Shown: in pieces, positions 1 to 64,000 of the stretch
How positions within the stretch are numbered: the first letter of the stretch is position 1
Layout of the letters: each line of letters begins with the position of its first letter
DNA from: an uncultured Gemmatimonadales bacterium
GTDB lineage: Bacteria; Gemmatimonadota; Gemmatimonadetes; Gemmatimonadales; Gemmatimonadaceae
Direction of reading: 5' to 3'
Assembly (NCBI GenBank): GCA_963793305.1
Contig: CAWBZV010000005.1
Span: 800,001 to 864,000, forward strand
DNA length: 64,000 nucleotides
Translations under genes and position numbers: made by a program
The notes under the pieces: generated by a model
The model's input: only the letters and a program-made list of their open reading frames with translations
Told to the model about the DNA's origin: nothing
Database searches by the model: none

Positions 1-146
1 ATCGGTCGATAGGCTTCTTCGACCTGAAGAAGTGCACCGTTGCGCCGACCCAGCCAAAGCACGATGCACTCGCAGTTGTCTTGACCCGCATCGCGCAAAT
101 GAGTGAGCGTCAAATCAACGAGCGCAGGAGGGCAGAGCGTTAACAT
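1..146 (-). CDS. bilC: JAB/MPN (Mov34) deubiquitinase-like metallopeptidase, N-terminal part; runs off window (BilC-like)
   Basis: Not in the ORF track. Manual translation from ATG at 146: MLTLCPPALVDLTLTHLRDAGQDNCECIVLWLGRRNGALLQVEEAYRP, containing the JAB N-terminal E-x3-LW-x-G strand. It starts right after the E2 stop (TAG 149-147). The HxH motif lies outside the window. Confidence 0.7.
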   Translation of the reverse strand, partial: MLTLCPPALVDLTLTHLRDAGQDNCECIVLWLGRRNGALLQVEEAYRP

Positions 147-584
147 CTACCCTTGTCCTTTCTGCCAGGCGCGCCATACTTGGGTCAATATGCCGCCGAG
201 GTCGTAGCTGGAGGCATCCCTAAGATTCTGCCAGAGATCGCTCACGTGGCTCGGGTGCGTGTGGTATTCTCGTGAGCCCCGCATGCAGATGAACAATCGA
301 TTGGTGATCGGGTGTGGTCCGGGATGAAACACGCCCGTCGGGTTCGACAGCGCGGTCGTCAGCAATGAGCCATCGGCCGCATGGAGCGTTATTGACGGCG
401 GTAGATCATTCCAGTCGTTACAAGTGAACCGAACCCGTAGCGGAGTTCGACCGATCGCAGTGAACGAACAGTCGATAATCGGAAATTCAAGCGCGTGAAG
501 AGTCCATCCACGACGCTGTGCTAACGCCGGAGACAAAGAACCCACATCGCGTTCGAACAATTCCTTGGCGGCGGCCGGATGCAT
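147..584 (-). CDS. bilB: E2-like ubiquitin-conjugating protein, Metal_CEHH type (BilB-like)
   Basis: DWNDLPPSI motif and FICMRGSREYHTHPSH (C-E-H-H signature with putative catalytic Cys). Coupled to the Ubl gene by TAATG overlap at 584. Confidence 0.8.
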   Translation of the reverse strand: MHPAAAKELFERDVGSLSPALAQRRGWTLHALEFPIIDCSFTAIGRTPLRVRFTCNDWNDLPPSITLHAADGSLLTTALSNPTGVFHPGPHPITNRLFICMRGSREYHTHPSHVSDLWQNLRDASSYDLGGILTQVWRAWQKGQG

Positions 585-898
585 TACCCCCCTCCGCCCT
601 CGCTCGGACCCCAGTCGATCTCCACCTCGCCGGCGAGGCCGTGCTGTTGGTAGGTCAGCGCAATGTTGATTTCACGCTTGCCCGAGGGTAGCGTGACGGT
701 CGCAACCCAGCCCGTCGTGTCTTTGATCTTTAATTCCGCTTTGGCCTTGTGCAGGCCGACCTCCACCTTCTGGTCGATGGGCACTCGGTTGAATCCCTCG
801 GCGGGATAGAAGCCCGCGGTAGTCGAAACCGAGACCTCCACGAAATGCTCGCGCTTGTGTTCATCGGCCGAGCCATGGCTCGATTGCCCCATACTCAT
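584..898 (-). CDS. bilA: Ubiquitin-like (beta-grasp) protein with C-terminal glycine motif (BilA-like)
   Basis: 104 aa ending ...VEIDWGPSEGGGG-stop. First gene of a Ubl-E2-JAB operon. GGAG RBS upstream. Confidence 0.75.
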   Translation of the reverse strand: MSMGQSSHGSADEHKREHFVEVSVSTTAGFYPAEGFNRVPIDQKVEVGLHKAKAELKIKDTTGWVATVTLPSGKREINIALTYQQHGLAGEVEIDWGPSEGGGG

Positions 899-935
899 CT
901 CCGTCGCTCCTGACTTGAGAAGTCACATATGATGC

Positions 936-963
936 AATTTATGGCCATTTTATACATTGTCAA
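936..963 (-). promoter_or_regulatory. Sigma70-type promoter for the Ubl operon
   Basis: Minus strand TTGACA (963-958), 16 bp spacer, TAAATT (941-936), in an AT-rich intergenic region. Confidence 0.55.
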
Positions 964-987
964 TGGCCGATGAATATATCAAAAACG

Positions 988-1015
988 TTGCTTTTTTGGC
1001 CTGAAGCAGTATAAT
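988..1015 (+). promoter_or_regulatory. Sigma70-type promoter for the RHH-GNAT-HTH-peptidase cassette
   Basis: TTGCTT (988-993), 16 bp spacer, TATAAT (1010-1015); GGAG/GAGG RBS before ATG 1046. Confidence 0.55.
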
Positions 1016-1045
1016 TCCAGAGCACCAAATCGGAGAGACGAGGCT

Positions 1046-1255
1046 ATGGATCGCAAACAAATGACGCTAATGCTCAGCGACAAGGAGATGTCGCTGCTCG
1101 ATGAGCTGGCTGAGCGGCGGGGGATGTCAAAGACCGCACTCGTGCGCCAGGCGCTGCGGCTCTACCAATCGGTGACGGAGCGGATCGAGAGCGGAGAGAA
1201 AGTCTTCGTAGAGCGACCGTCGACGAAAGAGAAAACTGAGCTCATGGTCCTATGA
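1046..1255 (+). CDS. Ribbon-helix-helix (CopG-like) DNA-binding protein / antitoxin
   Basis: 69 aa, QMTLMLSDKEMSLLDELAERRGMSKTALVRQAL is a classic RHH pattern; ATGA overlap with the GNAT gene. Confidence 0.85.
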   Translation: MDRKQMTLMLSDKEMSLLDELAERRGMSKTALVRQALRLYQSVTERIESGEKVFVERPSTKEKTELMVL

Positions 1256-1863
1256 AGGAACTGCTCGGCGACGCCATTCTGCTCGAGCGCAGCACCGAGG
1301 CTGATGCTCCCGCCCGGATATTCAGGACACTGGACCAGAAGAATTTCGACGATTTCGAGACTTTGTGGCGCCCGATGCTCAAAGAAGCGCGTGGCCGGGC
1401 CGCCTCCTGGGAGGGCGCCGCGAAGTTCGACGCTCAGGATTCGCACTGGGAGTGGGTTGAGAAGGCGGTCGAGGCCGAACGCATCATGGGCCGCGACACC
1501 TACGCAGTAGAATGCGCGGGCGTCACCCAAGGACTGATGCTCATCAATGTCGGGTTCGGACGATTACCCGACCAGCGCGGCAAGGAGCTGATCTACATTG
1601 AGCTTCTCGCCACGGCGCCATGGAATCGGCCGAAACTGACTCCAGATGCGCGCTACAAGGGTGTCGGCCGTGTGCTGGTGGGTACGGCGATCAGCCTGAG
1701 TGATGATCTCGGCTTTGGAGGCTGCATCGGTCTACACTCATTGCCCCAGTCGGAAGACTGGTACCGAGCGGGCGGGTTCACGGACGTCAAGTACGACGAG
1801 TCGAAGAAGATGCGGTATTTCGAGATGACTAACGACGATGCGCTGGCATTCGTATCAGATTGA
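1252..1863 (+). CDS. GNAT family N-acetyltransferase (toxin-like)
   Basis: YIELLATAPWNR...YKGVGRVL acetyl-CoA binding motif, GLHSLPQSEDWY..GF. Confidence 0.85.
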   Translation: MKELLGDAILLERSTEADAPARIFRTLDQKNFDDFETLWRPMLKEARGRAASWEGAAKFDAQDSHWEWVEKAVEAERIMGRDTYAVECAGVTQGLMLINVGFGRLPDQRGKELIYIELLATAPWNRPKLTPDARYKGVGRVLVGTAISLSDDLGFGGCIGLHSLPQSEDWYRAGGFTDVKYDESKKMRYFEMTNDDALAFVSD

Positions 1864-1872
1864 GGAGGGATT

Positions 1873-2376
1873 ATGAAACTGCTATTCACTATCGACGGCT
1901 TGCGACGAAAGATCGCGGCCGATCCAGAAGACGAACCTATGGCGGGCGGCCCCGAGGGCCGCTCCGTCGATAGCACATTGGCGGCGGAAAACGCTGCCAT
2001 CATTGGTGAGAGCAAGGTAGTCCAGCTGCGTATCGGTCTAGGGGTACTCGTGCGCCAGTTGCGGCTCAGAGATGGCCTGTCGATCGCTCAACTCTCCGAG
2101 CGAGCCCAGGTTGCGGAAGATGATCTGCGTCAAGTCGAACATAACCCTCATTACACAGCACGCGCGCGCTTGATTCACCAGCTTTCGGAGTACTTCGGCG
2201 TGTCCCTCACGATGTTGTCGCAAATGTCGGGCACGACACATTCCGTTGACCGAGCACTCTATAATGATGTGGTCAAGTACGCCGCGCATTCGGATGATGT
2301 CTCAGCTCTCACGAGTGAAGAGCGAGAGACGCTCCATGCTTTCGTCGCTATGCTGAATGAGCGCTCGCGGACCTAG
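1873..2376 (+). CDS. XRE-family HTH transcriptional regulator
   Basis: LGVLVRQLRLRDGLSIAQLSERAQVAEDDLRQVEH; strong GAGGAGG RBS. Confidence 0.8.
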   Translation: MKLLFTIDGLRRKIAADPEDEPMAGGPEGRSVDSTLAAENAAIIGESKVVQLRIGLGVLVRQLRLRDGLSIAQLSERAQVAEDDLRQVEHNPHYTARARLIHQLSEYFGVSLTMLSQMSGTTHSVDRALYNDVVKYAAHSDDVSALTSEERETLHAFVAMLNERSRT

Positions 2377-2378
2377 CT

Positions 2379-3305
2379 ATGCTGGAGGGTGAGCTCGGAG
2401 ATTTCGAGAAGCGCGATATTCGGGCGCAAGTCGAACGGATCCTCAGAGACCTCGGTAACCCCGAGCCTCCCCTGCGACTGGCTGATGTCCGCAAGCTCCT
2501 CGCGATCGATCTCCATTACTATCGAAGCTCAGATCCAGGCCTGGTCGATGAGCTCACACATCGGTTCAAGGTCTTCGCCCGAAAATCGATCCCCGACCTG
2601 GGCAAGCATCTGCTATCGGCGTTGACGAAGTCACGACTCTGTGCATTCTGGGTGCCGGAAAGCTCGAAAATTCTTGTCGACGCTGATGTGCCCGAGCCGA
2701 AGCACCGCTGGCTAGAAGCGCATGAAGTCACTCACAGCGTAACGCCATGGCACCGCAAGTTTCTCTTCGGTGACAACTATCACACGTTGGATCCGGCTTG
2801 CCACGCATCGTTGGAGGCCGAGGCAAATTACGGCGCGGGAAGACTTCTCTTCTTGCAGAATCGGCTTGCCGAGGAAGCTCGCGATCTCCCGCTGTCGTTC
2901 GAGTCAATCAAGTTGCTGTCGAAGCGATACCACAACTCAATCGTCTCGACGTTCTGGCGGGCTGTAGAGGATCGAAACCCAGATCAACCGGCATTTGGGA
3001 TTGTTAGCGTTCATCCGCTTTATCCGGATATTGGCAATCATGATGGACCCAATCCCTGGCGCTATTACATCCGATCCTCGGGATTCCAAAGACAGTTTTC
3101 AGTCGTGACGCCCGATGACGCCTTTGGCCTTGTGGCCCGGTACGCGAGTAACAAAAGGACGGGGCCCATTTTCACTGCGACGCATCTACTTAGAGATGTG
3201 AACGGAGACGAATGGGAATTCAACATTGAATCCTTCTCGACCAAGCATGCGCTCTTGACTCTCGGGTTTCCGGTTCGCCGGCATCAGACCCTGGTATCCA
3301 CTTGA
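2379..3305 (+). CDS. ImmA/IrrE-family Zn metallopeptidase (CapP-like)
   Basis: RWLEAHEVTH (HExxH) and downstream EAEANYGAGRLLF; 2 bp after the HTH stop. Confidence 0.85.
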   Translation: MLEGELGDFEKRDIRAQVERILRDLGNPEPPLRLADVRKLLAIDLHYYRSSDPGLVDELTHRFKVFARKSIPDLGKHLLSALTKSRLCAFWVPESSKILVDADVPEPKHRWLEAHEVTHSVTPWHRKFLFGDNYHTLDPACHASLEAEANYGAGRLLFLQNRLAEEARDLPLSFESIKLLSKRYHNSIVSTFWRAVEDRNPDQPAFGIVSVHPLYPDIGNHDGPNPWRYYIRSSGFQRQFSVVTPDDAFGLVARYASNKRTGPIFTATHLLRDVNGDEWEFNIESFSTKHALLTLGFPVRRHQTLVST

Positions 3306-3339
3306 GTCGCTCCCGCGCGTATGAGGGAGCGCTGCTCCA

Positions 3340-3690
3340 GTGAGGCAATGGCTGCGTCGCGCGGTGGATCTGGTCCGGCAGGCTGTTGGTCACCCGTCCA
3401 GAGTCGTTCGACCGCACCGTCGCCGCGTCGATGTCAAGCGCGTCAGTGTCAGGAGATATGGCAAGTTCAATGACAGACCGCCTCCGTTGCACTGGGCCCC
3501 CTGTCATCCGTCAACCATTCATCGCTTCAAGGCTACCATGGCTTGTCCGGCGGGCCATGTGCTCACGCTTCGAATTCACGCAATCGGGTCAGACGGCGCG
3601 GTCACCCCGAGCGTCGTGTGCCCAGTGAAGTGCTGCACCTTTCATGAATACGTTCGACTGACAGACTGGACATTTGGATCTATTGGATGA
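3340..3690 (+). CDS. Small putative Zn-finger protein
   Basis: CPAGH...HAIGSDGAVTPSVVCPVKCCTFHEYVRLTDW (Cys/His cluster); GAGGGAG upstream; start uncertain. Confidence 0.55.
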   Translation: MRQWLRRAVDLVRQAVGHPSRVVRPHRRRVDVKRVSVRRYGKFNDRPPPLHWAPCHPSTIHRFKATMACPAGHVLTLRIHAIGSDGAVTPSVVCPVKCCTFHEYVRLTDWTFGSIG

Positions 3691-3763
3691 TCCGAAATGC
3701 GCTGCTGCGCGATAGCGAACCGGAGAAAGCGGTTTCCCAACTGACGCCCATTGTGCGCGTGGT

Positions 3764-5089
3764 ATGTTCCCGTTTCATATTGGAACTATGTCCCGGTCGC
3801 ACCGGCCCTTAGGCGCCGCGCTCGAGCCTCCGTTGGTCGTGCTTGTGCACGAGGGGAAGGGACCCGTCGCGCGTGGATCGGCCAGTGACGGGTTCGACTA
3901 CACGTGTCACGCGTGCGATCTGGTTCTGGCTGAGAGTGTTGACGAGAACGCGCTGTGGGACGTGGGACTCAAGTGTCCCCAGTGCGGAGCGCTGAATGAC
4001 GCGCCAAGCCTCTCGGCGGATCGGCCCTTGCCCAGGCAGTTCGTCGAGATAATGCCTGGAGTCAGGGTCTATCGGGAGACCATCGATCTCCGGGGGGCGA
4101 GTGTCGTGGGAACTCCGGGGTTGGCACGCCGCGGCGCCACTCGACCCACACGCGAAGCGACCTTCCGAGCGACTGAGACAGCCTACTCCTTGGTGATCGA
4201 GCCGCGCGAGTTTCTGAGCGACCTGGTTGATCGCGTTCGGGCGACGCTCGGCGACGCGTTTGCCGTCATCGAAGCGCGCGACAAGCGGCGCCGGGCCAGT
4301 CGAGCCGCGCCAGAGAACCGTCATGGGCTCATGGTGGCGGTGGAAGCGGTGCAGGCGTCGATCGTAAGCCTCGAGTCATTCGAGCCAACGATCGCTGTCT
4401 CTGCAGTAACGGAGCTGGACGTCGTGCTTCGGTTCCTAGAGCGATGGCGGGGAGTGCGGGAGTGGCCGACATTGATTGAAGCGCTTTCTCAGCAACAACA
4501 GTACGCACACACCGTGGTGTTGCTCGCGACGGCGACGGCGCTGGCAGACAAAGGGAATGTCGTCGATTTCATGCCGACGGCCCGGTCGCGTACCCCGGAC
4601 CTGGTCATGATGCGCGCTGCGGGTGGTTGGTTCGCGGTCGAGGTGAAAGGGCCGCGCGCATTGGCCACGCGGTTTCCCAGGCGATGGAAGGCAGACGAGG
4701 CGTATGATCTGATCCGCACGCAAGTGATGCGCGCCCGCCGAGGGAACAAGGGGCAGATGGCAGCGGGCGAGGCAGGCCTCCTGGTGATCGGCGGGATGTA
4801 CAATCACCTCGAGACAATCGAATGCCTCAAGGCGGCGGCGGTCGAGTATTTGGCTGATGCGGCCGGGAAGCATCGCCATTCGGACATGGAGGGGATCTCG
4901 CTCGTCAATGTGGCGACACTCGTCGAAAATCGTGCGCCGCTCGGCCGACCGCTGTTACCCTTTGCGCAATTTCGCTGGGTTCGACATCCCGGGTACCGCG
5001 GTCGGGCATCGATCGTTCCATCAAATGCCGGGATGAACGTCGTATCAGGGCCGCTAACTCAACCGGGCGACGTGCGGATGGACGTGTAA
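3764..5089 (+). CDS. Zn-ribbon + PD-(D/E)XK nuclease-like protein
   Basis: N-terminal CHAC...CPQC; C-terminal RTPDLVM...FAVEVK catalytic motif. Confidence 0.6.
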   Translation: MFPFHIGTMSRSHRPLGAALEPPLVVLVHEGKGPVARGSASDGFDYTCHACDLVLAESVDENALWDVGLKCPQCGALNDAPSLSADRPLPRQFVEIMPGVRVYRETIDLRGASVVGTPGLARRGATRPTREATFRATETAYSLVIEPREFLSDLVDRVRATLGDAFAVIEARDKRRRASRAAPENRHGLMVAVEAVQASIVSLESFEPTIAVSAVTELDVVLRFLERWRGVREWPTLIEALSQQQQYAHTVVLLATATALADKGNVVDFMPTARSRTPDLVMMRAAGGWFAVEVKGPRALATRFPRRWKADEAYDLIRTQVMRARRGNKGQMAAGEAGLLVIGGMYNHLETIECLKAAAVEYLADAAGKHRHSDMEGISLVNVATLVENRAPLGRPLLPFAQFRWVRHPGYRGRASIVPSNAGMNVVSGPLTQPGDVRMDV

Positions 5090-5132
5090 GTGCAGCGACT
5101 GAAGTTCGGGGGACGGTTCGAATAGTCAAGGT

Positions 5133-5648
5133 TGGCCCGTCTGGGAGCTCGCTCAATCTCCGCTGTACCTTCATGGCACGCCGTCTCGGTGGCTGGCTGC
5201 GGGGGAGTGCGCTGTCGCGTCGGTCGGCGATGCCGTCATCGCGCTCGCCGCCGATGGCAGCGCGCCCCTTGTCGCGCGGAATCGGTTCTGCCTCCTTCGA
5301 CTCGGTGCGCCGTCTGTCATCGTATACGCGGTCGTTGGGTTCGCGGTGAGTGTGGGCCTTGAAGGGTGGAACGTCGATGTGCTCCACCGCTGGTCATACC
5401 GTCCATCGATGCCGCGGATCGGAGGTATTGGCCTGACTCGAATCCTCCCATGGATCGTGGTGCCATCAGCGGCGCTGGTACTTACCCGTCGTTGGTTGGG
5501 AAGACGGGCGCGGGTCCAAAGGCGAGCCCATCGTCGAGATATGCCATGCCGTATGCGAACTACGACCGCGATTGCGCGCGATGATCGCAGCGTTGAAAGG
5601 CGAGAAACTGGTGGACGGCGACTAGGGCTTCCGGATCGCGAGTTGTGA
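5133..5648 (+). pseudogene. 5'-truncated conserved membrane protein
   Basis: The frame of ORF 5346 extends upstream as VWELAQSPLY...CAVASVGD...RWSYRPSMPRIGGIGL but reaches TGA at 5100 with no start codon. Confidence 0.45.
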
Positions 5649-6105
5649 TTCGCACAGCGCCACCGCGCGGCTGGTCGGATACGGTATACGTGATCAGGTT
5701 GCGTTTAGCGACCATGGTGGCCGTGCCGGGCACGTCGCGCATGTGCACGAACATCGGTGTCGAGAAGTCGCCGCTACCGAACGCCTGCGTGATCATGCGC
5801 AGGTGGTGCCGGATCATGGCGACGCCGGCCGAGTCGTCGACGTTGCGCTCGAGCTCTATCCGACCGCCGTCGGGCAAGTCTGTAAAATGATGGATCGAGG
5901 TGTACCGATCGACGCCCATGGCTTGCGCGCCGCGTGCCTGCACGGCGCGATAAGCGCGGTCGCTGCCCGCTGAGGAGTCGTACGCCGGGTGCGTGTCGCA
6001 TTCTTGAGCGCGCAGTGCCATCAACGGGACAACCTGCAGCGTCGCAAACAATCCGAATCCCCATACAACGGCGTAGCCCTGTAACTTCCGTGCGTCGGAC
6101 GTCAT
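5560..6105 (-). CDS. Conserved exported hypothetical protein
   Basis: Signal-like N-terminus; MGVDRYTSIHHFTDLPDGGRIEL...FVHMRDVPGT...FLAFQRCDH; start uncertain (ORF track 6171). Confidence 0.6.
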   Translation of the reverse strand: MTSDARKLQGYAVVWGFGLFATLQVVPLMALRAQECDTHPAYDSSAGSDRAYRAVQARGAQAMGVDRYTSIHHFTDLPDGGRIELERNVDDSAGVAMIRHHLRMITQAFGSGDFSTPMFVHMRDVPGTATMVAKRNLITYTVSDQPRGGAVRITTRDPEALVAVHQFLAFQRCDHRAQSRS

Positions 6106-6189
6106 TCGATCCCTCGGGTTTGCTGGATGGCCCCAGCATACGACCATACCCCGGCCCGCCGCTGGAACCAAAGTCTCATTTGCGCTCGC

Positions 6190-6879
6190 GTGATCAGTTT
6201 AGACGTACTCGCTCGTATTCCCCTCGTTGACAAGCTCTCACCGGCGGCGCGGCGCGCCCTCGCCGGCCGGGCTATCACGCGTCAATTCGGCGCGGGGGAA
6301 GTGTTGTAGACAGTCGGCAGCCCGATCGATGACATGCTAGTCGTCATCGAGGGCGAGGTGCGCGTAATCCGTGAAGGGGGCGGACGACAGCACGTGCTGC
6401 ACACCGAGGGGCCGGGTGGCACGTTGGGCGAGGTGCCGTTCTATAGTGGGGGAGCAGCCCCCGCGACCGCCATCGCGGTCGTGCCAACCCAGTGCCTCGT
6501 TCTGTCACGCGGGGCGATCGAGGCCGCGATCGTCGCCGACCCCGCCGTGGCGTGGGTGCTCCTTGGCCGGCTGGCCTCGCGCGTCCGGGGGCTCGTAGAG
6601 CGAGTAGATCGCCTGGCGCTTCAAAGCGCCACCACGCGCCTGGTGGGACTGCTGGTCGCCAAAGTTCCGCGCACGAGCATCGGAGGCGAGGCAGTTGTCA
6701 GCCTTGGGATGTCGCAGGCGGTTTTGGCCGCCGAGTTGGGGACGGTGCGCGAGGTGATCGTGCGGGCACTGCGGTCGCTCAGGGAGCGCGGGTTGATCTC
6801 GACCGCTGGGCGCGGCTGTCTTCGCATCGTAGACGTTGCCGCGCTACGGCGCGCGGCAGAAGAGGTGAGTCCGACTTAG
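6190..6879 (+). pseudogene. Crp/Fnr family regulator interrupted by in-frame TAG (6307-6309)
   Basis: cNMP domain (GGTLGEVP) and HTH (MSQAVLAAELGTVREVIVRAL); ORFs 6127 and 6334 share one frame separated by a single TAG. Confidence 0.75.
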
Positions 6880-6971
6880 GACCGCGCTTACCTTTACCTT
6901 GCTGACGCGGATGTCGGCGGCCACTCCGTATTTGTGAGAATTCAACCTGTCGCGCGTGTGGAGTACTAGTC

Positions 6972-7415
6972 GTGAACCCAACTGAGGTCGTGGCGGTCGT
7001 CCTCGGCAACCTCAAGACCGCCGCGGAAATCGTGAAACTTCTGCGATCGGATTCACCGATCCAGAAGGCAGAGGCGAAGCTGAAGCTGGCTGAGGTGCTC
7101 GAATCGCTGGCGGACGCGAGAGTCCAGTTGGTCGACGTGCAGGAAGCCGTGAGGGAGAAAGACGCGCGAATCGCGGACCTGGAAGAAGCGTTCGAAGTCA
7201 GGGATACAGTGCAGCGGCAGAACGACGGGATCTATAGGATCAAAGCCGGCAAAGCGGAGGGATACCCCCATTGTCTTCGCTGCTGGGAGGAGGACCACCG
7301 ATTGAGACAACTTGTGCACTCGGCGGGCGATCACCGAGCGCGTGTGTGCCCCACATGCAAGACGGGTTACGAAGGGCGATCGGTTCCCTTTATCACGCCC
7401 GACGCCGTGCAATAG
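6972..7415 (+). CDS. Hypothetical protein, coiled-coil plus C-terminal Zn ribbon
   Basis: PHCLRCWE...VCPTC; GGAG RBS. Confidence 0.7.
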   Translation: MNPTEVVAVVLGNLKTAAEIVKLLRSDSPIQKAEAKLKLAEVLESLADARVQLVDVQEAVREKDARIADLEEAFEVRDTVQRQNDGIYRIKAGKAEGYPHCLRCWEEDHRLRQLVHSAGDHRARVCPTCKTGYEGRSVPFITPDAVQ

Positions 7416-7515
7416 TAGCCGGGCGTCAAGGCGTTCACCTGCGTCGTTGATACGCATCTGGAACAGTGTGCATCCAGCACGCCCACGCACAGGAAAACGG
7501 CCGCGGAGACAGTCT

Positions 7516-8265
7516 GTGTCCCAGTCGATTATTGAACTAGAAGGTGCCGTTCGCGCGAGAATGGAGCCCGAGCTCCGAGACTACGTCGACGTGCTCGGGA
7601 AGGCGTACAATCTGCTGGGCGAGATCGTCGAGGCGTCGAATGTGGACCAGCTATCGCTTTCGGCGAAGGTGCAAGTCATGCTTGCCGCGCGACTGCAGGA
7701 GGATTTGCGTTCGGTTGATCTCACTGCCTCCTTGGGTTATGCCTTGGCTGCCTTGACACATGCTTCCGTCGTGCGCGAAGTCGCCTACGGCATGATGTAT
7801 TTGGACTCTGATGACCGTGCTCTAGCATGGTGGGCGCATCAAAAGGAGAACAAAGCATATCCGGAGTGCGGCCACAAAGATGTTTTGCGAGATGTGTTGG
7901 AGCGCCGATTCGGGCGAGTGGATGCTGTCGACCAAGAGTACAAAGTGTACACTGATATGTGCCTGGCTAAGCACGCCAATCCGGTTTTGCAGCGTGAATA
8001 CGGCGTCTTGAAATCGCCCGCAACGATTGACGTTGTTTCACATCCCTTCTACTCTGCGGATGTCGTGTTGTTCTGCAAGTTCGCCCTAGCGCATTCGATT
8101 CGGGCTGTGACGACGGCCGCGCTACTTTTCGCTGCGGAACTGGAGTCCGAGGAGGCGACCGACTGGCTGGCGGCCGGCGCTATTGCGGCGAACGATACTC
8201 TGCTCGGCTTGACGGAACGCGACGGGATAACGAACGGTTTTCCCCTACTGGCAACCGGAGTCTGA
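7516..8265 (+). CDS. DUF5677-like / HEPN-related hypothetical protein
   Basis: GTG 7516 after GGAGA; helical protein with YKVYTDMCLAKHANP motif. Confidence 0.5.
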   Translation: MSQSIIELEGAVRARMEPELRDYVDVLGKAYNLLGEIVEASNVDQLSLSAKVQVMLAARLQEDLRSVDLTASLGYALAALTHASVVREVAYGMMYLDSDDRALAWWAHQKENKAYPECGHKDVLRDVLERRFGRVDAVDQEYKVYTDMCLAKHANPVLQREYGVLKSPATIDVVSHPFYSADVVLFCKFALAHSIRAVTTAALLFAAELESEEATDWLAAGAIAANDTLLGLTERDGITNGFPLLATGV

Positions 8266-8323
8266 CAGGAGGCGGATGCATCCCGCGAGAACGGGCACCC
8301 GGAGCCGCGGTGATGTGTACGTA

Positions 8324-8942
8324 ATGCAGCGACTATTCCGCACGCCGGGCGTCATCACCCCCGAACTTCTGAGGCTGACAGATCGTGTTGTGCCCGGAGC
8401 CGTGCCGCTCTTTGTCCCTGTTAGGCTAACCTCAGAATGGCCTGATCAACGAGTGCTTCGAGAATGCACGGCGCCAAGTAGCCAGACTCAAAGGATCCGT
8501 TCAGCACGGATGGGCGCTCTGGGAATGGTCGGGCAAGATGATCGAGGCGGAGTTTCATGCGGTCTGGAGACAGCCCGGAGGATCGCTGATTGACGTTTCG
8601 CCCCGATCCGATGGCGAAACCCAGATCCTCTTTATTCCGGATCCATCGCGTGTGTTCGAGGGAAAACAGATCAACAACGTGCGAGTAGCGCTTGGTGATG
8701 ACCCTCGCATTCATGAATACATCGCGCTTGCCGACCGACACTTTGACATCCTGAATCGAGGCGGCCGAGCATCGGCGCTCGGCGCGGTTGCAGTCCCAAG
8801 GCACGAGATCGAGCCCGTAAGACGACGAATGTGGGAGCTCCAGACGGCGCTTGAATACGGCGCCGCGAAGCGAAACGACCCTTGTCCCTGTGGCAGCGGC
8901 CGTAAGTTCAAAGAGTGTCACGGAGGTGGCTTCAATTTCTAG
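8324..8942 (+). CDS. SEC-C motif Zn-binding protein, +1 frameshift near 8436
   Basis: C-terminal RNDPCPCGSGRKFKECHG. Removing one A from GAATGGC joins MQRLFRTP... to LINECFEN...GWALWEW...EAEFHAVW. Confidence 0.7.
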
Positions 8943-9010
8943 AGTTCTACTTGACACATCAGCGACGCTGACCTCAAGGGCGCTCAGGTACCCCTCCGTC
9001 GCTTGCTGCG

Positions 9011-10408
9011 TTGTCAGTTCATGTCGGAGAGACAATCGTGTTCGAGAAGCATGAGGTTGAAGCGCTGCGGGACGGAATTCTGACGCTCGAATGCATGGCG
9101 ATGCGTATAGAGCGCGAATCACACATTGGTGGAGCGGAGCCGTGTGTATTTACCGGCGCAGGGAGGATTTACCAGGACGACGGGTTACTCCGTTTCACCA
9201 TGTACAGCCCAGAAACCTACGATCCGTCGCGTTGCCCTGAATTGATCGGCGAGGTCGGTGATTTCGTCGGACGGGAATCCTACTACCAATTCTCGGCGCA
9301 CGATCTTGAAGGTCGCTCATGGAGCTGCAATGCCGTGCTGCCTTCGCCCAATGTTCCTATCGACCGTCGAGGGGCGGCTTGGCACGGTAGGCTGCCGTGG
9401 ATTAGGGCTGTCCGGCACGCAGGCGATCTTTACTGGCGCGCGCCGCACCGCACCACCCTCACGTGCATTGCATTTCAAGAGATCGATGCGCCGCTCAACT
9501 ACTACAGCCGAAGTCATCAGGAGACCCCCTTGGGCACTGTGCAAGGCCGCTCGCTGGATCACGCGGCATTTGAAACGGCGGGGCTGCACTGTGTTCTCCA
9601 TGCACCTCCTACTCACACGCAACTCGTCGTCAACGCAGATGCGGCGCTCCCCGATAACCTAGCCCTGCGCATGGCGGACGCCTTGCAATTCGTACTTGCA
9701 ACCCCGATTCGATGGGCGATCGAGCACGGCGAAACATTGGCTGAGGAATGGGTGACGCTTATCAGCCCAGGAGTCGCCGCGAATAGACGAACAAGAATTT
9801 GGCCGCCTGTTCCACTGCGAACAACATCCAGCGTAGACGATACCTGGAGGTTGTTCGCGCTCTATTTCAACAGGTTTACTTCCGATCACCGTGGCGCACT
9901 CTCCGACCATGTATCCGCGCAGTGGCACTCGCTGTTGGCGTCAGCGTCGAGCACCGCTGAGGTACAGGTGATGACGGCGGGAGTCGCTGTCGAGGCGCTG
10001 GTAAAACTGATCTGGTCGGGACCAGCCTCCGCGCAGGTATCCCCACTGCAGTCCATCATCAATGATCTGCTCATCTATTTGAAGACCCTAACTACGTCAG
10101 ACGATCTGCACGCTCGATTCGAGAAAAAACTTCAGACGATGGTTGAGCCGTCCGTTATGGATCGTCTTCATGAACTCGGGGACAAAAACTTGGTCGATGG
10201 GAAGCTGCTCAAATCGTGGCGCCGTTTGCGCAATGCTACGGTTCACGACGGCCGTTGGCTCGCGGATCATTTGGAAGAAGGTCTCGATTTGCTGACCGAT
10301 GTGACGAGTCTACTGTATCAAATCATCTTCGCCGCAGTCGAATACTCCGGCACTTGTACGGACTACGGCAGGCCGAATGGCATCGGATCCTATCCTCCTA
10401 TTCGTTGA
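9011..10408 (+). CDS. ApeA-like HEPN domain protein (putative anti-phage RNase)
   Basis: 465 aa; beta-rich N-terminus, AVEAL helix and C-terminal RNATVH (Rx4H) HEPN motif; alternative start GTG 9038. Confidence 0.6.
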   Translation: MSVHVGETIVFEKHEVEALRDGILTLECMAMRIERESHIGGAEPCVFTGAGRIYQDDGLLRFTMYSPETYDPSRCPELIGEVGDFVGRESYYQFSAHDLEGRSWSCNAVLPSPNVPIDRRGAAWHGRLPWIRAVRHAGDLYWRAPHRTTLTCIAFQEIDAPLNYYSRSHQETPLGTVQGRSLDHAAFETAGLHCVLHAPPTHTQLVVNADAALPDNLALRMADALQFVLATPIRWAIEHGETLAEEWVTLISPGVAANRRTRIWPPVPLRTTSSVDDTWRLFALYFNRFTSDHRGALSDHVSAQWHSLLASASSTAEVQVMTAGVAVEALVKLIWSGPASAQVSPLQSIINDLLIYLKTLTTSDDLHARFEKKLQTMVEPSVMDRLHELGDKNLVDGKLLKSWRRLRNATVHDGRWLADHLEEGLDLLTDVTSLLYQIIFAAVEYSGTCTDYGRPNGIGSYPPIR

Positions 10409-10648
10409 GTTGCGCGGAGCCGCGCTCACCGCGACAAAGGCGTAAAACGAAACACACGAGCGTCTTACAGAAGGGGTGATTCCGGTACTGCGCGATATCG
10501 ACGATCAGTTCTTCACCAGCTTGCCCGTCCGTGCTCGACGATGCGTCATAGGGCGTCCCATCGTGCGCCAATGTCGTGATCGCAGAGGCGAGCGATTGCC
10601 TCGGCCATTCCGGTGTCGTCCTCTTGACCACCCAAGTGGTTTCAGACG

Positions 10649-10858
10649 TGGGCCCGTTTCTGGGCCCGTTTCTCCCGGCAAACTCCGTCATCCGGGGCAG
10701 GGAACCACGGCGCCGATGCCCGGTTCTCCTCTGAACGCCGTCAAGTTGACGGACTTGGATACCCCAGTAGCTTGGTTTGCAACCAGGAGGTCAGGGGTTC
10801 GATCCCCCTCCGCTCCATGGACTTAACTTTTCAGTGGCCCGTTGGTGTGCCCTGTTTC
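10649..10858 (+). repeat. attP-like junction copy 1 (arm repeats + palindrome + tRNA-Ala 3' half + arm repeats)
   Basis: Direct repeat of 30281-30489 at constant offset 19,632: 10679-10756 matches 77/78 and 10771-10826 matches 56/56. TGGGCCCGTTTC occurs twice at 10649-10672. Confidence 0.9.
10771..10817 (+). tRNA. tRNA-Ala(TGC) 3' fragment only (att core; not a complete tRNA)
   Basis: CTTGG-TTTGCAA-CCAGG anticodon arm, AGGGG-TTCGATC-CCCCT T-arm, CCGCTCC-A acceptor strand with U70 (Ala identity); no D-arm or 5' acceptor strand upstream. Confidence 0.85.
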
Positions 10859-10997
10859 TCGCGAGAATCCCGCGCGGGTCGAGCACGGCGATGACAGCAT
10901 AGGCGCGCCGCGTCAGAAAGCTAAGTAGGGGGAGTTCCTACTATCTTATACCAGACAGTCGCCGTCGCGCATGGGCCCGTTGTTCGAGGACCAATTA

Positions 10998-11297
10998 ATG
11001 TCGCACCCGTCTCGCCGCTCTGGGTCGCCTCTCCTTGAGCCGGAGGACATCTGCGAGCCCGAGTGGGCGGCGTGGTACCGGATGTCCCCCGAGGAGCGTT
11101 GGACGGCCAGCTCCCGGATGTGGGCGGACTACCTCGCGCTGGGAGGCACGCTTGGGCCCGAGCCCGATACACAAAGTCCTTTCTTCGATCCGGGCATTCT
11201 CCGTCGACAGTCTGCTGATCGGCGGCCAGGCTTGCATTCTGTACGGAGCGGCGGAGTTCAGCCGGGACACCGATCTCGCCGTCCTCGCCGACGCTAA
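10998..11297 (+). CDS. Small protein paired with nucleotidyltransferase (putative antitoxin)
   Basis: EWAAWYRMSPEERW...LALGGTLGPEPDTQSPFF; GAGGA RBS before ATG 10998; overlaps the NTase 5' end. Confidence 0.55.
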   Translation: MSHPSRRSGSPLLEPEDICEPEWAAWYRMSPEERWTASSRMWADYLALGGTLGPEPDTQSPFFDPGILRRQSADRRPGLHSVRSGGVQPGHRSRRPRRR

Positions 11298-11919
11298 CAA
11301 TCTCTCCCGATTGCGGGCGGCACTTGCCGATCTCCAGGCAAAAGTCGTCGCGGTCCCACCGTTCGAGCTGCCGTATCTCGAACGTGGGCACGCCGTTCAT
11401 TTCGAATGTGCACGCCCCAATGTCGCAGGCATGCGGATCAACGTCATGGCGCGTCTCCGCGGGGTCGAATCATTTTCGGCACTCGTTTCTCGTCGCCAGA
11501 CTCGTACGCTGTCCGATGGTCTAACTGTTGAAGTGGTCGGGCTGTCAGACCTCGTCCTATCAAAGAAGACTCAGCGCGATAAGGATTGGCCGATGATCCG
11601 TCGACTCATGGAGGTGAGCTATCTCACCACCGCGTCGCGGCCCACTGCCAACGAGGTACGGTTCTGGCTTCGCGAACTGCGTACGCCGACGTTGCTTATC
11701 GAGGCCGCGCATCGTTTCCCGACCGCTGCGCGCGAGATCACAGCCGAGCGTCCGCTGTTGGGACACGCTTCCGCGCGCGACGAACCAAGTCTCGAGGCCG
11801 CGCTCGCGGCAGAGGAAACGCGCGAGCGGACTCTTGATCGCGCATATTGGGCGCCCCTTCGAGCTGAGCTCGAGCAACTGAGGGGTCAGGCGCGTCGGGG
11901 TCGACGCGACGCGCGGTAG
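11152..11919 (+). CDS. Nucleotidyltransferase (AbiEii/DUF6036-like)
   Basis: LLIGGQACILYGAAEFSRDTDL (GG...DxD) and SKKTQRDKD; probable TTG start 11152. Confidence 0.7.
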   Translation: MGPSPIHKVLSSIRAFSVDSLLIGGQACILYGAAEFSRDTDLAVLADANNLSRLRAALADLQAKVVAVPPFELPYLERGHAVHFECARPNVAGMRINVMARLRGVESFSALVSRRQTRTLSDGLTVEVVGLSDLVLSKKTQRDKDWPMIRRLMEVSYLTTASRPTANEVRFWLRELRTPTLLIEAAHRFPTAAREITAERPLLGHASARDEPSLEAALAAEETRERTLDRAYWAPLRAELEQLRGQARRGRRDAR

Positions 11920-12181
11920 CGCCCCAGTCGTGCCGTCGGCTGCGCGCCAGATGGTCGCCCCATTCGGTTGTGGTGAGGCCGCGCGCCAACGGTGACGGCG
12001 AACGGCAGACAGCCAGAATGCAAGCTGACGTATCTCCAAAAGCCTGTTGAAGCTCGTGGGCGAAGCCGCAAATTCGACTACGAGACCTCACGGATCTACT
12101 GCACGCTGATCATGCCCTGCGTACCTAGGGCCTGATGCATACGTAGAAGTGGTACACGCCGGGCTTTGTAGAGCGAGACGG

Positions 12182-12577
12182 CTATCGGCCGCGTGCGTCC
12201 TCGACCAACATCGAAGCGCGCTCGTGACTCAAGCCCATCTCCGACATGAGCCGCGTCAAGCCGCGGGCGATAGCGCGCCGGTCGCTAGCGGACAGCTGGC
12301 CGAGTGCCGCGACAATTGTCGCCTGCGGCGCGGCGGGTGCATCATCGATCGCCGTCCGTCCGGCGCGCGTGAGCGCGATGACAACTCGGCGGCCATCCTC
12401 GGCCGATCGCTCGCGTCGCAGGAACCCCCGAGACCGTAGTCGCTCGACGACGGGCGAGGCCGTACTCTGATCCGTGTACGTTCGCTCCGCGAGCTCGTTG
12501 AGCGACTGCGCCGGATTGTCGCGTAGTGCGTGCAGGACGAATCGCTCGCCGGCCGTCAGCGCCGGCGTCGCGTCCAA
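12182..12577 (-). CDS. MarR-family regulator, possibly N-terminally truncated
   Basis: SLNELAERTYTDQSTASPVVERL...RERSAEDGRRVVIALTRAG; divergent from the FAD monooxygenase. Confidence 0.7.
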   Translation of the reverse strand: MDATPALTAGERFVLHALRDNPAQSLNELAERTYTDQSTASPVVERLRSRGFLRRERSAEDGRRVVIALTRAGRTAIDDAPAAPQATIVAALGQLSASDRRAIARGLTRLMSEMGLSHERASMLVEDARGR

Positions 12578-12667
12578 GCGCCGCGATGGTGAAGATGCAT
12601 CGAACTGGCCACTGGTAATAATACATTGACACCAATATAATTCCCCAAGACCCAAGCGGATCACGGC

Positions 12668-13891
12668 ATGCGGCGAAACAGGACGGTCTTGGTTTCGGGG
12701 GCGGGGATCGCGGGGCCGACCCTCGCCTACTGGCTCCTGCGTGCAGGCATGGAGCCGACCATTGTCGAATCCGCACCCGAGCTGCGGCCGGGCGGGTACA
12801 TGATCGACTTCTGGGGCCTGGGATTCGAGGTGGCCGAGGCCATGGGGCTCGGCAGTCGGCTGCGCGAGATCGGGTACGCCATGCGAGAGGTGACGCTGGT
12901 GGATGAGGCGGGTCGGACCACCGCTCGCCTCACGACCGATGCCATGCGCAAAGCGAGCGGTGAGCGCTATGTGACTCTCCTGCGCGCGGACCTGGCGCGG
13001 GAGCTCTATCGCTCGATTTCGGGCCGAGTGGAAGTCATATTCGGCAACGAGATCACCTTCGTCGGGCAGGACGCCGATGCCGTTCATGTCGGCTTCGCGC
13101 GCGGTACACCGCGACGATTCGACCTCGTCATCGGCGCCGATGGCGTCCATTCGAACGTGCGGCGCTTAATCTTCGGCCGCGAGGACAGTTTCGAGATCGA
13201 CCTTGGCTACTCGGTCGCCGCATTCAGCGCGCGATACTATCCCCACCGCGACGAGTTGACCGCTGTCAGCCGGACGATCCCTGGACGCCAAGTCGTGCGG
13301 TGTACGTTGCGCGATGGGTCGACGGTGTTCTTCATGGTGCTCGTGTCGGAGCTGACCGCCAATTATCCGGTCACGACAGCGGGCGCACAGAAGCAATGTC
13401 TCATCGATGCGTTCCGTGATATCGGTTGGGAAGGGGGCGAGATTCTCGAGGCCGTGAGCGACGCGACGGATTTGTATTTCGATTCGGTGACCCAAGTGCA
13501 TATGCCGGCGTGGTCACGCGGCCGCGTGGCGCTGGTGGGTGATGCGGCGTATTGCCCGTCCCTACTCGCGGGCGCAGGGTCATCCTTTGCGATGGCGGGC
13601 GCGTACCAACTGGCGGGCGAGCTCCTGGCTGCGGGCGGCGATTACACCCGCGCGTTCCTGGCGTACGAATGGCACCTCAAGCCGTTCCTGGACCGGAAGC
13701 AGCGCGCGGCCCGGCGTCTCGGCGCCTGGTTCGCTCCAAGGACTTCCCTGGGACTCTTCGTGCGCAACCAGGTGACGCGGCTGGCTGGTCTTCCCGGCTT
13801 CTCGGATCTCATGGTTGGACCCATCGTGGCCAATGAGCTGCGGTTGCCCCACTACACCTGGGATGGGAAGCCGGCGAGGGTGAGTGCATAG
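12668..13891 (+). CDS. FAD-dependent monooxygenase/oxidoreductase
   Basis: GAGIAG, DLVIGADGVHS, ALVGDAAY motifs. Confidence 0.9.
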   Translation: MRRNRTVLVSGAGIAGPTLAYWLLRAGMEPTIVESAPELRPGGYMIDFWGLGFEVAEAMGLGSRLREIGYAMREVTLVDEAGRTTARLTTDAMRKASGERYVTLLRADLARELYRSISGRVEVIFGNEITFVGQDADAVHVGFARGTPRRFDLVIGADGVHSNVRRLIFGREDSFEIDLGYSVAAFSARYYPHRDELTAVSRTIPGRQVVRCTLRDGSTVFFMVLVSELTANYPVTTAGAQKQCLIDAFRDIGWEGGEILEAVSDATDLYFDSVTQVHMPAWSRGRVALVGDAAYCPSLLAGAGSSFAMAGAYQLAGELLAAGGDYTRAFLAYEWHLKPFLDRKQRAARRLGAWFAPRTSLGLFVRNQVTRLAGLPGFSDLMVGPIVANELRLPHYTWDGKPARVSA

Positions 13892-13915
13892 CGGCTAGGC
13901 GCTGGTGCCGGTGTC

Positions 13916-14281
13916 CTACTCGCGCGCTTCGGTGACGAATGGTGTCCAGCCGGGGCGGAGCAGTCGCCGTGCGACCGTCATTGCGTCGCGCTTGGAGTTG
14001 AAGTGTCCGACACGGACGCGATACGGGACGCGTCCGACTACGCGAGCATCGAAGCCCCTGAGCACCAACCACCGCAGGACCGAGTCGGCCACGATCGGGT
14101 TGGGCACGTCGGCCGCCTCGACGGTCCAGAGGCCGAATGACGTGCGAGGAGGCGCGCCGTGCGACTTGCCAGAATCGACCACCACCGGCCCGCGCGTCGC
14201 GCCCGCTGGCGCAGGTCGTGCCGCGATGCGGAGCGTAGCCGCCGCACATAGTCCAAACAGCGCTCCAGCGAACCTATGCAC
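13916..14281 (-). CDS. SPOR-domain exported protein
   Basis: Signal peptide; PYRVRVGHFNSKRDAMTVARRL. Confidence 0.55.
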   Translation of the reverse strand: MHRFAGALFGLCAAATLRIAARPAPAGATRGPVVVDSGKSHGAPPRTSFGLWTVEAADVPNPIVADSVLRWLVLRGFDARVVGRVPYRVRVGHFNSKRDAMTVARRLLRPGWTPFVTEARE

Positions 14282-15673
14282 GATCCCTCTTGGTCTGTGC
14301 TAATATATTGTCATCAATATAACTCTCTCGACGAGGGCGCCGTGCCTGTTTCGAGCGACCGTTTCCCCTCGACCGCCGGGCCATTCGACGTGCCGGCCGG
14401 TCGAGGGCATGGCGCAGGGAAGGATCGCTGGGGTGCGTATGCCTCGGCTCTGGCTGGAACGCTGGCCGCGTTGGCGCTGTCAGAGGCGCTGGCGCCGCGG
14501 CTGGTGCACGTGCCCTTCGTCTTCTGTTATGTCGTCGTTGCTTTGTCGGCGCTCTACGGAGGGCTTGGCCCCGCGCTCCTCTCGACCGCGGTCGGCATCG
14601 TCGGGATCAGCTATCTCATTCTGCCCCCCACGCATGCGCTGCACATCGAGCGCCCGGCCGACATCCTGTCGGTTCTCGCGTTCACGGCCGTGTCGGTGGC
14701 GATCAGTTCACTGACCAACTCCCTCCGACGTGCCCTGCGGCGTTCCGCACAGCTGGCGCAACTGCACGAAGCGCAGACCATCGAGTTGACCAACTCGAAC
14801 GTGGAGCTTCAGCGGACCGCTCGAGATCTCGACGAGTCGCGTCGGCAGGCCGAGATCGCGCGGGCGGCCGCGGAATCAGCGAGCGCGGCCAAGTCGCGGT
14901 TCTTGGGGATGGTTAGTCACGAGCTGCGCACGCCCATCAATGCGGCGCTGGGATACGCCGACCTGCTGCTGGCCGATCTGGGCGGGCCACTGACGGATCA
15001 GGGCCGCGGCTACGTGCTCCGGATCCGCGACGCGAACCGTGACCTGGCGAAGCTCGTCGGCGACCTTCTCGATGTCATGACGGCTGAATCGGGTCGACTG
15101 ACCGTCTCGCACATCATGGGGAACGTGACCGAGCCCGTGGAGCAGGCGCTCGCACTGGTGCGACCCCATGCCAATGGGCGTGGCGTGATGCTCCGCTACG
15201 ATGCGTCGCCGAAGGACGCTTCGCCTTCGTACATTGGTGATACCGATCGCGTTCGGCAGATCGTGCTCAACCTGCTGACGAACGCCACCAAGTTCACGGA
15301 CGCGGGCGGCTGCGTGACGGTGACGTGCGGCACGACCGACCGACCGGCGTTGGACGCTACGCTCCGTGGTGACTGTTCGTGGACGTTCGTGCGCGTCGCG
15401 GACACGGGATGCGGCATTCCGGCCAACCAGCTCGAGCTCATATTCGAGCCGTTCGTCCAAGCGCCGATGAGACAGCGTCGCGGTGGCACGGGACTCGGTC
15501 TCGCCATCAGTCGCTACCTGGCGCGGCTCATGGGAGGCAATGTATCGGTGACGAGCGCGCTCGGGGCCGGATCGGCGTTCACCGTCTGGCTACCAGCTCC
15601 AGCCGATGCCGAGACCGTCACGCTGGATCGAGATGGTGGCGCAGTACCGGAGCCGCTGTCGCCGGAGCGATGA
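14276..15673 (+). CDS. Sensor histidine kinase (DUF4118 + HisKA + HATPase)
   Basis: SHELRTP, NLLTNATKFT, DTGCGI, GTGLGL boxes; N-terminal transmembrane helices; start may be GTG 14342. Confidence 0.9.
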   Translation: MHDPSWSVLIYCHQYNSLDEGAVPVSSDRFPSTAGPFDVPAGRGHGAGKDRWGAYASALAGTLAALALSEALAPRLVHVPFVFCYVVVALSALYGGLGPALLSTAVGIVGISYLILPPTHALHIERPADILSVLAFTAVSVAISSLTNSLRRALRRSAQLAQLHEAQTIELTNSNVELQRTARDLDESRRQAEIARAAAESASAAKSRFLGMVSHELRTPINAALGYADLLLADLGGPLTDQGRGYVLRIRDANRDLAKLVGDLLDVMTAESGRLTVSHIMGNVTEPVEQALALVRPHANGRGVMLRYDASPKDASPSYIGDTDRVRQIVLNLLTNATKFTDAGGCVTVTCGTTDRPALDATLRGDCSWTFVRVADTGCGIPANQLELIFEPFVQAPMRQRRGGTGLGLAISRYLARLMGGNVSVTSALGAGSAFTVWLPAPADAETVTLDRDGGAVPEPLSPER

Positions 15674-15800
15674 GGACGAGACGGTGAGGAGATCCAGCGC
15701 GCCGTCGCTCGGGAGAGCCGCCAAGGCCCGCGGCGCGCGATCGCGGAGCAGGCGAAAGCGCCGTCGTGAGTTGCTGCGCGTGTAGCGATTCTCTCATGTA

Positions 15801-15823
15801 ATGAACGATAATCGTTCGTTCAT
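15801..15823. promoter_or_regulatory. Palindromic operator-like site
   Basis: ATGAACGA-N7-TCGTTCAT with nested GAACGAT-A-ATCGTTC, upstream of the ECF sigma operon. Confidence 0.4.
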
Positions 15824-16050
15824 AGTACGAACATCAAAACTGCGGCCGGGGGACCGCCCAATTCCGGTACGCTTCTGACACATAACCCCCCCATGATGCA
15901 TCCGTTACGAAGCTGAAATGGTGGGACTTCCCAACTCTGTAAAATCCGACATGGCTAACGAGTTAGCTCACTGGTCGTTTCCAACGCGGCGTGGGACGCA
16001 CGGTTTGGGTTCTTGCGCGCCGCTAAGGACCGCGTCTATCGTCCGCGCCG

Positions 16051-16698
16051 ATGAGCAACGTCGCCGCAGAACTTTCTCTGAACACTTCGTGGCCAGCTGG
16101 CCTGACACGGGATGAGGACGTCGAGGCTTCTCCGCGCGCACTGCCGGAGGCGGACGCATCACTGGCTTCACGCATCCGCGCGGGCGACGTTCACGCGTTT
16201 AAGGTCATGTTCGACCTGTACTATGAGCCGCTTCACGCGTACGTCGTGGGACTCTTACAGGATCAAGACGCAGCGGAGGAGTGCATACAGGACGTCATGT
16301 ATCACGTGTGGGCGCTCGGCCCCGCGTGGGGACTGCACGGCAGTATCGGCGCGTACCTCTTCACGGCTGCACGCAATCGCGCCATGAATCATGTCAGGCG
16401 CCATCGGGTCGTTGATCGATGGAAAGCCGCGGCCACGTCGGGAGCTGAGCTGACGGGTATGGGGAAGGGACCTGAAGCGACGGACGAAGCCTGCCGCCGC
16501 CATGAGATCACCAGCGCGGCACGAGCGGCGTTAGAACGTCTCCCGGAACGGCGCCGCGTCGCCCTGACGCTTCGTGGGGAGTATCGTATGACCAACCCCC
16601 AAATCGCGGAAGCGATGGGAATCTCAGTCAAGAATGTCGAGCGCTATATCATGCTCGCGCTCAAGGCGCTGCGCAGGGAGCTCAGCGGGTTCTTCTAG
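16051..16698 (+). CDS. ECF RNA polymerase sigma-70 factor
   Basis: AEECIQDV, YLFTAARNRAMN, region 4 QIAEAMGISVKNVE. Confidence 0.9.
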   Translation: MSNVAAELSLNTSWPAGLTRDEDVEASPRALPEADASLASRIRAGDVHAFKVMFDLYYEPLHAYVVGLLQDQDAAEECIQDVMYHVWALGPAWGLHGSIGAYLFTAARNRAMNHVRRHRVVDRWKAAATSGAELTGMGKGPEATDEACRRHEITSAARAALERLPERRRVALTLRGEYRMTNPQIAEAMGISVKNVERYIMLALKALRRELSGFF

Positions 16699-16775
16699 CT
16701 CTTGACGATGGGTGTTGGCGGAGGATCGGTGTCCTTCTACCGAAAGATTCACCGGACCTCCCGCCGATACCAGAG

Positions 16776-17792
16776 ATGCACGATCCGCACGAACATCCGC
16801 TACTCCTTCGCTACATCACCGACCAGTGCTCGCCCGACGAACGCGTCGAGGTCGAGACGTGGCTAGCGGCTGAGCCGGGTCGCGAAGCGTACGTGTCCTC
16901 GCTTCGCGAGATACACCGGAGCTTGGGGGCACAGCCACGGACAGCAGACCGCCACTCGGCCTGGCTTCGGATGCGCCAGCGTCTGGGGCCCGTCATCGAA
17001 CCGCGCCAGATCCGCACCCGAACAAGGGAAGTGGTCCACGCGCGTCGGCTGGTCGGACTCCGATTTGCCGCCGCCGCGTCACTCCTCGTCGCCATCGGCA
17101 TCTACGCGGGGCGAGTCATGAGTCTGCGCCACCCCCCGAAAGCGGCGCGCGAATTCGTGACATCGGCCGGGATGCGCGACACGGTGACACTCGGTGACGG
17201 AACTCGACTCGTGCTTGCACCGGCGTCACGGCTGCACGTGCCCGTTGATTTCGATCGCGCGACACGCACCGTGGACCTCGACGGTGAAGCGCTGTTCACC
17301 GTTGTGCACGATGCGAGGCATCCTTTCGTCGTGCGAACGGCTGTTGGTGCCGTCGAGGATCTCGGGACGACATTTGACGTCCGCGCGTATGCGGAAGACA
17401 GCCTTACCCGCGTGGCGGTTGCTGAAGGATCGGTGCAACTGACGTCACGGGAAGTCCCGACGACGCTCACAGCGAACAATGTCGCGACACTGACGGCCGC
17501 GGGGGCCGTGTCGGTCACGCACGGAGTCGATGCGGCCGCGCTCACTGGGTGGAGCCGCGGAGTGCTCGTCTTCGAGAACACGCCGCTGTCCGAAGTCATG
17601 CGGACGCTCGGCCAATGGTACGATTTCGACACCACACCGCTGGCGCCCTCACTCGGCGCGCAGCGCGTGACCTTCACGGCTCACGCGGGTGCGCCCGGAG
17701 ACGCTTTCGCCATCATCGCCGCCGCCATCGATGTGCGCATCGAGCGAGATGGACGTCGCGTCACCGTCCTGTCCGCAACTGGAGGACGCTAG
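16776..17792 (+). CDS. fecR: FecR-family anti-sigma factor
   Basis: Single TM helix; LGDGTRLVLAPASRL...LDGEALFTV...LGTTFDV. Confidence 0.9.
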   Translation: MHDPHEHPLLLRYITDQCSPDERVEVETWLAAEPGREAYVSSLREIHRSLGAQPRTADRHSAWLRMRQRLGPVIEPRQIRTRTREVVHARRLVGLRFAAAASLLVAIGIYAGRVMSLRHPPKAAREFVTSAGMRDTVTLGDGTRLVLAPASRLHVPVDFDRATRTVDLDGEALFTVVHDARHPFVVRTAVGAVEDLGTTFDVRAYAEDSLTRVAVAEGSVQLTSREVPTTLTANNVATLTAAGAVSVTHGVDAAALTGWSRGVLVFENTPLSEVMRTLGQWYDFDTTPLAPSLGAQRVTFTAHAGAPGDAFAIIAAAIDVRIERDGRRVTVLSATGGR

Positions 17793-17794
17793 GC

Positions 17795-20700
17795 ATGTCG
17801 ATCCGGCCGCAGGTGCGTATCGGACTCGTGGTGTTGATCGCGCTCGCCTCGCACGCCGTGGAGGCACAGGACGTGACCCCTCACGTGCTGGCAACCGCCG
17901 ACCGTGACCGATGGGTTCCCGCCACGGCGAGCACGGTGGCTCCCATGCAGCGCCCGATCGCGGTCGATTTCCGCCAAACCCCGTTGGCGGAAGCGTTGCG
18001 AACCATCGCGCAACAGGCAGGGCTCGAGATCGGATTCGGCGGGGAGGTCGAGCGCCTCAAGACGTCCGTGTCGCTCCACGTCGACGCAATGTCCGTGGGC
18101 AGCATACTGGGTCACGTGCTGATGGGGACGGGACTCACGGCCTATGCGTCCATCGACGGGACGCAGATCCTTGTCCGACGTCCCTTTGCCGCGGAGGAGA
18201 ACCAGGCGAAGCAGGACGCTCGCATAGCCGGGCGGGTCGTCGACTTTGCGAGCCACCAACCGCTGGTCGGTGCGGCCGTTACGGTGACCGGCACGACGAT
18301 TGGGGTCAGCACAACGGACAGCGGCACGTTCAGTGTGCCGCTGCCTGCTGATGCGAAATCGCTTTCGGTCCGTCGCATCGGCTATCTGCCCCAGACGGTA
18401 CCACTCGTTGCCGGCCAGACCGATTACACGGTTGCGCTGCATCAGGATGTCCTCCATCTCGAGGCCCAGGTTGTGACCGGCGTGGCGACCACGGTCTCGT
18501 CGCAGAATGCGGCGAACGCGATCAGCGTGGTGGACGGGCAGCAGCTGAACGACGTGCCGACGCCGACGCTCGAGAATGCCCTGCAGGGACAGATTCCAGG
18601 GGCGTTGGTTTCACAAAACAACGGCGGTGCGCCGGGCGGCGGCCTGCAGGTGCAGATTCGTGGCATCACCACGCTGTACGCGAACGGCTCACCACTCTAC
18701 GTCGTCGATGGCGTGATCGTGGACAATGAGACCGTCTTTAGCGGGACCGGCGCGATCACCTATGCGGTGCACAGCGTTGCGGCGAGCAACCAGGACAACG
18801 GGCCGAATCGCATTGCGGATCTCAATCCCGAGGACATTGAGAGCATTGAGGTCCTGAAGGGCGCGTCGGCGTCGGCGATCTATGGGTCCAAAGCGTCGGC
18901 TGGTGTCATCATCATCACGACGAAACGCGGCAAGGCAGGCAAGGCCGCGTGGAGCGTGTCCCAAAAGGTCGGGCACTTTTCCGATGCGCGGATGTTCAAC
19001 CTCCGCACGTTCCCAACGCTGGCGAGCGCCCAGGCGTGGTACGACAACGATGTCATGGGCATCTATGACGCCAAAACGCACACCGACACTGGCGCGGCAC
19101 TCGGCGCTGACAACGCCTACATCGCCAGCATCTACGCCGGTCCGCAGAATTTTCAGAGCCAGCTCTTCGGCAACAAGCAACTGTCGTACGAGACTGACCT
19201 GAGCGTGAGCGGGACCCAGGGTGGGACGGAGTACTTTCTGTCCGGCCTCACCAAGTACGACAACGGTACCCTGATCAACACCGGGTACAACAAGCAGTCG
19301 ATCCGGTCGAACATCACCCAGCAGTTCTCGAGCCGAGTCTCCGCGACGGCGAATCTGTTTTACGCCAATGACGTGGCACGGCGTGGCATTACCGGTGATG
19401 ACGCCGATGGCATTAGCCCCACCGATGTCCTGTCGTACACGCCACAATTCGTGAATCTCGATCATCGGAACGCCAATGGGGTGTGGGCGACCAACCCCTT
19501 CGGTCCTGCCAACGCGTTCGCCGATGCCGCCGAGATCAGCACGCCAGAGGCGACGCAGCGCTTCATCGGCGGCGGGACGATCGATCTGATGCCCTTCAGT
19601 ACGTTGCATCAGACGCTGCGGGTACAGCTGATCGGGGGCGCTGACATCGCGCACGTCCTGGATGCGCTGTACGCGCCATCGGATCTCCAGATCGAGCAGG
19701 ACCAATCGCTCCCTGGCGTGGCAACGACACAGACGTCCGATATCCAGTACCTGAATTACTCCATCAATATCATCCACCACTACACGGGCCTGTCGTGGCT
19801 CGACGCGACAACATCCGCCGGCTTCGCCGGCGAGAAACGCAGCCTCGTCAACACGGAGACCGTGTCGCAGAATGTGTTGTCGGGGCTCGACAACCCTGCG
19901 TCGGGCACCGTCCAGACCAACTTCTACAATCGGACTGGTCAGCGTGACCAGTCGTGGTATGCCCAGGAGCAGTTGCTCCTTCTCGACCAGCGGCTCTCGC
20001 TGACGGGAGGCGTGACGGCCGAGCAGTCGACGAACGATGGGAGCGTTGGCCAGTTCTACGCCTACCCGCGCTACTCAGCGTCGTACCGCATTCCGCGGTT
20101 GGCCGGGTTTGTTGACGAGCTCAAGGTCCGCGCGGCGTACGGGGAATCCGGCACCCAACCGGTGTATGGTGTACGGTACAGCCCACTCGGTACCAACGTC
20201 GCCGGCGGCCAGCCCGGCCTCACGGGCGACAGCATTCTGGGTGCGGCCAATGTGCGCCCGGAGACGGAGCAAGAGATAGAACTCGGACTTGATGCAACCC
20301 TGCTCCACGCCCGCGCACAGTTCAGCGCGACCGTCTACCAAAAGCGCATTACGAACCTGCTGCTCCAGGCGGGAGTGAATCCATCACGCGGCTATGGCGA
20401 GGAGTGGATCAACGGCGGCGAGTTCACGAATCAAGGGATCGAGCTTTCCCTGCAGGCCACGCCAGTCCAAATCAAGAACGGGCTCACGTGGTTCACCTCG
20501 ACCAGCTTCGCTCGCAACTATAGCGTCGTGAATTCGCTCCCGGTGGCGCCGTTCTACGACTACGATGGCTCGTGGATTCAGGTCGGTCGTTCCGTGTCGG
20601 ACATTGTCAACTCATCGGTGATTGACAAGAACGGCGCACCTCAGCAGGTGGGTGATGGTGAACCGGCGTACACCATGAACTTCAATAACTCGCTCACGTA

Positions 20701-21124
20701 CGGACCCTTTCGGATCGCCGGGCTCGTCGAGTGGAGCCGGGGCGCCAGTGTACAGAACTACGACGACTATCAATTCTATTTCAGCACGTTGTACGGGGAT
20801 TCGGTGCATGCGGCCAAGGGGCTTCAGGGACTCTTGGCGGGCCAGCTGCCGCTCGTACAACCGGGTGACTATGTGAAACTTCGCTCGGCCAGCGTGAGCT
20901 ACCAGCTTCCGGCCGTGTGGACGAAGGTGCTGAGCGGAGGACGCATCACTAGCGCTCGGTTGTCACTCGAAGGCCGAAATCTCCTTTACTGGTTCAGTCC
21001 CAAGTTCACCGGGCTGGACCCGGAGACCAACTTCTACGGCGCCGCGAACACGACGCGTGGGATTGAGCTCTTCCCATACCCATCATCCCGCAGCTACTTC
21101 CTCGCTCTGGACCTCGGACTCTAG
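17795..21124 (+). CDS. susC: SusC/RagA TonB-linked outer membrane receptor with N-terminal STN domain
   Basis: PLYVVDG, DLNPEDIESIEVLKGASASAIYGSKASAGVIIITTK plug motif; C-terminal YPSSRSYFLALDLGL. Confidence 0.92.
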   Translation: MSIRPQVRIGLVVLIALASHAVEAQDVTPHVLATADRDRWVPATASTVAPMQRPIAVDFRQTPLAEALRTIAQQAGLEIGFGGEVERLKTSVSLHVDAMSVGSILGHVLMGTGLTAYASIDGTQILVRRPFAAEENQAKQDARIAGRVVDFASHQPLVGAAVTVTGTTIGVSTTDSGTFSVPLPADAKSLSVRRIGYLPQTVPLVAGQTDYTVALHQDVLHLEAQVVTGVATTVSSQNAANAISVVDGQQLNDVPTPTLENALQGQIPGALVSQNNGGAPGGGLQVQIRGITTLYANGSPLYVVDGVIVDNETVFSGTGAITYAVHSVAASNQDNGPNRIADLNPEDIESIEVLKGASASAIYGSKASAGVIIITTKRGKAGKAAWSVSQKVGHFSDARMFNLRTFPTLASAQAWYDNDVMGIYDAKTHTDTGAALGADNAYIASIYAGPQNFQSQLFGNKQLSYETDLSVSGTQGGTEYFLSGLTKYDNGTLINTGYNKQSIRSNITQQFSSRVSATANLFYANDVARRGITGDDADGISPTDVLSYTPQFVNLDHRNANGVWATNPFGPANAFADAAEISTPEATQRFIGGGTIDLMPFSTLHQTLRVQLIGGADIAHVLDALYAPSDLQIEQDQSLPGVATTQTSDIQYLNYSINIIHHYTGLSWLDATTSAGFAGEKRSLVNTETVSQNVLSGLDNPASGTVQTNFYNRTGQRDQSWYAQEQLLLLDQRLSLTGGVTAEQSTNDGSVGQFYAYPRYSASYRIPRLAGFVDELKVRAAYGESGTQPVYGVRYSPLGTNVAGGQPGLTGDSILGAANVRPETEQEIELGLDATLLHARAQFSATVYQKRITNLLLQAGVNPSRGYGEEWINGGEFTNQGIELSLQATPVQIKNGLTWFTSTSFARNYSVVNSLPVAPFYDYDGSWIQVGRSVSDIVNSSVIDKNGAPQQVGDGEPAYTMNFNNSLTYGPFRIAGLVEWSRGASVQNYDDYQFYFSTLYGDSVHAAKGLQGLLAGQLPLVQPGDYVKLRSASVSYQLPAVWTKVLSGGRITSARLSLEGRNLLYWFSPKFTGLDPETNFYGAANTTRGIELFPYPSSRSYFLALDLGL

Positions 21125-21125
21125 C

Positions 21126-22641
21126 GTGCGTGCAACAGTGTTTGGAAAAGCGTTGGTGAGCAGCGTGGCACTCGTCGCGCTGACGGCCTGCAAGGATAGT
21201 GTCGTGCCGTACTTCGACGCACCCACGGCTGTGCCAACAACCGTGACGGGTGTCCAAAACGCGGTGACCGGCCTGCTCGGCGCGACGCGGGGTGATCAGT
21301 GGAACTATCTGCTATTCACCACATCGTTCGCCCGCGATTTCTTTGAGCTCAACGAAGGCGAGCTTCCGGCCGTGCAGCTCGCGAGCGGCATCGAGCCGTC
21401 GCTGCCCGACGCGAGCACCTGGGCGTGGAGCCAAGAGTACGTCGACATCAAAGAGGCCAATCAGATCATGGCGACGGTGCGGACGTCGGCCGTCTATAGC
21501 CCGGCGCAGAGCGCAGCCGTGATCGGCGTGGTGCAAACGATCAAGGCCCTCAACTTCATGTATTTGGCCGAGACGCGGGATTCGCTCGGGATTCCGCTGT
21601 ACGCAGTCGATAGCAACCCAATCGACCCACCCTACTGCAACAAGGACGTTCTGGCAATACATCGTGGCGCTGCTCGACTCGGCAGAGGCCGAGCTCAGCG
21701 TGGCGGGTCCGATCCCGTTACCAGTGATCCTCCAGCCTGGCTTCGCGTCCGTCAGTCAGGCCGCGGCGCCGAGCACCGTACAGGGTGCGTTCGCCGCGTT
21801 CAATCGCGCGCTCGCCGGCAAGGCGGGGCTCGAATACGCGTACGCGATCGCCCGGAACGCTCCCGCGACGCACCCAACGCCATCGAGCCCGGGCGCGCCG
21901 GACCGCACCGCCTTGCAACGCGCGGACAGCGCGCTCACGGCATCGGCGCTCTACAACCCCTCCGTGATCGCACCGCCAGTCGCTGGCAGCTTCGTCCTCG
22001 ACCCATACGGCGTGTACCACGACTTCAGCGGGCAATCCGGGGATGCGCAAAACCCGATTGTGTCCATCGGATTCTACCTGTTTGATGCGCTGGACGACTT
22101 GTCGAATGATGTGGACACGGTCAACGACCTGCGGTGGCAGCGCAAGTTTGTCCTCGATCCACACGCGGCGCAGACATCGTACGGCGGCGTATCGAACGGA
22201 TATAACTTTTTGCCGTACGCCTCGGTGAGCAGCCCGGTCCCGATCGTGCGTGCCGAAGAATTGGCGTTGGTCCGCGCGCAAATCCAGCTCGGGTTAGGCA
22301 ACTTTGCCAATGCGATCACGCTCATCAACCAGGTCCACCAGCAGGCCGGTGGGTTTGCGACGGCGCTCTCGATCGCGCCGACGTACACCGCGGTTCGGGA
22401 TAGCTTGCTCAAGGAGCAGCGGATCTCGACCGTGCTGGAAGGCAGCGCCGACCGGGTCATCGCGCTTCGCATGTACCATCTGGAAGCGGTTGCCGACACC
22501 ACGTGGCAGGCCCATTCGGGTCCGGACGAGGCCGTGGACGCGACGCTCGGGTCGACCATGGACTACCATACCACCGTCATGTGGATCCCACAGCAGGAGA
22601 TCACATCACGCGGTGGGGCCTGGAAGCCCGTCTGCCCATGA
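21126..22641 (+). CDS. susD: SusD/RagB lipoprotein, +1 frameshift at ~21649
   Basis: Lipobox LTAC; PIVRAEELALVRA and LLKEQRIS...EG..R motifs; removing one T from GTTCTGG restores KDVWQYIVALL. Confidence 0.8.
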
Positions 22642-25232
22642 AGCGAATGCTGTGGGCCGTCGCATGGCTCGTGTCAGGCGCGTCCGCACCGAACAAGCGA
22701 ATGGTCGAATTCACGATCGAATCGCACAAAGCGTATCGCGATCCGTTCAATGATGTGGATGTGGATGTCATCTTCAGCCGGAACGGTGAGTCCTGGCGGA
22801 TTCCGGCATTCTGGCGAGGAGGAAGTCGCTGGACGGTTCGCTTCGCGCCCCCGGTCGCCGGGGAGTACACATACCGGCTGCAAGCCACTGATTCCCAGAA
22901 CCCGGATCTCAATGGCCATCCGGGTCAGGTGCTCGTGGCGGCATATGCGGGCGGCAGTCCTCTCCTCAAACACGGCACGCTGCGAGTCAGCCCTAACCAT
23001 CGGTACTTGGAACATGCCGATGGGACGCCGTTCTACTGGCTGGGCGATACGTGGTGGATGGGTGCCTCGGGCCGGCTCTCCTGGAGTGATTTCCAAACGC
23101 TGACCGCGGACCGCAAGGCCAAGGGCTTCACCGTCGTGCAAATGGCGGCGGGATTGGTGCCGTATGAAGAAGAGTGTCCGCAGGATCCAGGCTGCGGCAA
23201 CGAAGGCGGAGCCGTGTGGGGGCCAGGTTTTGTGCGCATCAATCCTGGATTCTTCGATGCGTTGGACCGGCGCATACAACTGCTGGTGGACGCGGGCATC
23301 GTGCCGGAAATCGAAGGCGCGTGGAACAGCTACCTAGGCGAAATGGGCGTGGCGAAAATGAAACAGCATTTTCGTTATCTCATCGCCCGTTATGGCGCGT
23401 ACCCGGTCGTGTGGAACCTATCCGATGATCTCGACGATGCGCCGGCCAGCATCGCCGCGCGTATTTCGCAAGCGTATCCGGGTGCGGTCACCGCGGGCTG
23501 GACCGAGATCGCGCGCTACATTCAGGCCACTGATCCGTATCACCATCTGCTCACGGTCAACGAGGGTTCCCCGCCGTTCGACAATCCTCTCCAGGAAGAC
23601 ACGATCACCGATTTTGATCAGGTGCAGCCGTCCCATACGGGCGCACCGAGCCTCAGTAATGAAGTGATGGAGCTCGATACGCACTATGCCCGTTCCGACC
23701 TGATCAAGCCCACGGTGGTCGGCGAGATCAACTACGAAGCGATCTATGGCCATAATGACGAAGAAATCGAACGGATGGGGTTTTGGCTGGCGATGTTGAA
23801 CGGGGCCGCCGGCTATACGTACGGTGCCGCGCCGACCTACGAGGTCAACAACCCGCTCGTGCCCTTGCATCGCCGGCAGTACACGTTCTTGACGTGGAAA
23901 GAGGGGATGAATTTTGCTGGCTCCTCCGACGTGAGTCTAGGCGCCAAGTTCCTCCAGCAGTTCCCATGGTGGCAAATGGCGCCGCATCCCGAATGGGTCA
24001 CGCCGGGTGGTACGACGTTGCTCGAGCCGCATCGAGGCAAAGCATTCGATCTCGATAACTTTGACTGGCATCTCCTGGAGAACCCCAATGGCACTCCGAC
24101 GGACGACGCGCTGCGCGCACCGGAAACGATCCTTCCGGGCGGCGCATGGAAAGCACGCGGCGGCACCTTTCGTCGTCCGTACGCCGCCGGCATCCCCGGA
24201 AAGCTCAGAATAATCTACACGTCGGGCTTTCCCGTCCCGCCCACCATCCTCGGTCTGGAGCAGGGCGTGCGCTATCGTGCCTACTACTGGGAGCCCACGC
24301 TGGGGATCAAGTTCGACCTGGGGAGTGTCGCGGTGCCAAAGCCAGGAGCGGTCGAGCTGCAGGAACGATTCGATGGGGCCGATACCGCGAGTTGGTCAGA
24401 GCGAGGTGTCGTCGAGGCTCGCCGCTGGGGTGGCACGTTGATCGCCGCGGGTGAGACGATGAGCATCGCCGACAAAGTCACACTGCGCGATGTCGTTGTC
24501 GGTGTTGACGCGCGGAGCGATGCCTCGGCCGGGTTGGTGTTGCGGTTCGAGGATTCCAGTAACTATGTGTCCGCGATATTCTCTGCCAAAGAGAAGGTCC
24601 TCTACTGGATGGTGCGAGCGAAAGGCATCAATGGCGGGAGATTGGGTGTGACGCCGGTCGCCTCGCTGGGGCCGAATGTGCATCTGAGTGCGGAGTCACG
24701 CGCGGAATGGGGGATGCTCGCGATCACAGATGGTCAACGAACGTACTCGACGCCGATCGTGGATATTGCAGGGCAAAGCCCACCGGCGGCACCATTCGTC
24801 GCGGATGTCAGCCAGATCAAAGCGGGCGCCGTCGGTCTCATGCATCCCGACAACGGTCCGTTCCAGCAGTTCGCTGACTTCGAGGTGCATCAAAGCCCTC
24901 CGATTCCTCCGGACACGAATCTCCAGAGAAAACTCTTCGATGCGCACGGGGTGTATCGCGGCGAGTTGAGCGGACCCGGGTGGGATGATTGGGGCAGGAA
25001 TAAGGCGATCCTCCTCAACGCGTATCGTCCAGAGCGCCTGCCCACGATTCAGGATTGGGTTCTCGTGCTCGAATGCAACATCAACTATGTCGGATGCCAA
25101 CAACCGCTGAGCACCGCAGGTCTACGTGGAACGAAAACTGAGCATCAGTCTGCTGGCACTAAGCCTTGTGCTCGTGTGCCCGAACACACTGCGCGCGCAA
25201 TCGATCGCGGCGGACAGCTTCGGGCCGATTGA
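22638..25232 (+). CDS. DUF5060 + DUF4038 (apiosidase/GH140-like) glycoside hydrolase
   Basis: FWRGGSRWTVRFAP, DGTPFYWLGDTWW, RYLIARYGAYPVVW, GAAGYTYGA; ATGA overlap with susD; true 3' end may be earlier. Confidence 0.8.
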   Translation: MKRMLWAVAWLVSGASAPNKRMVEFTIESHKAYRDPFNDVDVDVIFSRNGESWRIPAFWRGGSRWTVRFAPPVAGEYTYRLQATDSQNPDLNGHPGQVLVAAYAGGSPLLKHGTLRVSPNHRYLEHADGTPFYWLGDTWWMGASGRLSWSDFQTLTADRKAKGFTVVQMAAGLVPYEEECPQDPGCGNEGGAVWGPGFVRINPGFFDALDRRIQLLVDAGIVPEIEGAWNSYLGEMGVAKMKQHFRYLIARYGAYPVVWNLSDDLDDAPASIAARISQAYPGAVTAGWTEIARYIQATDPYHHLLTVNEGSPPFDNPLQEDTITDFDQVQPSHTGAPSLSNEVMELDTHYARSDLIKPTVVGEINYEAIYGHNDEEIERMGFWLAMLNGAAGYTYGAAPTYEVNNPLVPLHRRQYTFLTWKEGMNFAGSSDVSLGAKFLQQFPWWQMAPHPEWVTPGGTTLLEPHRGKAFDLDNFDWHLLENPNGTPTDDALRAPETILPGGAWKARGGTFRRPYAAGIPGKLRIIYTSGFPVPPTILGLEQGVRYRAYYWEPTLGIKFDLGSVAVPKPGAVELQERFDGADTASWSERGVVEARRWGGTLIAAGETMSIADKVTLRDVVVGVDARSDASAGLVLRFEDSSNYVSAIFSAKEKVLYWMVRAKGINGGRLGVTPVASLGPNVHLSAESRAEWGMLAITDGQRTYSTPIVDIAGQSPPAAPFVADVSQIKAGAVGLMHPDNGPFQQFADFEVHQSPPIPPDTNLQRKLFDAHGVYRGELSGPGWDDWGRNKAILLNAYRPERLPTIQDWVLVLECNINYVGCQQPLSTAGLRGTKTEHQSAGTKPCARVPEHTARAIDRGGQLRAD

Positions 25233-26393
25233 TTTCCCGCCGACCGCGGATGGGCGACTCGTTCTCGCCGTTGATTTCCATTCGCACACGGTCTTCTCTG
25301 ACGGCTTAGTCTGGCCCAGCATCCGGGTCGATGAGGCCGATCAGGAGGGATTGGCCGGCATAGCGATAACCGACCACCTCGAATGGCAACCCCACCGCGA
25401 CGACATTCCAAACCCCGACCGAAATCGCTCCTACGATTTGGCGGCGGCCGAAGCGAAAAGTTTTGGCCGAGAGTAGCCACCATCTGCCAATCATCGTGAT
25501 TAGAGGAACCGAAATCACTCGCGGTGTTCCTCCAGGCCACCTGAACGCTGTGTTTCTAAAAGACGTGAGCGCCCTGCTGGAGCCAAGTTACCCCGTCATG
25601 TCGAGGGACGAAGATGAGATCAAATGTGAGAGGTGAGGATACGCCCGATCATCGGCGCAGTTTCTATAATGCGGTGATGAAGGCCCATAACCAGGGCGGC
25701 TTCATCTTCCTGAACCACCCGTTCAATAACTTCGATGACAAGGGTGATTGGGACAAATTCAATCTGAGCTTGATCAAACAGGGCCTGACTGATGGAATCG
25801 AGGTCGCGAATGCGCAACTGTACGTTGAGGCCGCATTCCAACTTGCCTTGGACCAAAATCTCGCGATCATCGGTTCAGCGGACCTTCACGATGCGGCTGC
25901 CAGGTGGCCGTATGAGCTGGGCGAAGCTTCGCGAGTCAGTGCGAACAAGCGTGCGCACAGGACAGTCACCTTGGTGCTGGCTCAGAGTCGAGACGAGGCT
26001 GGCATTCATGACGCCCTGAACAAGCGGACGACGGTTGCGCTATTCAGTCAGCAAATATTTGGGCGCGAAGCCGACCTTGACGCGATTTTGGCGTCAACGC
26101 TGGGTTACCGTATCAGCCGTCCTGTCGGACCAAACGCCATTCCTCATAACATTGTTATCACGCTTCTCAATCGAAGCACCATCCCCTTCACTGTCCACTA
26201 CACCGGTGCGCGCGCACCGTCGACGGCCAGCCGTGACTGGGTCGTACCGCCAAAAGGCGAGACAGAAGTCGAATTCTGGCCGCCGGAGGTGGGCGCTGGC
26301 GCACTGGTCGAACCCATAACAGTGGAGGTGATGAATGCGTTTGTCGCGCCACAAAAGCACGCCGTGGTCACGCTGAGGCCGGCTTCTCCCTGA
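25126..26393 (+). CDS. PHP-domain (Sb-PDE-like) phosphodiesterase, two +1 frameshifts (~25460, ~25620)
   Basis: DFHSHTVFSDG, ITDH, GTEITR..PPGHLNAVF (in shifted frame), FLNHP, GSADLH. Confidence 0.75.
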
Positions 26394-26479
26394 CGAGTGT
26401 GTGGCGGCCGGCCAGCCACGTGGCGGCCATGATGAACAGCCGCTCATCGACTGGGGCGACGGTGGCAGTCCTTGCGACG

Positions 26480-26700
26480 TTGCGCGCTTCCGCCCCTCGC
26501 TCATGACCGCGAGGAGCGCGTCGTTTGTGGGCCGTTGATAGCAGGTGAGCAATGTCGCGGTGTTCTTCCATCCGCCCGCGGCCGCAATATGGTCGAGCGT
26601 CTGCAGGCCAGCTCGCTCTTCCGCCTTCTCGAGATACCAACCGATGAAGTCCGCCGCGATCTCGCGCCGGCGGTTCGAGCCTAGCACGTCGCGCGGGCTT
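26480..26700 (-). pseudogene. Tyrosine recombinase/integrase C-terminal remnant
   Basis: WYLEKAEERAGLQTLD-HIAAAGGWKNTATLLTCYQRP retains the GW...Y catalytic end; the HxxR box and N-terminus are absent. Confidence 0.6.
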
Positions 26701-27011
26701 CGACTTCCAGCCAATGTTCAATAGGTGTGGTCTCAGCCGCGATCGTGCTGCCGCAGTTGGGCCGCTCACCCTGTAGTGACCACTCCGCGGCGCCGCCCGT
26801 TCAATGACAACGGCATGATCGGTGGCACATGGTACACCAATTTTACATAGTGCCAGCTATGGCACGTAGGAGTGTGCATGCATTGAGCGCCCAATCACCG
26901 AATGCAATTGCAACCGGCGACGAGCTTGCCCGCGTCGGAGGGTTGCTGCAAACTGCGGGGATGCGTTGGACGATCGATCGTACGAAGCCCGTGGGAGAGC
27001 GCATTCGCGAC

Positions 27012-27977
27012 GTGCGGGCGGGCGGTCGCCGTCGCGTGACGCTGTTGGTTCTGCTATCGATGGGCGCGTGCAGCCGCACATCCAACCAAGTAGTCGCCGT
27101 GCAGAAGCCGGCATCGAGCACCACGGGGCCGATGGACTATACGCCACCCGCGGATTCCCTCATCCCGAACGATGCGCTCGGAGCATCAATCCGTCGTGGT
27201 CTCGCGTTGATCATTCATACCACCGACAGTTTGTCCGCGTACGCGCCGAGCACCTTGCAGTGCGCCAGCTGTCACATCGACGCCGGCCGGCGTCGCGACG
27301 CGGCGGGATTGCTCGGCGCGTACTCGCGCTTCCCCAAATATATGGACCGCTCTGGCGCGGTTGTTCCCGTCGAAGATCGGATCAACTATTGTTTTACACG
27401 CAGTCTCGCGGGGAGCAGAATTCCTAACGACAGTCGCGAGATGCAGGACATTGTCGCGTACGTGGCATATATCTCCCGCGGCGTGCCGGTGGGGCGCCAT
27501 GTGATCGGCGAAGGCATGCCCGCGATGCCCAAGCTCAGCGGGGATAGCGCTCGTGGATCGCTGATCTTCGCGCAAACCTGTGCCGTGTGCCACGGTCAGG
27601 GCGGACGAGGTAACCCACCGGCATTTCCGGCGCTGTGGGGACCGAGCTCCTTCAGCATTGGTGCGTCGATGGCCCGTCAGGAGCGGGCGGCTACCTTCAT
27701 CAAGCACTTCATGCCGCAAAACAATCCGGGCTCGCTCAACGATCAGCAGGCATACGACGTGGCCGCTTTTGTCGATTCCCACGCGCGGCCGGATTCGCCG
27801 GGTAAGGAAGGCGATTGGCCCTCGGGCGGAGCGCCGTACGACGTGCCGTACAACACGAAGGGACACGTCGCCTTCCGCCCGCCGTCCGCGAAGCTGTTTC
27901 CGCGCTCACACCCCGAACTGGGGCTTGTACCGCCGCCCCCCTCGGTCCTGAGGCCGTGGGTCTCGACGACGCGATGA
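27012..27977 (+). CDS. tsdA: Diheme cytochrome c, thiosulfate dehydrogenase TsdA-like
   Basis: CASCH and CAVCH; RINYCFTRSLAG (Cys ligand); PALWGPSSFSIGASMAR; FIKHFMP; start approximate. Confidence 0.75.
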   Translation: MRAGGRRRVTLLVLLSMGACSRTSNQVVAVQKPASSTTGPMDYTPPADSLIPNDALGASIRRGLALIIHTTDSLSAYAPSTLQCASCHIDAGRRRDAAGLLGAYSRFPKYMDRSGAVVPVEDRINYCFTRSLAGSRIPNDSREMQDIVAYVAYISRGVPVGRHVIGEGMPAMPKLSGDSARGSLIFAQTCAVCHGQGGRGNPPAFPALWGPSSFSIGASMARQERAATFIKHFMPQNNPGSLNDQQAYDVAAFVDSHARPDSPGKEGDWPSGGAPYDVPYNTKGHVAFRPPSAKLFPRSHPELGLVPPPPSVLRPWVSTTR

Positions 27978-28005
27978 ACGCAGATCTGCCCCCTCACTGG
28001 GGTTC

Positions 28006-28236
28006 ATGATGGCAGGCGAACGCGACGCTCGTGACACGGCATTGGCTCGGCGCGGTTTTCTTGGCAGACTCATTGCCGGGCGGCCAGCCTGGTAGCTGGC
28101 CAACCTCGGCTCGTACGACGAGATTCATGCCGCCATCCTCGCCAATCTCTTGCCAGGCGTCATCACGGTGCCCGCGATCAATGTGGCGCTGACGCAGTTG
28201 CAGGAGCATGGGGTGAAGTACGAAAAGGTCGAGTAA
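28006..28236 (+). pseudogene. Internally deleted Tat-exported DsrE-like protein
   Basis: MMAGERDARDTALARRGFLGRLIAG (Tat motif) then stop; in another frame ANLLPGVITVPAINVALTQLQEHGVKYEKVE-stop. Confidence 0.5.
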
Positions 28237-28361
28237 CACAGCGCCTTCGCACGATCGATGGGCCGCGCGCCTGGCGGCACCGTGAGTCTTACGTTGGCCG
28301 CGCACATAGGTGTAGACTACCACGCGTTGCCCAACCCCGGATTCGTAGCGGAGGACTCACA

Positions 28362-29633
28362 GTGCGAAGGACAGGCTTGGATGAAACGCCCGCAGAGCCA
28401 GCTGGCGCGATGGATCGACGCCGGGCAGTCGGTGTCGCGGCGGGACTCCTTGGCGGAGTCGTCCTCGGCGGTGCGACGGCGGGTGTGCTGGCCCAGCAGA
28501 CGGTAGCGACGCCTGTCGCACCTGAAGACGCATCGACGATGCCGGGCCTGCCGTCCGGCGCTCTCGGTATCCGCTCGCCATTCGAGACGCCGGCGCTGAC
28601 GCCGATCGGCGTCACGACTGGCGCGTCGTTCTCGCCGCTGCAAAGTATCTCGGGGACGATCACGCCATCCGATCTGCACTTCCAGCGACATCACAACGGC
28701 ATCGCCGTCATCGACCCACGACGGTACAGCCTCACGATCCACGGGCTCGTCGATCGCCCGATGGTGTTCTCGCTCCAGGATCTCCGGCGGTTCCCCGCGG
28801 TGACACGCACGTGCTTCATCGAATGTTCGGGCAACGGGCGCTCAGCGTATCGCACGCCCAAGCCAACGATGACGGCGCAAGATGTGGACGGGCTGACGAG
28901 CAACTCGGAGTGGACCGGCGTGCCGGTCGCGACGTTGTTCAACGAAGTTGGCGTCCAACGGACGGCGAAGTGGATCTTGGCGGAAGGCGGCGACGCGTCG
29001 CGTTTGTCGCGCAGCATTCCACTTGACAAGATGCTCGATGATGCGCTGATCGCGTATGCGCAGAACGGCGAAGCCGTTCGCATGCCCAACGGCTACCCGG
29101 CGCGGTTGCTGCTCCCGGGATACGAGGGCAACATGAACATCAAGTGGATCCGTCGCCTCAAGGCCATCGATCAACCGAACATGTCGAAAGACGAAACCTC
29201 CAAGTACACGGACCCGCTCCCGGACGGGACCGCGCGGCAGTTCAGCTTCATCATGGATGCGAAGTCGATCATTACCTCGCCGTCCTATCCCATGCAGCTC
29301 ACGAGCCATGGCTGGTGGCCGGTGACCGGTCTCGCCTGGACCGGCCGCGGCAAAATCACGCGCGTCGATGTCAGCACTGATGGGGGGCGCAGTTGGACGC
29401 AGGCGGAGCTGGTCGGGCCGGTGCTGCCGATGGCGCACACGCGCTTTCGGCACATGTGGCAGTGGGACGGCACGCCCGCGCGCCTCATGAGCCGGGCGAT
29501 CGACGAGACGGGATACGTGCAACCGACGTTGGAGACGTTTCGCCGCGTGCGCGGAGCCGGCACCGACTACCACTTCAACTCGGTGCGCACGTGGCGGGTC
29601 GACCAGGATGGCCACGTCCTTTTCGAGGGGTGA
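28362..29633 (+). CDS. soxC: Sulfite/sulfane dehydrogenase molybdopterin subunit SoxC
   Basis: Twin-Arg signal; LHFQRHHNG, FIECSGNG, NGYPARLLLPGYEGNMNIKW, SRAIDETGYVQPT. Confidence 0.9.
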   Translation: MRRTGLDETPAEPAGAMDRRRAVGVAAGLLGGVVLGGATAGVLAQQTVATPVAPEDASTMPGLPSGALGIRSPFETPALTPIGVTTGASFSPLQSISGTITPSDLHFQRHHNGIAVIDPRRYSLTIHGLVDRPMVFSLQDLRRFPAVTRTCFIECSGNGRSAYRTPKPTMTAQDVDGLTSNSEWTGVPVATLFNEVGVQRTAKWILAEGGDASRLSRSIPLDKMLDDALIAYAQNGEAVRMPNGYPARLLLPGYEGNMNIKWIRRLKAIDQPNMSKDETSKYTDPLPDGTARQFSFIMDAKSIITSPSYPMQLTSHGWWPVTGLAWTGRGKITRVDVSTDGGRSWTQAELVGPVLPMAHTRFRHMWQWDGTPARLMSRAIDETGYVQPTLETFRRVRGAGTDYHFNSVRTWRVDQDGHVLFEG

Positions 29634-29635
29634 CC

Positions 29636-30253
29636 ATGCGCTCCGCACGTCTCCTCATGTGGTCTGTCGCCACCGCGGCAGTCGCGACTTCGTGCCGCTT
29701 TGCGCCGTCGAGTGAAAAGGCCGCGGGGTTACCGATCGCGGCATTGCCCACGTCACTCCCAGCGCACCTCGACATTGGGCGTCCGGCGACGCCGGCGGAC
29801 ATCGGGCCGATCGATATCGATGCGAATCCAGCCGGTGCGGGGCTGCCGGCCGGGCAGGGCACGTACGCGCTAGGTGCGGTGATCTACACCCGGAAGTGCG
29901 CGGTCTGTCATGGCGCCAACGGCGAAGGGATTGCGCCGGCGCCTCGTCTCATCGGCGCCGAGCCGCGACAGGGTTTCCCGTTCGGGAAAGACTTCGCGAT
30001 TCCGAAGACGATCGGCAACTACTGGCCCTACGCCACGACGCTGTACGATTATGTGCATCGCGCCATGCCGCTCGTCGCACCCGGATCCTTATCGCCGGAT
30101 GAGACCTACGCGCTCGTCGCGTATCTGCTGGCGGAAAACGACGTCATACCGCGCACCGCGGTCATGAACGCGCAGACGCTTCCGAAGGTTCAGATGCCAG
30201 CGCGCACGCATTTCGTACCGGACGATCGCTCAGGCGGCCAGCCGTTTCGGTGA
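29636..30253 (+). CDS. soxD: c-type cytochrome SoxD
   Basis: GLPAGQG, CAVCHG, KTIGNYWPYATTLYDYVHRAMP, VQMPAR. Confidence 0.85.
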   Translation: MRSARLLMWSVATAAVATSCRFAPSSEKAAGLPIAALPTSLPAHLDIGRPATPADIGPIDIDANPAGAGLPAGQGTYALGAVIYTRKCAVCHGANGEGIAPAPRLIGAEPRQGFPFGKDFAIPKTIGNYWPYATTLYDYVHRAMPLVAPGSLSPDETYALVAYLLAENDVIPRTAVMNAQTLPKVQMPARTHFVPDDRSGGQPFR

Positions 30254-30280
30254 ACGCGGAAGGGTAGATTCATCCCGTCG

Positions 30281-30489
30281 TCGGCCCGTTTGTTGGTCCG
30301 TTTCTCTCGACAAACTCCGTCATCCGGGGCAGGGAACCACGGCACCGATGCCCGGTTCTCCTCTGAACGCCGTCAAGTTGACGGACTTCGATATGATCGT
30401 AACTTGGTTTGCAACCAGGAGGTCAGGGGTTCGATCCCCCTCCGCTCCATGGACTTAAGTTTTGGTTGGCCTGTTTCTCGGCCCGTTTC
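30281..30489 (+). repeat. attP-like junction copy 2
   Basis: Arm repeats TCGGCCCGTTTG/TTGGTCCGTTTC (30281-30304) and TTGGCCTGTTTC/TCGGCCCGTTTC (30466-30489) around the same core as copy 1. Confidence 0.9.
30403..30449 (+). tRNA. tRNA-Ala(TGC) 3' fragment only (att core)
   Basis: Identical to 10771-10817; 5' half absent. Confidence 0.85.
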
Positions 30490-30649
30490 TACCGAACGGC
30501 CACGCGCGATCGATCACTGCCACGTCGCGCACTGTCCGGTCCTCGTTCGTGACCAACTCGGTCGCCTGAGCCTCGGCGTTCCGTGCACGGTTTCCGTCTC
30601 ATGCCGATGGCGAGGCGTGACGTTTCAAACCGCAAACCGTCGCTCGGGC

Positions 30650-31774
30650 ATGGCCGCACGGTATGTCGTTATTGTCTTGGCGGTTGGATGCTCGATCGGA
30701 TGCGCCAATGCGCCGAGCGCCATCTTCGGCGGCGTGGCGGACAGTGCCTACATCGGTTTTGCGATCCCGATAGCGGATACCGGGAACGGATCCGCCATCG
30801 CCCCGTATGCGAACGGCGCCCGCCTCGGACTGGACCAGCTGAACGCCACACGCCCTCGAGGTGCACGACCGCTGGCCCTGCGGTTGCCACGGCGTGGGCT
30901 GAGCGACCTCGCACTCGCGGTGGCATTCCGCGACGATCCCACGATCATCGGCGTGATTGGCCATCTGGGCAGCGGGCCCACCATGGCGGCGGCGCCGGTG
31001 TACGCGGACATCGAACACGATGGACGGCACGCCTTGGTTGCCGTCGCGCCCACGTCGACCAATCCGCGCGTCACACAAACGACCCACTGGGTCTTCCGCG
31101 TGTGCCCGACGGACGACGATGGCGCACGGGCGGTCGCGCGGTATGTCGCCGTGTCACTGCATCTGACACGGGTCGCGATCCTCTACCAGGATAATTTGTT
31201 CGGGCGCGGGTACTGGACGTCCGTCACCAGGGAGCTCGCCGCGCACGGCGTGACGGTGTTGGAGCACGACCCCTACGTCAGCAACATCAGCGGATATGAT
31301 GCCTATGCGACGCGGCTGACGCGCCGCGGCGCCGAGGCGATCATCATGGCCGGCGAGTACTCGGACGTGCTCCCGATCATTCGTGAGGCCCGTCGCCAAG
31401 GCAGTCGCGCCGCGCTCATCGGCGGTGACGCGTTCTCCGGCATGGGATCCGTGCCCGTGCTGGCGAAGGAATTCGCGGGCTTGCGATACACGACGTTCTA
31501 CGATCCGACCGATTCGTCCTCGGCCACTCGCGCGTTCGCCGAGGCGTATCGACGGCGATTCGGCGTGCCGGCGGAACCGGGGGCCGCGCTCGCGTACGAT
31601 GCCGCCACGGTGATCGGGAGAGCCGAGCTCGCGGTCGGGCCGAATCGCGCGCGCATCCGCGACTGGATCGCGCACGCGCCGCCGTTGGCGGGAGCAACGG
31701 GCACCATACGGTTCGCGCCGAACCGCGGCGACCCAATCGACAAGCAGGTCGAGATGGCCGAGTTGCATCCGTGA
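30650..31774 (+). CDS. Branched-chain amino acid ABC-type substrate-binding protein (LivK-like)
   Basis: GVIGHLGSG, TSTNPRVT...WVFRVCPTD, ALAYDA, GATGTIRF. Confidence 0.85.
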   Translation: MAARYVVIVLAVGCSIGCANAPSAIFGGVADSAYIGFAIPIADTGNGSAIAPYANGARLGLDQLNATRPRGARPLALRLPRRGLSDLALAVAFRDDPTIIGVIGHLGSGPTMAAAPVYADIEHDGRHALVAVAPTSTNPRVTQTTHWVFRVCPTDDDGARAVARYVAVSLHLTRVAILYQDNLFGRGYWTSVTRELAAHGVTVLEHDPYVSNISGYDAYATRLTRRGAEAIIMAGEYSDVLPIIREARRQGSRAALIGGDAFSGMGSVPVLAKEFAGLRYTTFYDPTDSSSATRAFAEAYRRRFGVPAEPGAALAYDAATVIGRAELAVGPNRARIRDWIAHAPPLAGATGTIRFAPNRGDPIDKQVEMAELHP

Positions 31775-31825
31775 GCAAGCGAGTACAGGAAATCACGCCG
31801 CGATGACGGCTCATCAGACGGCATC

Positions 31826-31996
31826 ATGGCGACACTTGGTGGGACGAGGAGCGGCGCGACCGGTATCAATGCTTCCGGTGTGGTAACGGGCTATAGCACG
31901 TTGAGCGGCGACGCCGGAACTGACGTGTTCCGTTGGAATGGCGCGATGACGGCCCTGACCATACCCCCCGCGCTCGACTCCGCGTACCCGAATTAG
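31826..31996 (+). pseudogene. HAF-type extracellular repeat fragment
   Basis: TLGGTRSGATGINASGVVTGYS...VFRWNGAMTAL, a single repeat unit. Confidence 0.45.
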
Positions 31997-32027
31997 TCGG
32001 CAGCCACGTCGACCAACGGCGCCGCGG

Positions 32028-33431
32028 TTAGTGCCAAGTAGGCGACATCACCGTGCCAGTATAGAAGAGCGGGATCACGAGGCCCGAGGTCGCGTTGACG
32101 ATCGTGATCTTGCCCGTCGGTCCGCGCCCAATGACCCACTGACCGTCAGGCGACCAGTCGATCTGCGGGGCCCACCGCCCCGTGGCGATGGTCACCTGGC
32201 CCGATCCGTCGCTGTGAACGGTGGCCAAGTTGGAATTGCCATCCACGTAGGCGATGACGTTCGACGTCGGCGACCACGCGGCGGACATAGCCACCACACC
32301 GAGATCCGTCGCGGCGCCGGTCGAGAGCGTCAGCACCTTGAGCTCACCCGGAAAATTGTAGCTCGCGACGTAGGCGAGTTGTGTAGCATTGGACGAAGGG
32401 CTCGGGTACTGCATCGATTCCGGCGACTGCATGAACACGAGCGAGTCGCGATTTCCGTTCGGATGCACGTGCCATAGCGGCGTCGGCGCCCAGCCCATCG
32501 CGTAGTACACCCTGGTGCCATCTCGCGAATACGTCGGAAACGCGAGGCCGTTGCTCGAGCTGGCGAGCGTCGATACCTGACCGCCCAGCGTCAGCTTCGA
32601 GATGACATACGGCGGCCCGGACAACGGTTGATCGTACACCAGCGCTGTACCGTCCGGAGACCACTTGACCTCGTTCACGTACGTGGTGATCTGCTCTGTG
32701 TAGCGCGAGCCGTCCGCGTTGAACGTGAAAATCCCGGCCGCGTCGCCGGCGGCCGCGATCATTCCCTTCGGCACGCCGTAGACGATGGTAGTGTCTTGCA
32801 AGGCGCCAACCGTCCCGCGGATCGCGATCGGGCCGTATCCCGTGACGCTCACCGTGGACCCCGAGAGCGTCCCCGGGCCGGAGAGCAGTGCGTATCTCAC
32901 GGTATCCGCGGTTGGGTTCTGATAGGTGTCGAGGCCGGTGTTCTCGAGCGCGATCGCGTTCCCGACGTAGGCCGCCGTATCGAGCGGCAACGCTTCGAGC
33001 GTGACTGCGTGGCCCGCGTTGACGGTGAACTGCGCTGTGTCGGCGTACCCATATGCCGGGGCGGACACCGCGATCCGCCCAATACCGGTGGAGACGCCGA
33101 GGACGATCGTCATCCGGGCAACACCCGAGGCGTCCGTGGTTGCCGTCGCAGATGCTTGCCGATAGGTCGCTCCCGGCGGCAGCATGAAGGCTCGGTAGGC
33201 CGAACTGACAAACGGTATGGACGCGAACTGGACCTCCTGGTTCGCGACGGATTGTCCGGGGGACAGTCTGGAGAGCCTTACCACAAGTGGCTGCCCCAGT
33301 ACGGTCTCGATGGTGTCCGACTGGCGGTTGCCGGAGTCGAAACTCAACGGGGTTCGCCCAGGCGGAGCGGTCGAACCGCTACAGCCCAAGGCCGCGATGG
33401 CCACGGTACAAATGGTCAGGCGTATGTGCAT
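32028..33431 (-). CDS. Lipoprotein with Ig-like domains and TolB/PD40 beta-propeller
   Basis: Lipobox ALGC; TTDASGVA; repeated WSPDG/YSRDG. Confidence 0.8.
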   Translation of the reverse strand: MHIRLTICTVAIAALGCSGSTAPPGRTPLSFDSGNRQSDTIETVLGQPLVVRLSRLSPGQSVANQEVQFASIPFVSSAYRAFMLPPGATYRQASATATTDASGVARMTIVLGVSTGIGRIAVSAPAYGYADTAQFTVNAGHAVTLEALPLDTAAYVGNAIALENTGLDTYQNPTADTVRYALLSGPGTLSGSTVSVTGYGPIAIRGTVGALQDTTIVYGVPKGMIAAAGDAAGIFTFNADGSRYTEQITTYVNEVKWSPDGTALVYDQPLSGPPYVISKLTLGGQVSTLASSSNGLAFPTYSRDGTRVYYAMGWAPTPLWHVHPNGNRDSLVFMQSPESMQYPSPSSNATQLAYVASYNFPGELKVLTLSTGAATDLGVVAMSAAWSPTSNVIAYVDGNSNLATVHSDGSGQVTIATGRWAPQIDWSPDGQWVIGRGPTGKITIVNATSGLVIPLFYTGTVMSPTWH

Positions 33432-33609
33432 GGTTGCTAAACTACAGTAGTCTCGAACGACGGCAATGATCGCGCGCCGCTACGTGCGGTCCATGTTGAC
33501 GCCGCCCATCGAGGAATTGCAGCCTTCGGTGGACGGGATGCCGGGGTACGGCCTTACCGGAGGATCGCACCTGGCTCATCAAGCGTCGCCACGAAGCAGA
33601 CGCGGCGAC

Positions 33610-35334
33610 ATGCAGATCGATAATATATACCTCATTCCCGGAGCGGTCGTGCGCGGATCGTCAGCGTTGTTCGCATCGATACTGTCCGCCCAACTCAGTC
33701 TCGCCGCTGGAGCGGCGGCGCAGCAAGCGCTCGTCACGCTGGCGCCCTCGGCCGCGGCCGAACCGATGACCGGTCGGCTCTTCGTCATTTTCGCGCGTAC
33801 CGATGATCGCGAACCGCGCTTCCTTGCCGGCAGCTACACCGGCAGCGTGCCTTTCTACGGAATGGACGTGAGTGCATGGAAGCCCGGGACGACGATCCGT
33901 GTCGGGGCCAATGTGCTCGGCTTCCCGTTCGATAACCTCACGCAGATGCCGGCGGGCGACTACTACGTCCAGGCGTTGCTCAATGTCTATACCCAGTATC
34001 ATCGCGCGGATGGTCATAGTGTCTGGGTCCACGCCGATCAGTGGGAAGGGCAGCACTGGGCGGTATCGCCCGGAAACCTCGTGAGCGAGGTCGTGAAGGT
34101 TCACTTCGACCCGAAAGCGCGCACAGCGGTTCAACTGGTGTTGACGAAGAGACTGCCGCCGCTCGTGCCACCAGCCGACACGCGGTGGGTGAAACACGTC
34201 AAGATTCAAAGCGAACGCCTGTCGAAGTTCTGGGGGGCACCGGTGTACATCGGCGCGACTGTTCTCGTTCCCAGGGACTTCGACGATGCGTCCAGCCGTC
34301 GCTACCCCGCGGTGTACATCCAAGGGCACTTCGGACTCGCGGCCCCGTTCGGCTTCACCGAAACCGCAGATGGACGAGGCGCCGTAGGAGGCCGCCCGCG
34401 GGGCGTTGACACCGTGTGGGACGCGACACCAACGTCGGCGCGCGAGAGCGGCGACGAATTTGCGACGTCATGGATGCGCGACGACTTTCCGCGCTTCGTC
34501 GCGATCACATGGCAGCATCCGACGCCGTATTACGACGACTCGTACGCCGTGAACTCGGTCAACAATGGCCCCTATCAAGATGCGTTGTTACTCGAGCTTG
34601 TCCCCGAGCTCGAGCGTCGTTTCCATCTCATCCCGGAAGCGAATGCGCGGTTCCTGACGGGCGGATCGACCGGCGGCTGGGAGTGTGCGGCGCTGCAGAT
34701 TCAGCGTCCGGATTTCTTCGGCGGTGCGTGGTGCTTGTACCCCGATCCGGTCGACTTTCGGCGTAACCAAACGGTGAACATCTACGCCGACTCGAACGCC
34801 TTCTATCCCAATAACGCACAAGCGCCGGTGCCCGAACGGTCGATGAGTCGCACAACCGAAGGCCAGGATCTGCTCTCGTTTCGCTTCATGAGCCGCCTCG
34901 AAGCCGTCCTCGGAGACAAGGCGCGCAGTGGTCAACAATACGACGCATGGGACGCGGCGTATGGGCCTATCGACGCCGAGGGGTATCCGCGACGCCTGTG
35001 GGATCGACAGACAGGCGTGATTGACAAGGAGGTCGCGGCGTATTGGCGCGACCACGGGGACGATCTCACGTGGTACCTGCGACAGAATTGGCCTCGCGTC
35101 GGCCCGTTGGTCGCCGGCAAGCTCCATGTCTATGTCGGTGACATGGACAACTACTATTTGAATCTCGGCGTGTACCTCATGGAGCAGGAGACGGCAAAGC
35201 TCGACAATCCGAAGGCGGATTTTACGTTCGAGTACGGCCGGCCGATGAAGCCACACGGCTGGCAGCCGTTCACGAACGCGCAGCTGATACGGATGATGGA
35301 CGCGTTTCGACAAACTCGAACGACAACTCAGTGA
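33610..35334 (+). CDS. Exported alpha/beta hydrolase (esterase family)
   Basis: LTGGSTGGW nucleophile motif; YAVNSVNNGPY; start uncertain. Confidence 0.8.
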   Translation: MQIDNIYLIPGAVVRGSSALFASILSAQLSLAAGAAAQQALVTLAPSAAAEPMTGRLFVIFARTDDREPRFLAGSYTGSVPFYGMDVSAWKPGTTIRVGANVLGFPFDNLTQMPAGDYYVQALLNVYTQYHRADGHSVWVHADQWEGQHWAVSPGNLVSEVVKVHFDPKARTAVQLVLTKRLPPLVPPADTRWVKHVKIQSERLSKFWGAPVYIGATVLVPRDFDDASSRRYPAVYIQGHFGLAAPFGFTETADGRGAVGGRPRGVDTVWDATPTSARESGDEFATSWMRDDFPRFVAITWQHPTPYYDDSYAVNSVNNGPYQDALLLELVPELERRFHLIPEANARFLTGGSTGGWECAALQIQRPDFFGGAWCLYPDPVDFRRNQTVNIYADSNAFYPNNAQAPVPERSMSRTTEGQDLLSFRFMSRLEAVLGDKARSGQQYDAWDAAYGPIDAEGYPRRLWDRQTGVIDKEVAAYWRDHGDDLTWYLRQNWPRVGPLVAGKLHVYVGDMDNYYLNLGVYLMEQETAKLDNPKADFTFEYGRPMKPHGWQPFTNAQLIRMMDAFRQTRTTTQ

Positions 35335-35497
35335 CGACCGGGGACGATGCGGACTCGCTATTGGCGATCCGCATCGTCGTTACGGGTGCGGCATCACCCA
35401 CAGCGTCGGCGGCGCGCGAAATTCGTATCCCTGCGGCGCGGACAGCCGCTCCGGATCCACCCGGTATGTCTACGACTTCGACGTTACCTTTTGGCCG

Positions 35498-36145
35498 ATG
35501 ACCACATTGCGGCACGCGTATCACCTCGCGGACGCGGAGAATTGGCCGCTGATCCAGCGGGATGGCCTCCTCAGCACGAACGCGCTCATTGCGCGCGATG
35601 AGCTTCGTGGGAAGAGCGCCGAGCCGTATCGCTCGTACCGAAGCGAGCGCATGCAATTGCCATCGGGCGCGTGGATCCGGGACCAGCGCCCCATGCCGCC
35701 CGCCGCGCTCGCCCGCTGCTTGGATGCAGATCTCGACCCCGATGCCTGGTATGCGCTCGTCAATGCCAAGGTGTTCTTCTGGCTATCGGTCGCCCGTCTC
35801 GACCGGCATCGCGCCGCTTGCGGTCGTCGTCCGCAGGGCATCCTCGTCATCGATGTGCCCGCGTTGTTGGCGCGCCACGGCGCTCGGACATCGGTGACGC
35901 CGTTCAACGTCGGCAACGCCATGCGCCGCGCCGCCTCGCGCGGCAAGCGCACGTTCGTCCCGATAGAGGAGTGGCGCGCCACGGGGTGGTTGGCGGAACG
36001 GCGTGCGGGCGAGCCGATGCGCCCGCGGAGTCACGCGCCGGCGGAGCTCGCGATCGAGTACGGCGTGCCGGATATCATGGACTTCGTCGTGAGCTGCACG
36101 ACGAGCCGCGTAAAGCCGCGCGCGGTGTCTCGGGCATGGCAGTGA
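35498..36145 (+). CDS. DUF7002-like protein with DarT/ART-like motifs
   Basis: AYHLADAENWPLIQRDGLLS, IRDQRPM, KVFFW, PAELAI. Confidence 0.6.
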   Translation: MTTLRHAYHLADAENWPLIQRDGLLSTNALIARDELRGKSAEPYRSYRSERMQLPSGAWIRDQRPMPPAALARCLDADLDPDAWYALVNAKVFFWLSVARLDRHRAACGRRPQGILVIDVPALLARHGARTSVTPFNVGNAMRRAASRGKRTFVPIEEWRATGWLAERRAGEPMRPRSHAPAELAIEYGVPDIMDFVVSCTTSRVKPRAVSRAWQ

Positions 36146-36250
36146 CCCAACTCTTCACGGCACTTCGCGTTCACCACCCCACGCATGCAGTCGGCTACGT
36201 GGGACCCGACGACCAATGTGTTGTCGTGGTCGACCCTCCTCCGCTCCACG

Positions 36251-36772
36251 TCACGAGCCGAGGTGCCAAAAGGGGTTGATCCAACGTCCGTCGCGCAGCA
36301 CGAATATCTCGGTCGAGTGGCCACCGTGCGTCTCGTGGGATCCGTGCATCGTCGTCTCGACGTGGTACGTCGAATAGACGACAGCGACATCGCCCATCAT
36401 TTGGATTTCCGTGGTGGGAAACTCCAGCGCGCTGAGCGCGCCGCCCGCCGATGCGAAACGGGCTGCGTCGGAGAGGATCTGCGTACGATCGGTCCAGCGC
36501 TGGCTGGCCCCGTCTTCCTGGCCCGCGGCCACGGACTCGGGCAAGAGCAGGCGAAGTTGCGCGGTATCGTTCGCGAACCAGGCGCGCCAGATCGCGTCCC
36601 GCGCGGTCAGGATCGCGCCTGCCGTCGCGGAATCCGGCGTCGTGCTCAGCGAAGCGGCGGGGCTCGTTCGCTTCGTACAGCCGACGACCGCTAGTATCGC
36701 GAGGTACTTGATGGCATGGCGCGTTGTCACTCGGCGCATCATGCGGTTCCGAGCCGTTGCAGGCAAGCGCAA
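36251..36772 (-). CDS. NTF2-like/DUF4440 lipoprotein
   Basis: VVGC lipobox; GDVAVVYSTY...TEIFVLRDGRWINPFWH. Confidence 0.75.
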   Translation of the reverse strand: MRLPATARNRMMRRVTTRHAIKYLAILAVVGCTKRTSPAASLSTTPDSATAGAILTARDAIWRAWFANDTAQLRLLLPESVAAGQEDGASQRWTDRTQILSDAARFASAGGALSALEFPTTEIQMMGDVAVVYSTYHVETTMHGSHETHGGHSTEIFVLRDGRWINPFWHLGS

Positions 36773-36888
36773 TTCAGCCAGCGGTCGGCCACGCGCAGCA
36801 GACGGTCAGGTACGCGCGATAGGACGAACCAACCTCGCATACCGTGGGATACGAGTCCCATGAGTGATACTCTTGGGCTCCGGATGCC

Positions 36889-38122
36889 TCACGGTATCTC
36901 GATCGGCGCCGTCCACCGAAATGGCCCCCACGCCATCATGAGCCCACCGCGAACCCTGCTGTTCGAGACGATAGAAATTGTGAACTCCTCGACCGGTGTC
37001 GCGAGCGTGTCCACCATCATGGGCGCTTTGCCCAGGTCCTTCGAGCCATCGTACTCGGTGCCCCACTGCCCGGTTTCTCGATTGACAATCAAGTCGGCGC
37101 CGTTCGCGCGCGGAACGGTCCACAACGTGTACATCCCGGCAGGCACCCGTATGCCCGCGAGTGTGAGAGGCGCCGATGTCGTGAACTGCGTGGCCGCGTT
37201 GGCCCCCGTACGCCACACACGGTCATAGGGAAGGATGTTTCCCAACAACGCGCGACCGCGTACGAGGGGACGGCCATAGTCGATGACGAAGGTCGCATCG
37301 CCGATGCGAGCGCGCAGGGTGTCCCGCACGCTCAGCGCCCTCACTCCGCTCTTCGCCTCGGCCGCCTCGAACCGCTCGGCGGCAGCCGGGACGTTCAGGC
37401 GGCGTCGTGAGTCGGCTCACGTCTACCTTATACGTCGTCCGGGCGCCCGAGTAACTGAGCATGTGGTCGGCTGAGTCGAAGGTCGCCTCTCCGGTCCCGG
37501 CCAGCCAATCGTGCTCGATCTCCGCCCTCCCGCCCGGGAGCAGTCGCACCACGCCATGACCCAGCGGGAACCGGTCGAACTCCCGGTCGATGTAAAACTG
37601 CCGCATCGGTTCCGTGTCACCGGACGCTCGCTTCGACAATCCGGCGCGCTTCAATGCCGCGGCGAAATACAGCTCATACAGGCTGTACATTTGCGGGAGG
37701 TGCCCCATGGCCGTGCCGCCGTCTGTGGCGAACGCGCGCTGTATCGTACCCGTTGCATCCTTCTTCGAGAGGTGCACGGAATCCCGTGTCACGTCGACGA
37801 CAACTTGACGGTGTCGTTGCTTCGCCGGCTCGCTCGGCGTGTCAATCTGCATGACGAGATGCCGGATGCTGCCGTCAGGCCCGAGCTCGATCTGAGTGTG
37901 CCGCACGCGCACTGGCGGGAACCGGTCGACCTCATCGCTGATCTCCGTGTTGCCGCTGCGCGTGACGCTCTCGATGGAGAGGGTATCGTCGCCGAGGCGC
38001 GCGATGAAACCGTAGCGTTCAGCGGGCGGGGCGGTGCTGCAAGCAACGATCAGTAGCGTGGCAACAGCAACGCAGCGCGCGGCCAGGCGTCCGCCCGCTT
38101 CCAGTGGATTGGGTTCGCTCAT
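36889..38122 (-). CDS. DUF2911-domain lipoprotein, +1 frameshift at ~37394
   Basis: IVAC lipobox; C-terminal YGRPLVRGR...VWRTGANAAT; removing one A (GAAC to GAC) joins the frames. Confidence 0.8.
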
Positions 38123-38241
38123 ACCGGACGTTAGATTCGGCCACCGGTCCAGTATTGGAGAAATCGGACCTCGAGAACGAGATAGGGTCATGGCACCGGG
38201 GCGCCCATGCCCGGTCTTCGCGACGATACGAGGAACCCATC

Positions 38242-39099
38242 GTGCGCATTCTCCGGTCTGCCTTCGCGTGCGGCGCAATCGCCCTGATCGCATGTCGCGA
38301 CCCGCGTCCCACCGCAACCCTCGAGCTGCCGCTCGACTTCAGCCGACTCGACCAAATACGATCCATTCCAGGGCCACCGTGGGATAGCGTCGACACGCCG
38401 CACCTGCGGCTATATACCGAACCCGGGGGGTACGCGGCGCGACACCTCGCCGCGCTCTAGCGGCGCGCCGAGCACGCGTGGACCGACGACCTGGCATTGC
38501 TCCACGCATCCGGGTACGGACCGCGCATTCACATCTTCTATTTCGAGTCCCAGGCGCGACTCGACTCCGTGTTCGGCGTCCCGGGGGATGGCCAGGCGTA
38601 TCCGGAGGCGTTGCTCGTGATGGTCACCGCGAACGCGCACGGCTTGGAGATACCCAGCGATCGACACGAGATGATGCACGTCCTGTCGATCACGATGTGG
38701 GGCTGGGGCGCACCGAACGAGCGGTGGCGGCACGAGGGGCTCGGGAACCTGGCCTCGGCCCCGGACTGGCCGTACGGCATTGACCAGATGGCGGCCCAAG
38801 CGCGACGCGATGGCGACACGCGCGGTCCGGCGGAGTTGTCGGGAGCAGGGTTTTCGGCCGGCGATTCGGTGGAGAAGTTCCGGGCGTACATGCTCTCGAG
38901 CTCGTTCGTCGGGTACCTCATCCGCGCGAACGGCATCGAGAGCTTTCGACAGCTATGGCAGCAGGGACTGCCGGCCGCGCCGACGATCTACGGCGCCGAC
39001 ATCCCCACGTTGACGGCACGGTGGAACGACTATTTGCGCACCGTCTCGCTGCCGGCCGGCGGCATCGACCTCGCCCACGTCCAACAGGGAACGCGGTAG
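38242..39099 (+). pseudogene. Gluzincin-like lipoprotein peptidase with in-frame TAG (38458-38460)
   Basis: LIAC lipobox; RHEMMH...HEGLG; ORFs 38104 and 38497 share one frame. Confidence 0.65.
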
Positions 39100-39129
39100 A
39101 ATACTGACGTGCTATTTCGGAGAGACTCC

Positions 39130-39546
39130 ATGCTGGCAACCGTGTTGATTGCGTTCTCTCTCGGTGTCGTCGCTGGGCTGCGGTCGATGATGGCGCCGGC
39201 CGCTGTGCTGCTCGCCCGCCACGTCCGGGTCGCCGGAATCGTCGTCGCCATCCTGGCGGCCGGCGAGCTGATTGTCGATCTGTTGCCGACAACCCCATCG
39301 CGGACCGCGCCCGTGCCTCTGGTGGCCCGCATCGTGAGCGGCGCCTTTTGCGGTTGGGTTGTCGCCGCCGGATCGCCGGTCGTACGCATCGCGGGCGTGC
39401 TCGCCGGTGTCGCCGGCGCACTCGTTGGCACCTACGGCGGTCACGCCGCGCGCGTACGCGCGATCAAACAACTGGGCGCGATCCCGGCGGCGCTCGCGGA
39501 GGACGTCTTCGCGGTCGCTCTCGCGCTCTTCGCTGTTACGCGTTAG
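39130..39546 (+). CDS. DUF4126-like membrane protein
   Basis: GVVAGLRSMMAPA, GELIVDLLPTTPSRT, ALAED. Confidence 0.75.
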   Translation: MLATVLIAFSLGVVAGLRSMMAPAAVLLARHVRVAGIVVAILAAGELIVDLLPTTPSRTAPVPLVARIVSGAFCGWVVAAGSPVVRIAGVLAGVAGALVGTYGGHAARVRAIKQLGAIPAALAEDVFAVALALFAVTR

Positions 39547-39676
39547 GCACGAGTCTGGGCACCAAGCTGCGTAGGCGGTCGCACATCGCTGCAGCCTGCA
39601 CACTGGCGATCGTGTCCGCCGGCGCGTGCGCGCTTATCCACGCCCTGGCGGTCGTCGGCTCGAGCTCTCGGGTTCG

Positions 39677-40141
39677 CTACCGTCGAGCCGGCGTCGTCTC
39701 GGTGAACACTACGGGATGCGTGTCATCGCGCGGTACACGCACGACACGTATGGGATCGGAGAAGCTGTCTGTGAGTCCCTCCTCCGGATTCCAGCCGCGG
39801 TGATACCGTACCACGAGGTTGCCATCGGCCAGAGTGACGCTGTCGATCTCGACGGTCTCGCCGTCGGTTCGGGGGCCGCAGCCGACAGCGATGATCATCT
39901 CACGGCTGAAATCAATCGGCGGCGCCGGTGTGCGGGCAACCGGTTCTACCGGATGCGTCGTCAGACGATACCAGAAATCCGACCACGCCATGGGATCACG
40001 TATCACAACCTGCGCCCTTCCGTGCAGTTGCTGCGAATAGCGGAAATACCCCAGGATCTCTGGGCCTAGCCAAAGCTCGACAGGGACGGATCGGTCAGCG
40101 TTATCCTGCGGTGAGTCTTTCACAAGTAGGTGAGCCACCAA
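39677..40141 (-). CDS. PrcB C-terminal domain-like protein (start uncertain)
   Basis: PAPPIDFSREMIIAVGCGPRTDGETVEIDSV...PIRVVRVPR. Confidence 0.55.
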   Translation of the reverse strand: MVAHLLVKDSPQDNADRSVPVELWLGPEILGYFRYSQQLHGRAQVVIRDPMAWSDFWYRLTTHPVEPVARTPAPPIDFSREMIIAVGCGPRTDGETVEIDSVTLADGNLVVRYHRGWNPEEGLTDSFSDPIRVVRVPRDDTHPVVFTETTPARR

Positions 40142-41326
40142 TCATGCCGGCGCTGCTTGAGTCTCGCAAACCAAAGGCAAACCGGGTAGAGAAGCAGGAG
40201 CACCACCACCCAAACCACGTACACCACCCACAGCGGGTACCCATAGTCAGCCGGAAAAAGATCGCTCGGACTTCCCATCGAAGGCGGCGCAATCAGCAGG
40301 AATGGCTGTGCGCCGTAGCGCACGAAGTTCATCACGATGGCGATCAGATGCGCCAGCAGCATATGCGCCCCGTAGTAGAAGAACGGGACGCGCCCGAAAA
40401 CGATCAGCGGATTGGTGAACCGAAAGTCAAATCGCTCCAGCCACGCCAACGCGACAAACGCCGGACCGAGTGTCATCAACAAGAAGTCGAGTGACGGCGG
40501 ATACTTGGTGACATTGAGAAACGAGAGCAGCGTGAAAACCGGCGATGCTTGATGACTCCACGGGGCGGGATCGCCGTAGCCATTCACGGCGCGCACCACA
40601 ACGAACGCCGCGGTCAGTGCCAACCCCACACGCGTAAGAAAACGGCGCCGCCGATCAGCTTCCCAACCAAACACCGGACCCAGGCAATACCCGAGCGCCA
40701 TCACGCCTATCCATGGTAGCACGGGATACGCGGGCCTGAACTTGATGCCACCGACGGTGATCACCCCTCGGTCATAGAGCATGTTCCAAACCCACGCCGC
40801 CGGCCCGAAGCTCTCGGCCGACACATTGAAGAGCAAATTGTGCAAGCAGAATGATCGCTATGCTGAGCCCCAACAGCACGGGCATCGGCAGATAGATCAG
40901 CCCAGCGAGCGCGATCATGGACATCCCGATTGCCCACAGGATGATCAGGAGCACCGGATGTGCCGTCGGGCTGACCCACGAGAACATGATGACGCGAAGC
41001 ACCGTCGCCTCAATCGCGATCAGCCAGAGACCACGAGTCACCAGCAGCCGCGACAGCTCCCTCTTCGAATGCTGCCCTCGGGTCATCCAGAGATACGCAC
41101 CCAGGCCAGCCGTGAGCACGAACACCGGCGCGCAGAAATGCGTGATCCATCGCGTGAAAAAGATCGCCGGCGTCGTGCGCGCCAGATCTGTCGGTTGGAA
41201 CTGCTGCGCACTTTGCGCCACGTAGTCGCGAATGTGATCAATCGCCATCACCATCATGATCGCGCCCCGGAGCGCATCCACCGACTGAATGCGAGGCGCT
41301 GGTGTAGTCCGCGTGGGAATCGTCAT
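40120..41326 (-). CDS. DUF1624/HGSNAT-like membrane protein, +1 frameshift at ~40845
   Basis: SVDALRGAIMMVMAIDH, TRWITHFCAPVF, KYPPSL, FGRVPFFYY. Confidence 0.85.
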
Positions 41327-42858
41327 GACTGGCGCCAGATGTCGAGCACGCCGCTGGCTGCGTGATCGTTCGCGTTACCCTCGGGAAGCGCGATCTTCCC
41401 GTCGACAACGATCGGGCTGTTCCAGTGGCCTCTTCCGCAGCCAAGAGACGCGACCACCGTGCCCGTCGTAGGCTGATAGACGTGCAGCACGCCGCCCGGA
41501 TCGTACACGAAGAGCAGGCTACCGGCGATGACTGGGCTCGTCCCTGCGGTGCCATTGCGCCACGCCAATGACAGCCGATCGCCGCTCACGGTCCACGCCG
41601 CGGTGCCACCGCCATCCGCCGCGAAGAGCCACGTCCCGGTTGGCATCCGCCACACGGCTGGAGCCGTGAACAGGTCGTTGCTCGACGGCGTCGAGAGGAT
41701 CTGCGCCTCGCCGCCAATGTGAGGCGCCGCGCCACTGATGGCGGCGGCGGTGAGAATGCGGATGATGCTGTCCTTCCCGCCCTGCACCACCGCTCCGTCA
41801 CCGAGCAGCGCCGGTGATGTCGACCCGAGATCCACATCGTTCGCATCCAGCGCGTTGGTATTGGTCGGGGTATAGTTGCCGAGCAGTTGCGTCGCGGCGG
41901 AGTCGAGCTCGAGCGTCGCATCGCCCCAGTTCGTGTTGCCGTCCCAGAGACCATTGCCCGTCGCCACGTAGATGTCCCCCGTCGTCGAATCGACCGCCGC
42001 GCCCGCCCGCCCCCAAATGCCGGATCCACTCTGCGGACACTGGCTCGGCTGCATCAGGGCGTGCTGATCGCTACACAGAGAATTCCAGACGTGGACGAGC
42101 CGGCCACTGGCGGCATCGAGGATCGCGACATGACCCTGATAGGGTGGCGCGTCGCCGACATACCCATCGGTGACCGCGATCACGCGGCCGGCGAAGTAAT
42201 TCAACGCCGAGGCGATCTTCTCGCTCTGAGCGGACATCGTGACGGCCGTGCTCCAGACGGGATTTCCGTTCGCGACGGCGAGCTTCTGCACGTGGCCGTC
42301 GGGTGACGCGGCGTAGAGGAACTGACGATCGGGATCCGCCACCGGCGTCGCGTTGGTAATTTGCGCGGTGCCGAGCCAAGATGCATATCCCGGCGGCGTA
42401 TACGTCCAGAGTATCACGCCGGTGTTCGCGTTCACGGCGATCGTCTTGCCGTACGTTGTCGTCACGAAGAACGCGTCATGCGGCGCGCCGTTGACCTGGA
42501 CGTCGCTCAGGTAGATTGCCGACGCGTCCACCGTGCCATCCAGCGTGACCCGAAGGAGGCACATGGCGCTCAGCTGCGCCGCGGTGACCCCGGTCGGCGC
42601 GGTGGATGCGCCCGACCGACCCGCGTCCCAGTTGAAGCGCGTCCAGTCATGGCCCGGCGCCACGACGTTAGATCCGTTCGAGCACGCGGGCGCCAAGGCA
42701 ATGGTGGACGCGGTGGTGGATGTCGGTCTTCCACACACCAGCGCCGGCAGGCCAATGACGGCGGCGGCGACACCCCGCCAACGGTGCACGAATGCCGTAC
42801 TCAACGCTAGGGGCTGGCGGCCGTGGATGGGTGGGGCCCCATGTACCGGTCGAACCAC
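41323..42858 (-). CDS. PQQ-like beta-propeller exported protein
   Basis: DWTRFNWDAGRSG; repeated ..G...W blades; IYVATGNG; DVDLGSTSP; start uncertain. Confidence 0.75.
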   Translation of the reverse strand: MVRPVHGAPPIHGRQPLALSTAFVHRWRGVAAAVIGLPALVCGRPTSTTASTIALAPACSNGSNVVAPGHDWTRFNWDAGRSGASTAPTGVTAAQLSAMCLLRVTLDGTVDASAIYLSDVQVNGAPHDAFFVTTTYGKTIAVNANTGVILWTYTPPGYASWLGTAQITNATPVADPDRQFLYAASPDGHVQKLAVANGNPVWSTAVTMSAQSEKIASALNYFAGRVIAVTDGYVGDAPPYQGHVAILDAASGRLVHVWNSLCSDQHALMQPSQCPQSGSGIWGRAGAAVDSTTGDIYVATGNGLWDGNTNWGDATLELDSAATQLLGNYTPTNTNALDANDVDLGSTSPALLGDGAVVQGGKDSIIRILTAAAISGAAPHIGGEAQILSTPSSNDLFTAPAVWRMPTGTWLFAADGGGTAAWTVSGDRLSLAWRNGTAGTSPVIAGSLLFVYDPGGVLHVYQPTTGTVVASLGCGRGHWNSPIVVDGKIALPEGNANDHAASGVLDIWRQS

Positions 42859-44753
42859 GCGACGATACGTCGGAGACGATCGGTCAGGTGCTTCTCTTCG
42901 CGGAAGCCGTGTCCTTCGCGAGGATAGACGACGAGCTCCGCGGTGACGCCATAGCGCTTGAGCGCGCGATACAGCTCTTGGCTTTGACCCATCGGGTCAA
43001 TAACGTCGTTGTCGCCTTGCAAGATGAGCGTCGGTGTGCGGGCGTTCTTGACGTACGTAAGCGGTGAGCTCCGCCGAAACCCCTCGGGTTTCTCGTAGGG
43101 GAGACCGTAGAACCATTCATCGTACGCCGGGTGATCCTCCGTACCGTACTCGCTCGCCAGATCGGAGAGGCCGGCGCCCGACACAGCGGCCTTGAAGCGC
43201 GTGGTTTGCGTGATCGCCCACTCGGCCATGTAGCCGCCGTACGACCAGCCCGCGATGCCCAACCGATCCGGATCGGCGATCCCACGCTGAATCAGGTAGT
43301 CGACGCCGGCCATGATGTCCTTGAAGTCGCCGCCGCCCCAATCGCCGCGATTCCGCACGGCGAAGTCGTACCCATATCCCGTGGATCCTCGAATGTTCGG
43401 CGAGAACACCGCGTAGCCGGCGGCAGCGAGGAGCTGGTCCCACGAGTCGAGCTGGTCGCTCCAGTTGCCGGTCGGGCCGCCGTGCACGTGGACGATCGTT
43501 GGCAGATGCGTGCCGCCCGCGGGAGCCACCAGCGCCGCCTCGATCTCGTGGCCGTCGAAGCTTCGATACCGGAGGAGCGTCGGCTTGATCAGCGCGAGAC
43601 GCTCGAACGATGCATTGAAACTCGAGACGCGCCGCGGCGTCGTCGTGCCATCCCACGTCCAGAGCTCCGGTGGCTGCGTGGCACTCTCGCCGACGAAGGC
43701 GATCGTGCCCGCGCTCGAGAGCGCGACGTCGCCCACCTTCATTCCTGGGAGCACGAGCCGCGTCCCCTTACCGAGCGTGTCCAGTGTCCAGAGCGCGGTC
43801 CGAAATCCGTCGGTCGTGGCGACGAGCAGCGTTCCGTCGCTTCGCCATGCGTACGCCTCGACCGGACGATCGATACTCGCGCCGGTGAGATTGCGCGGTA
43901 TGCCGCCATCGGTCGATACGAGGTAGAGGTCATGCGCCGAGGGACCATCGCCGCGGGCGCCCACAAACGCCACGTGCTTGCCGTCGGGCGAGACGTGCAC
44001 ACGATTGAAGGGGCCCGATGGCCTGGCCACCGGCCGCATCGTTCCATCGGACGCTCGGACGACGAAAATGCGATTGGTCTCTTGGTCCGACTCGGGATGG
44101 TCCGTGGCGACCACCACCAACCCGTCGCCAGTGGAGAGCCACTGCGCATCACCAATGGACCACGGTGCGCCGAGGAGCGGCCGTAACGCACCCGTCGCGA
44201 CGTCCGCCAGCCAGAGATGGGGCCGATCTTGCGTCCGATCCACCGGGTGGGCGTCGTCCTTGTCGTCCTCTCGCTTCTGGTCCGCGTCGGTCTTGGGATC
44301 GGGGCCGAGCAACGCGAGCTGCTTGCCGTCGGGCGACCACTCGAAGCTTTGGACCGCGCGCTTGCCGCGGGTGAGCGCGATCGCCTCACCACCGCCGACC
44401 GGCATGATGTAGATCTGGGTCGCTTGATCGCGATCCGAGAGAAACGCGAGTCGCTTTCCATCGCTTGACCAGCGCGCGTGGTCTTCAGACTTGGCCGAGT
44501 ACGTATACTGGCGCGGAACATCCGTCGATACCCACACGTGCCGCGACACGGTAATCCCGTTCGGCGGCTCCGTCACCGTGAACGCCAGCGCTCGAGCGTC
44601 GGGTGACCAGCGCAGGTCGGCGAGCCGCCGTACGGCGATGAGCTGTTCGGGGGTGAGTTGCGTTTGCGCCACGGCGCGCGCCACCGGAGCGGCGGACGCC
44701 AGCACGAATCCAAAAGCGACGACGCGTCGCCATGGCAGACGGTGGAGGGGCAT
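42807..44753 (-). CDS. S9 prolyl oligopeptidase/acylaminoacyl peptidase
   Basis: HGGP, NIRGSTGYG, GWSYGG, YPREGHG; WSPD propeller repeats. Confidence 0.93.
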   Translation of the reverse strand: MPLHRLPWRRVVAFGFVLASAAPVARAVAQTQLTPEQLIAVRRLADLRWSPDARALAFTVTEPPNGITVSRHVWVSTDVPRQYTYSAKSEDHARWSSDGKRLAFLSDRDQATQIYIMPVGGGEAIALTRGKRAVQSFEWSPDGKQLALLGPDPKTDADQKREDDKDDAHPVDRTQDRPHLWLADVATGALRPLLGAPWSIGDAQWLSTGDGLVVVATDHPESDQETNRIFVVRASDGTMRPVARPSGPFNRVHVSPDGKHVAFVGARGDGPSAHDLYLVSTDGGIPRNLTGASIDRPVEAYAWRSDGTLLVATTDGFRTALWTLDTLGKGTRLVLPGMKVGDVALSSAGTIAFVGESATQPPELWTWDGTTTPRRVSSFNASFERLALIKPTLLRYRSFDGHEIEAALVAPAGGTHLPTIVHVHGGPTGNWSDQLDSWDQLLAAAGYAVFSPNIRGSTGYGYDFAVRNRGDWGGGDFKDIMAGVDYLIQRGIADPDRLGIAGWSYGGYMAEWAITQTTRFKAAVSGAGLSDLASEYGTEDHPAYDEWFYGLPYEKPEGFRRSSPLTYVKNARTPTLILQGDNDVIDPMGQSQELYRALKRYGVTAELVVYPREGHGFREEKHLTDRLRRIVAWFDRYMGPHPSTAASP

Positions 44754-44879
44754 CGGAGAAAGCTCCCAGGGAGACGCGCTATACTATGGTACTATACTAC
44801 TTCCGTACAATAGCTCGGCAGTCGTGGGCCATTATCATGGCACACGTTCGAGCACGGCACCGATGCCCGGCGCTGGCTG

Positions 44880-45230
44880 ATGACGATCTGCCGCAACGCG
44901 TTCCTCCGGACGTGCCAGCGCGCTCGATATTGGGCCGAGAGCGACGATGATGTGGCGCTGGTCGCCCGGAGCGACGATGAGCGCTTGCTGACCCGGCTCG
45001 ACCTCGGTCCCGCGATCTGCTCGGCGTTGGACCGGCTCACGGAGCCGTATCGATCGGTCGTCGTCCTGGTCGATCTCGAGGATCAGACATACGAAACCAC
45101 GGCGGCTATTCTGGGCGTACCGATCGGGACGGTGCGGTCTCGTCTGTTCCGCGCACGCCGGCAGCTGCGGAGCACGCTGGGGATCTACGCGCGCGACGCA
45201 GGATTCGCCACGACGCTGAGTCCAGCCTAG
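44880..45230 (+). pseudogene. ECF sigma factor C-terminal fragment
   Basis: TICRNAF...TYETTAAILGVPIGTVRSRLFRARRQL; most of region 2 is missing. Confidence 0.65.
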
Positions 45231-46753
45231 CGCGCACGTCGCACGACACGCCCCGGCCGGTTCGTCGTCGTCTGTGCGTTGACCCAGACGACCTGACCGT
45301 TCACCCACACGCGCTCAATACCGGTCGAGACCAGGTGCGGCTCGGTGTAAGTCGCCCGATCGATGACGGTGGCCGGATCGAACAACACGAGATCCGCGTA
45401 GTTTCCGGGCGCTATCGTCCCACGATTCGCGATGCCGACGTTGGCCGCCGCGAGCAATGTCGCCTTGCGAATCGCCTCCTGCAGGGTCAAGACGTGCTGC
45501 TCGCGCACGAAGCGCCCGAGGATGCGGGGATAGCTGCCGATGCCCCGAGGGTGGCGGCTGTCGAGCGCACCATCGGTACAGAAGCTCGTGTAAGGCCATT
45601 GGACGATGCGATCGACATCACCCTCGGACATGCTCGCGCCGATCACGCCTTGCACCGAATCATCGTCGACGTGCAGATGATGCGCGTCGGCGTACTGCTG
45701 GGACTCGTGGATGAGGTTCAGGAGCGTCACCGCCGGATCCGCCTTTCGCGCCAGCGCGATCTGCGCCAGCGTCTGTCCGACGTAGTCGGGATGCGGCGCG
45801 AACGAGGTCAGGATCAACCCGTCAGCCGGCACGATCTCGCGTAGCACGTAGCGCGAATAGGCCGTGTCGTTGAAGTCCCGCTTCGGGAAGTTGACCGTCA
45901 GATCCGAGTGCCAGGCGGTGTACGGATAGATATCGGCGGTCACCTGAATGCCGGCGGCCCGGGCCGAGTCGAGCATCGCGATGAGCCGGGTGCTCCGTCC
46001 CCAGAGCTCCTTCATCGCCAGCTTCATATGGGAGACTTCGACCGGCAGATGCGCTTTCTCGCCGATCGTGAGGAGCTCGTGCACGGCGTCGAACACGCCC
46101 TCCTCTTCGTTCCGCATGTGGCTGATGTACCGGCCGCCAGACGCCAATGCCACTTTCGCCAACTCGACCAGCTCGTCCGTATTCGAGTAGATGCCGGGAT
46201 CGTATTCCAGTCCGGTCGAGAGACCAAGTGCACCCGCCGTCATATCCTGACGCAGCAGATCCTGCATCCGCGTGATCTCATCGGGTTTCGCAAGACGCTT
46301 ATAGTCCTCGCCCATGACGGCGCGTCGGATCGTCCCGTGGCCGGAGTATGACGCGACGTTGATCGCGGCCGGCGTGCGCTCGAGCGAGTCAAAATACGCG
46401 GCCAGCGGCAGATGCGAGCTCCCATCCTGTCCGACCACGATGGTCGTGATGCCCTGACTCACGGCAGCCAGCGCCTCGGGATGCTGGAACAGTCCGCCGT
46501 CGTGGTGCGAGTGGTCGTCGATAAAGCCGGGGGCCAGGACCAGGCCATGGGCATCGATGACGCTGTCACTGGACGTGGGGCTGAGCGCTCCCACGGCGGT
46601 GATCTTGTCGTCGACAATGCGAACGGCGGCCGGTCGCGCGGGCGACCCGGTTCCGTCGATGACTTGGGCATTGACGATGAGAATCTGATGGTGCTGGCAG
46701 GCGATGCTGGCCAATACCAGCACGGCGGATGTGGCAGTACGGAGCTTGAGCAT
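45227..46753 (-). CDS. N-acyl-D-amino-acid deacylase (amidohydrolase)
   Basis: APGFIDDHSH, GLSTGLEY, SHMRNE, HPRGIGSYPRILG, ADLVLFDP. Confidence 0.92.
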   Translation of the reverse strand: MLKLRTATSAVLVLASIACQHHQILIVNAQVIDGTGSPARPAAVRIVDDKITAVGALSPTSSDSVIDAHGLVLAPGFIDDHSHHDGGLFQHPEALAAVSQGITTIVVGQDGSSHLPLAAYFDSLERTPAAINVASYSGHGTIRRAVMGEDYKRLAKPDEITRMQDLLRQDMTAGALGLSTGLEYDPGIYSNTDELVELAKVALASGGRYISHMRNEEEGVFDAVHELLTIGEKAHLPVEVSHMKLAMKELWGRSTRLIAMLDSARAAGIQVTADIYPYTAWHSDLTVNFPKRDFNDTAYSRYVLREIVPADGLILTSFAPHPDYVGQTLAQIALARKADPAVTLLNLIHESQQYADAHHLHVDDDSVQGVIGASMSEGDVDRIVQWPYTSFCTDGALDSRHPRGIGSYPRILGRFVREQHVLTLQEAIRKATLLAAANVGIANRGTIAPGNYADLVLFDPATVIDRATYTEPHLVSTGIERVWVNGQVVWVNAQTTTNRPGRVVRRAR

Positions 46754-46779
46754 GCCGCCAATTCTACAGGCGGGCCACG

Positions 46780-47241
46780 CTAGCGCGAGAGCGCTTTCAC
46801 CAGTAACACGTGGACGCGATCGTGCAGCGCGGGTGCGCCCCCGACCACGGCAATCGTGGCTAATCGCTGCCCTTGGACCGCGGTGATCTGCAGGGCGCCG
46901 ACCGACGTCCAGAACGCGCCGTCGCCGATGCCGGTCTCTTTCTTGTTGTCGTTGGAATTTGCTTGCTCGGTCGCCAGCTCCTGCTTCGCGGCCGCAGCCG
47001 ACGGATAGTCCGCGACCATCACGATGACCGTCGGGATGCCGCCGACCGTATAGGAGCACGATGACGTCAGTGACTTCGGATTGTCGACCACGGAGATCTG
47101 GCCGCCGCCGACCGGCTTGCCAATCAGCTCCGTCACTTCCGCCACCGAGACGAATTTGCAGGAGTTGGGCGGGGCACCGCTCCGTCCGCCCATGGCCATG
47201 ACACTCGCGAGTACGGCACCAGCAATAGGTTGCATGAACAC
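46780..47241 (-). CDS. Exported hypothetical protein (DUF3558-like)
   Basis: SCKFVSVAEVTELIG...SCSY...TGIGDGAFW. Confidence 0.6.
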   Translation of the reverse strand: MFMQPIAGAVLASVMAMGGRSGAPPNSCKFVSVAEVTELIGKPVGGGQISVVDNPKSLTSSCSYTVGGIPTVIVMVADYPSAAAAKQELATEQANSNDNKKETGIGDGAFWTSVGALQITAVQGQRLATIAVVGGAPALHDRVHVLLVKALSR

Positions 47242-47344
47242 AAATACTAACCTAAACAGACGAAACGTCAGGGCTTTTATTGTAGACGCTCGGCGAGAAA
47301 AGTCCCGACCACAGTCAGTGCCTCGTCGGCTGCACGCAGTTGTC

Positions 47345-47440
47345 CGAGGCTCGTGAGAAAGCTGTGCGGCATGCCCTCCCAGATGTCGAGGCGCACGTCG
47401 ACGTTCGTCGCGCGGTCGGCGTAGCGAACCGAGTCATCGA
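47345..47440 (-). pseudogene. HSL-family esterase C-terminal remnant
   Basis: Manual translation DDSVRYADRATNVDVRLDIWEGMPHSFL. Confidence 0.45.
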
Positions 47441-47531
47441 CGGTTCGAGTATTGGTGCCTGGTGCACGCCGAGGCGGGCCAGCGCTCGATGATCATCGTG
47501 CAGTGACGTTCGTGAACTTGTTGGACACTCG

Positions 47532-47554
47532 ATGACTTATTGTCAATGAGTCAT
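47532..47554. promoter_or_regulatory. Palindromic operator upstream of YceI-like gene
   Basis: ATGACTTATTG-T-CAATGAGTCAT, 10/11 inverted repeat. Confidence 0.5.
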
Positions 47555-47563
47555 TGAGGAGGC

Positions 47564-48193
47564 GTGCTGTATGTCTCGGCCGGTGCTGATCGGTATCGCG
47601 CGCCGCGCGAGTGTTCTGTTCTTCCTGGCGGGTCTCGTGTTTCTGCTGACGCTGCCGATGCAACCATGACGATGGCGTTGGCGGAACCGATCTCCCGTCT
47701 TCCAGAGGCGGCCGAGCCCGGGCCGATCCAGGACTGGCGCGTCGTACCGGCAAAGACCCGAATGCGCTTCACGGTCGGCCGCTTCCTCGGCGCCATCCAC
47801 GGCACGCTGAGCACGGTGAGCGGCGTCGTGCGACTGATCGAAGGACAGCCTCGCTACACGCACGTCGATATTCGAGTGCCGGTGACGGCCCTCGACATCC
47901 GCACCAGGCGACGGCTGGGATTGGACGCCGGCCCCTATCCGTTTGTGTCCTTCTATGGGTGGCGGGTCCGAGGCAATCCTCGCCGATCGTTCGCGCTCGA
48001 TGGCGAGCTCCGCGTCGGCGAGTTGCGGCGCGATGTCGTCGTCAACGTCTCTGCCTCAGATCATCGCTTCGATGATGTCACCGGCACAGAGGAGGCGACG
48101 TTCCGAGCACAGCTCGTCGTCGATCGGCGGATCCGCTTCATTCTCGACGTGACGCTCGCGCGAGTGGCAGTCCGGTATCGTCGCGTGGCGTAG
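47564..48193 (+). CDS. YceI-like protein
   Basis: WRVVPAKTRMRFTV, LDAGPYPFVSF, DGELRVG; start uncertain. Confidence 0.6.
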   Translation: MLYVSAGADRYRAPRECSVLPGGSRVSADAADATMTMALAEPISRLPEAAEPGPIQDWRVVPAKTRMRFTVGRFLGAIHGTLSTVSGVVRLIEGQPRYTHVDIRVPVTALDIRTRRRLGLDAGPYPFVSFYGWRVRGNPRRSFALDGELRVGELRRDVVVNVSASDHRFDDVTGTEEATFRAQLVVDRRIRFILDVTLARVAVRYRRVA

Positions 48194-48336
48194 TCATCGC
48201 GCATGATGCCATTGCTGATCGTTCTTCTGATACTCGCCTCTCTCCGCTACTATGACTCTTTCGTGAAGACGGATGGCGCCTGGCTGTTCGCGGAACGTCT
48301 GCTCTACGTCGACTGGATCGAGGAGTGTGCGCTGTC

Positions 48337-49008
48337 ATGACGCGCTTAGGTCTAGTGGGCGCGACCGGAATGGTGGGCGGCTACGCCCTTCGCTACGCGC
48401 TCGACGACCCGAACGTCGAACGCGTGACGGCCATCGGACGCCGCACGCTCGGTCTCTCACACCCAAAGCTGGCCGAGGTGCTTCATCGGGACTTCGCGGA
48501 TTGCTCTGCGCTAGCGCCAGTCCTCGCGGGTCAGGATGCGGCGGTGTTCTGTCTCGGCGCCTATACGGGAGCAGTGCCGGACGCTGAGCTTCGGAAGACC
48601 ACGGTCGACTACCCGATCGAATTCGCGCGCGTGCTCCACGGTAGCAGTCCCGGCGCGACGTTCGCGTTCTTGAGCGGGAGCGGGGCGGATCCGACGGGTC
48701 GCAGCCGGATCCCTTTCGCGCGGTACAAGGGAGAGGCCGAGAAGGCGCTCCTCGCCATGGGGTTTCCGCACGTGTACCTCTTTCGACCCGCGTATATCTA
48801 TCCCGTGGAGCCGCGGAAAGAACCGAACGCCGGCTATCGCCTGCTGCGCGCGATCTACCCGGCGTTTCGGATCGTATTCCCGAACCAGGTGATTCGCGCG
48901 GATGATCTGGCTCGCGTCATGGTGAACCTCGCCGTGCACGGAGCAGGGGAACGCCCGGGTCCGGTCTTCGAGAACCGCGACATCATCGACTTGTCGCGTA
49001 AGGGGTGA
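48337..49008 (+). CDS. NAD(P)-binding epimerase/semialdehyde dehydrogenase-like protein
   Basis: GATGMVG, FCLG, ARYKGEAE, FRPAYI. Confidence 0.85.
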   Translation: MTRLGLVGATGMVGGYALRYALDDPNVERVTAIGRRTLGLSHPKLAEVLHRDFADCSALAPVLAGQDAAVFCLGAYTGAVPDAELRKTTVDYPIEFARVLHGSSPGATFAFLSGSGADPTGRSRIPFARYKGEAEKALLAMGFPHVYLFRPAYIYPVEPRKEPNAGYRLLRAIYPAFRIVFPNQVIRADDLARVMVNLAVHGAGERPGPVFENRDIIDLSRKG

Positions 49009-49351
49009 GCAGCGTCTCCTCCAGTAGCGCCCGAGCGATACCGCTCAGCGCCGAGTCGAGCTCGGCGACCGCTCCCTTCGGCACGCGCCCGACGACGGAG
49101 AATCGAATCTCACACGTCTCGCCGAGGGGCTCGATGGCAATCGTGATCTCGCGCACGCGCGTGCCGAGATGTCCCCAGAAGGCACCCGGACCGAGGTGAC
49201 CCGTCGCTGAGGGCAACGCGAAGCGAAGCGTACCGCCGGCGGACCCGATCAGCGTGAGCCGGTACGGACGCTCGCGCAGCACGCGACCGAGCATTGGCAG
49301 CATCCGATTCGCGGGTGCATCAAACACCCTCGTGACCGTCGTCATCATCAC
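48983..49351 (-). CDS. Hypothetical protein downstream of catalase
   Basis: 122-aa ORF overlapping the catalase stop codon. Confidence 0.45.
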   Translation of the reverse strand: MMMTTVTRVFDAPANRMLPMLGRVLRERPYRLTLIGSAGGTLRFALPSATGHLGPGAFWGHLGTRVREITIAIEPLGETCEIRFSVVGRVPKGAVAELDSALSGIARALLEETLLTPYATSR

Positions 49352-50809
49352 CGGGCCTCCACGAGCACGCGATCGTGCAGTCCCAGCTTATCCGCGACGC
49401 GCCGTCCGTAGTCGGGGTCGGCATTTGCGAAGTGCGCGAGCTGCCGGCGCTGGACCTCGAGGCGGGCCTGGCCAAGCGCTCGCGCGATGCGCGTCGTGAG
49501 ACGATCACGGTGGCCGTCATCGAGCAACCGGTAGAGATCACCCGCCTGCGTGAAATCGTCGTGTCCCGTCGAATCGAACCGGTCCGCGACGACCGCTGCC
49601 AACCTGCCACGCGGGATCGCCGTACGCGGCATCGGGCGTCGGCGTCCCGGCGATGCTGTTCGGCCAATAGTTCGGGCGATCCCCGTACGGAGCCGTTGCC
49701 AGCGCACCGTCGCGAATATAGTTGGCGACGCTCTGCCGTGGCGCGTTGACCGGTACCTGGTGGTGATTCACGCCGAGGCGATGCAGGTGCGCGTCCGCAT
49801 AACTCACCAGGCGCGCTTGCAGCATCTTGTCCGGGCTCGGCCCCACACCCGATACGAATGCACTCGGCTTGAACGCGGCCTGCTCGACCTCGGCGAAATA
49901 GTTCTCGGGATTCCGATTGAGCTCGAGCGTGCCGACCTCGATCAGCGGAAACTCGTGGTGCGGCCAGACCTTCGTGAGATCGAACGGATTCCACCGGAAC
50001 GTCTCGGCCTCTTGTGCGGTCATGACCTGGATCGACATGCGCCACCGCGGATGGTCGCCGCGCCCGATCGCGTCGAAGAGATCCCGCTGGTGACTCTCGC
50101 GATCCTGCCCGATGATCGCCGAGGAGTCCTCGTCGGGGATCGTATCGATGCCCTGGAGCGTCCGGAAATGGAACTTGCACCAGACGCGCTCGCCGTGCGC
50201 GTTGACGAGCGAGTAGGTATGACTGCCGAACCCGTGCATGTGCCGATAGCTCGTCGGAATGCCGCGGTCGGAGAAGAGAATGGTGACCTGATGCAGCGAC
50301 TCGGGGCAGAGCGACCAGAAGTCCCACTGCATGTCCATGTCGCGCAGGTTCGTCTTCGGGTGCCGCTTCTGCGTGTGAATGAACATCTGGAACTTGTACG
50401 GGTCGCGCACGAAGAAGACGGGCGTGTTGTTCCCGACGAGATCCCAATTCCCTTCGTCCGTGTAGAACTTGAGCGCGAATCCGCGCACGTCTCGCTCGGC
50501 GTCCGCCGCGCCGCGCTCGCCCGCGACCGTCGAGAATCGCGCGAACATCGGGGTCGACTGGCCGACGCGCGAGAAGAGCGCCGCACGGCTGTAGCGCGTG
50601 ATGTCCCGCGTCACCGTGAAGGTGCCGTAGGCGCCGGATCCCTTCGCGTGCACGGGCCGCTCGGGAATGCGCTCGCGGTTGAAGTGCTGCATCTGCTCGA
50701 TGAGCTGGACATCCTGCATCAGCACGGGGCCGCGGGGGCCGGCCGTCAAGGCCTGCTGGACACCGATCGGCGCGCCGTTGGCGGTCGTGAGGACGGGCGG
50801 TTTCTCCAT
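49348..50809 (-). CDS. katA: Monofunctional heme catalase, +1 frameshift at ~49600
   Basis: [35 protein letters not shown]; the C-terminus ([11 protein letters not shown]...ADPDYGRRV) is in the next frame. Confidence 0.93.
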
Positions 50810-50834
50810 GTGGCGGAGGCTAGTCGCGGCGCCT

Positions 50835-50882
50835 ATAGTTGTCCAATATGGATTATCTCCGGCAGCGATAGGTACAAACTAT
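50835..50882. promoter_or_regulatory. OxyR/LysR boxes between catalase and oxyR
   Basis: ATAG-N7-ATAT (50835-50849) and ATAG-N7-CTAT (50868-50882). Confidence 0.6.
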
Positions 50883-51783
50883 GGAATTGCACCAGCTGCG
50901 GTACTTCGTGGCCACGGCCGAGTGCGGCAGTGTCAGCCGCGCCGCCGAGCGATGCTTCGTCGCGCAGCCGTCGCTCAGTCAGCAGCTCAAGAAACTCGAA
51001 CAGGAGTTGGGCACGATATTGTTCGACCGGCTTGGCCGCGGCGTGGCCCTCACCGATGCGGGGCGGGCGCTGCTGCCCCGCGCCCGTCGCATTCTGGCCG
51101 ACATCCGCGAGACGGAGACGAACCTCAAGCGCGAAGCGGAGGACGGCCCCGGGACGCTCATTGTCGGGGCGATTCCGACGATGGCGCCGTATCTCCTCCC
51201 GCCGGCGCTGCGCGCACTGCGTCGCGCATATCCCACGTGCGCCATCTCCGTGCGCGAGGACCTGAGCGAAGCGCTGGTGGACGCGCTCGAGAACAACGAG
51301 CTCGATTGCGCGCTGGTGAGCACGCCGCTCGATGACGCGCTGCTCGACGTGGAAGTGATCGGTGAGGAGGAGCTACTCGTCGCGCTGCCGCGGCATCATC
51401 CGGCCGCCACACGCGCCGAGCTCCGCGTATCGGAACTGCGCGGCGAGCCGACGGTGGCGCTCGCCGACATGCACTGCTTGAGCCGCCAGATCGACCACTT
51501 CTGCTCGACGCGACACATCGCCACTCAAGTCGTCTGCCGCACGACCCAGCTCTTCACGATTACCGAGCTGGTCTCCCTAGGCCTCGGCCTCTCGCTCGTG
51601 CCAGAGATGGCGGCGGCCGCGGATCGCTCCGATCGCTGTCGCTACCTTCGTCTGCGGCCGGGCAAGCCGGTCCGCCAGATCGCCGTCGCGTGGCGCACCG
51701 GGCGGACTCGGCCGGTGGCGGCGGTCCGATTCATCGCGGCACTCACCGCGCGCCTCGGGGCAGGGCGTCATGCCAGTCCGTAG
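50881..51783 (+). CDS. oxyR: LysR-family H2O2 sensor OxyR
   Basis: LysR HTH; HCLSRQIDHFC (C-x8-C redox pair); divergent from catalase. Confidence 0.8.
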   Translation: MELHQLRYFVATAECGSVSRAAERCFVAQPSLSQQLKKLEQELGTILFDRLGRGVALTDAGRALLPRARRILADIRETETNLKREAEDGPGTLIVGAIPTMAPYLLPPALRALRRAYPTCAISVREDLSEALVDALENNELDCALVSTPLDDALLDVEVIGEEELLVALPRHHPAATRAELRVSELRGEPTVALADMHCLSRQIDHFCSTRHIATQVVCRTTQLFTITELVSLGLGLSLVPEMAAAADRSDRCRYLRLRPGKPVRQIAVAWRTGRTRPVAAVRFIAALTARLGAGRHASP

Positions 51784-51828
51784 CGAACGGTCTTCGAGCC
51801 GGCTCACCTTGCTTTGGTGTCTTGACGA

Positions 51829-53070
51829 TCACACAACACGCCACCACGGGACGGCCAGGATCCGCTTCGCGATCCAACTCACCTCCGTCCCGGTGTGGAG
51901 GAGCAGTCCGCCCCGTGCGTCGGGCGCATACTCTTGCATGAACGCCGAGAGGTGCGCGACGTCCTTCGTCGACGGCCGCGTCGTGGCCTTGACCTCGATT
52001 GGAAGCAGGCCACGCTGATGCTCGATAACAAAGTCCACCTCTTCGCCTGACTGCGAACGCCAGTACAGCACGTCGGCTGGCCGCAGTTGTCCTCCGCGCC
52101 ATGCGAGCAGGTCGCAGAGGATCAGATTCTCCAAGTGCGCGCCAGTCGGCGCTTGGTCGCCGGCAAGAAACCGGACCAAGCCGACGTCACTCCAATACAT
52201 CTTCGGCGTCTTGATGAGGCGTTTGGTTCGATTGACCGCGTACGCGGGAACCCGAACGAGCTGGTAGGACGCCTCCAAGACGTTGAGGTACCGATGCACG
52301 GTTGGCTGCGGCAAGCCAACGTCGCGCGCCAGGTCAGTCTGATTGACCAGTCCGCCAATGCGTAGCGCGACCGCCCGCATGAGGCGTCGAAAGTCCGGCA
52401 GATGCTCGATGGACCGGAGGTCAGGGACGTCGCGCTCCAGGTACGTTTTCACGTACCCATCAAACCACGTCGCGCGCTCGGCGGCGGTCCGAAGGAAATG
52501 CGCCGGCCGTGGCAACCCGCCGCGCGCCGCGAGCGCAGTCCACTCTTCCTTTCCGCCGTCATCGGCGCGCACGATGTCGAACCACTCGCGTGGCGTACTC
52601 TCGACCAAATGATCCCAGATGCCGGGGCTTCCCCGGCCCATTTGCTCGCGGCGGGTGAGGGGCCAGATCGTCAGATAGCCCGCTCGTCCGGCGAGGGTGT
52701 CGGCCACGTGACGAACGAGCGCCAGGTTCGCCGAGCCGGTGACCGCGAATTGGCCGGGCTCCCGCTGACCGCCTTCGTCGACTACTCGCTTGATCGCCAA
52801 CAGCACATCCGGGGCCCGCTGCACCTCATCGATCGTCATGCGCGGCGCACGCCGGACGAGATCGTCCGGCGAGTCGCGCGCGGCATTTCGGACATCGATG
52901 TCGTCGAGCGTCACGTACAGCCGATCCGCGGCCACGAATGGCTGACGAACCAGTGTGCTTTTGCCCGTTTGTCGAGCACCAGTCAATACGGCGACCGGCT
53001 GCACGGCGAGCAGTTGCTGGAACGCTACGGCAGAGTATCGTGAGAGTAGTGTGTGTTGCATAGTATACAT
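51829..53070 (-). CDS. AAA_14 ATPase + DUF4143 protein
   Basis: GARQTGKST, IDEVQR, YLERDV, EVDFVI...PIEVK. Confidence 0.9.
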   Translation of the reverse strand: MYTMQHTLLSRYSAVAFQQLLAVQPVAVLTGARQTGKSTLVRQPFVAADRLYVTLDDIDVRNAARDSPDDLVRRAPRMTIDEVQRAPDVLLAIKRVVDEGGQREPGQFAVTGSANLALVRHVADTLAGRAGYLTIWPLTRREQMGRGSPGIWDHLVESTPREWFDIVRADDGGKEEWTALAARGGLPRPAHFLRTAAERATWFDGYVKTYLERDVPDLRSIEHLPDFRRLMRAVALRIGGLVNQTDLARDVGLPQPTVHRYLNVLEASYQLVRVPAYAVNRTKRLIKTPKMYWSDVGLVRFLAGDQAPTGAHLENLILCDLLAWRGGQLRPADVLYWRSQSGEEVDFVIEHQRGLLPIEVKATTRPSTKDVAHLSAFMQEYAPDARGGLLLHTGTEVSWIAKRILAVPWWRVV

Positions 53071-53218
53071 TCAGTCGAAGAATGGTAATCATTCAACGTG
53101 TGAATATATACCGTGAACTCTCGCCCGGTGCGAATCGGTCTGCGGAACATGCTCCCCATTGTGGGAATGCCCTCGCTCGTCCCCGCGACGTATCGTGTAT
53201 GACAAGGAGGTAATCGAG

Positions 53219-54124
53219 ATGCAATCCACCCAGAATATTGCGGTCCTGGGCGTCGGTACGATGGGATCGGCGTTCGCCCGGAGACTCCTCGGTGCGGGAA
53301 TGCGGGTGACCGTGTGGGACGTGTCACACGCCGCGGCCGAGCGGCTTGCGACAGCCGGCGCCCGGGTCGCGGTGACGCCAGAAGACGCCGTGCGCGACGC
53401 CGGTGTCGTGCTCACGATGGTGCCGACGATCGCGTCGATCGAGGAAACGATGCCACGCGTGCTGGCCGCGTTGCCCCCTGGCGCGATATGGTTGCAGATG
53501 AGCACCATCGGTGTCGACGGAACCGAGCGTGCCATGGCGCTCGCTGAGGCGCATCGAAGCGACGTTGTGTTCGTGGATGCGCCCGTGTCCGGATCAAAGA
53601 CCACAGCGGAAGAGGGGAAACTGCTCATTCTCGCATCCGGACCCGCCGCGGCACTCGACGCACTGGCGCCAGTGTTCTCGGTGCTCGGTCAGAAGACGAT
53701 GCGATGGGAGCACGCTGGTTCCGGCTCGAGCATGAAGCTCGTGCTCAACACCTGGCTCGCCGTGCTCGACGAAGGCATCGCCGAGGTGGCCGTGCTCGCC
53801 CAATCGCTCGACGTGTCCTTGAGCGATGTCTCGGCGTGCATCGGATCCACCGCGCTCGATGCACCATGGGCACTCGCGAAGTTGGACAAGATCGAACGCG
53901 AAGCCTTCGATCCCGACTTCTCACTCGCACTGGCCTCGAAGGATCTGCACCTCGCCCTCGACGCCGCGAACCGCTCGCACCGGCGGCTCCCGATGACGCA
54001 ATCGATCGCGACACAGTGGGAAAGCGCCCTGCAATCGGGCTTGGGCGATCGCGATGTGAGCGGCGCGTATCTGGCGCTCACAACTCCGGCGGTCACTCCT
54101 CCGGTGCCCCGGCCGCCCGGCTGA
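53219..54124 (+). CDS. NAD(P)-dependent beta-hydroxyacid dehydrogenase
   Basis: GVGTMG, DAPVSG, KLVLN, KDL. Confidence 0.9.
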   Translation: MQSTQNIAVLGVGTMGSAFARRLLGAGMRVTVWDVSHAAAERLATAGARVAVTPEDAVRDAGVVLTMVPTIASIEETMPRVLAALPPGAIWLQMSTIGVDGTERAMALAEAHRSDVVFVDAPVSGSKTTAEEGKLLILASGPAAALDALAPVFSVLGQKTMRWEHAGSGSSMKLVLNTWLAVLDEGIAEVAVLAQSLDVSLSDVSACIGSTALDAPWALAKLDKIEREAFDPDFSLALASKDLHLALDAANRSHRRLPMTQSIATQWESALQSGLGDRDVSGAYLALTTPAVTPPVPRPPG

Positions 54125-54939
54125 CCTGGCGCACCGGATCGGGAATCGTCGACGGCAACACGTAGGTGAGCGGGTCGACGATCGTGCCGTTCACGTGCAC
54201 CTCATAGTGCAAGTGCGGACCGGTCGCGAGCCCCGAATTGCCGACTTCGGCGACCGGTTGGCCGCGCACAACCGGTTGCCCGATGCGTACGAGGAAGCGC
54301 GACAGGTGGCCGTACTTGGTCACGATGCCGTTCCCGTGGTCGATCTCGAGCACCAGTTCCGTACCCGCTGGCCGTTCCGACGCGGATCACCGTACCGGCA
54401 GCCGGTGCCACGACCGTCGTCCCATAGGGCGCGGCGACATCGATGCCCAAGTGCGGCAGATACTTGTGCAGAATGGGATGAAACCGGCTCAGCGAGAACT
54501 GACTCGTCAGCCATCCGGCCGTCGGCATGATCGATGGGGTACGCGCCACCCTGTCCGCATCAGCGTGCAGCTTCGCGGCGACCCGGTCGAGGTTGACCGA
54601 CAGTTCGTCAGCGCGATGGATCAAGAGCTCGACGGAACCGCCGGTGTCCGTCGGCGGCGCGAGAGCCGTATCGAGCCCGGCGACAATTCGGAGCGCGGTC
54701 GTCTGTCGATCGAGTGAGGCGACCGAGTCGCGCAGCAGCGTGATCGCCGTCGCGGGGAGAACCTGAACCTGTCGTCGTCCATGCGCCATGCCGATCGTCA
54801 CCGCGAGGCCAAGGACACCGGCGAGTCCCACGCCGACGAGCCAACTCGATCCGGCGATCAGGCGCGACGACACGCGAAGCGTGCGCGGCGCAGCCGTGTC
54901 CTCACCGACAATTACCACCGTCCATCGCCGCGTGCGCAT
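54093..54939 (-). CDS. M23 metallopeptidase, +1 frameshift at ~54357
   Basis: HLGID, YGHLS, GPHLHYEV. Confidence 0.85.
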
Positions 54940-55017
54940 ATATTGGGCGACGACTGGAACGGAGCGCTGTCACCGTACACCGTTCGTCGTCGATTTCCGG
55001 CAGTTCATCGCGTCCTA

Positions 55018-55834
55018 ATGCCAATTCCTTATCCGCGCATCCCGCCCGACATCATCCACGTGGGCCCGTTCCGCCTCCGGTGGTACGGCGTCATGTACTT
55101 CGTCGGGTACGTCGTCGGAGTCGTATTGGCGCGCCGCCGCATTCGATCGTGGCCGGTCACTGCTCACCCGGGAGCAGATCGACCAGCTGATCACGTATGT
55201 CGTGATCGGGATGCTGATCGGCGCGCGGCTCGTGTACGAGTTCGTCTATAGCCGCACCGATCTCGCGCATGACCCGATCGAGATCGTCCGTGTCTGGAAC
55301 GGCGGCTTGTCGTTTCACGGCGCGATCCTCGGTATGGCGCTCGCCAGCGGCCTCTTCGCCCGACGCGCCAAAGTGCCGTGGCTCGGAGTCACGGATACGA
55401 TCGCGGTGTGCGGTGCGCCGGGACTGTTCTTCGGACGCATCGGCAACTTCATCAATGCGGAGCTGTACGGGCGTCCGAGTGCCGTACCGTGGGCGATGAT
55501 CTTTCCCACCGACCCGACGCATCTGCCGCGTCATCCCTCGCAGCTCTACGAGGCGGTCGGTGAAGGCATCATCGTCGCCGCGATCGTGTGGTGGGTCGAT
55601 GCCCGGAGCCATGCGCGGGGATGGTACCGTCCCGGGACGCTCACCGCGACGTTCTTGATGTCATACGGCGTGGTCCGGTTCGGTCTCGAGTTCACCCGGC
55701 AGCCGGATGCACAGCTCGGATTCGTGCTCGGAAGTTTAAGCATGGGACAGCTCCTCTGTCTCGCGATGATCATGCTCGGCGCGGCCGTGGCCATCGCGAC
55801 GGGCCGTCGTCGTGGAGAGCCGTTCGTGGGCTGA
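55018..55834 (+). CDS. lgt: Prolipoprotein diacylglyceryl transferase, +1 frameshift at ~55143
   Basis: RWYGVMY, GARLVY, GGLSFHG, GRIGNFINAELYG, RHPSQLYE, EFTRQPD. Confidence 0.9.
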
Positions 55835-55892
55835 TCGAGACCGTTCGTCGTAATTCGATGGACGCCCGCCGCCGCCGCCCCGAGTATGAGGC

Positions 55893-56801
55893 ATGGTGCG
55901 GCGGGATGCGTGGATGGTCGGTGCGCTGCTCGCGCTTGCCGCGGGCGTGATCGCGCTCCTCGAGCACGCGCGGGAGAGGACACACACGGTCTATCACGGT
56001 CGATCGTTGGCGGAGTGGCTCCTCGCCATCGGCGACCGCCAAGCGGGCGTGCGTGACACGGCAGCATATGCGTTGACGCGACTCGTCCCTGCGTTCCCGG
56101 CGGCGTTGCCATCGGTAATCAGAGCCGAGGCAGACCTCCTCGGCGACGCGGACGAGGAGGTGCAGGCGGAAGCGACCGCGGCGCTCATCGCCGTCGGCCC
56201 CGGCTCTGACACCACCGTGCCGACCATGATCGGGGTGCTCGCCCGCGATCCGAACGCCTCCGCCCGCGTGCACGCCGCGCAGGTCCTCGGCGCGCTTGGC
56301 CAGCTCTCCCGTGCGGCCATCCCGACCGTCATTGGCGCGCTCTCCGATTCGAATGCCTCCGTGCGGCTGGTGGCGGTGAATGCGCTCGGTCGGATTGGTC
56401 TGCCCGTTGACCAACTCCGCATCGTTGCCCGGGTCTCCACCGACCGCGACCCCGCCGTGCGCGCGGCCGCGGTCGAGGCCTTGATCGCGCTGCATGCACC
56501 AGCGGAGACGCTGCGCGCGATCGGCGAGCGCGCCGCTCAGGATCCGGACGCGGTCGTCCGAGTCGAGGCCGCGTATGCCCTGGCGAGCAGCGGCAGCCCC
56601 GCGCGCGTCGTTCCGCGCCTGGTCGCGGCATTGGACGACGCCGATCCCTCGGTGCGTACAGCGGCAGCGACCGTGCTCGGGCGTCTCGGGCCCGAGGCCA
56701 GCAGCGCGATGGTTGCGCTCCAGCGCGCCGCGACCGACAGCGATCGCGAGGTGCGCGCCGTTGCGACACAGTCCTTGCGCGCGGTGCGTCGGACGCCATG
56801 A
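55893..56801 (+). CDS. HEAT-repeat protein
   Basis: Repeated D.D..VR..AA.ALG units; N-terminal TM segment. Confidence 0.85.
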   Translation: MVRRDAWMVGALLALAAGVIALLEHARERTHTVYHGRSLAEWLLAIGDRQAGVRDTAAYALTRLVPAFPAALPSVIRAEADLLGDADEEVQAEATAALIAVGPGSDTTVPTMIGVLARDPNASARVHAAQVLGALGQLSRAAIPTVIGALSDSNASVRLVAVNALGRIGLPVDQLRIVARVSTDRDPAVRAAAVEALIALHAPAETLRAIGERAAQDPDAVVRVEAAYALASSGSPARVVPRLVAALDDADPSVRTAAATVLGRLGPEASSAMVALQRAATDSDREVRAVATQSLRAVRRTP

Positions 56802-57580
56802 CCAGCGACACACTCACGGTTGTCGTCGCCGACGACGAGCGCCCGGCGCGCGCGTTTCTCGCGGCCACCGTGCGCACGATCGCCGAGGCGGAGCTCGTGG
56901 GCGAGGCGTCGGGTGGTGCGGAAGCGGTCGCGCTCATCGAGCGTGTCCGGCCGGACCTGGCACTCCTCGACCTCCACATGCCGGAGATCGACGGGCTGGC
57001 GGTGGTCCGTCTTGTGAGACCCGACTGCTTGCCGCTCATCGCGTTCGTCACCGCCTACGACGAGTACGCCGTGCGGGCATTCGAGTTGAACGCCATTGAC
57101 TATCTGCTCAAGCCGGTGGAGCCGGAACGCATTCGCCAGACAATCGTGCGAGCGCGCGAGCAGCTGGCCATGCACCTCACCGGGCGCGAGGCGGATCGGG
57201 TGCAGGCCGCGGCGGGAGCGGTCGAGCGGACCGCACCGGAGCAGTATCTCCTCCGGATCCCCGTTCGGTACCATGACGACATCATCCTGCTGCCCGTGGA
57301 ACGGATCATCGCCATCGAATCCGATCGCGACATCGTGTACCTGTCCAGCACGGCGGGCGATCAACACACGCTGCGCTACCCACTCAAGGATCTCGAGGCG
57401 CGGCTCGACCCGCGGCAATTCATCCGCGTATCGCGCAGCGCATTGGTGCGCGTCGACGCGGTACGTCGCGCCAGTCCGTTGCCGAACGGGTCGTACATGC
57501 TGGTGCTGACGAACAACCAACAGGTCCAACTGAGTCGCGCGCGCGCGCAGGTGCTGCGCGATGTGCTGTTTCGGATCTGA
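56798..57580 (+). CDS. LytTR-family response regulator
   Basis: ADDE, LDLHMP, TAYDEYA, DYLLKP, FIRVSRS. Confidence 0.92.
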   Translation: MTSDTLTVVVADDERPARAFLAATVRTIAEAELVGEASGGAEAVALIERVRPDLALLDLHMPEIDGLAVVRLVRPDCLPLIAFVTAYDEYAVRAFELNAIDYLLKPVEPERIRQTIVRAREQLAMHLTGREADRVQAAAGAVERTAPEQYLLRIPVRYHDDIILLPVERIIAIESDRDIVYLSSTAGDQHTLRYPLKDLEARLDPRQFIRVSRSALVRVDAVRRASPLPNGSYMLVLTNNQQVQLSRARAQVLRDVLFRI

Positions 57581-57700
57581 GTTTCGTCCGTTGATCTCGG
57601 CCATTCGTGGGCTCGAAACGACGGATCGTACGATAGTGATAGCGCTAACCGCCGTACCGCCGGACACTTCCCGCCGTCGCTCTCTCTTGGAGATAGTTGC

Positions 57701-60079
57701 ATGGTCGCGCGTATCGCCCTCCTCGTTGCCGTTCTCGCCAGTCCCGCTGCCGGTGCGACACCCGCCAACGGCGACGTGTCCGGCACTGTGACCGACAGCT
57801 TATCCGGCAACCCGCTGCAGGGGGTTGAGGTTGTCGTGGAGAAGGGCACCGCGGTCGTCGCGCTGACGAACACCGATCCGTTCGGTCGATACCGGCTGCA
57901 CAACATTGCCACCGGCGACTACACGATCATTGCCCGCTTCATTGGCTACCAACAGCAGACGAAGCCGTTGACCATCTCCGGCGACCAGACCGCGGACTTC
58001 CACATGGTTGTCGCCCCGGCCTCACTCCAGCAGGTGGCCGTGACAGCCCAGGCGCCGGTATCGGTCGATACCCGAAGCGGCGATCAGACGTTCAACCAGA
58101 ACGACTCGCACTACACCCCGACGACCACGACGTCGCAGGTCGTGCAGCAGGCCATCGCGGGAGCCGCGCGCGCGCCGACCGGCGAAGTCCACATTCGCGG
58201 CCAGCACGCCGAGTACACCTACTATGTGGACGGAGTACCGGTGACGTCGGGCGTGTCCGGCAGCTTGAACGAGTTGTTCGATCCAGCCGTGGTGCAGCGC
58301 ATCGACTTCATCACCGGCGGCTGGGACGCGGCGTACGGCGAGAAGAGCGCCGCGATCATAAATATCCAAACCCGAGTCCCCACCGGCGCGTTCCACGCGG
58401 ATGAGGCGACCTATTTCGGGTCGTACAACTCGCTCGGACAGTCGCTCAGCATGAGCTCGAACCAAGGAAAATTCGCTTGGTTTGCCTCCGGTACGGCGCA
58501 GGGCACGGATATGCGGCGCGAGCCGGTCGAGGGCACCCCGAACAACGTGCCGATCAACTTCAGCAACCACGGGGACGACTACTTCGGGTTCACGAAGTTC
58601 CAGTATCTAGCGACCGACCGCGACATCATTACGCTCGACGGCAACTACTCGATGTCCTTCTTCCAGATCCCGTACGACTCGGCGCTCGGGACGGTCTTGC
58701 ACGACCACGAGACGGACGTCAACGACTTCATCAATCTCGCGTACCGGCACCGGTTCGGTGATAACACGACCACGACCGAGCGCGGCATGCCGAACGAGTT
58801 GTTCGTCGGAGGCTTCTTCCGGAACGGCGGCCTGCAATATCGGCCGGGCTCAACCGACGTCCCCACGTATGTCGACGCCGAGGATCCGACGCTGACGCCG
58901 CGAAACGTGTTCGAGGACCGGAAGTTCAGCGTCATCGGCCTCAAGACCGACTTTGGGTTCCCGATCGCTCCAGGCATAGTCGATGGCCAGGTCGGTATCC
59001 TCACCTCTCGCACGTTCGGTCATGAGAACTTCCAATTGACCGACCCGACCGGGAAAGAGGGCAACATTGGAGCGAACTCCGGGTTGTCGGGCGACGATTT
59101 CGCCGCCTATGTGGAGACCTCGATCCGCCCGGCCGAGTGGTTCGAGCTGCGCACGGGCGTGCGGTTCAACAGCCACGTCGCGCCGTTCGCCGGCAATCAG
59201 GAGCAGTGGAGCCCGCGCATCCGCCTCAACTTCTTCCCCGATCCATCGAACACCGTCTTCGCGTACTTCGGGCGGCTTTTTCTTCCGACGAACATCGAGG
59301 ATCTGCGGTCGATCACGCTGTCGGACACTGGTGCTGGAAACGTCAAGGCGAGCGCGACGCTGCCCGAGCGCGACGCGTTCTACGAGGTAGCCTGGATCCA
59401 CCGGTTCCCGCTCGGGTTCGTCACGAAGCTCGACGGCTACTGGAAGGACTCGAAGCCTGGCATCGACGACAATACGATCCCGGGATCGGCGATCACGACC
59501 GATGTGAACCAGGGTGACTCGCACGTCCGCGGCATCGAGGCGGTCGTCACTGCGGTCCCGCCGGGCTCTCCGCTCTCAGGGTACGTCAACTTCGCCCTCA
59601 ATCACGGCTACGCAAACCCGCCGGTCACCGGCGGTTTCTTCCAACTCGCGCAACCGAACACGACGTTCGACTTCGACCACGACCAGCGCGTCTCAGTCGT
59701 GGCCAATCTGCTGTACACGATCGGACGAGCGTACGTGAGTACGACGGGCATCTACGGCTCCGGCCTCACGAATTCGTTCAGTCCCGATACCACGGTCAAG
59801 ACGACGATAGGAAAGCCGGGCCAGCCGAACTACGTGCCCGGCTCTAACCTCTACTGTAACGGGCTCCTGTGCTTCAACTCGGCGTTCAAGGTGCCGCCGA
59901 GCTACATTCAGCAATGGGATCTGGGGTATCAGTTCCAGTTCGGGCGGACGACCGTGCGGCCGGACTTCTTCGTCGACAACGCCTGGGACAACCACTACGC
60001 GCTCAAGGGCGCGTTCTATAGTGGCCCATTGATCGGCCGTCCCCGCACGTTCACCGGCCGGGTCAGCATTGGGATCTAG
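57701..60079 (+). CDS. TonB-dependent receptor with carboxypeptidase-regulatory-like domain
   Basis: Signal peptide, HIRGQHAEYTYYVDGVP, GGWDAAYG, HDQR, C-terminal PRTFTGRVSIGI. Confidence 0.88.
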   Translation: MVARIALLVAVLASPAAGATPANGDVSGTVTDSLSGNPLQGVEVVVEKGTAVVALTNTDPFGRYRLHNIATGDYTIIARFIGYQQQTKPLTISGDQTADFHMVVAPASLQQVAVTAQAPVSVDTRSGDQTFNQNDSHYTPTTTTSQVVQQAIAGAARAPTGEVHIRGQHAEYTYYVDGVPVTSGVSGSLNELFDPAVVQRIDFITGGWDAAYGEKSAAIINIQTRVPTGAFHADEATYFGSYNSLGQSLSMSSNQGKFAWFASGTAQGTDMRREPVEGTPNNVPINFSNHGDDYFGFTKFQYLATDRDIITLDGNYSMSFFQIPYDSALGTVLHDHETDVNDFINLAYRHRFGDNTTTTERGMPNELFVGGFFRNGGLQYRPGSTDVPTYVDAEDPTLTPRNVFEDRKFSVIGLKTDFGFPIAPGIVDGQVGILTSRTFGHENFQLTDPTGKEGNIGANSGLSGDDFAAYVETSIRPAEWFELRTGVRFNSHVAPFAGNQEQWSPRIRLNFFPDPSNTVFAYFGRLFLPTNIEDLRSITLSDTGAGNVKASATLPERDAFYEVAWIHRFPLGFVTKLDGYWKDSKPGIDDNTIPGSAITTDVNQGDSHVRGIEAVVTAVPPGSPLSGYVNFALNHGYANPPVTGGFFQLAQPNTTFDFDHDQRVSVVANLLYTIGRAYVSTTGIYGSGLTNSFSPDTTVKTTIGKPGQPNYVPGSNLYCNGLLCFNSAFKVPPSYIQQWDLGYQFQFGRTTVRPDFFVDNAWDNHYALKGAFYSGPLIGRPRTFTGRVSIGI

Positions 60080-60097
60080 GCGTCGCCCGATCGGCGG

Positions 60098-60401
60098 CAT
60101 GCTCGCCAGCCTCATGTTGGCGTTCGTGCTTGCCGTTCAGAGTGGCATCGTGTGTCCGGACCGGACGCACCATCACGGCGAGTCCATGGCGATGCACCAT
60201 CATACGCCACGAGCGCCAGTCGAAACGGCGCATATCCCGCTCTGCTGTTGGGCATTGGCCAACTGTACGTCGCCGGCAGCGCCGGCCCCGCGCGGTGCGG
60301 TGTACCCTGATGCATTGCGCACGCGAGAGACGCCAGTCTTCGCAGTAGTGGCGCCGCGCCCGCTCGCGTTCGCGCCCGAAACACCGCCTCCGAGAGTCTA
60401 G
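60098..60401 (+). CDS. Small His/Cys-rich exported protein (DUF2946-like)
   Basis: THHHGESMAMHHH...CC...C and C-terminal PETPPPR. Confidence 0.55.
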
Positions 60402-60488
60402 CACCCACCCCTCGTGGCCCATCCGCTCCGGCACAACGGCCGGCGTGGCGTGTGGCCATTTCAGGCGTGACTCTTGAGACTCCACTCA

Positions 60489-61775
60489 ATGCGATGGGTT
60501 TTATGCGCGCTGTTCGTTGCCGCGCCGCTCGTAGCGCAGGATACGACGTTGGCGCACCACATGATGATGATGCAACCGGGCCCGCTTGGGCTCCCGATGA
60601 ACCGCATGGGATCGGGAACCTCGTGGCTTCCGGACGAGACGCCGATGCACGCCGAGCACGTAATGGCCGGCGGCTGGCAGTTCATGCTGCACTACATGGC
60701 GTTCGCGACCTATGACCACCAGGAAAGCGCCCGCAACATCGACGGCGCAACCCAATTCAATGGGATCGACTGGTTCATGGGCATGGCGCAGCACGACGTG
60801 GGCGCCGGCCGTCTCGCCCTGCGCGCGATGCTCAGCACCGACCCGTTCACGGTGGGGAAGGCGGGCTATCCCTTGCTCTTGCAGACCGGTGAGTCGTATC
60901 GGGGCGAGCCGCTGCACGACCGACAGCATCCGCACGATCTGTTCATGGAGCTGGCAACAGTGTACGACGTGCCGGTGACGTCCAACTTGGGGCTAGAGCT
61001 CTACGCCGCGCCGGCAGGCGAGCCCGCGCTCGGCCCGGTCGCCTATCCGCATCGTCCGTCGGCCGCGGGCGATCCGTATGCGCTGCTGGGGCATCACTGG
61101 CAGGATGCAACGCATATCTCGTTCGGCGTGCTCACGGCGGGCGTGTTCACGCACGAGGTCAAGGTCGAAGGATCGATCTTTAACGGCCGCGAACCGGATG
61201 AGACGCGCACGAATTTCGACTTTCGGACGCTCGACTCGTACTCGGGGCGAGTCACGATCAACCCGGCGCCGGCGTGGAGCGTCAGCGCGTCGTACGGCTA
61301 CCTCAAGAGTCCGGAGCAGCTGACGCCGAACATCGCGCAGCACCGGATGGGTGCGTCAGTACTGTTCGACCAGCCGTTCAACGGCAAAGGCGAGTGGTCG
61401 ACGGCCCTCGTCTACGGCGCGAACCTCTATTCAGACAGCCCGCAGTTGTCGAATAGCGTCGATCTCGAGACGACACTCGACCTGGACGGCACCAACTCCA
61501 TCTTCTGGCGAACCGAGTACGTAAACAAAGACGCGTACGACCTGGCGCTCGGCGCGGCGCCGCCGGCGGACCGGTTCGACGTGGGCTCGGGGACGATTGG
61601 GTATACTCGCGAGCTCATGCACGCGGCGGGCATCGCGATCGCGTTGGGGGGTGTGGCGACGGTCGATCTGATCCCAGCCGGTCTTCGGCCGTTCTACGGA
61701 ACCCGCACGCCGTACGGGTTCGGGGTGTTCCTCCGATTCCGCCCAGCCGATCGCCATTCGCTGATGCACATGTGA
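60489..61775 (+). CDS. His/Met-rich outer-membrane hypothetical protein
   Basis: HHMMMM, MGSGTSWLP, DRQHPHDLFMEL, HHWQDATHI. Confidence 0.75.
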   Translation: MRWVLCALFVAAPLVAQDTTLAHHMMMMQPGPLGLPMNRMGSGTSWLPDETPMHAEHVMAGGWQFMLHYMAFATYDHQESARNIDGATQFNGIDWFMGMAQHDVGAGRLALRAMLSTDPFTVGKAGYPLLLQTGESYRGEPLHDRQHPHDLFMELATVYDVPVTSNLGLELYAAPAGEPALGPVAYPHRPSAAGDPYALLGHHWQDATHISFGVLTAGVFTHEVKVEGSIFNGREPDETRTNFDFRTLDSYSGRVTINPAPAWSVSASYGYLKSPEQLTPNIAQHRMGASVLFDQPFNGKGEWSTALVYGANLYSDSPQLSNSVDLETTLDLDGTNSIFWRTEYVNKDAYDLALGAAPPADRFDVGSGTIGYTRELMHAAGIAIALGGVATVDLIPAGLRPFYGTRTPYGFGVFLRFRPADRHSLMHM

Positions 61776-61817
61776 GAGTTGCGAACGCCTCGACAGGATG
61801 CGAACGTAGACGTCACC

Positions 61818-62039
61818 ATGGCAAACGACTCACGCAGGCTGAGACCCGACATGAGCATCGCGGAGCTCGACGACCGCATCGCGAGCGTGACGGATGACCT
61901 CCGCGAACTATCCGAGCAAGCGGCCGCGTACTCTGGCGCGGCCGACGAGGAGCTCGCAGCGGACCGGATCGCCGAGCGCGAAGCCGAGCTGGAGCGTCTG
62001 ACTAAACAGCGCGATGAGCTCGCTCGCCGGCAGTCGTGA
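61818..62039 (+). CDS. Small coiled-coil hypothetical protein
   Basis: MSIAELDDRIA...LRELSEQAAAYSGAADEE. Confidence 0.6.
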   Translation: MANDSRRLRPDMSIAELDDRIASVTDDLRELSEQAAAYSGAADEELAADRIAEREAELERLTKQRDELARRQS

Positions 62040-62811
62040 AGCGGTCGGTGGGTTCGATACCTACCGCGACGCGTTCCCACACGCGGCGCTGACCCGCTCG
62101 AGCGAGGGCGTCCTCGAAGTCGTCCTCCACACGGATGGCGGCACACTGCTGTTCAATGGCTACGTCCATGAAGAGTTCGTCGAGCTCTTCCATCGGATCG
62201 GCCAGGACGCGGACAATCGTGTCGTCATTCTCACCGGCGCGGGCGAGGCGTTCATCGATCGCATCGACGCCGAGGGCTTCGACTTCTTCACTCCGCGCGG
62301 CTTCGACAAGGTCTATCGCGAAGGCAAGAAGATCCTCGCCAATCTCATCGATATTCCCGTGCCGGTGCTCGCCGCGCTCAACGGACCGACGACGGTCCAC
62401 TCAGAATGGGTGCTGCTCTCGGACATCGTGATCGCGACGCCCGATACTGTGTTTCAGGACAAGCCGCATTTCGCCTTCGGCATCGTGCCCGGTGATGGCA
62501 TCCATTCCCTGTGGCCGGAAGTCATCGGCTCGATCCGCGGCCGTACCTTCGTGCTCACCCAGCAGATCATCGGGGCCGAGGAGGCCAAGACGCTGGACGT
62601 GATCAGCGAGATCGTCCCGCGGGAGCGGCTCTTGCCTCGCGCTCGCGAGATCGCCGGACGCATCGCGAAGCTCCCACCGCTCACCATCAGTTACACCCGC
62701 GTGGCTTTGACGCAGAAGCTGCGTCGCATTGTCGACGAGAGCGTCGGCTATGGCCTTGCGCTCGAAGGCATCTCGGCCGCCGACGTCGCGAGAATGAATC
62801 AGTCGAGGTGA
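62014..62811 (+). CDS. Enoyl-CoA hydratase/isomerase family protein
   Basis: VVILTGAGEAF, PVLAALNGP, GIVPGDG, AEEA. Confidence 0.85.
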   Translation: MSSLAGSREAVGGFDTYRDAFPHAALTRSSEGVLEVVLHTDGGTLLFNGYVHEEFVELFHRIGQDADNRVVILTGAGEAFIDRIDAEGFDFFTPRGFDKVYREGKKILANLIDIPVPVLAALNGPTTVHSEWVLLSDIVIATPDTVFQDKPHFAFGIVPGDGIHSLWPEVIGSIRGRTFVLTQQIIGAEEAKTLDVISEIVPRERLLPRAREIAGRIAKLPPLTISYTRVALTQKLRRIVDESVGYGLALEGISAADVARMNQSR

Positions 62812-63428
62812 ATGATCCCGCGCTGGAGCGCGACGGTGACGGCTTCGGTGCGGTCCGCGGCGCCAAGTTTGGCGAAGACGCTCTTGAGGTGAATCTTCAC
62901 GGTTTCGTCCGTGCGCCCGATCGCCCGCGCGACGTCCTTGTTGCTAAAACCCCGCGCGACATACTCTAATATCTCGCGTTCCCGCTCGGTGAGCTCGACG
63001 CGCGGCGTATACTCGGCGAGCCGGCCAGCGACGACGGGCGGGATCACGCGCTGGCCACGGTGCACGGCGCGGATCGCATCGATGACGGCGGTCGGCAGCA
63101 TCTCCTTGAGCAGGTAGCCGACCGCGCCCGCCTCGAGCGCCCGGTGGATGTCCGTGTCGCCCTCATAGGTCGTGAGTGCGACGATGCGTGCGTCCGGAAA
63201 CTCCGAGCGGATCGCCTTGATCGCGCCGACGCCATCCAGCACGGGCATCCGAAGATCCATCAGCGTCACGTCCGGCCGCTGCGCCCGGAACAAGGCCACC
63301 GCTTGTGCCCCGTCTCCGGCCTCGCCGACGAACGTCAGGTCGGACTCCTCTCCGATCACGGCGGCGAGGCCGGCGCGGACGATCGGGTGATCGTCCGCGG
63401 TCATGACACGGATCGTCTGCACGCTCAT
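62799..63428 (-). CDS. NarL/LuxR-family response regulator
   Basis: DDHPIVRAG, MDLRMP, LTEREREIL...TVKIHL. Confidence 0.92.
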   Translation of the reverse strand: MSVQTIRVMTADDHPIVRAGLAAVIGEESDLTFVGEAGDGAQAVALFRAQRPDVTLMDLRMPVLDGVGAIKAIRSEFPDARIVALTTYEGDTDIHRALEAGAVGYLLKEMLPTAVIDAIRAVHRGQRVIPPVVAGRLAEYTPRVELTEREREILEYVARGFSNKDVARAIGRTDETVKIHLKSVFAKLGAADRTEAVTVALQRGIIHLD

Positions 63429-64000
63429 TGCCGCGCCATCTCGGCGCCGGCAGCCGGGAACTTCGCGACGATCGCCTGCACAGTCTTGGCCAGCTCCGCG
63501 GTGTAGGTCGTGGGGTCCTGCGAGACGTCCGCCTGCCCCTGTCCGCGCCACAAGAGCTCTTTGGTTGCTGGATCGATCACATCCACAATAACAGTTCCTT
63601 GCGTGTATTGCTGAACCGTCTCGACCGGATAGCCGTATCCGTGCCAGAACCGGTGATAGCCCCAGTAATGGTAGCCGTAGTCCCAGTCGGTCACGTCCAG
63701 CTTTTGTTTCGCGCTCGCATAGTAGGCCACGGCAAAGTTCGGTGACTCACTCGTGAGCGTGTAGCCTTTGGCCTGGAAGTCCGCTACCAGGTCCTGGCGT
63801 AACGCCTGGTTCGCAATCGAGTTCGACAGCATCGGATCATTGTTGTCGCTCAGCGCGTTCGCCTTCTTCGCCGTCGGCGTCATGATCGCGAACGTGCGCA
63901 GGTTGGCCAGGTGTGCATCCGGCGCCACCGTCGTGCGTACGGTCACGGGATTGCAGGCGGTCGCCGCGGCGACCAGGATCGCGGCCAGCATGGCCGGCAT
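63425..64000 (-). CDS. DUF4136 lipoprotein (5' end at window edge)
   Basis: ATAC lipobox; YTQGTVIVDVID...LLWRG. Confidence 0.8.
   Translation of the reverse strand: MPAMLAAILVAAATACNPVTVRTTVAPDAHLANLRTFAIMTPTAKKANALSDNNDPMLSNSIANQALRQDLVADFQAKGYTLTSESPNFAVAYYASAKQKLDVTDWDYGYHYWGYHRFWHGYGYPVETVQQYTQGTVIVDVIDPATKELLWRGQGQADVSQDPTTYTAELAKTVQAIVAKFPAAGAEMARQ

Follow-up and report, generated by a model that had tools for sequence, protein, structure and literature searches.

This locus, at the left end of the window (the whole 64,000-nucleotide stretch that was analysed), raises the question of why a small DNA-binding protein and an acetyltransferase should be encoded in front of a repressor-peptidase switch that faces an immune operon. 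Seven ORFs were verified where the earlier note had placed them, three on the minus strand (Ubl, E2 and JAB) and four on the plus strand (RHH, GNAT, XRE and HExxH peptidase; Table 1). The coupling claimed for each arm agrees with overlaps or short gaps throughout (-4 to +9 nt): Ubl and E2 overlap by 1 nt, E2 and JAB abut directly, RHH and GNAT overlap by 4 nt, and gaps of 9 and 2 nt separate GNAT from XRE and XRE from the peptidase. The locus is well supported as a Type II BilABCD (CEHH/6C) operon divergent from a four-gene controller of RHH, GNAT, a CapH-like XRE repressor and a CapP/IrrE-like peptidase. The Type II Bil identity rests on the CEHH E2, the JAB, an E1 with E1-N and ThiF domains and the Ubl, in the published order Ubl-E2-DUB-E1, as in Ensifer aridi TW10 (Chambers et al.; PMC10557695). 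The E2 also matches the PADLOC BilB profile (E 6.5e-4) and aligns with E2(BilB) of PDB 8TYZ_C over the C..E.H....H (CEHH) stretch. The JAB, completed by leftward extension, has 154 aa (L003 14682-15146), matches Prok-JAB (E 5.2e-7) and PADLOC BilC (E 2.4e-15), and carries the HxH motif sought to the left of the window, as HSH...S..D, read by eye. The Ubl has no Pfam match; its EIDWGP.EGGGG end is kept in sixteen homologues from Bil-type loci, and one homologue of these loci has three tandem repeats. The conserved C-terminal glycine of the Ubl, the E1 made of an N-terminal domain and ThiF, and relatives that have as many as three Ubl domains in tandem or a long N-terminal extension are likewise described for Type II Bil (PMC10557695). 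In contrast to the operons in the part of that description available to us, the Ubl here ends directly in GGGG, so that C-terminal trimming seems hardly necessary, if at all, the E1 lies in three frames and the controller has four genes, not two.

Table 1. Features of the locus, in window coordinates
Feature	Position	Strand	Remark
JAB/JAMM deubiquitinase BilC, first 48 codons	3..146	-	runs out of window leftwards
E2-like BilB, CEHH motif, 145 aa	147..584	-	Pfam Metal_CEHH E 4.6e-7, over cut-off
Ubl (BilA), single domain, 104 aa	584..898	-	C-terminus ...DWGPSEGGGG
Shared control region, 147 bp	899..1045		42% GC, flanks 57-58%
Promoter-like site of Bil arm, TTGACA-16-TAAATT	936..963	-	sole consensus-scan match
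Box 1, TGGCCA (TRGCYA palindrome)	942..947		within Bil promoter spacer
Box 2, TGGCCG (5 of 6)	964..969		abuts Bil promoter -35; box 1 22 bp away
Promoter-like site of cassette, TTGCTT-16-TATAAT	988..1015	+	by eye; scan score below threshold
Box 3, TGGCCT (5 of 6)	997..1002		within cassette promoter spacer; box 2 33 bp away
RHH (CopG-type) DNA-binding protein, 69 aa	1046..1255	+	RHH_1 E 1.6e-8
GNAT-fold acetyltransferase, 203 aa, uncurated family	1252..1863	+	fold from predicted structure
CapH-like XRE repressor, 167 aa	1873..2376	+	N-terminal motif, variable linker, HTH (~56-113), C-terminal domain
N-terminal motif of CapH-like protein, ~27 residues	1873..1953	+	consensus MKLxFTxxWLxxxIxxDPDxExEAGxP
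CapP/IrrE-like zinc peptidase, 308 aa	2379..3305	+	PADLOC capP E 1.6e-9
Direct repeat of tRNA-Ala 3' part	10771..10817	+	right end of ~21.4-kb island

The E1 that had been sought downstream of the JAB is present just to the left of the window (E1-N, 9.9e-15; ThiF, 1e-16), but it is split over three frames by two 1-base insertions around the ATP-binding loop, which the earlier note had missed. The gene is intact in 6/6 relatives, and a search for a second E1 copy in this genome found none. Judged by these frameshifts, the Bil arm is probably inert here. Local errors of assembly might still account for the two frameshifts; rpoB, rpoC and secA are each one open frame in this genome (1584, 1433 and 1087 codons).

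The last two genes of the cassette bear out the proposed analogy with CapH/CapP. The XRE protein matches HTH_31 (E 1.6e-5) and, weakly, PADLOC capH (E 2.2e-4; profile positions 6-100 of 103 over residues 55-163), and its family profile matches SinR, DdrO, CapH (7T5U) and ImmR. The peptidase has HExxH at residues 115-119, and Glu146/Glu148 and Cys141 are invariant in the alignment; its family profile matches IrrE (3DTE; E 5e-4), and IrrE, PprI and CapP (7T5T) are within the top 8 of a fold search with a model in which the C-terminal GAF/PAS-like domain is good and the N-terminal half poor (pLDDT <50 at residues 40-87 and 105-157). As in the CBASS of E. coli MS115-1, an XRE repressor precedes an M78 zinc peptidase whose C-terminal domain is GAF-like, the pair is divergent from an immune operon, and it occurs beside CBASS, Bil and Bub (Lau et al., 10.1101/2022.04.27.489752; Calloji et al., 10.64898/2026.05.16.725639). 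Compared with that pair, as presented in the portions of these reports available to us, the one here is preceded by RHH and GNAT genes, the CapH-like protein is extended at its N-terminus by ~54 residues that carry a GNAT-linked motif, and the invariant cysteine lies 22 rather than 13 residues after HExxH, which makes a cysteine switch uncertain. The logic of a peptidase that cleaves a repressor is also that of IrrE/DdrO (Deinococcus) and ImmA/ImmR (ICEBs1, phages), which, unlike the cassette, control DNA repair or element excision rather than a neighbouring immune operon and are not known to include an RHH-GNAT pair.

Divergent CapH/CapP genes have been reported beside a minority of Type II Bil operons (25/162; PMC10557695) and with 31% of Bub operons (PMC11601596). 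The earlier note's suggestion of an undescribed composite system is thus anticipated as regards Bil with CapH/CapP, and appears to hold for the RHH-GNAT addition, of which we found no mention in the main texts of the CapH/CapP, Bil and Bub literature searched. The apparent novelty is the four-gene cassette, a CapH/CapP switch plus a small repressor and an acetyltransferase.

The neighbourhoods of homologues show that this cassette is a conserved unit with more than one kind of immune system as its neighbour, and that it adjoins defence operons in many lineages, contrary to chance adjacency. Among 80 metagenome loci, 61 were informative (16 had too little upstream DNA and 3 started inside the GNAT gene), and their partners are Bub in 39 (Bub I 27, Bub II 12), Bil in 12 (Bil II 9, Bil-like 3), type III CBASS in 7 and none or unrecognised in 3; all five CBASS partner operons examined encode a SMODS cyclase and a HORMA protein. 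All nine parts of the present locus are conserved in 6/80 genome loci, two more being cut by contig ends. The cassette is also carried by named plasmids of Bradyrhizobium, Nitrobacter, Agrobacterium and Novosphingobium, where its partners are Bil II, CBASS III, Bub I, Bub II and a DUF2188 gene. In a GNAT tree of 76 rows the partner label changes 20 times (minimum 6; shuffled mean 41.9; as low in 0/200 shuffles); the Bil II rows form one group, and one CBASS-linked and one Bub-linked GNAT, 78% identical, are sisters. E1-bearing Ubl operons make up 51/61 of the informative metagenome partners and 16/19 of those at classifiable genome loci, window included, as might be expected if the GNAT acted on the Ubl pathway, for example by acetylating lysines of the target or of the Ubl and so blocking or steering conjugation. 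We consider such a role, in line with the earlier idea that lysine acetylation gates Ubl conjugation, very improbable, since the cassette likewise serves type III CBASS, a system without Ubl conjugation (the seven metagenome loci, one genome locus and two named plasmids), and stands beside the DUF2188 gene and an AAA_15 ATPase, while the core triad is also found on its own. Moreover, the excess of Ubl partners may just reflect the frequency of CapH/CapP in Bub operons given above.

The reading that we favour, at a probability of roughly 0.4, is that of a toxin-antitoxin-like triad in which cleavage of the CapH-like protein by the CapP-like peptidase would derepress the operon and release GNAT activity. 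The GNAT sequence finds only Acetyltransf_10 in Pfam (E 0.08, below the cut-off), no NCBIfam family, no PDB match and no proven toxin. It has 401 relatives, and core residues, which we take to be those of GNAT motifs A and B, are invariant in the family. A fold search with the model (pLDDT 91.6) gave 337 PDB matches at E<=0.001, of which those listed are all GNATs. Its nearest structures are the PacT toxins 8GXJ, 8GXK, 8GXF and 1YRE (Z 14.3-14.6, rmsd 2.5-2.7, ~160 residues aligned), followed by ItaT, TacT and AtaT (Z 12.4-12.9), these toxin scores being equalled by those of numerous harmless GNATs, among them RimI/J, NatB and SpeG. The order of antitoxin and then GNAT, with its overlap, is the canonical toxin-antitoxin order, and the C-terminal tail of the RHH is conserved in an alignment of 20 sequences. 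Taken together, the overlap, the tail, the invariant core and the PacT neighbours argue for a restrained enzyme. In TacAT, AtaRT, ItaRT and KacAT, too, a small RHH gene with a C-terminal tail overlaps the start of the GNAT gene, although the GNAT here is ~20 residues longer at its N-terminus and does not match theirs in sequence, and a third conserved partner is always present. DUF1778 is the antitoxin family of known GNAT toxins; against Pfam, RHH_1 was reported for the RHH here and DUF1778 was not. PacTA of Pseudomonas aeruginosa is a GNAT-Xre pair with the toxin gene upstream and an extra domain in the antitoxin (PMC9561280). That arrangement resembles the GNAT and CapH-like genes here, with no detectable sequence similarity; the extra domain of PacA is of arabinose-binding type rather than a short motif, and PacTA, as far as the available text of that report describes it, comes without RHH, peptidase or immune operon.

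Further evidence comes from the ~27-residue motif at the N-terminus of the CapH-like protein, which falls outside the capH profile. In 99/99 loci with a motif match it opens the gene right after GNAT, starting -4 to +49 nt from the GNAT stop (one case being a read-through artefact); where CapH is absent it is borne by other proteins, and in L067 by the peptidase itself. With a GNAT-linked motif forming part of the CapH-like protein, the RHH-GNAT and CapH/CapP pairs, as their sequences suggest, are integrated and not merely co-transcribed, a point that had escaped the earlier note. Nearly all sequences of the motif start with M-K, Lys2 being near-invariant, and the motif always adjoins GNAT, as would suit a regulator that acetylates the CapH-like protein (at its N-terminus or motif Lys2) or the RHH. 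Such acetylation would adjust how the target binds DNA, how stable it is or how susceptible it is to CapP, and would couple the switch to acetyl-CoA or growth state. A set of enzyme, substrate and regulator accounts for three conserved partners no less well than a toxin-antitoxin pair does, and the structural neighbours at Z 12-13 include the N-terminal acetyltransferases RimI, RimJ, NatB and Ard1 and protein lysine acetyltransferases. We nevertheless regard a regulatory GNAT as rather unlikely, as its best structural match is a proven toxin, the overlapping layout of RHH and GNAT is toxin-antitoxin-like, and so are the stand-alone triads that neighbour other toxin-antitoxin genes, namely PIN (L161) and a HicB-type partner (L017).

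How the favoured triad might be tied to the immune operon is suggested by the control region, which is AT-rich, as had been noted, and whose architecture is kept in 18 Bil-type loci. The back-to-back promoters proposed there stand on conservation: the consensus scan gave one site against 1.4 expected from shuffles, no excess, and the two promoter-like sites are above chance because they are conserved in the 18 loci, the Bil-arm site in its TTGACA element and the cassette site in its position. Across 21 upstream regions, each 150 bp long, there are 36 TRGCYA hexamers, whereas elsewhere their density is 0.11 per 150 bp; 17 of 18 spacings measure 11, 22, 33 or 34 bp, and the hexamers lie in the spacers of both promoters. 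They also occur upstream of four RHH-GNAT loci without XRE and peptidase, which makes them probably RHH operators, an assignment from sequence that depends on only four stand-alone loci, three of them close kin. No separate CapH operator was found.

The locus is carried on an island of ~21.4 kb at a tRNA-Ala gene (L003 4392-4464), overlooked in the earlier note, with an integrase-like gene beside the tRNA (24.8 bits, under the Pfam cut-off). No match was found among 50,697 phage records; the family is common on plasmids, with 55 records, 29 of them conjugative or mobilizable. This abundance on plasmids and islands, like the stand-alone RHH-GNAT forms, is what an ordinary addiction module would show, had it become fixed beside CapH/CapP while staying functionally independent of both the switch and the immune operon. 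We hold this to be improbable, because the RHH-GNAT-XRE-peptidase order is fixed across four kinds of partner operon at GNAT identities down to ~35%, the GNAT-linked motif is incorporated in the CapH-like protein, and RHH-type boxes lie in the immune-operon promoter too.

In the toxin-antitoxin-like triad, RHH bound to the TRGCYA boxes inside both promoters would keep both arms off, and the GNAT would be an active enzyme restrained by the RHH and/or the N-terminal motif of the CapH-like protein. Activation by single-stranded DNA is known for CapP and IrrE; possibly, DNA damage, whether induced by phage or otherwise, gives rise to single-stranded DNA that activates the peptidase, which would then cut the CapH-like protein. 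Cleavage would derepress the immune operon and free or retune the GNAT, which might serve as a second, growth-arresting output, much as in the back-up toxin idea of the earlier note, or as a timer. A simple toxin-antitoxin model would need fewer restraints on the GNAT than the two candidates here, the tail of the RHH and the N-terminal motif.

Among the DNA-damage-sensing controllers of bacterial immune operons, of which three families are known, CapH/CapP has been treated as a two-protein switch. We describe a widespread version of it into which an acetyltransferase and a second repressor are wired. Neither the Bil operon nor its control by a CapH/CapP-type switch is of a new kind; the cassette of RHH, GNAT, CapH and CapP genes, the boxes shared by the two arms and a GNAT-linked motif on the CapH-like protein form, as far as our literature searches reach, an undescribed, widespread variant. 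The cassette shares with CapH and CapP the repressor, the M78 peptidase and the position upstream of an immune operon encoded on the other strand; CapH and CapP, however, are a two-gene module, whereas the cassette has four genes in a fixed order and a CapH-like protein with an N-terminal addition of 54 residues. In the accessible parts of the published surveys, divergent CapH/CapP genes accompany 25 of 162 Type II BilABCD operons (PMC10557695), and CapH and CapP together accompany 168 of 544 Bub operons (PMC11601596); the pairing of Bil with a CapH/CapP-type switch is therefore not new. The terms GNAT, acetyltransferase, RHH and ribbon-helix-helix are absent from the main texts, as far as these are accessible, on Bil, Bub, CapH/CapP and CapK/CapS, and literature on GNAT with CapH/CapP, Bil, M78 or HORMA yielded nothing relevant except PacTA.

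Features of the locus and its neighbours (window, or L003, the 15 kb directly to its left)
Feature	Position	Strand	Basis
JAB (BilC), first 48 codons, leaves window	3-146	minus	ORF call
145-aa CEHH-E2 (BilB)	147-584	minus	Pfam Metal_CEHH
104-aa Ubl (BilA), end EGGGG	584-898	minus	ORF call
69-aa RHH	1046-1255	plus	RHH_1, E 1.6e-8
203-aa GNAT	1252-1863	plus	predicted fold; sequence match sub-threshold
167-aa XRE-HTH (CapH-like)	1873-2376	plus	PADLOC capH, E 2.2e-4
308-aa HExxH peptidase (CapP/IrrE-like)	2379-3305	plus	PADLOC capP, E 1.6e-9
441-aa gene right after the peptidase	3764-5089	plus	weak zinc-ribbon (Com-like) and VRR-NUC matches, all sub-cut-off
AraC-type regulator and HTH_31 + DUF3850 protein, just downstream of the broken E1	L003 11483-12946	minus	

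The earlier note had read Ubl(EGGGG), CEHH-E2 and JAB genes on the minus strand and RHH, GNAT, XRE-HTH and HExxH genes on the plus strand; all are where it placed them, profile searches bear out the family names, and its interpretation holds in part. The minus-strand arm has the order Ubl-E2-DUB-E1 on a single strand, as in the CEHH/6C operons renamed Type II BilABCD (Chambers et al., PMC10557695, accessible part), with which it also shares the CEHH E2, the JAB protein, the E1 domains and the Ubl glycine. The 145-aa protein matches Metal_CEHH with an E of 4.6e-7, above the Pfam cut-off, and its Cys/Glu/His/His stretch aligns with the solved E2 BilB of Ensifer aridi (PDB 8TYZ_C). The C-terminal glycine of the predicted Ubl belongs to an ...EGGGG end kept in 17 sequences. 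JAB has a full length of 154 aa (Prok-JAB, E 5.2e-7; PADLOC BilC, E 2.4e-15). The E1/ThiF gene that the earlier note wanted sought leftwards does follow JAB, though split, and the first of the note's refuting conditions, a lack of E1, thus does not hold: a 190-aa ORF carries E1-N (E 9.9e-15) and a 299-aa ORF carries ThiF (E 1e-16), that is, the N-terminal and adenylation domains of the multidomain E1 of Type II BilABCD.

It is in this E1 that the window departs from Type II BilABCD, with three frames instead of one intact frame. Against the intact E1 of a relative (L009), the frames cover residues 1-162, 164-203 and 204-476 at 49-68% identity, with a single extra base at each of the two junctions, which flank 40 codons holding the glycine-rich nucleotide-binding loop. 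The affected stretch of E1 lies at about 799,100-799,260 of the contig. All six related loci that reach that far have a single E1 ORF of 465-519 aa, and the genome holds no second E1 copy. The genes rpoB, rpoC and secA are one open frame each (1584, 1433 and 1087 codons), and the assembly is therefore not riddled with indels; three sequencing runs considered for checking the frameshifts contained a fraction of 0.06-0.10 of the words sampled, not enough to stand for this strain. The split E1 is more likely a real pseudogene than a local assembly error and, because E1 is broken, the Bil arm of this genome is probably non-functional.

Related Bil-type loci vary in their Ubl genes. One has three tandem Ubl repeats (L008 6849-7685, minus strand), and the Ubl genes of L058, L100 and L010 are extended at the N-terminus by long charged stretches in which DLEKA-like units repeat, which matches the published diversity of Type II BilA. 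In L106 (4814-7273, minus strand) the partner of the cassette is a DUF7665 protein (E 2.9e-21) with a 534-aa protein that has a weak JAB match. The window E2 touches DUF7665 weakly (E 0.051), and DUF7665 may therefore be a family of E2-like proteins belonging to one more Bil-like type.

The two arms are separated by 147 bp of 42% GC, against 57-58% on either side, and their genes are as tightly coupled as the earlier note had it (two junctions overlap, by 4 and by 1 nt, at one the genes abut, and the other two leave gaps of 9 and 2 nt). That note had also described this spacer as AT-rich, with back-to-back promoters. The spacer stands; the promoters find no backing in a scan for consensus promoters (one site against 1.4 expected, not above chance), and what speaks for two back-to-back promoters is their conservation across loci. 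In 18 Bil-type loci a TGGCCA box lies inside the Bil promoter spacer, a second box abuts a conserved TTGACA -35 element on the minus strand, and a third sits in the cassette promoter between -35 and -10; more distant cassettes have TAGCTA or TAGCCA as their box. The general form, the palindrome TRGCYA, occurs 36 times in 21 upstream regions of 150 bp, as against 0.11 times per 150 bp elsewhere in the loci, and 17 of 18 spacings between copies measure 11, 22, 33 or 34 bp. Four loci (L017, L131, L149 and L161) that have RHH and GNAT and lack both XRE and peptidase also carry these boxes upstream, placed alike with respect to a TTGAC -35, which is why we infer that the boxes are putative RHH operators, from four loci of which three are close kin. 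In the comparison of spacers across loci, no separate CapH operator was distinguishable from the promoter elements and boxes.

The XRE protein has the CapH feature of an XRE-HTH repressor with a C-terminal dimerisation domain, by weak matches: PADLOC capH, itself weak, covers residues 55-163, and a profile of the repressor family matches SinR, DdrO, CapH 7T5U (E 0.0022, weak) and ImmR. Likewise, the peptidase has the CapP feature of an M78 zinc peptidase (HExxH + Glu) with a C-terminal GAF domain. Fourteen cassette peptidases have an invariant HExxH, a Glu-x-Glu 27-29 residues on and an invariant cysteine between; in the numbering of the window protein, H115, E116, H119, E146 and E148 are invariant, as is Cys141, between HExxH and the Glu ligand. 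The spacing of this cysteine differs from that described in the accessible text for E. coli CapP, and a cysteine switch is uncertain. The N-terminal half of the peptidase is poorly modelled and the part from residue 160 on well; nevertheless, IrrE (3DTE, 7.7e-5), PprI in its form with single-stranded DNA (8SLN), a regulator of mycobacterial origin that is of XRE-peptidase type, and CapP (7T5T, 1.8e-3) are its best fold matches, ahead of PAS/LOV/GAF-like domains. A profile of the peptidase family matches IrrE (E 5e-4), and the single sequence gives chance-level matches only against PDB sequences. CapP is described, in the accessible parts of two sources, as a peptidase that single-stranded DNA activates and that cuts the repressor CapH (10.1101/2022.04.27.489752, 10.64898/2026.05.16.725639).

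The GNAT is recognised by its fold. By sequence it has a sub-threshold Pfam match only (E 0.08), and none of its 401 relatives at E<=0.001 has a Pfam family; a model made from 26 relatives (pLDDT 91.6) matches 337 PDB chains at E<=0.001, all of GNAT fold among the matches listed. In a structural ranking (VIA-align), the PacT toxins come first (8GXJ, 8GXK, 8GXF and 1YRE, Z 14.3-14.6), with an rmsd of 2.5-2.7 over ~160 residues (model residues 3-203), while ItaT, TacT and AtaT, RHH-linked toxins that acetylate tRNA, reach Z 12.4-12.9. Many harmless GNATs score in the same Z range, within ~2 units of PacT, so that the GNAT fold is certain and the subfamily is not. The acetyl-CoA loop residues and the tyrosine of what we take to be motif B are invariant or nearly so in the 26 sequences, which points to an active enzyme. 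As in pairs of the TacAT/AtaRT type, the GNAT-fold gene follows an overlapping RHH gene. Unlike in those pairs, the RHH protein is not DUF1778, presumably their antitoxin family, which does not appear among its Pfam matches (RHH_1 and five weaker families); and the GNAT lacks sequence similarity to known toxins, a profile of the 26 sequences finding nothing above chance level among PDB sequences. The RHH protein is strongly conserved and has a conserved C-terminal tail beyond its DNA-binding part. The predicted complex of GNAT and RHH scored 0.02 against a mark of 0.32, which we use neither for nor against binding. No fused GNAT form scored among 1139 candidates of 357-2000 residues, which is weak evidence. 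PacT arrests translation, and the gene downstream of it codes for its antitoxin, in which an HTH is joined to a further domain (PMC9561280, accessible part); the window GNAT, too, lies upstream of an HTH protein that has an extra domain, and PacT is its best structural match (Z 14.6).

The extra domain carries the GNAT-linked motif. All 17 cassette XRE proteins open with ~27 conserved residues (MKLxFTxxWLxxxIxxDPDxExEAGxP), followed by a variable linker and the HTH; the motif lies outside the capH profile, which aligns from residue 55 on. It also opens small proteins encoded after GNAT in stand-alone loci, namely L017 (a HicB-family protein of 89 aa), L131 and L161 (short proteins), and in L067 the M78 peptidase itself was seen by eye to have it. 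An HMM of the motif (four iterations, all frames) found it in 99 of 161 sources, which are all the non-cyanobacterial ones except L067 and four with contigs presumed too short, and in all 99 it starts -4 to +49 nt from the GNAT stop codon, the single exception being a read-through artefact. GNAT and motif therefore go together as a fixed pair, and in the cassette it is the repressor, the expected target of CapP, that bears the motif. One alternative sees in RHH and GNAT a mere toxin-antitoxin pair that hitch-hikes with the switch. This we consider unlikely: a hitch-hiker accounts poorly for a motif on CapH and for an immune-operon promoter with RHH-type boxes.

L067 (7950-10696) is a divergent variant with a GNAT of 245 aa and the motif fused to the M78 peptidase, without a separate XRE gene; a 'Beta protein' (PF14350) gene comes next and the partner is a Bub II-like operon. 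Cyanobacterial relatives of the GNAT (L024-L083, for instance L041 5406-9175 and L024 5666-9232) have 32-41% identity and no RHH gene, many of them on plasmids of Nostoc, Calothrix and Leptolyngbya. Each overlaps a downstream gene for a 166-241-aa protein of no known family, often with additional genes for DNA polymerase A, clamp loader, beta-clamp or helicase nearby. A motif look-alike seen by eye in these downstream proteins is not claimed: the iterated HMM found the motif in none of these loci at E 1e-3, and a profile-profile comparison gave a probability of 9.7% (E 0.0033).

As the earlier note's proposed survey of gene neighbourhoods bears out, the four-gene cassette recurs beside Bub, Bil and CBASS operons; the survey covered 100 loci or more. 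A scan of species genomes gave 101 GNAT relatives, of which the best 80 were examined by tblastn with the window proteins. The complete nine-part arrangement is present in 6 of these 80 loci, with two more cut by contig ends; it was seen in beta-, gamma- and alpha-proteobacteria as well as in a bin of Marinimicrobia. In further genome loci RHH-GNAT-XRE-peptidase faces other operons, namely Bub type I (JAB-E1 fusions with DUF6527), Bub type II (multiubiquitin with DUF6791-ThiF and DUF6527), HORMA-type CBASS, or an AAA_15 ATPase. Among cultured carriers of the cassette, the partner is Bil II on Bradyrhizobium barranii pBb1S5b, CBASS III on Nitrobacter hamburgensis X14 plasmid 2 and in Methylobacterium currus, Bub I on Agrobacterium fabrum pAt1, Bub II on Novosphingobium sp. 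KA1 pCAR3, and a DUF2188 gene on a Gemmobacter plasmid; the Bradyrhizobium, Nitrobacter and Novosphingobium carriers are non-pathogenic. GNAT occurs on one of nine plasmids with a BilB homologue; on two of the others the divergent position is held by a WYL regulator or an Xre-RES pair. A search of 50,697 phage records gave no match. The metagenome scan, limited to 596 stretches, gave at least 494 GNAT relatives, and the best 80 were kept. Leaving out 16 loci with <1.5 kb upstream and no match and three that start inside GNAT, the partners in the 61 informative loci are Bub I (27) and Bub II (12), a rough split set by the best tblastn match, Bil II (9), Bil-like (3), CBASS (7) and none or unknown (3), in a tally where L088 and L089 are really ThiF with a protein kinase and L086 is the same contig as L013. 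All five CBASS partners examined have a SMODS cyclase and a HORMA protein, with SAVED effectors and a TRIP13-like ATPase wherever the contig reaches them. A direct role of the GNAT in Ubl conjugation fits poorly with the CBASS III, DUF2188 and stand-alone contexts and is very improbable; the same contexts disfavour the earlier suggestion that acetylation gates Ubl conjugation.

A GNAT tree with 76 rows unites the Bil II-linked rows (SH-aLRT 90); in it CBASS appears twice, and Bub and Bil-like labels are mixed. The partner label changes 20 times on this tree, against a minimum of 6 and a mean of 41.9 after shuffling. The cassette is thus mostly inherited with its partner, yet it has repeatedly swapped partners, most clearly between L014 (Bub) and L016 (CBASS), whose GNATs are 78% identical.

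In the metagenome locus L146 (4114-7469, minus strand) the cassette faces four genes (86, 407, 256 and 218 aa) without any Pfam match, a candidate for an unknown CapH/CapP-controlled operon. In L088 (3581-5752, minus strand) and L089 it faces genes for a short ThiF protein of 264 aa, a Ser/Thr protein kinase of 289 aa and a protein of 168 aa, and this set of E1 and kinase agrees with the described form of neither Bil nor Bub.

Gene content, order and coupling, the conservation of cassette, boxes and motif, and the folds are established; on these we place four inferred steps, in decreasing order of confidence. By homology, the peptidase would cut the CapH-like repressor on a DNA-damage signal and the divergent operon would be induced; the RHH protein would occupy the boxes and repress both arms; the GNAT would be held back by RHH, by the motif or by both; and cleavage of the CapH-like protein would alter GNAT activity, giving a second output. 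We give the full four-step model a probability of about 0.4. More tentatively, the cassette may be a device for protease-triggered toxin release, in which the CapH-like protein is both the repressor of the immune operon and, via its ~27-residue motif, the restraint on a GNAT toxin. One cut by CapP, activated by single-stranded DNA, would then turn on Bil, Bub or CBASS and free a translation-arresting acetyltransferase, and RHH would reset both promoters. The main rival, equally tentative in our view, has the GNAT modify the repressor instead of poisoning the cell. Should the GNAT be a second output or a metabolic input, the understanding of how Bil, Bub and CBASS are induced would change; protease-triggered release would possibly be a new toxin-antitoxin logic, in which the antitoxin is removed by a dedicated, signal-activated protease.

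The 441-aa gene and the AraC-like and HTH genes after E1 were considered as parts of the system and rejected; they have no relatives in the 80 genome loci and so are not counted in it. The other genes of the island are not conserved together with the system. The island itself is marked by a tRNA-Ala gene (L003 4392-4464) adjoined by an integrase-like gene (24.8 bits, just below the Pfam cut-off). The last ~47 bases of the tRNA are repeated at window positions 10771-10817 and 30403-30449, with flanks that are alike, and no such match arose in 100 shuffles. Two islands thus stand in tandem, a first of ~21.4 kb with the Bil and cassette locus and, after it, one of ~19.6 kb with MarR, FAD-monooxygenase and histidine-kinase genes.
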